Source of the DNA: a virus
UHGV virus genome: UHGV-0251712
DNA: 16,144 bases
Reading direction: 5' to 3' (one strand)
The translations under genes were made by a program, and so were the position numbers. Below the pieces are notes generated by a model that was not told where the DNA came from, searched no databases, and saw only the letters and a program-made list of their open reading frames with translations. Shown piece after piece: positions 1 through 16,144 of this stretch; within the stretch, counting starts at the first letter, position 1, and each line of letters opens with the position of its first letter.

Positions 1-151
1 CAGCCTCTATGAACTTCGCGGCGGTTTCCTGATTCAGCTCCTTCGGGATGATATGCCCACGGCACAGCGTGCTGAAATTGCTCTGCATCCGGTTACGCTC
101 CTTCGTCGTCTTGGTCAGGTAGAGGTAGCAGGTGTGCTTCAGGTACGGACG
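1..151 (-). pseudogene. traG: Internal fragment of a Bacteroidetes conjugative-transposon TraG (VirB4-type conjugation ATPase); no start or stop in window
   Basis: The minus strand reads PYLKHTCYLYLTKTTKERNRMQSNFSTLCRGHIIPKELNQETAAKFIEA and runs off the left edge. I recognise this as the N-terminal region of CTnDOT-family TraG. It is absent from the ORF track because it has no Met or stop. Confidence 0.6.
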
Positions 152-297
152 GACGGCAAAGCCGGACTGATAGAGCGTTACTTCTCGCTCATGCCCGAAG
201 GCGACACGACCTTGCAGGACATTGACCTCTCGGCGAGGGAAATGCGCATCGGCGACAACCGCCTGTGCCTGCACACCCTGTCCGACGCGGAAGACCT
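152..297 (+). pseudogene. traG: Second traG fragment on the opposite strand; encodes the part of TraG lying a few tens of residues downstream of fragment 1
   Basis: DGKAGLIERYFSLMPEGDTTLQDIDLSAREMRIGDNRLCLHTLSDAEDL (inside ORF 53..346) matches my memory of CTnDOT-type TraG. The similarity stops at 297/298, where TraG would continue with ..LPG... The rest of ORF 53..346 is read-through into unrelated DNA. Confidence 0.6.
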
Positions 298-526
298 GAT
301 TAAAAGCGCTCATAACACATCTGTCGGCCAGAAGGCGCGCCTCTGAGTTATCCGACGGACATACCGGGAACAGTGTAATTTCCCGGCAGGAGCGAAAAAT
401 TTGAAAGGCGCATCTTACTCTTTTCGCTTTCAAAAAAAGAGTGGTCTTCGCGTCAACACACATGTCCGTCGGATAACTCAGAGGCGCGCCTTCTGGCCGA
501 CAGATGTGTTATGAGCGCTTTTAATC
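298..526. repeat. Perfect 65-bp inverted repeat (arms 298-362 and 462-526) around a 99-bp spacer
   Basis: Checked base by base: 298-362 (GATTAAAAGCGCTCATAACACATCTGTCGGCCAGAAGGCGCGCCTCTGAGTTATCCGACGGACAT) is the exact reverse complement of 462-526. The match ends on both sides (297 vs 527, 363 vs 461). The spacer has its own small hairpin, CCGGGA(364-369)/TCCCGG(381-386). Confidence 0.95.
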
Positions 527-545
527 TTCATTACGGAGTTTCTGC

Positions 546-684
546 GTGCGTGCCGATAAGTCATTAAGCCCGTTTGAAATCCGGGTATACCGCCATAACC
601 GCATTGTGCATGGTACTCGGGTCGCGCTGGCATTCCTGCTCACTTTTCTCATTATCCGCCTGTTTACTATCCCGGAAAGCACCT
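546..684 (+). pseudogene. yeeA: 5' fragment (GTG start plus about 46 codons) of yeeA (FUSC-family inner membrane protein), inverted relative to its normal orientation next to sbmC
   Basis: [45 protein letters not shown] matches my memory of the E. coli YeeA N-terminus. GGAG lies 8 nt upstream of the GTG. In E. coli yeeA is on the same strand as sbmC; here it is on the opposite strand and stops at 684. Confidence 0.65.
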
Positions 685-1043
685 TCCTGCAAGAGGCTAT
701 TAAAGAACTGATACCAGGGTTTAGCAAAATCATCACCGACTACACGAGCTACCGCCACCGCATACTGACCACCTGAAATTTCTGTCAAAATGACGCCCTC
801 ACTGTTTTCGGGAAGCGTAAAGTAACCCGGCACCGTCACGACGGTGTCGCAGCGTAATTTTTCGGCGGGTGTTTCATCTGGATTGTCGTAATAGACAGCA
901 ACCCACTCCTTCGGCACAATATTTTTGCTATCTACCCACATCATCAACTGCTCAAAGCCTTTCTTTACCGTCTGTTCCCACGGGCCAACGAGATGGAAAC
1001 CTGCAACGGTACGTTTCTCTTCCTGCTTAATCTCGTAGTTCAT
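685..1043 (-). pseudogene. sbmC: sbmC (gyrI, DNA gyrase inhibitor) truncated: codons 1-119 of about 157 present, authentic C-terminus missing
   Basis: [38 protein letters not shown]...[13 protein letters not shown] is SbmC. After codon 119 the ORF (564..1043) reads EGAFRDSKQ..., which is antisense yeeA rather than the SbmC tail (DSAYEML...). Confidence 0.9.
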
Positions 1044-1057
1044 GACGCCTCCATTAA

Positions 1058-1077
1058 TACTGTTTTTATATACAGTA
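1058..1077. promoter_or_regulatory. LexA (SOS) box upstream of sbmC
   Basis: TACTGTTTTTATATACAGTA fits CTG-N10-CAG with TA flanks and lies 15-34 bp upstream of the sbmC ATG. sbmC is a known SOS gene. Confidence 0.85.
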
Positions 1078-1161
1078 TAATTGCAAAATTAAAACCACAA
1101 GGAATGAGTGTTGATTATGCGAGCAGACTCGCACTCCTGCCAGTCTGCTGCAAAAGAAAGG

Positions 1162-2334
1162 TCAGGCCTTATGGTGGAAATAATCACTCAGGCGAGAAAA
1201 CATGCTGCCTTCCCCGACAGATTCCAGGGTAACCAGCGGCCAGTGCGCCACCTGTTTATCACGGTCGTAAAGTTCAATTTCCCCTACCCGCTGATGGGCG
1301 CTAATTGGCGCGGTGAGTTCTTTACCATCAAGGGTATATTTGGCTTTGATATGTGGAATTTCGGCTTTCGGTAGCACCATCCAGAACTCTTGTTCCGTTC
1401 CCAGGGCGATATTTTCTTTATCGCCATACCAGATGCGTTCCGTACCGACCTTTTTCCCACGGTGCAAAATTTGCACCGTAGTAAAGTTTTGTTGCCCCCA
1501 ACGCAGTAATTTTCTTGCCTCTTCCTCACGACCTTTTGCGCTGTCAGCACCCATTACCACTGCAATGAGACGACGCTGCCCATCTACAGCCGAAGCAATG
1601 AGATTAAACCCGGCACCAGAAGTATGACCCGTTTTCAGGCCGTCAACATTCATGGTTTTATCCCACAATAACCCGTTACGGTTTTGCTGGGTGATACCGT
1701 TCCAGGTGAGGCTTTTCTCACTGTACATATGATAAAACTCGGGCTCGCCGTGGATGATAGCACGAGAAAGCACAGCTAAATCATAAGCCGAGCTATGCTG
1801 GCCAGGTGCATCCAGACCATACACTGTTTCAAAATGCGTATCCTTGAGATGCAGCTTCTCGGCATAGTTGTTCATCATTTCAACAAACTGCCGTTGCCCA
1901 CCGGCAATATAGTCAGCCAGAGCAACACAAGCGTCATTTCCGGAATCCACAATTAAACCACGGCTTAAATCACGTACCGATACGCGATCGCCCTCTTTCA
2001 AAAACATCAGTGAAGAACCGACAAACACCGGATTATCTTTCGCCCACGCATCGCGCCCCACGGTGACAATATCGTCTGGCGTAATGCGATGACTATCGAT
2101 AGCGCGATCCACGACATAACCCGTCATCAGCTTTGTCAGGCTGGCGGGATTGCGCTGTTGATGCTCATTACCCGCGGTGAGGATCTGTCCGGTGGTGTAA
2201 TCCATCAGTACCCAGGACCCGGCATGAATCTCTGGAGGCTGAGGTGAAAAATGAATGTTTTCCGCCGCAAAACCAGACGATAAGTTAAAAACGAACAAAG
2301 AAGCAGCAATAATAAGACGGCGTTTCAACAGCAA
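1162..2334 (-). CDS. dacD: D-alanyl-D-alanine carboxypeptidase DacD (PBP6b)
   Basis: 390-aa ORF with a signal peptide (MLLKRRLIIAASLFVFNLSSGFA) and the SLTK (SxxK), SGN and KTG motifs. Recognised as E. coli DacD. sbmC-dacD-sbcB synteny and spacing fit the K-12 arrangement. Confidence 0.95.
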   Translation of the reverse strand: MLLKRRLIIAASLFVFNLSSGFAAENIHFSPQPPEIHAGSWVLMDYTTGQILTAGNEHQQRNPASLTKLMTGYVVDRAIDSHRITPDDIVTVGRDAWAKDNPVFVGSSLMFLKEGDRVSVRDLSRGLIVDSGNDACVALADYIAGGQRQFVEMMNNYAEKLHLKDTHFETVYGLDAPGQHSSAYDLAVLSRAIIHGEPEFYHMYSEKSLTWNGITQQNRNGLLWDKTMNVDGLKTGHTSGAGFNLIASAVDGQRRLIAVVMGADSAKGREEEARKLLRWGQQNFTTVQILHRGKKVGTERIWYGDKENIALGTEQEFWMVLPKAEIPHIKAKYTLDGKELTAPISAHQRVGEIELYDRDKQVAHWPLVTLESVGEGSMFSRLSDYFHHKA

Positions 2335-2536
2335 ACCCTCAGGAGTTTCAAATAGCTGTTCTTTTTACGGAAATACTTATGAACTGGCTGGAATAAAGTG
2401 CAAGAAAATGTGACTACCCTCGCATTTTTATCTGACATGATCTGTTGCCACTCGCTGTCAAATTGTTGCGCTAAAGCTGATTAGCACGGTGATATTTGAT
2501 ACTCTGGCAGACAGCAGAAATAACGGATTTAACCTA

Positions 2537-2599
2537 ATGATGAATGACGGTAAGCAACAATCTACCTTTTTGTTTCACGATTACGCGCAACACCCCTGA
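2537..2599 (+). pseudogene. sbcB: sbcB (exonuclease I) 5' stub: 16 authentic codons, then phage DNA and a stop
   Basis: MMNDGKQQSTFLFHDY is the SbcB N-terminus. After 2585 the sequence reads AQHP-stop instead of ETFGTHP.... The breakpoint is at 2585/2586. Confidence 0.85.
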
Positions 2600-2901
2600 G
2601 AACCGCCATGAACAAGGGTTTCATGATTTGTGATTTTAGTTTGGTACGCAATTTGGTACACAACACAATTTTCACTTCAGCGGGTAGTCATCAAACTCAC
2701 CATAACGAGCATCGTTAATGATGTATGTGATCACCACAAACATCACATCTGGACTAGTTCCGCTTTCATGCGCAGGTATTTGTTCACGCCTCCCTTTCTG
2801 CAAATCATAAAGATGAGATTTTGGGGTTTTGGGATATCTTTTATCCGCAGTTCTCTATCCATTATGCAAACCAGTAATGAACCATCACCGTGTGATAGTG
2901 A

Positions 2902-2973
2902 GGCATCTGCCACGATAAGCGCAGAGAAATGATGCAGTGGTGGGCGGACTGGATTGATGAGAAGGTGGAGTGA
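2902..2973 (+). pseudogene. Possible 3'-terminal remnant (about 23 codons) of a second, different P4-family integrase gene
   Basis: GICHDKRREMMQWWADWIDEKVE-stop resembles the conserved C-terminal ..ERR.MMQ.WADYLD.. tail of P4/CP4-57-type integrases. An in-frame stop lies immediately upstream (2899-2901), and I could find no further int similarity upstream. Confidence 0.35.
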
Positions 2974-3205
2974 ACCACCTTAACCACTATCGAAGAGCAC
3001 AAAGCCTTGCAATCCAGTACAAAACTTTGTTTGTCTCATCAACTACCGCAAGTATCGATCGATGGAGCCTTGGATGATAGAATAAATTCGTAGCACTTTT
3101 TTTTAAAGTATCATCTCGCTCATGGTTACGTGATAGAAAAAGGACAAAATAATCTTAAATTTAAAAGCATATAAATCATACAAATAAAATTGTGGTGGGT
3201 GCGTA

Positions 3206-4204
3206 ATGTCTGATATTCGACAAAATAGAATAGAGTTAAATGAAGTGCATATAGCTCGCTCCATGGCTATATTTCTAGTTGTTTTACTTCATTCTTCAGG
3301 TGCTTTTTTTATGCAGTTTGGAGATCATTGGTGGATTGTTAATTTATACAGTTCTTTTTCAAGGCAGTGTATAGGTCTTTTTTTTCTTATCACTGGATAC
3401 CTATTTTATGAAAAAAACATAAACCCAACAGCACACCTAAAAAAAGGAGTGTCGAGATTGATAATACCATTCATATTTTGGTGGGTGGTATATTATATCT
3501 ACAATACAGAGATTAACAACAAATCATATAATTCTATATTTCAACCAAGTGAGGTACACCTTTGGTTTATGTATGCATATATTTGTATATATATGTTTTT
3601 ACCAATAATTTGCAACTCATTAAAACACATACCAACATATTACATTTTAATTATTGTAAGCATGCTTTTTTACTCAAATTCCATTGTCCCTGTAGTTGAT
3701 AAAACGATAATGAAGGTAACATGGTTTGATGTAAAACTAGTGTCTGAAAATGGGATATATATTCTTATTGGGGCAATAATAAGGAGATATAACGATAAAA
3801 TAAAAAAATGCAATGCAGTGATACCATTGGTGATTATTGTTATGTCGTGCCTGTTAACATCAATGGCATCTAGTTGGTGGTCTGAAATAACAGGCAGGCC
3901 TGAGCAGTTTTTCTTTAAAAATACATCTCCACTTGTATTAATATGTGTTATTTCTTCATTTACATTATGCATGTCATACTCAAAAATAATTAGCAAAAGA
4001 TTAATGAATTTATTTACATCAATATCAAATGTTTCATTTGGTATATACTTCGTCCATTTCTTTTTTGTTAGAGAAATTAGACTCGGGTATAATCAAGAAA
4101 ACGCATATTTCATGATACCATTGCTAACAATCATTTATTTTTTAATGTCATATTGCATATCAATAATTCTAAGCAAGATCCCTTTGCTTAGAAAAGTAAT
4201 ATAA
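3206..4204 (+). CDS. Integral-membrane acyltransferase (acyltransferase_3 family, Oac-like O-antigen O-acetyltransferase candidate)
   Basis: 332 aa and polytopic, with many hydrophobic segments. The N-terminal region RIELNEVHIARSMAIFLVVLLHSSG is typical of the family that includes phage Sf6 Oac. It is very AT-rich and sits between att and the tailspike, the usual slot for O-antigen modification genes in P22-like phages. Confidence 0.8.
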   Translation: MSDIRQNRIELNEVHIARSMAIFLVVLLHSSGAFFMQFGDHWWIVNLYSSFSRQCIGLFFLITGYLFYEKNINPTAHLKKGVSRLIIPFIFWWVVYYIYNTEINNKSYNSIFQPSEVHLWFMYAYICIYMFLPIICNSLKHIPTYYILIIVSMLFYSNSIVPVVDKTIMKVTWFDVKLVSENGIYILIGAIIRRYNDKIKKCNAVIPLVIIVMSCLLTSMASSWWSEITGRPEQFFFKNTSPLVLICVISSFTLCMSYSKIISKRLMNLFTSISNVSFGIYFVHFFFVREIRLGYNQENAYFMIPLLTIIYFLMSYCISIILSKIPLLRKVI

Positions 4205-6451
4205 TTATGGATTGTTAACCTTCCATCTTTTATCATAGTAATGCAAATATCCCTGAGACGTTAGTGTCATATGGACAATCGCTTGGGATATTTGCGCGTT
4301 CTGAAAATTAACTCTAATAAATACTTGAGTGCCAATTGTTATTTTTGATACAGATATCCCGTCAAGAGTCTTGTCTCCTTGTATTTTATTAACCCAAACA
4401 CCTGACGAAGACAAGGTTGCCTGATCCTTTCCGCTTATACTAAATATAATTTTACCTCCTGTTGCCAGTGAGGTGTTTACTCCATTTTGAGATATTGGAA
4501 TTATTGTAATTTCACCAGCAATGAAAACACCATTTTTGTATTTAGATACCTCACCTTGTTCACAAATTAAAATATCAATACATCTACCCCATGGTACTAG
4601 GATTGTTGCATTTTCAGTTTTTACTTGTGGATATACAGCTGAAACACCTGCAGATTCGAAATTTTTTGCTGATAAAACAACTCCGTCAGATCCATTTCTA
4701 AATCCCATTCCTGTATGATCACCGTATGTCCTTCCATGAGAGATGAATCCTCTTACATACTCTTCGGATACTGCGCTACCAGTGGTTTCCTTCTGAAAGA
4801 TAAATGTTTCACCAAAAGAAAAACCACGACATTGGTATTGGCTCTGATAATTTTCTGAGTTCTTAAAAAAGGAAATGCCTTTATATGCTGTTACATAGCC
4901 AGATCTAAATTGAACGGAAACAGGGGTTGTTTGTTCATCTGGAGGTAACTCCACAAAATGTGTAACATTTTGGCTGTTTGATTCCTGTAACCATACAGAA
5001 ACACCATCTATAATCATGGTTGAAAATCTACTGTTTATTTCTAACTCAGAAAAATCAAGAACATGATCACCTGTAACACCCTCAACTCCAAACCCATCAA
5101 TACTTAAAGACCTGAACTGATAGAATTTATGCGGTAACTCACAACCATCAGCTGCAATATTCATTGCGCTAGTGTACATTAATGGGTAAGGACTTATAAT
5201 TGGTTCATATGTTTCTCTATCTATTGCAGCCCCCCAAAGATACCCAACATTACAATGTCTTGCCCAGTTGGAAGAGAATGTAGTAGATGTGCCAGCCAAA
5301 CCGAAACCATAGATACAATCATATGCTTGGTTGTTTGTAACATTACTGACAAAGCATGATAAGGGAAGTGCAAATTTATAATGTAGAAATATGTTATTTT
5401 TAATATCATATTCACTACCCCCGCCAAAGGTTTGTGTTTGACCAGAAATGGCCAATGGGCTACCTGAATATTCATCGTCAGCGTTGCGAAAACACATATT
5501 CTTTACTTTAAGATTGTGCCCCCAACTTCCCATAACAAAACCACCACTTCCTGATGTATAAACAATACTTTTTTGTGGATTAATCCCATATAGATTTAGA
5601 CTAATCCCTTCCCATCTAAACTGGCTAATGTCAATTTGAGTGTTACCAATATATATAGGCTGGTCTATGAAAACAGGAAGTTTAGTTAGATAAGCTTTAT
5701 TAAGTGCTAATCCATCATTTGTTACACCTGTTAAATCAACGCCCCCCATGCTTGGCGCTCTAGGATACCCTGTGGCCTGAATAGTACTCCAGTCAATATA
5801 TGGAGCATCCATCCACGCTCCAAACATACGTGGTGTTACGTACCCCTTACCTTGAAGATCACGTTTCCAGCGTTTACCACCCACAGTGACAATGACCATG
5901 CCGTTATCATCTGCAGAAGTAGAATCTGTGAAATCGGCCACAAACAGACCACCACCAGTATCACCTGATACTGTCGGCTTCATGCCTGTAGTGTGGAAGT
6001 CGACGAAAATCTTTTGCTGATCTCGCTCAGGCTCAATTGTCCTTAACATTGCTATATCAGGGCATGTCCCGATGTATTTAAGACCGTCTTCCCCTGATAG
6101 AGATACTTTAAGCTGATCAGGATCATATTTAAGAACATTCGGAAAATAGAACTGCTGTGCACCATATGCATCATAAACAGCCATAGAATGGCCTTGCACA
6201 GTTACGAACTTGGCAATCTGTCCGTTATATACCGGATATCCAGCAGCGTTAATGATGATTGGTTGCGAAACAGGAACGCGAGAACCGTCTTCATTCTCCA
6301 CATAAACCTGAATCTGGTTTTCAGGATTTACCGGGTCAGTGTCAATTTTACCGATATAAATTTTGCCATTGGCTACGGCTTTAAAAGAACGAGCCATAGT
6401 GAAGAGTTGCGAAGGCATGCTTACCACAACATTTGCGGTGATATCTGACAT
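4205..6451 (-). CDS. P22-family tailspike: conserved N-terminal head-binding domain (6113-6451) plus a divergent AT-rich receptor-binding domain (4205-6112)
   Basis: [56 protein letters not shown]...NVLKYDPDQ is nearly the Sf6/HK620/P22 gp9 N-terminal domain. The true start is the ATG at 6451 (GGAG 8 nt upstream), not 6499. The C-terminal roughly 635 aa resemble no tailspike I can recall. Confidence 0.9.
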
Positions 6452-6572
6452 TTCATTGCTCCAGACGAATGATATGATGCAACCATGATGTGATTGCATA
6501 CCGAAATGGTACTATTGAGTATTTATCCAGTAGGTTACGATGCCATTCCACCCAACTGGTGAGGCATCAAGG

Positions 6573-6833
6573 ATGTACAGCAAATACGACGAGGCGCAGT
6601 TTCACTTGAGACTTCCGCATGAACTCCACGCGAAAATTAAGCAGCGTGCGAAGATGAATAACAGGTCGCTGAACTCAGAGATAATTGCAGCGATTGAAGA
6701 ATCATTGGCTAAACAAAGCTCTGCATCTGTTTACATTGACGATGCAGAGCGTATGGCAGAACAACAATCTGATATGGTTAAGAAAATTGTCTTTGATACG
6801 CTCAAGGAGCTATATAAAAAAGACAGCAGCTAA
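6573..6833 (+). CDS. mnt: Mnt-like (Arc/MetJ ribbon-helix-helix) repressor
   Basis: MYSKYDEAQFHLRLPHELHAKIKQRAKMNNRSLNSEIIAAIEESLAK...DDAERMAEQQSDMVKKIVFDTLKELYKK aligns along its length with P22 Mnt (..NDAERLADEQSELVKKMVFDTLKDLYKKTT). The start is the ATG at 6573 with GAGG upstream, not 6540. Confidence 0.85.
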   Translation: MYSKYDEAQFHLRLPHELHAKIKQRAKMNNRSLNSEIIAAIEESLAKQSSASVYIDDAERMAEQQSDMVKKIVFDTLKELYKKDSS

Positions 6834-6853
6834 CCATCAGTTACGGAGGATTT

Positions 6854-6931
6854 ATGCAAAGAGATATGCTGAACATTGCGTTCTACATATTTGGTTTTTG
6901 CACGTTCCTGGTGTTTGCGAAGCTATTCTGA
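6854..6931 (+). CDS. Small hydrophobic peptide (25 aa) downstream of mnt
   Basis: MQRDMLNIAFYIFGFCTFLVFAKLF has a strong SD (GGAGGA, about 4 nt before the ATG) and one predicted TM helix. Its 3' end overlaps the stop of the convergent gp16-like gene. It is below the ORF-track size cutoff. Confidence 0.35.
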   Translation: MQRDMLNIAFYIFGFCTFLVFAKLF

Positions 6932-9316
6932 CAACGCATCAGACTTGGCACCCTGAGTAAGGGCGTTAATGGCCTTTTGCGCCTGCTGCATGGCTTTCTC
7001 AAACGCTGTTGATCCGCGTGGGGTGTTTGCCATTCGGAGCATTGCATTTCTGAATGGCTCGCTCTCATAGGCGCGAGTAAGAAGTCCGTAGCTTACTGCT
7101 GCGCCAGTTGTCGCCGGGTTCATTGCCGTCCCATATCCGATAATGAACGGGATGGTTTGCTGCCCTGTTGGTGTTGTTACTGCCGCTTTTGCTGCCTGCT
7201 GAGTGGACTGAAGGTAGTTTTTCAATCCTTTCAGATAAGCGGCTTCCTGACCTTTAAATGTGATGCCAGTCTGGTTTTGCAGGATGTTAAGCTGTCGAAG
7301 GAACTGGTCAGGTGAACCACCTGATTTCTCTATCGCCTTTCCAATAATGCCATTGCGCATTTGCGCTCTTCCAACGCGACCAACTGAGTTATACAGCGTC
7401 TTAATTTCCGATTTGTTCTTGCTGAATAGCATGTTGTTGACAACTTCCGGCGTCAGGTCGCCTTTCATGAGAACATTCTTCAGCCTGGTATTCTTTAGTT
7501 TCGCCGCTTCGTCAGCGTATACGGCATTGGCCTGCTGATATTTACGGAGAGTATCGTTGCCAAGATTCTGACCAATGGCACCATTGATATCGTCTGTCAT
7601 CGCCTTGTAAACGCGCTGAATGGCAGCATCGGAACGGTTTGGTAACACTGGTCGTTCACCCTTCACGTCCATTCTGAACTGGCTGCGCAGATCGCTTAAT
7701 TGCTTCAAATCCAGATTTACCGGACCATCAGGACCAGCATTGCGAACAAGCTCATCACGATATGACTGAAGTTTTGAAATAGTCTCGTTATCAGCAACCT
7801 TACCAAGCTTCTGCAGGTTAGATATTTCTGTATCAATCTGCTGAATTGCTCGCGCAGGCTGAATGTTTACTCCAGCCATAGCATTCTGAACCTGCTCCAG
7901 TCGATTACCGGCGGCACGACGAATTCCTGATGTTTTCGCTTTAAGGCTGTCAATAACAACAGATGGATCATACTCACCGAATTTATCAGCAAATCTCTGC
8001 ACCAACTGGCTTCTCGCTTCCTGTTGCGTTGCTCTCATTCCGCTTGTGCCAGCCAGAGGAATATTTTCTGCTGTAGTCTGCGCCATTTTTCCGACGCGGG
8101 AAGTAGGCTGTAACAGGTCTGTGGTGTGCAGAGGAACTCCTTCACGCTCTGCAAATCTGATAGCTTGCTGTGCTTCTGGCGCGATAGCACCACGAACGCC
8201 ACGATAAGCAGCACCTAATCCACGTCCGGCAGCGTTAATAGCACCGCCAGCAAGTACACCAACGCCTAAATCGGTGGCGAGTGCTTCCGCATCATCTTTC
8301 GCACTATTTGCAGCAAGTGATCCAACTGCGTTTTCTGCTAGAAGGCGAGTTGCCCCCTGAGCAATTCGACCAGCAAGTGTTGGTGCCTGTGCTGCCGCTC
8401 TCTCAACGCCAGCAGGAGTGAGGTAAGGCAATGCTTCAGCAAATACCCTTCCCTCTGTCGTTTGTGGAGTCAGCGCGCCTTGCCGAAGGCCAAAGTCCCG
8501 CTCTAATCCCTGCGTTGTTACTCGTGGTGCTGGTTGATATGTACCATCGCCAATGCCGAGTTTACCGCCAGCCCAAGCCGCCGCGCTTGTTACAGCATCA
8601 GTGAGTTCAGCAGGTATGTTCGCTACGTTGATTCCTGCCTGTAGTATGCCGCGCCCGGTTTCAGCAAGTCCATTACCAAGGTCAGACATTATTCCGCCTT
8701 GCTGCTGAACAGGTTTCGGTGCGACAGAACTTACGGGTTGAGGTGGCTGCTGACTGGCTGCCTGCTGCTCAATCTGAGCAAATGGATTATTTGGGTCTGA
8801 CTGCACACCTGATGCCGATACTTGTTCGGATGACTGTACTTCCAGTTGTGCAAACGGGTTGTTAGGGTCTTGCTGAGGATGTACCTTTGCAGAGGTGGCG
8901 CGCTGTTCGACTGTTGAGTCTGTCACCGGGTCACCCGCCCATTGAGCAAAGCGATCATCAACGTAACCGCGGCCTTCAGGTCCTGGCGTATATTCACCAC
9001 GCTTTGCCTTCATAACGTTGCCGGGACCGTCGTGATAAGCCTGAAGAGCGTCACGCCAGTTACCAAACTGCTGGTACATCTTTGCCAGATAGCGCGCGCC
9101 AGCGTCAGCCTGATATTCGGGGTTTTGCATTTGCTCATCGGTATAACCCATATCACGCCATGTCCCAGGCATGACCTGAGTCAATCCTACAGCCCCGGCG
9201 GAGCTTACTGCGGCAGGGTTGTAAGAAGACTCCTTGGCACCCAGTGCAGTCATCAACCCTTCTGGCACACCGTAACGTGCGCCAGCCTGCTCTAACAAAT
9301 CACGGTAATTAGCCAT
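6923..9316 (-). CDS. DNA-ejection (injection) protein in the gp16 position, with an N-terminal soluble lytic transglycosylase (SLT) domain
   Basis: 797 aa. The N-terminus GAKESSYNPAAVSSAGAVGLTQVMPGTW...AYHDGPGN carries the SLT motifs (catalytic Glu-Ser, GLxQ, AYNxGxG-like). Position is immediately downstream of the gp20-like gene. Confidence 0.8.
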   Translation of the reverse strand: MANYRDLLEQAGARYGVPEGLMTALGAKESSYNPAAVSSAGAVGLTQVMPGTWRDMGYTDEQMQNPEYQADAGARYLAKMYQQFGNWRDALQAYHDGPGNVMKAKRGEYTPGPEGRGYVDDRFAQWAGDPVTDSTVEQRATSAKVHPQQDPNNPFAQLEVQSSEQVSASGVQSDPNNPFAQIEQQAASQQPPQPVSSVAPKPVQQQGGIMSDLGNGLAETGRGILQAGINVANIPAELTDAVTSAAAWAGGKLGIGDGTYQPAPRVTTQGLERDFGLRQGALTPQTTEGRVFAEALPYLTPAGVERAAAQAPTLAGRIAQGATRLLAENAVGSLAANSAKDDAEALATDLGVGVLAGGAINAAGRGLGAAYRGVRGAIAPEAQQAIRFAEREGVPLHTTDLLQPTSRVGKMAQTTAENIPLAGTSGMRATQQEARSQLVQRFADKFGEYDPSVVIDSLKAKTSGIRRAAGNRLEQVQNAMAGVNIQPARAIQQIDTEISNLQKLGKVADNETISKLQSYRDELVRNAGPDGPVNLDLKQLSDLRSQFRMDVKGERPVLPNRSDAAIQRVYKAMTDDINGAIGQNLGNDTLRKYQQANAVYADEAAKLKNTRLKNVLMKGDLTPEVVNNMLFSKNKSEIKTLYNSVGRVGRAQMRNGIIGKAIEKSGGSPDQFLRQLNILQNQTGITFKGQEAAYLKGLKNYLQSTQQAAKAAVTTPTGQQTIPFIIGYGTAMNPATTGAAVSYGLLTRAYESEPFRNAMLRMANTPRGSTAFEKAMQQAQKAINALTQGAKSDALSE

Positions 9317-10648
9317 TTACTGCCCCAAAGATGGAAGATATCCGTAGCGATTAATGAAGTCGATTGACAGCTCGGGGTGCTGCTTCAGGTAATCTATAGA
9401 AGCCTGAGGCGCTTCCACTCGCTTGATACCGTTTTGCTGAACGTACTTACCAACCGCCTCATTACGCTTCTGGTTGAGCGTGTTCAGGATGACGCCAGCG
9501 TTGCGACGAAAGGACTCCTCGCTCTGCGAGTTCTGCAGCGAACCAACAGCCTGGTCGAGCTTTTTGCCCTCGGCATCAGAAAGTGCGCCCATGCCTCGCA
9601 TGGCCTGAACCGCTGTCAGGTATGCTTGGGATTTAAAGGTATCAAGTCGTGCCTGAGTGTCTGCAGCCTGTGAGCCTGGAACGTTGGGGATTACTCCACG
9701 TAAGCCTGTAATGCTCTTAAGTGAAGGAGAACTAACGATATCGTTCAGAGTGAACATGCTGGTTGTGAGGGTGTTGATGCCGTCTTTGTAGCCATCATTT
9801 AGCGCTTGCTGCTTCTGCTGCAACTGCTGGTTGTTGGCTGCTATGCGGCTCTGTATTTCCTGGCGCTTCAGGTCGTTAGTTTCTGCTGATAGCATCCGGT
9901 CAAGGCGCTTATTTTCGTTGTTAATGCGGTTTGTTTCTGCGTCCAGATTAATGCGCTGCTGACCTAAATTCGCCTGGATATCTTGCCCGCGCATTGTGAT
10001 TGCCTGATTCCGAGCGGCGGTTTGCGAATCCAGATCCTGACCGCGCATGGTAACCTGGCGACCCTGCATTTTATCCTGTAGGTCAAAGTATTTTTCGGGT
10101 CCGAGACTGTTCATCCCCAGGTGATCGACAAATTCGCCGAACTGCCGCGGGTTCTGTTGGTACATCTGAGCGACATCCTGAGGATTAACGCCAACACGAG
10201 CTAACTCACCGGCGTTGTTTTGCAGCCATGATTGCATTGCTTCTGGAGACGATGACGCAAGGCGTGCGCCAGCCGCTAAGGTGCCGATAGAATTACGCTG
10301 ATCTTCATCAATGAATCCCATGCCTTTACGAACGGATTCAATCTGTTCTGGATATTGAGTAGCCAACTGACGCAAAGCACCGCGATCACCAGACGCATAA
10401 GCATTAGCGTATGCCTGCTGAAATTCTTTCTGCCGCTGAGCCTGCTTTTCCTGCTGAAACACCCCCGCAATACCTGAAAGGCCTTGCAAAGCAGTCAGCC
10501 CAACATTGTTAGCGCCTGAACGCTCAATATCATTGTTCTGCCTGATAAGCTGAAGCGTATTGCCGATGTCATTTACGCTCGGAGCGTTTGAGTTGACGCC
10601 GCCGATACCAGCCAACAATCCGCCGTTTGTTCCTTGCCAAGTAGCCAT
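9317..10648 (-). CDS. DNA-transfer/ejection protein, P22 gp20-like
   Basis: 443 aa, Gln/Ala-rich and coiled-coil-like. Its stop abuts the start of the downstream gene (9316/9317), and AAGGGG precedes the ATG. Assigned mainly by position in the gp7-gp20-gp16 cluster plus N-terminal resemblance to gp20. Confidence 0.7.
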   Translation of the reverse strand: MATWQGTNGGLLAGIGGVNSNAPSVNDIGNTLQLIRQNNDIERSGANNVGLTALQGLSGIAGVFQQEKQAQRQKEFQQAYANAYASGDRGALRQLATQYPEQIESVRKGMGFIDEDQRNSIGTLAAGARLASSSPEAMQSWLQNNAGELARVGVNPQDVAQMYQQNPRQFGEFVDHLGMNSLGPEKYFDLQDKMQGRQVTMRGQDLDSQTAARNQAITMRGQDIQANLGQQRINLDAETNRINNENKRLDRMLSAETNDLKRQEIQSRIAANNQQLQQKQQALNDGYKDGINTLTTSMFTLNDIVSSPSLKSITGLRGVIPNVPGSQAADTQARLDTFKSQAYLTAVQAMRGMGALSDAEGKKLDQAVGSLQNSQSEESFRRNAGVILNTLNQKRNEAVGKYVQQNGIKRVEAPQASIDYLKQHPELSIDFINRYGYLPSLGQ

Positions 10649-10657
10649 GATTACCCC

Positions 10658-10822
10658 TTAAAACAACGAGCCAAGCAATCCGATACCAGCACCAATGCCA
10701 GCGCCCCAAGGCGTTGATGTTCCCAAAAGGCTGGCAAGACCTGCACCGGCAATCGCACCAGACGTGCCACCGCTAATTGCAGTCTGAAGACTTGATGGTT
10801 TAACCAAAGAGTAGTTGGCTTT
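10658..10822 (-). pseudogene. 3' stub (about 55 codons) of a gp7-position ejection protein gene
   Basis: The Gly/Ala-rich hydrophobic C-terminus ...SLQTAISGGTSGAIAGAGLASLLGTSTPWGAGIGAGIGLLGSLF ends just before the gp20-like gene. The upstream part of track ORF 10658..10855 is antisense ssb. Assignment is by position only. Confidence 0.4.
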
Positions 10823-10835
10823 GGGGTGACGTGAA

Positions 10836-11267
10836 GTGCAGCTGCACGACGGCAACCTGACAATAGCAACGTCAGAACAATGGCGAGATAAAAATACTGG
10901 CGAGCAAAAGGAATTGACTGAATGGCATCGTGTTGCTGTATCCGGGAAACTGGCTGAGGTCGTGGGGCAGTATGTGAAAAAAGGTGATCAGATTTATTTC
11001 GAGGGAATGCTGAGAACCAGAAAGTGGAAAGACCAGTCAGGGCAAGACCGTTACACAACCGAGGTTCATGTCGGAATTAATGGCGTGATGCAAATGCTTG
11101 GCGGCATTGGCGACAGCAAACAACAAGCAGCCAGCAGGCAATCACAGAAGCCACAGCAGCAATCATCACCAGCACAACACAACGAACCTCCGATGGATTT
11201 TGACGACGATATACCCTTTGCACCAGTAACTCTCCCCTTCCCTCGTCACGCTATTCACGCAATTTAA
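10836..11267 (+). pseudogene. ssb: Single-stranded DNA-binding protein lacking roughly the first 25-30 codons of the OB fold
   Basis: ..[70 protein letters not shown]...[11 protein letters not shown] is canonical SSB from about residue 30 onward. An in-frame TGA at 10827-10829 lies upstream, and only a GTG at 10836 is available as a start. Confidence 0.8.
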
Positions 11268-11280
11268 TCAGGAGAAAATC

Positions 11281-11577
11281 ATGCCAGCGCCTCAGTATGG
11301 TGCGGATGACCCGCGCCGCTGTTCCGGCAATTCCGTATCGGAGGTGCTGGATAAATTCAGAAAAAACTACGACCGGATAATGTCGCTACCGCAGGAAACA
11401 AAAGAGGAAAAGGAATTTCGCCACTGTATATGGCTTGCAGAGAAAGAAGAACGAGAGCGAATTTACCAGACATCAATCCGACCATTCCGCAAAGCCACAT
11501 ATACCCACTTCCCTGAATATATCGACCCGCGCCTGCGTAATTACCGCTCACGCTATGGCTCTATCAGTAATGACTGA
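11281..11577 (+). CDS. Hypothetical early-left operon protein (98 aa)
   Basis: GGAGAA SD lies just upstream of the ATG. It follows ssb by 13 bp, and its stop overlaps the next start (ATGACTGA). Confidence 0.55.
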
Positions 11578-11755
11578 GGAATTTACCATGAGAGGACTTG
11601 CATACAATCCCGGCATTCTTCCGGCAGAAATGATTATTCGCCAACGCGTAAAGCCAATGCCATCGAGAGAGGAATTGCTTAAGAGAAATTCTTTTCCGTC
11701 AGTAAATCAAAACAAATATCTGAATGCGATGTGGCGTAAAGGAGGCAAGCAGTGA
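11570..11755 (+). CDS. Hypothetical small protein (61 aa; alternative start 11588 gives 55 aa)
   Basis: The upstream part of track ORF 11435..11755 overlaps the previous gene. The ATG at 11570 overlaps its stop, and the ATG at 11588 has GAGGA 8 nt upstream. Confidence 0.45.
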
Positions 11756-12051
11756 GTGTATGTCTTATTGATAAACGTCGACGTGGGCAACAAATACCAT
11801 CTGTTGGAATGCCGAATCACACATGGTTTTGCGTACTTGATATCGATGGTATGGATGCGTTGGTTGACACTCGTCATTACTGCGATACCGCAACAGCTAC
11901 TCCGGCGAAAGCAAAGAAAATGGCTGCTCTGATAGAAAACTGGACTCCACCTGATGGTTGGTGCAATGGGAATGATCGAGATTGGCACGAAAAAATGAAG
12001 GGCTATATCTGCGATTTTTTACGTAAATGCAACGGATTCAGGGTGATGTGA
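11752..12051 (+). CDS. Hypothetical Cys/His-rich protein (99 aa)
   Basis: The GTG start overlaps the previous stop (GTGA), suggesting translational coupling. It ends 1 nt before the next ATG. Confidence 0.5.
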
Positions 12052-12052
12052 C

Positions 12053-12742
12053 ATGAGCAAGATTGCCTATCAGGCACTGCGTGAAAAGGCAGAGAAAGCA
12101 ACGTGTGGTGTGTGGTCGCTCGAATATGGAGAGGGCCGATTTGATGGTGATGATGCGCTAATTCATCGTGAAGTTGCTGGATATATTCCCATTTGCAGAA
12201 TTGAAGGAGCGCATCCTGAAAGCGGTTTCGATGAAGATTTCCAAATGGAACAGCAGGCCAATGCTGAATTCATCGCAGCAGCCAGTCCAGCTACCGTGCT
12301 GGCACTACTGGATGAACGGGAAAGAAACCAGCAGTACATCAAACGCCGCGACCAGGAGAACGAAGATATTGCGCTAACGGTAGGGAAGCTGCGTGTTGAT
12401 CTGGAAGCCGCAGAGAAGCGCAACGCAAAATTACAAAGCGAGAATGCATACATCCGCAACAGGTACAAAGAACTGGACCTATTAATCGGGAAAAACATTC
12501 TGGTCATGCAGGCTGCCATTATCGAATGGCAATCTACTGGCGACGCTAAAAGCGGACTGGCATGGATTTATAACACACTGTTTGGCCCAGGCGAATTGCC
12601 GGACGAATCTGAGAAAGATGCTCAGGCCTACTTTAATCGCAAAAATGAACCGATTGACGAAAAGCTTATGGAGCTTCACAAGTGGTTTTGGGAACAAAGT
12701 GAAGCCGAGCGTGTCGCTGGCATTCGCATCAAAGGAGAGTGA
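12053..12742 (+). CDS. Ead/Ea22-like family protein
   Basis: The N-terminus ALREKAEKATCGVWSLEYGEG..., a central coiled coil (KLRVDLEAAEKRNAKLQSENAYIRNRYKELD) and the ea-region location match lambdoid Ead/Ea22-like proteins as I remember them. Confidence 0.7.
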   Translation: MSKIAYQALREKAEKATCGVWSLEYGEGRFDGDDALIHREVAGYIPICRIEGAHPESGFDEDFQMEQQANAEFIAAASPATVLALLDERERNQQYIKRRDQENEDIALTVGKLRVDLEAAEKRNAKLQSENAYIRNRYKELDLLIGKNILVMQAAIIEWQSTGDAKSGLAWIYNTLFGPGELPDESEKDAQAYFNRKNEPIDEKLMELHKWFWEQSEAERVAGIRIKGE

Positions 12743-12743
12743 T

Positions 12744-12941
12744 ATGGATAAAAACACCACTGCTTACTGGAATCTGTCACTTGATACCGAATGCCCAAAA
12801 TGCGGTCACAATTTCGATCTGCTTTGTGACGCTGATTTCTGGGAGTTTTCTGGAGCTAAACAGGCATGTGAAGAAATAAAAGGTTACAAAACATGCTGTC
12901 CGGAATGTAACCATGAATTTAAAACAGATTTCATATATTGA
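12744..12941 (+). CDS. Small zinc-ribbon protein (65 aa)
   Basis: MDKNTTAYWNLSLDTECPKCGHNF...CCPECNHEF has two CxxC pairs. The ATG at 12744 has GGAGAG upstream. The N-terminal part of track ORF 12582..12941 overlaps the Ea22-like gene and is discounted. Confidence 0.55.
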   Translation: MDKNTTAYWNLSLDTECPKCGHNFDLLCDADFWEFSGAKQACEEIKGYKTCCPECNHEFKTDFIY

Positions 12942-12951
12942 GGCATAACAA

Positions 12952-13398
12952 ATGACCACTATTACCAAAGAACGTATTGAATTGTTCATTAAAAATCCGC
13001 TTGAAAACGGGCTTACTCGTGGCGAACAAATGGAACTGGCACGAATTGCACTGGCATCACTGGAACGCGAACTGATTCGCCACGAGCATGCCAAATGGTC
13101 TGACTCCACATTTGGCTGCGTTGGCCCCATTGGTCCACTGAAACACCTCTCAAAAGAGACACTGGAAGCCGCAGCCGAACCAGACGATCTTAGCGAGTGG
13201 GCTGATATGCAGTTTCTGTTGTGGGATGCACAGCGCCGTGCTGGCATCAGCGATGCTGAAATTACCGCTGCTATGGAAGATAAATTGAAGATCAACATGG
13301 AGCGCCAGTGGCCTGAGCCAAAAGATGGTGAGCCTCGCTTGCACATTAAAGAACTCGGCAACTCTCCGGTAATTCCGGATGGTTCGGATGATGGTTAA
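12952..13398 (+). CDS. DUF550 / MazG-like dATP-dGTP pyrophosphohydrolase-domain protein
   Basis: HEHAKWSDSTFG...GPLKHLSKETLEAAAEPDDLSEWADMQFLLWDAQRRAGISDAEITAAMEDKLKINMERQWPEP matches the DUF550 pattern common in lambdoid ea regions, as I remember it. Confidence 0.6.
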   Translation: MTTITKERIELFIKNPLENGLTRGEQMELARIALASLERELIRHEHAKWSDSTFGCVGPIGPLKHLSKETLEAAAEPDDLSEWADMQFLLWDAQRRAGISDAEITAAMEDKLKINMERQWPEPKDGEPRLHIKELGNSPVIPDGSDDG

Positions 13399-13433
13399 CC
13401 ATTTTTGATGTAAAAACATCCTTCTCTGAGGGC

Positions 13434-13462
13434 TTGCTCCTCAATAAGTTTGGTTTTATAAT
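13434..13462 (+). promoter_or_regulatory. Candidate sigma70 promoter for the NYN cassette
   Basis: TTGCTC (13434-13439), a 17-nt spacer, then a perfect TATAAT (13457-13462), about 85 nt upstream of the NYN ORF. Sequence inspection only. Confidence 0.4.
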
Positions 13463-13547
13463 TACGCGCAATGAAGGTGGGCGGTTCGCTACTATACAAG
13501 AGGGGTGTACCCCGCGAACTTAACCCACCACCACTTTCCTCTCTACT

Positions 13548-14195
13548 ATGAATTGCAAATCAATGACCAGAAAATATGCCATCATGATCGATGCTGGTTT
13601 TTTGCGTGCAAAATTAGGCACAAAAGATAAGCCAATCGATGCGGAAGTAATCAAAGTATTTGTAGAAAAACTAACAAAAAGGCATGAACTAGAAGGCATG
13701 ATTTTGCACCGTGTTTATTATTACGATGCAGAGCCGCTTACCGGAATACAGACGCATCCGATTAGTGGAGAGAAAATTGACTTCTCTGAAACAGAAGTTT
13801 CTAAAAGAAATAAAGCCATGCTTGATGAGTTGAAAAGAACTCCTTTTTTTGCAGTAAGACTTGGAGAGACAAACTTTCGAGGATGGAAGGTTGACCCATG
13901 GGCATTAAAGAGCAGTGACTCTAAAACTTCTTCCATTAATGCCTACAATGTTAAGCCTAATGTTCAGCAGAAAGGCGTTGATATGCGTATTGCGTTAGAT
14001 ATGTCATCAATGTCATTAAAAAAACAGGCAGATATATATGCTTTGGTGACTGGTGATTCAGATTTTGTTCCAATTATAAAATTTGCTAGGAAAGAAGGCC
14101 GACAGATTTTTCTATACACACTGGGACATAGTGTCAAGCAGACGATGTATGAACATTCCGATTTGTTAGTGCCAGATACCATGGATAAATTGTGA
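13548..14195 (+). CDS. NYN/LabA-like (PIN-fold) ribonuclease-domain protein, 215 aa (alternative start 13563)
   Basis: The motifs AIMIDAGF (N-terminal Asp), QQKGVDMRIALDM and ALVTGDSDFVPIIKFARKEGRQIF are the conserved acidic motifs of NYN/DUF88 domains. The gene is clearly more AT-rich than the flanking ea genes. Confidence 0.75.
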   Translation: MNCKSMTRKYAIMIDAGFLRAKLGTKDKPIDAEVIKVFVEKLTKRHELEGMILHRVYYYDAEPLTGIQTHPISGEKIDFSETEVSKRNKAMLDELKRTPFFAVRLGETNFRGWKVDPWALKSSDSKTSSINAYNVKPNVQQKGVDMRIALDMSSMSLKKQADIYALVTGDSDFVPIIKFARKEGRQIFLYTLGHSVKQTMYEHSDLLVPDTMDKL

Positions 14196-14374
14196 TTGGA
14201 GCTAGGAATAGGTTAGCCGCGCCTTAATAGATGATCCATTCTGGCAGAAAAAGAACACAAAGAAGTAGCCTAAGTGCCCCCAACTGCATTTACACCCAGG
14301 CCCTCATTGCGGGTCTTTCTATTTACAGAGATGGCTGAGCAGAACGCCAAGAACTGACAACCTGAACGAATACG

Positions 14375-14400
14375 AACCCGCCTAGTGCGGGTTTTCTTTT
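14375..14400 (+). terminator. Intrinsic terminator T1
   Basis: AACCCGC-CTAGT-GCGGGTT stem-loop followed by TTTTCTTTT. Confidence 0.7.
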
Positions 14401-14405
14401 ATCTG

Positions 14406-14430
14406 AACTCGCTACGGCGAGTTTTGTTTT
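14406..14430 (+). terminator. Intrinsic terminator T2 (tandem to T1)
   Basis: AACTCGC-TACG-GCGAGTT stem-loop followed by TTTTGTTTT. It is a paralogous copy of T1 with compensatory stem changes. Confidence 0.7.
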
Positions 14431-14442
14431 ATGGAGATGATT

Positions 14443-14742
14443 ATGGCCTGTTCAACATTCAACCATTTAACGTTACAGAAATACCAGCCAGACCCTGAAG
14501 ATTTATGCTCACTGTGTGGCGGAAATCATGGTAAAGCCGCCATGATCGAATGTAAGGACAAAATCCACATTTGCCTTAATTGCGTTGATGTCCTCGTTGA
14601 TATCAAAAATGAGAGAGAAGATAAAAAGCGTAGCGAGGCTATTCGCGCATTAGATTCATGGATGCGAGATGGGTATAGTGCTGCGCAAATTTATGACTTC
14701 GCAATATCAAAAGGCGAAATACCAGGAGTGCGCATCGAATAA
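14443..14742 (+). CDS. Cys-rich (zinc-finger-like) protein with a possible C-terminal HTH, 99 aa (track start 14431)
   Basis: CSLCGG...CLNCVD are paired CxxC motifs. The C-terminal GYSAAQIYDFAISKGEIPGVRIE looks Xis/HTH-like. GGAGA lies about 5 nt before the ATG at 14443. No family recognised. Confidence 0.5.
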   Translation: MACSTFNHLTLQKYQPDPEDLCSLCGGNHGKAAMIECKDKIHICLNCVDVLVDIKNEREDKKRSEAIRALDSWMRDGYSAAQIYDFAISKGEIPGVRIE

Positions 14743-14782
14743 GACGTAACCAATATTCGAATTGAAGAACTGAAAGAACACC

Positions 14783-14808
14783 AAGCCGCCTGATGGCGGT
14801 TTCTTTTT
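14783..14808 (+). terminator. Intrinsic terminator T3
   Basis: AGCCGCC-TGAT-GGCGGTT stem-loop (one G-U pair) followed by TCTTTTT. Confidence 0.6.
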
Positions 14809-14823
14809 GCCTGGAGAATTAAG

Positions 14824-14928
14824 ATGACCGATACCAGCCTGATTCCTGAGAAAGAAGTGATGAACAAGCTCGGTGTTTCATCACGTCAGACAATCTGGAA
14901 CTATACCAAACGGCACGGATGGATATAG
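14824..14928 (+). CDS. AlpA/Xis-like HTH ORF, only 34 codons; its last 12 nt (last three sense codons plus the stop) lie inside IR-L, so probably truncated
   Basis: MTDTSLIPEKEVMNKLGVSSRQTIWNYTKRHG-WI-stop. It has the AlpA-type HTH (LGVSSRQTIWNY) but lacks the usual ..FP.P.. wing that follows it. GGAGA SD lies upstream. Confidence 0.5.
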   Translation: MTDTSLIPEKEVMNKLGVSSRQTIWNYTKRHGWI

Positions 14929-15189
14929 GTTACTGGCGAACACATGATTTCAGAAGAACGCTTGTTACACGTCTGTCCGAGATGAATGTCGAGCCTCATG
15001 TTACTGAGCGAATGCTCGGTCATGAACTTGGCGGGATAATGTCCGTATACAATAAACACGATTGGATAGAGGCTCAGCGCAAAGCGTATGAGCTTCACGC
15101 TGATAAATTGTTCTGGCACATCAGGAGCATTTCTGATTAACGCCACCGTTAAGTGAAATCATGTGTTCGCCAGTAACCTATATCCATCC
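14917..15189. repeat. Perfect 36-bp inverted repeats (14917-14952 and 15154-15189) flanking a 201-bp segment
   Basis: GGATGGATATAGGTTACTGGCGAACACATGATTTCA at 14917-14952 is the exact reverse complement of 15154-15189. The match ends at both outer and both inner boundaries. Confidence 0.95.
14919..15140 (+). pseudogene. int: Integrase C-terminal catalytic module (73 codons) on the opposite strand from the rest of the gene
   Basis: MDIGYWRTHDFRRTLVTRLSEMNVEPHVTERMLGHELGGIMSVYNKHDWIEAQRKAYELHADKLFWHIRSISD carries the tyrosine-recombinase box II (HDFRRT), the LGH histidine and the Tyr-nucleophile region. Confidence 0.85.
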
Positions 15190-16144
15190 CTCCCCTTATT
15201 CTATTTACGAATCGGTTGGCTGCAGCGATGCTGATCGGTTTGTTTATGTCTTCTCCAGGGAAAAGAACATCATTGTACGTTGTCATGGCCTTATCGAGGA
15301 AAGGCTTAATTTGTTCGAAGATTGGACGGCGGATAACATTACCCATCTTGCTATGCTCTTTCGGTACGGTCCATACGTTGTCCAGCAGGTCAAATTCTGT
15401 CTTTGTTGCCAGCCTAAGCTCTGAGAGCCTCGCCCCCCACAGCATAAGCATCTGATGAAGGAGCTTATTTGACGTAGACGCACGGCTTCTTTCAATAGCA
15501 AGCCAAATCTTAGCCAGTTCGTGATACGACAGTACCCGATCCCCTACCTCAGCGCGGGAGCCGAAGTCCCTTGGCTGGATGCTCATAATTGCGCAACTAT
15601 CTATCAACTGACGCCGCATGCACCAACTAATTGCTGATCTTAGTTGACTTAGCACCTGCCTTGCTCGGCGTGGATTATCTTTTTCTTCTTCGGTAAGCAG
15701 GTCAACCCATTGCTTAACCGTGATAGAAGATGCCGGACGATTAGGAAAGGCGTCATGCATGCGCTTCATAACCGTTGATCGGTAAAGTGCCTGGGTCTTT
15801 TCTCTGAGAGTTGTAGAGACGTAGTTGTCGAACCAGTAGTCGAGACACTGGGCGACCGTCATGGAGTTCTCCACCTTCTCTTCAAAATAAGTGCGTGGAT
15901 CCGTTCCTGAGAAATAGAGCTTTCGCAAGTCAGCAGTGATCTGTCTGGCATCCTTCAAAGACAGGGATGGGTATCGACCAAGCCCAAGTCGATTAGGCTT
16001 GCCATGCCAGCGATAGCGGTACTGGAACTGGATGACCCCCTTCGGTGAAATTCGTACGCTGAGGCCATCGGCATCAGCCACTTCTTGTGGGCCCGAATAT
16101 GGTTTACCATAAATAGTACGCAGTTTTGTGTCGCTTATAGCCAT
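15149..16144 (-). pseudogene. int: P4-type tyrosine integrase, N-terminal 330 codons (arm-binding/DUF4102-like plus core-binding and first catalytic part), ending prematurely just past IR-R
   Basis: MAISDTKLRTIYGKPYSGPQEVADADGLSVRISPKGVIQFQYRYRWHGKPNRLGLGRYPSLSLKDARQ is a classic P4-family integrase N-terminus. The ORF ends ..GGMDIGYWRTHDF-T-stop and lacks the H-x-x-R, His and Tyr residues. Its ATG is the last triplet of the window. Confidence 0.9.

Follow-up and report, generated by a model that had tools for sequence, protein, structure and literature searches.

Inverted Bacteroidales traG fragments joined to rearranged Escherichia coli DNA at the edge of a viral genome entry: a probable artefact rather than inter-phylum gene transfer

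Introduction

TraG of the CTnDOT type is a VirB4-like protein of the Bacteroidota, represented by the profile family TIGR03783. The intact protein has about 830 residues, and in the plasmid records related to the DNA studied here its gene forms part of a tra operon, where it is found between DUF4133/DUF4134 and DUF3876/DUF4141 genes. DNA of Bacteroidales origin can enter a chromosome by the integration of a genuine conjugative or mobilisable element, which would bring with it an integrase, an att site, element ends and intact genes.

Sequences of two origins can also be joined outside the cell. Chimeras that arise in MDA are inverted in 85% of cases, with intervening deletions, and most of them join nearby sites on one molecule (PMC1855051). 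Of the proximal inverted joints, 93.5% show complementarity of 2 nt or more (Lasken and Stockwell 2007, PMC1855051); joints between molecules are less frequent and less complementary (PMC1855051). According to a review, the distances spanned by MDA chimeras peak at 250–300 nt, and the overlaps are mostly of 5–8 nt (PMC9984789). A related product is the strand-split artefact read, which has been explained by annealing at short reverse-complementary sequences when partly single-stranded DNA undergoes library end repair (Haile et al. 2019, PMC6344851).

Here we analyse the virus genome entry UHGV-0251712, a stretch of 16,144 nt that we refer to as the window, in which two pieces of a Bacteroidales traG gene precede a long segment of E. 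coli chromosome. We trace each segment to its source and locate the joints between segments. We then weigh the processes that could have made these joints against one another.

Results

Two pieces of one traG gene lie on opposite strands

The minus strand of window 1–151 translates to RPYLKHTCYLYLTKTTKERNRMQSNFSTLCRGHIIPKELNQETAAKFIEA, and the plus strand of 152–298 to DGKAGLIERYFSLMPEGDTTLQDIDLSAREMRIGDNRLCLHTLSDAEDL (Table 1); both the strand layout and the translations agree with those quoted in a first-pass annotation of this DNA. An NCBIfam profile search placed RPYLKHTCYLYLTKTTKERNRMQSNFSTLCRGHIIPKELNQETAAKFIEA at positions 104–154 of the TIGR03783 profile (E 2.4e-20, 72 bits) and DGKAGLIERYFSLMPEGDTTLQDIDLSAREMRIGDNRLCLHTLSDAEDL at positions 184–230 (E 3e-13, 48.6 bits). 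TIGR03783 was the sole NCBIfam family matched by either peptide, and a Pfam search with the two short peptides returned nothing.

Searching for a Bacteroidales donor with a 31-mer from the second piece, in one genome per species, gave 18 loci, the best of which belongs to Parabacteroides goldsteinii DSM 19448 (L018). Window 1–151 corresponds to 7220→7070 of this locus (150/151 nt, the mismatch being at window position 31) and window 147–298 to 7296→7447 (152/152 nt, no mismatches), which amounts to 99.3–100% identity per piece and ~99.7% overall. The P. goldsteinii gene encodes a genuine TraG, given that it reaches 793.5 bits over its first 413 residues, where the whole-protein cut-off of TIGR03783 is 261.55 bits; neither of the window pieces attains this cut-off. 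BLAST of the window's traG DNA against plasmid records returned Bacteroidales only (Parabacteroides, Bacteroides and Phocaeicola), at 73–93% identity, and the matches fall under genes annotated TraG. The first-pass annotation had proposed the CTnDOT-type TraG assignment, along with a comparison of 1–297 with Bacteroides and enterobacterial sequences; protein and DNA matches alike bear the assignment out, and the comparison gave a Bacteroidales match with none in E. coli records. Zero matches to 1–297 were obtained in 20,395 E. coli records, low stringency included, which rules out that this stretch is normal enterobacterial DNA.

Table 1. Coordinates of the rearranged segments and of the joints between them in the 16,144-nt window
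Feature	Position	Strand or type	Description
traG fragment 1	1..151	-	residues ~104-154 of a Bacteroidales TraG-family conjugative-transposon ATPase; antisense to the window
J1	147..151	strand switch within traG	GGACG, 5 nt common to both parents; ~227-nt jump in the donor gene
traG fragment 2	152..298	+	residues ~180-229, from the gene of fragment 1; sense strand
J2	298..298	Parabacteroides-to-E. coli joint	essentially blunt, one base (G298) common to both sides
sbmC-yeeA intergenic DNA	298..461	-	orientation as expected beside sbmC; 100% identical to Nissle 1917 (L001) 3065->2902
J3	461/462	strand switch	blunt, 0-nt overlap; ~99-nt jump
inverted yeeA 5' piece	462..684	+	84 nt upstream plus codons 1-46, ATG at 546; wrong strand
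J4	684/685	strand switch	imperfect AAGCAC overlap (~6 nt) at 677-682; ~445-nt jump
sbmC, truncated	685..1043	-	ends after codon 119 of 157 and continues into antisense yeeA
J6	14920/21	strand switch	GGAT overlap (4 nt) at 14917-14920; ~299-nt jump
inverted integrase piece	14921..15153	+	233 nt; prophage integrase 3' end plus overlapping HTH gene
J7	15153/54	strand switch	blunt, 0 nt; ~201-nt jump

In every one of the 20 Bacteroidales loci compared, the two traG pieces lie on the same strand, spaced 76 nt apart, and the inverted joint was found in none of the 20. The second piece follows the first by ~30 residues in the intact protein, as the first-pass annotation had stated, and its further observation that two neighbouring pieces of one gene face away from each other holds when set against these collinear loci. 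The inverted joint did not pre-exist in a Bacteroidales donor, since all 20 loci are collinear and a 36-mer spanning J1 was not found in metagenome contigs.

The strand switch within traG, which the first-pass annotation had put in an ACGG repeat, falls in the pentanucleotide shared by the two parents (Table 1). In P. goldsteinii, CGTCC stands at 7070–7074 and GGACG at 7296–7300, with 221 nt between them. The (ACGG)x3 run at window 145–156 is therefore a product of J1. At J2, traG nt ~687 meets E. coli DNA; this is the abrupt change to yeeA-sbmC intergenic sequence that the same annotation had noticed at 297/298, now located at G298. A 35-mer spanning J2 was not found in viral, genome or metagenome contig collections.

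The window holds ~97 residues of TraG, in two pieces on opposite strands, without the start codon and without the ATPase domain of the intact protein. In contrast to the tra operon of the plasmid records, the neighbouring tra genes are missing and E. coli DNA follows from 298 on. The traG sequence in the window is thus a non-functional scrap and not a gene.

The unscrambled E. coli locus

Using the 797-aa phage protein of the window as a guide, we located the unscrambled form of the locus in the E. coli assembly GCA_024502405.1, on contig JALDNO010000012.1 (L036). This contig aligns with window 677–14920 without gaps and carries intact genes for SbmC (157 aa), YeeA (352 aa) and the prophage integrase (392 aa). 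Window 2468–14920 and 15154–16144 are 100% identical to it, and over 685–14920 there are 8 mismatches, all of them in dacD (1801–2467). Five of these 8 substitutions are packed into 21 nt (1801–1821), and five of six sites checked carry Nissle-type bases. Position 1821 is unlike all six reference loci compared and results in the change H170Y in DacD; the exact DacD protein of the window is not on record. The divergence in dacD could be due to a recombination patch or to strain mixing in the consensus. The backbone of the window is otherwise that of an intact natural E. coli lineage, and its differences from relatives are mostly synonymous.

Between dacD and sbcB the chromosome carries a decayed P22-like prophage (window 2913–16144), the tailspike, acyltransferase, gp16 and injection-protein genes of which are intact. 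Its gp7 gene ('DNA transfer protein') breaks off at 10802 and is followed by a 59-nt remnant (10802–10860) and a truncated ssb. The prophage joints at 10802/10803 and ~10853–10860 occur in 0/5,426 complete E. coli genomes. An artefact can be dismissed for both of them, as they are present base for base in GCA_024502405.1 and are thus natural deletions in the decayed prophage. The module of tailspike and acyltransferase genes (2913–6200) is rare: a single one of the 5,426 complete E. coli genomes has it (strain 22KM0354, 98.9% identity), and it is also present in several draft or metagenome contigs (L036, L039–L041). The tailspike protein of the window is not on record.

At its right edge (16142–16144) the window stops on the start codon of the integrase, which is encoded on the minus strand; its left edge coincides with no gene boundary. 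Since the right edge lies exactly at the integrase start codon and the left one is not a gene boundary, the left edge can be read as a contig end, and we infer that the window probably begins at a contig end and finishes at a gene edge.

Scrambled DNA between sbmC and yeeA

The E. coli DNA adjoining the traG pieces is rearranged as well, a point that the first-pass annotation had overlooked. The inverted 5' piece of yeeA (462–684) is 99.6% identical to a Nissle-type allele and gives rise to a perfect 65-nt inverted repeat, with arms at 298–362 and 462–526. Beyond the point at which sbmC is truncated, the reading frame remains open in antisense yeeA, resulting in a fusion ORF of 159 aa (564–1043). 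The scramble has removed 123–129 nt of natural sequence. Put back in natural order, window 298–2742 is covered to at least 80% in 5,275 of the 5,426 complete E. coli genomes; J3 and J4 as they stand in the window are spanned by 0/5,426.

Compared with the unscrambled locus, window 298–684 differs at 8 sites and by one indel over 322 bp of natural sequence, and it represents the Nissle-type allele. A mixture of two E. coli strains would account for this, which makes it a weak hint at a second-strain origin for 298–684; the backbone too has a Nissle-type patch, in dacD, and natural recombination would give an equal picture.

A second event in the prophage integrase

About 14 kb from the event at the left end, and similar to it in style, a further inverted piece interrupts the prophage integrase (14921–15153, Table 1). 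It stands in place of 263 nt of natural sequence and shortens the integrase to the first 330 of its 392 residues. Among the 5,426 complete E. coli genomes, none spans this arrangement. The piece matches the natural locus at 100% identity. We considered whether it derives from another allele, and this was ruled out: the 3 mismatches reported by BLAST lie in the left flank, at 14911–14916.

Six joints are peculiar to the window

Exactly six joints are peculiar to the window (J1, J2, J3, J4, J6 and J7), and five of them are local strand switches. The order of segments in the window was tested in 5,426 complete E. coli genomes across 1–700, 415–510, 635–735 and 14850–15260, and none of the six joints was present in any. 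At the protein level, a set of 153 billion gene positions contains no record of the SbmC fusion, the truncated integrase or a 97-aa chimeric ORF.

The MDA-type inverted chimera is recognised by adjacent segments that map to opposite strands of one reference, less than 10 kb apart and typically separated by a few hundred nucleotides. Adjacent segments are on opposite strands of one reference at J1, J3, J4, J6 and J7, and the partners are all proximal, with jumps of 99–452 nt that lie well inside the 10-kb limit. The overlaps at these five joints are 5, 0, ~6 (imperfect), 4 and 0 nt, respectively. Neither an overlap assembler nor a k-mer assembler could make a join from shared sequence of at most 6 nt, so the joints must already have been in the input sequences, and k-mer- or repeat-induced misassembly is ruled out on the same ground. 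Apart from the repeats that the inverted pieces themselves create, the window has no long repeats. Joints of the restriction/ligation type (3C or Hi-C) were likewise rejected, as no palindromic site and no fill-in duplication is present at any joint.

Discussion

The segments of the window are identical or nearly so to P. goldsteinii traG and to E. coli DNA, the six joints between them are found in this window only, and the E. coli locus exists in natural, intact form. From this we infer, with a probability of about 0.9, that the traG-E. coli chimera is a non-biological artefact of some kind. In-vitro strand switching by a polymerase is the process that we consider likeliest to have made the joints, at roughly even odds.

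In the sequence of events that we postulate, a gut Parabacteroides with a CTnDOT-type conjugative element would have co-occurred with E. coli in a mixed sample, and the DNA of the two would have been joined outside the cell, during amplification, library making or assembly. The likeliest step would be strand switching by a polymerase, of the kind that produces MDA-type inverted chimeras and strand-split artefacts, in end repair or whole-genome amplification. A growing 3' end would quit its template and re-anneal a few hundred nucleotides off on the strand of the same polarity, often through 4–6 complementary bases, and copying back would then give inverted segments with small deletions or duplications. 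The joint between Parabacteroides and E. coli would represent a rarer jump onto another molecule. Finally, the assembler may have retained the chimeric molecules where normal coverage ended, that is at the contig end (1–684) and at one internal spot (14921–15153).

The window resembles MDA inverted chimeras in several respects. First, the second segment is flipped and the partners lie a few hundred nucleotides apart on one molecule. Second, short complementary overlaps are present at three of the five local joints. Lastly, small deletions or duplications separate the partners, and there is an occasional joint to an unrelated molecule. It departs from them in that the other two local joints (J3 and J7) are blunt and in that four joints fall within 700 nt, compared to a reported one per 10–22 kb, although contig ends select chimeric tips. 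With strand-split reads the window shares the presence of both strands within a short distance and of short reverse-complementary sequences, such as CGTCC...GGACG at J1. Such reads have been described from damaged FFPE human DNA and contain a single joint per read, whereas the joints of the window are several, chained and assembled.

The main rival of in-vitro strand switching is a software artefact, which we regard as possible and clearly the less probable of the two. Read pairs or adjacent interleaved records would have been concatenated without reverse-complementing, or would have been mis-oriented by a gap-closing or extension step; at the contig end, two raw read pairs would then follow the backbone, and one mis-oriented read would make up the internal event. 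The layout counts in its favour. Followed on the reverse strand, the left end runs from the backbone through yeeA (223 nt of the top strand, then 164 nt of the bottom strand) into traG (151 nt of the bottom and 151 nt of the top strand), and both pairs map as inward-facing ends of one fragment each, of 323 bp and 378 bp, which are typical library inserts. With 4 nt shared, the traG pieces are both exactly 151 nt long (1–151 and 148–298). Illumina reads often have this length, so that the match speaks for read handling and not for enzymology. Blunt joints at J2, J3 and J7 also agree with concatenation, and the inter-species joint would be merely two unrelated records that happened to be neighbours. 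On the other hand, each of the 4–6 nt overlaps at J1, J4 and J6 is improbable by chance in blunt concatenation, the pieces of 164, 223 and 233 nt misfit 151-nt reads, and the E. coli pair maps no more than 130 nt from the backbone end, which random adjacency of records would not yield. No standard assembler is known to concatenate reads in this manner, which also counts against a software origin.

The lengths of the segments (151, ~150, 164, 223 and 233 nt) bring to mind a further in-vitro route, the blunt ligation of fragments of ~150–250 bp in random orientation during library construction, of the concatemer or proximity-ligation type. Nearby fragments would be favoured and an inter-species ligation would happen occasionally, in line with partners that are all local except one foreign one; the three blunt joints and the presence of both orientations agree with this as well. 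We nevertheless consider ligation improbable. On inspection of the sequence, none of the joints bears the signature of a restriction site or of fill-in, blunt ligation would not be expected to leave the 4–6 nt overlaps that three of them have, and libraries of this type are seldom assembled to 16-kb contigs.

The least probable reading is that the joints are real. End joining or template switching would have mended a break in the E. coli chromosome between sbmC and yeeA, capturing a scrap of Parabacteroides conjugative-transposon DNA and leaving the local inverted duplications as by-products; put in general terms, chromosome breaks would have been repaired by blunt or microhomology end joining together with fold-back synthesis, one of them capturing a 298-nt scrap of P. 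goldsteinii type. Such a history is very unlikely, even though blunt and microhomology joints are what illegitimate recombination leaves behind, the gut is a common habitat of E. coli and Parabacteroides, and the backbone is otherwise that of an intact natural E. coli lineage. It needs at least two independent complex events of one unusual type, 14 kb apart, in sbmC-yeeA and in the integrase, as well as the uptake of foreign DNA that was already scrambled internally. Moreover, the joints are in no other genome or contig searched, the 298-nt scrap is without mobile-element ends and ~99.7% identical to its donor, and the event is situated at the very start of the window, probably a contig end. 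If it were true, the window would hold a direct footprint of inter-phylum DNA capture through illegitimate recombination.

The foreign DNA is of the origin that the integration of a genuine Bacteroidales conjugative or mobilisable element would supply, but the scrap lacks an integrase, an att site, element ends and any intact gene, and it is internally inverted. A genuine acquisition should moreover recur in independent genomes or assemblies and be flanked by collinear host DNA. Neither is seen here: the 5,426 complete genomes and, for J2, the contig collections do not contain the joint, and the flanking E. coli DNA is scrambled over 298–684, with sbmC truncated. The first-pass annotation had preferred a chimera to inter-phylum transfer, and this preference is strengthened by the scrambled E. 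coli DNA, the natural locus, the uniqueness of the joints and the shortness of the foreign scrap. The traG fragments at 1–298 are thus almost certainly no evidence of inter-phylum gene transfer, and their arrangement with E. coli DNA is not a real biological feature.

Taken at face value, the window would document a transfer from Bacteroidota to Proteobacteria, into the chromosome, and reading it as a chimera averts a false call of horizontal transfer. The same reading flags further false rearrangements, namely an artificial SbmC fusion protein, a spurious yeeA fragment and an integrase that is not truly truncated. A foreign scrap at a contig end, combined with host DNA flipped in pieces of ~150–250 nt, is the signature of chimeric input molecules or mishandled reads, and contigs that have a common source with this one merit screening for local flipped pieces and foreign scraps.

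Follow-up and report, generated by a model that had tools for sequence, protein, structure and literature searches.

The locus described here raises the question of what a lone nuclease gene is doing in a decayed E. coli prophage, and of what holds it in check. It lies within a 16,144-nt stretch of the virus genome UHGV-0251712, termed the window herein, and had been put forward from the letters alone as an autonomous RNase cassette and candidate single-gene defence or toxin module. The region is a self-contained mobile cassette, i.e. a phage moron, and both its limits and its mobility are demonstrated below. Its parts are tentatively taken to be a sigma-70 promoter, a three-helix leader RNA of ~58 nt, an NYN gene of 210 aa and a terminator of its own; the best reading of the leader is as the control element of the RNase itself, whether as an autoregulatory attenuator or as a type III-like antitoxin. 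The features, all on the + strand, are as follows.

13357–14325, +, mobile cassette unit, the segment in common with other phages
13434–13462, +, sigma-70-like promoter, with TTGCTC at 13434–13439, a 17-nt spacer and TATAAT at 13457–13462 (sequence reading, conservation)
13474–13531, +, three-helix leader RNA motif (covariance model R1, covariation)
13476–13481 with 13524–13529, +, leader helix P1
13483–13489 with 13514–13520, +, leader helix P2
13490–13501, +, 5′ side of the leader internal loop, UACUAUACAAGA
13502–13505 with 13510–13513, +, leader helix P3
13563–14195, +, gene for an NYN (LabA-like, PIN-fold) nuclease, 210 aa plus stop
14298–14325, +, the cassette's own intrinsic terminator, a hairpin at 14298–14316 followed by a T-rich tail (terminator scan)
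14328–14357, +, last 30 nt of a holE/theta-like backbone gene, a 3′-end remnant that marks the right junction, outside the cassette
14374–14434, +, two tandem backbone terminators, with hairpins at 14374–14394 and 14405–14424 and T tails (terminator scan)

The boundaries emerge from comparison with other elements. Positions 13359–14323 can be aligned with a lambdoid prophage of Klebsiella (L014) at 87.5 % identity, and likeness to E. coli DETEC-E601 begins at 13357, despite different genes on the left; for Serratia and Morganella, the alignable parts are 13448–14173 and 13478–14165, respectively. At the right-hand side, 14328–14357 aligns with the end of a coding sequence annotated in E. coli JX2 as 'DNA polymerase III subunit theta', and over 1300 further E. 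coli genomes align likewise; the tandem-terminator sequence is also found 3′ of the holE-like gene in prophages that have no NYN cassette. The two tandem terminators that the sequence-only reading had given to the cassette are therefore present, but belong to the backbone, where they follow the holE-like gene that has been replaced. Likewise, about half of the proposed 3′ UTR of ~180 nt is backbone, leaving the cassette, which has its own terminator at 14298–14325, with a 3′ UTR of about 105–130 nt. This terminator is conserved in Klebsiella at the end of the shared segment, and forms a better hairpin there (GGGCCCGCAUUGCGGGCC then UUUUUAUU). A 35-aa ORF within the 3′ UTR (14231–14338) was considered and rejected, as it runs across the cassette junction and its Klebsiella counterpart lacks a start codon. 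The proposed autonomy is supported, the cassette being a moron-like unit of deviant base composition: GC content is 0.379 for the NYN coding sequence and 0.401 for the cassette, against 0.469 for the ea region at 11281–13398, so that the gene is indeed more AT-rich than its ea neighbours.

The cassette is found in at least three different prophage slots, as well as in non-syntenic chromosomal islands. In E. coli it comes last in the P22-like early-left operon, ahead of xis-int, in Klebsiella it occupies a lambdoid nin region, and in Serratia and Morganella the space between the tail chaperone and tape measure genes. More distant relatives are carried by conjugative plasmids and, in the cI–N (rex) slot, by Stx2a and ev099-like phages. 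On chromosomes, copies occur at non-syntenic spots adjoining transposases, toxin–antitoxin genes and defence genes, with transposase, VapC, MazF, AbiE, Gabija and type III restriction-modification genes as recurrent neighbours; others, many in number, adjoin housekeeping genes, for example inside a nif cluster or beside pyrimidine biosynthesis genes. The distribution is patchy, with relatives detected in 456 of 185,579 species genomes, and six Arenicellales genomes display no synteny around the gene. The neighbourhood survey thus ties the homologues to mobile elements. No gene recurs beside NYN in any phage or chromosomal context examined, and the earlier remark that a protein antitoxin-like partner is missing extends to all of these contexts.

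In these respects the cassette resembles the morons of lambdoid and P22-like phages, such as rexAB, sieB and the holE-like theta gene of the same slot. It has a predicted promoter and terminator of its own, the former conserved in position and the latter conserved at the cassette end, its GC content is deviant, its presence and position vary among related phages and prophages, and its place is the last in the early-left operon, a distant NYN homologue occupying the cI–N slot. It differs from them in its cargo, an RNase with a dedicated RNA element, for which no exclusion phenotype is known. The description of the host element as a gutted prophage is borne out, as ejection-protein and tailspike genes adjoin a truncated ssb and early-left genes, and genes for head, lysis, replication and immunity are missing between them. 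Retention of the cassette in such a remnant had been taken to suggest host-level selection, but this argument is weak: neighbouring early-left genes were kept too, the cassette is present in just 7 of 5426 complete E. coli genomes (the same slot holds the holE-like gene in more than 1300), and in KTa005 and DETEC-E601 it lies inside complete-looking prophages. In one of the seven E. coli genomes the NYN gene is disrupted, with the leader kept.

With regard to the protein, translation confirms all four of the motifs previously picked out in a 215-aa ORF, namely IMIDAGF, QKGVDMRIALD, LVTGDSDFVP and KEGRQIF. The longer frame (13548–14195) begins at an alternative in-frame start; the second ATG, at 13563, is preferred by homologues and by the PGAP annotation. 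Pfam NYN (PF01936) is matched with 45.3 bits against a cut-off of 24.2 (E-value 1.6 × 10−11), and the match is restricted to residues 129–191 because the N-terminal half is divergent. Structure comparison reveals a PIN-like three-layer alpha/beta fold that can be superposed on solved NYN domains, at 14–19 % identity to the solved structures (2qip VPA0982 and the MARF1 NYN domain 5yaa), whilst a PDB sequence search with a 65-sequence profile returned no matches. The window protein has D10, D140, D146, D165 and D167, none of which varies among 65 homologues. From profile, fold and residue conservation, the product is thus identified as an NYN/LabA-like PIN-fold nuclease with an intact predicted catalytic residue set, and it is under strong purifying selection; it would be a metal-dependent endoribonuclease. 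Like other LabA-like/COG1432 NYN proteins, it scores above the Pfam threshold and conserves the Asp residues of IDAGF, QKGVD and GDSDF. Unlike them, its family carries an insertion of ~60 extra residues (approximately 57–125) with invariant R99, G101, G107 and W108 ('RLGE..FRGW'), has neither an OST-HTH nor any other fused domain, and is paired with a leader RNA.

The promoter-like TTGCTC-17-TATAAT is present exactly as had been read. A generic promoter scanner made no call at 13434–13462, since the −35 element agrees with TTGACA at just three of six positions. Both elements are retained in the Klebsiella and Serratia copies (TATAAT/TATAGT for the −10, TTGCTC/TTGCGC for the −35), and many homologous loci, distant ones included, possess TTGACA-N17-TAnAAT at the equivalent position relative to the hairpin. 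The best promoter score upstream of homologues averages 7.67, compared with 6.12 in shuffled sequences. Across homologous loci, the position of the predicted promoter is therefore conserved. The distance from the end of the −10 to the hairpin is mostly 16–20 nt (at loci scoring ≥9 of 12) and 13 nt in the window. Judged by the promoter position, transcription would start near 13469, so that the leader begins a few nucleotides thereafter.

The leader stem-loop noticed in the sequence-only reading is real. In the window it folds with −29 kcal/mol (z −2.8), and with covariation counted it goes far beyond chance. Covariance model R1 finds a single match in the window (70.6 bits, E-value about 1 × 10−12). 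In the R1-model alignment, 97.9 % of cells pair, with compensatory changes at 16 of 18 pairs, against 38–55 % paired in slid controls; an independent, plain MAFFT alignment of the remaining variants gives 97.3 %. Covarying pairs include G–U pairs that are compatible with the sense strand alone. When all variants are placed in one plain MAFFT alignment, their helices do not line up, so that RNAalifold recovered P3 alone; supplying the structure by hand, building covariance models and counting each variant separately solved this. On this comparative evidence, the predicted RNA structure is established by covariation. Between the window and Serratia, the leader is 93 % identical and the coding sequence 76 % (synonymous sites being saturated, with pS 0.81).

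The internal loop of 10–12 nt is conserved in sequence, and the architecture is kept across Gamma- and Betaproteobacteria, with loops that differ by variant (UACAAUCCAAGA, ACAUAUAACAG, YCAUAUAAGAG and UACUAUACAAGA). Directly after P1, 44 of 67 elements have a U-tract, with the start codon located 10–57 nt further downstream; leaders of the window type have none (ACCACUUUCCUCUCU). No alternative (antiterminator) pairing was found in the leader, and there are no tandem repeats within 13300–14500, the leader RNA being one hairpin. Pairing of the internal loop with the start-codon region as a pseudoknot was also considered and set aside, as the longest complementarity averages 4.63 nt versus 4.84 nt in shuffles. 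Rfam 15 has no match at E-value ≤1 over the whole window, and at E-value ≤10 over 13420–13580 its sole match is a chance antisense snoRNA (E-value 7.1). Literature searches turned up no publication on the motif.

The motif lies upstream of NYN in 78 of 79 evaluable chromosomal homologues, and in phage copies too. Models R1 and R2 jointly match 72 of 80 genome loci, with six further loci representing a fourth variant, and each match is on the NYN strand, directly upstream of the gene. Within E. coli, the leader is confined to the seven NYN-carrying genomes. Linkage of the RNA to this NYN subfamily is thus near-obligate, and the earlier suggestion that control might be RNA-based, by way of the leader, is strongly reinforced by a conserved, covarying motif that travels with the gene. 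R1 and R2 detect no motif at distant homologues (≤38 % identity, phage ev099 and a Campylobacter plasmid). The distant ev099 homologue is preceded by a different terminator-like hairpin. Two repeats with the motif only are present on the 45-kb contig JAEHJW020004482.1.

RNase E, RNase III and PNPase each control their own expression through a structured leader in the mRNA, and ribosomal protein L4 brings about termination at a hairpin of the S10 leader. The NYN cassette may work along similar lines. As with hp2 of the rne 5′ UTR, the rnc and pnp leaders and the L4–S10 attenuator, a conserved stem–loop with an internal loop occupies the 5′ UTR of a gene whose product is an RNA-binding or RNA-cutting protein, and in the S10 case the terminator hairpin is itself the regulatory target. 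Those leaders, in contrast, are found at syntenic housekeeping genes and their conservation is limited to narrow clades, whereas the NYN leader accompanies a gene that is rare and mobile, in two classes of proteobacteria and in their phages. We infer that the NYN protein may bind or cut its leader, and that feedback, toxicity and a role in phage exclusion or defence may be involved. While the leader is being made, the protein would recognise its conserved, asymmetric internal loop together with the helices on either side, and so shut down its own synthesis. It could do so by cleaving the leader or by stabilising the hairpin, which in two-thirds of the family would double as an intrinsic terminator just ahead of the start codon. 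In the lysogen, the level of a potentially harmful RNase would thereby stay low and buffered. The probability of this whole model, a mobile cassette whose leader is a dedicated control element for feedback by NYN, is put at roughly 0.45. Several observations count against it. Termination attenuation cannot be the universal mechanism, given that the window-type leader is devoid of a U-tract; neither antiterminator pairing nor excess complementarity of the loop to the start-codon region was found; three motif copies without an intact NYN gene, on one metagenomic contig, speak for an RNA that acts in trans more than for a leader that acts purely in cis; and type III toxin–antitoxin loci share the order of structured RNA, terminator and nuclease gene.

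That layout underlies a rather unlikely alternative, namely a type III-like toxin–antitoxin or abortive-infection module in which the leader RNA would neutralise a putative NYN toxin. The leader would accumulate in excess as a discrete small RNA of ~65–75 nt ending at P1 and the U-tract, the toxin would be translated from read-through transcripts alone, and the RNase would be set free once phage infection or loss of the cassette had exhausted the labile RNA. As in ToxIN, CptIN and TenpIN, one promoter precedes a structured non-coding RNA and then an endoribonuclease gene, most family members have a terminator-like element after the RNA, no protein antitoxin accompanies them, and the family is carried by mobile elements, being found on phages, on plasmids and in islands that are rich in toxin–antitoxin and defence genes. 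RNA and gene are co-inherited, and the motif exists without an intact NYN gene (as in the one E. coli genome with leader kept and NYN disrupted), whilst NYN without the motif is nearly absent. Set against this, the fold is NYN/PIN-like and not that of the ToxN/AbiQ endoribonucleases, with no ToxN or AbiQ match for the protein in Pfam or PADLOC; a single three-helix hairpin stands where ToxIN-type antitoxins have 2–5 tandem direct repeats of ~36 nt; the U-tract after P1 is absent from the window copy; and the only NYN defence candidate to have been tested, the distant HEC-09, is inactive. It is similarly unlikely that the locus is the founding example of a new RNA-antitoxin class, in which a single structured leader would neutralise an NYN-fold toxin and phages, plasmids and islands would spread the pair as a system of abortive infection or exclusion with a single gene. 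Under that view, the copies of the motif alone on one mobile contig might serve as decoys or as anti-toxin RNAs.

Two further explanations were weighed. The first, which is quite improbable, holds that the hairpin is a generic one (an insulating terminator or 5′ stabilising stem) and that phages acquired by chance an NYN gene for an ordinary cellular RNA-processing enzyme, with no specific relationship between RNA and protein and no toxin or defence role. The many chromosomal homologues beside nif or pyrimidine biosynthesis genes would suit this, as would the different hairpin before the ev099 homologue and the link drawn in earlier work between certain bacterial NYN genes and operons for tRNA/rRNA maturation (PMC5499597), but a conserved loop and architecture across two proteobacterial classes far exceed the needs of a terminator, and the patchy distribution, the lack of shared synteny in Arenicellales, the recurrent transposase, toxin and defence neighbours and the several moron slots also count against it. 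A riboswitch, or other ligand- or factor-sensing attenuator, is highly improbable. Here, the leader would be an aptamer for a small molecule, host or phage factor, binding of which would stabilise or destabilise a P1 terminator and so switch the RNase on or off. Small aptamers are typically compact like this element, with covarying helices and an asymmetric internal loop that is highly conserved, the U-tract follows P1 in two-thirds of cases, and with no Rfam match it would be an orphan class; against this, riboswitches usually control several functionally linked genes and this motif stands almost solely before one gene family, its loop sequence varies by variant in a manner that fits protein co-evolution better than a fixed ligand pocket, and no other pairing that might act as an expression platform was detected.

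The family of bacterial LabA-like NYN proteins is very large; a 2017 classification (PMC5499597) listed its molecular function as unknown, and no later functional study was found. This subfamily now comes with a built-in clue, in that a covarying RNA, absent from Rfam, accompanies it on chromosomes, phages and plasmids. The leader is an obvious candidate for the natural ligand, substrate or inhibitor of the enzyme, turning an RNase of unknown role into a directly testable RNA–protein pair. If the leader is an autoregulatory attenuator, it would represent a new and widespread class of cis-regulatory RNA; if it is an antitoxin, RNA-antitoxin systems would reach beyond the ToxN fold, and the cassette would be a new single-gene prophage exclusion module.

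Searches for a counterpart among defence systems yielded weak, partial matches and no full-length match to a validated system (PADLOC-DB v2). The matches are PDLC01154 'NYN' (E-value 2.3 × 10−5, residues 139–187) and HEC-09 (E-value 2.5 × 10−4, residues 134–183). HEC-09, an NYN protein embedded in Hma systems, is like the window protein a single-gene NYN candidate with similarity to MARF1, but has an N-terminal HTH-like domain. It is the only NYN candidate to have been tested, and gave no protection against the phages tried (bioRxiv 10.1101/2024.01.29.577857). Membership in HEC-09 or another PADLOC system was rejected. HEC-09 is, moreover, distant from the window protein. Literature searches on NYN together with prophage, anti-phage defence, RNA antitoxin or riboswitch returned nothing specific.

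Pattern scans for the leader in other collections gave many coincidental matches. In metagenomes, about 115 of 121 matches to the 15-mer GCTACAATCCAAGAG are due to chance, with unrelated flanks, and those set apart from them are L096, L114, L141 and L155. A gapped-pattern scan of viral sequences produced coding-sequence coincidences for all seven variant-A matches and two of ten variant-B matches, which were discarded; the remaining eight variant-B matches lie directly upstream of NYN.

DNA comparison delimits the mobile NYN RNase cassette to about 13357–14325. Across window 13359–14323 it is 87.5 % identical to a Klebsiella lambdoid prophage, and similarity to Escherichia coli DETEC-E601 starts at 13357 despite different genes leftward. 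DNA similarity extends over 13448–14173 for Serratia and 13478–14165 for Morganella. The cassette and its right flank comprise:

13434–13439 and 13457–13462: promoter-like TTGCTC and TATAAT, 17-nt spacer
13474–13531: leader RNA with three helices (P1, P2 and P3)
13563–14195, + strand: NYN gene, 210 aa
14298–14325: the cassette's own terminator, at the end of the shared unit
14328–14357: last 30 nt of a theta-like gene (a holE/DNA polymerase III theta-like phage moron)
14374–14394 and 14405–14424: two terminators after the theta-like remnant
14431–14742, + strand: 103-aa ORF

The sequence-only reading had given the cassette two tandem terminators. Both are present, but they belong to the phage backbone, because over 1300 E. 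coli genomes without NYN have the stretch that holds them downstream of an intact theta-like gene; the cassette ends instead at its own terminator, the hairpin of which is cleaner in Klebsiella. The cassette thus took the place of most of the theta-like moron. Its prophage slots are of three unrelated kinds. In E. coli it lies at the P22-like early-left end; in the Klebsiella prophage and on a Klebsiella phage-plasmid, in a lambdoid nin region with a theta-like gene after it; and in Serratia and Morganella, between the tape measure gene and a tail-chaperone-like gene. Its status as an autonomous mobile unit is established.

Translation of 13548–14195 (+) yields the previously reported ORF and its NYN motifs. 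The likely gene is 13563–14195, since homologues start at the second ATG and the PGAP annotation of DETEC-E601 gives 210 aa. In Klebsiella (locus L014, 9985–10005) a 6-codon upstream ORF (MNCYNQ) overlaps the NYN start codon through its terminal AUGA, and a 2-nt difference in the window (13548–13565) joins this ORF in frame, generating the 215-aa reading. The Serratia and Morganella copies have no such upstream ORF, and no candidate NYN start codon is preceded by a clear Shine–Dalgarno sequence. The window protein has every one of the 30 residues found to be invariant across a 65-sequence alignment, D10, D140, D146, D165 and D167 among them, and a dN/dS of 0.06 against the Klebsiella copy indicates strong purifying selection. 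The protein is established as a constrained NYN nuclease with its catalytic residue set intact. Approximately 60 residues (roughly 57–125) have no counterpart in solved NYN domains; this insertion bears invariant R99, G101, G107 and W108, and is a candidate RNA-recognition element. As noted from composition, the gene is AT-rich (GC 0.379, versus 0.469 in the early-left ea genes leftward). RefSeq names it 'NYN domain-containing protein', and it falls within PHROG 5783, of unknown function.

The proposed promoter hexamers are where they had been placed, and both the −10 and −35 are kept in the Klebsiella and Serratia copies; a generic promoter scanner makes no call at 13434–13462 because the −35 is weak. 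Distant homologous loci possess a promoter-like pair at a like position relative to the hairpin, often TTGACA-N17-TAnAAT, with a mean best score of 7.67 of 12 versus 6.12 in shuffles. Where the score reaches 9 of 12 or more, the distance from the −10 end to helix P1 is mostly 16–20 nt, versus 13 nt in the window. Transcription would accordingly start near 13469, a few nucleotides 5′ of the structured element.

The leader does fold into the anticipated stem–loop (−29 kcal/mol, z −2.8). P1 (6–7 bp) is followed by a small internal loop, P2 (5–8 bp) and P3, a variable hairpin, with a conserved loop of 10–12 nt on the 5′ side only, between P2 and P3. Loop variants are UACAAUCCAAGA, ACAUAUAACAG and YCAUAUAAGAG, with UACUAUACAAGA being the window type. 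The leader is almost invariant amongst the window, Klebsiella, Serratia and Morganella, where CDS identity is only 68–92 %; between the window and Serratia it is 93 % identical, whilst the CDS is 76 % identical with synonymous sites saturated (pS 0.81). The same architecture precedes homologues of 42–53 % identity in 80 genomes of Gamma- and Betaproteobacteria. A covariance model of the leader built from 14 seeds (R1) matches window 13474–13531 with 70.6 bits (E about 1e-12), and finds one match in almost every locus, always on the strand of the gene and directly upstream. In the R1 alignment 97.9 % of cells are standard pairs, with compensatory changes in 16 of 18 pairs, whilst sliding the partner by 1–3 columns leaves 38–55 % paired. 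Aligning the other variants plainly with MAFFT and counting on a hand-given structure gives 97.3 % paired, with 8 of 17 pairs compensatory and slid controls at 27–50 %. G–U pairs are frequent in the helices, consistent with a sense-strand RNA.

Together, R1 and a second covariance model, R2, account for 72 of the 80 loci. A further six have a fourth variant, visible by single-sequence folding only; of the remaining two, one lacks upstream DNA and the other keeps just the motif's 3′ half, leaving the leader present at 78 of 79 evaluable chromosomal loci. Most phage contigs with homologues of at least 41 % identity also bear the motif, although neither model matched contigs L258 (67 % identity) and L266 (92 %). 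Homologues of 38 % identity or less, including those of phage ev099 and Campylobacter plasmids, have no R1/R2 motif. In E. coli the leader is confined to the seven genomes carrying the NYN gene. That this structured RNA is conserved and accompanies the NYN gene almost without exception is established. The motif carries no annotation, Rfam 15 gave no match to it, and literature searches returned no description.

Certain loci depart from this arrangement. At L018 (about 700–830) only the leader 3′ half is kept, with promoter and 5′ half replaced and the NYN ORF full length. In E. coli WP4-S18-ESBL-08 (NZ_AP022095.1, 1486448–1487350) one of the seven carriers, NYN aligns in two pieces and lacks about 14 %; the annotation lists two hypothetical proteins, and the leader is intact (97 % identity). 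The 45 kb metagenomic contig JAEHJW020004482.1 holds three leader copies (L141 198–266, L141 1515–1583 and L096 11773–11841, − strand), of 66.8 bits each and 100 % identical over 80 nt. One precedes a NYN gene that is cut off after 15 codons, and the other two, which no NYN gene accompanies, lie within direct repeats of 220 bp; the surroundings include an integrase and phage-like genes. The copies may be leftovers, or else genes for trans-acting or decoy RNAs.

With regard to the role of the RNA, the reading ranked foremost is that the NYN protein recognises it as an autoregulatory leader or attenuator (probability roughly 0.45). Precedents for such control are the leaders of rne, rnc and pnp and the L4–S10 attenuator. 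A U-tract lies within a few nucleotides 3′ of P1 in 44 of 67 elements, P1 often being preceded by an A-rich tail (AUAAAAAAC); elements with the tract resemble an intrinsic terminator, 10–57 nt 5′ of the start codon. The window-type leader has no U-tract (ACCACUUUCCUCUCU), and the leader loop shows no excess complementarity to the start-codon region. Ranked next, and somewhat unlikely, is a type III-like RNA antitoxin, for which the layout fits and motif-only remnants exist; type III systems are, however, defined by a ToxN fold and an RNA repeat array, and the cassette has neither, with no tandem repeats found at it.

A generic hairpin with no specific partner is improbable, and a riboswitch ranks last as the most improbable role. 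As anticipated, there is no obvious protein partner, as no protein-coding neighbour recurs across the phage and chromosomal contexts examined. The cassette can be placed among known kinds of element (a moron, a leader-controlled RNase or an RNA-antitoxin module); the boldest reading, a new class of RNA antitoxin with the NYN fold as its basis, is somewhat unlikely.

Beyond the leader-bearing set, full-length distant homologues (30–35 % identity) occupy the cI–N slot, the position of rexAB in lambda, in Escherichia phage ev099 and 48 Stx2a-converting phages. These have a different, long three-segment hairpin with U7 directly before the start codon, which neither R1 nor R2 matches; at the ev099 locus (L277 3933–3990) the protein is 30 % identical and 285 aa long. 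Other distant homologues reside on 136 Campylobacter plasmids, mostly conjugative. Chromosomal copies are rare (relatives in 456 of 185,579 species genomes) and not syntenic, with six Arenicellales genomes having no common flanking genes. Mobile and defence-type neighbours did emerge, in a rough survey of 132 neighbouring ORFs from 33 loci made without a matched control: recurrent families are transposases, VapC-type PIN, MazF and AbiEii-like ATPases, with type III restriction-modification, GajA, SngA and AbiEi also present, mixed with housekeeping genes. In Methylomonas subterranea (L008/L015) the NYN gene (L008 8001–8618) and leader sit inside a nitrogen-fixation cluster, with ferredoxin-like genes to one side and nifENX towards the other, and on the strand opposite to their neighbours. 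A putative toxin or phage-exclusion role is compatible with these genomic contexts. HEC-09, a PADLOC candidate that matches the window protein weakly and is the sole NYN candidate to have been assayed, gave no protection against any phage tested (bioRxiv 10.1101/2024.01.29.577857).

Pfam scans of the window's ORFs give the order host sbmC and dacD; an AT-rich O-antigen acyltransferase gene; a P22-type tailspike, mnt and two ejection-protein genes; a junction to an N-terminally truncated ssb; abc2, DUF2737, DUF7739, an Ead/Ea22 gene and dATP/dGTP pyrophosphohydrolase; NYN; the 103-aa zinc-ribbon-like ORF; and two integrases. Flanking features are:

3206–4204, + strand: acyltransferase-3 family gene, ~30 % GC, flanked by the host dacD side and the tailspike gene
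10651–11267: deletion junction, where a 135-aa ORF (−) after the ejection-protein genes overlaps truncated ssb (+)
14919–15140, + strand: integrase C-terminal fragment, at the end of the early-left operon
15149–16144, − strand: second, different integrase with an Arm-DNA-binding domain, directly after the fragment and continuing past the window edge

The description as a gutted prophage is correct, because these scans reveal no genes for head, lysis, replication or immunity. The whole interval from the tail/ejection genes to those for early-left recombination is gone, and ssb matches SSB profile positions 27–99 only. The argument for host-level selection from retention in this remnant is weak, because the context is atypical (in E. 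coli KTa005 and DETEC-E601 the cassette lies in complete-looking prophages, directly before xis-int), the cassette is rare (7 of 5426 complete E. coli genomes, with NYN disrupted in one), and early-left neighbours were retained too. The early-left operon ends without an excisionase, and the opposed integrases suggest a second element integrated in tandem, or rearrangement. The 103-aa ORF (PHROG 3680, of unknown function) has CxxC...CxxC spacing and weak ClpX zinc-binding domain matches (E about 2e-3), and is a conserved backbone gene with the theta-like slot on one side and xis on the other. The acyltransferase-3 gene, which probably serves O-antigen modification, is a second strongly AT-rich moron of the same remnant.
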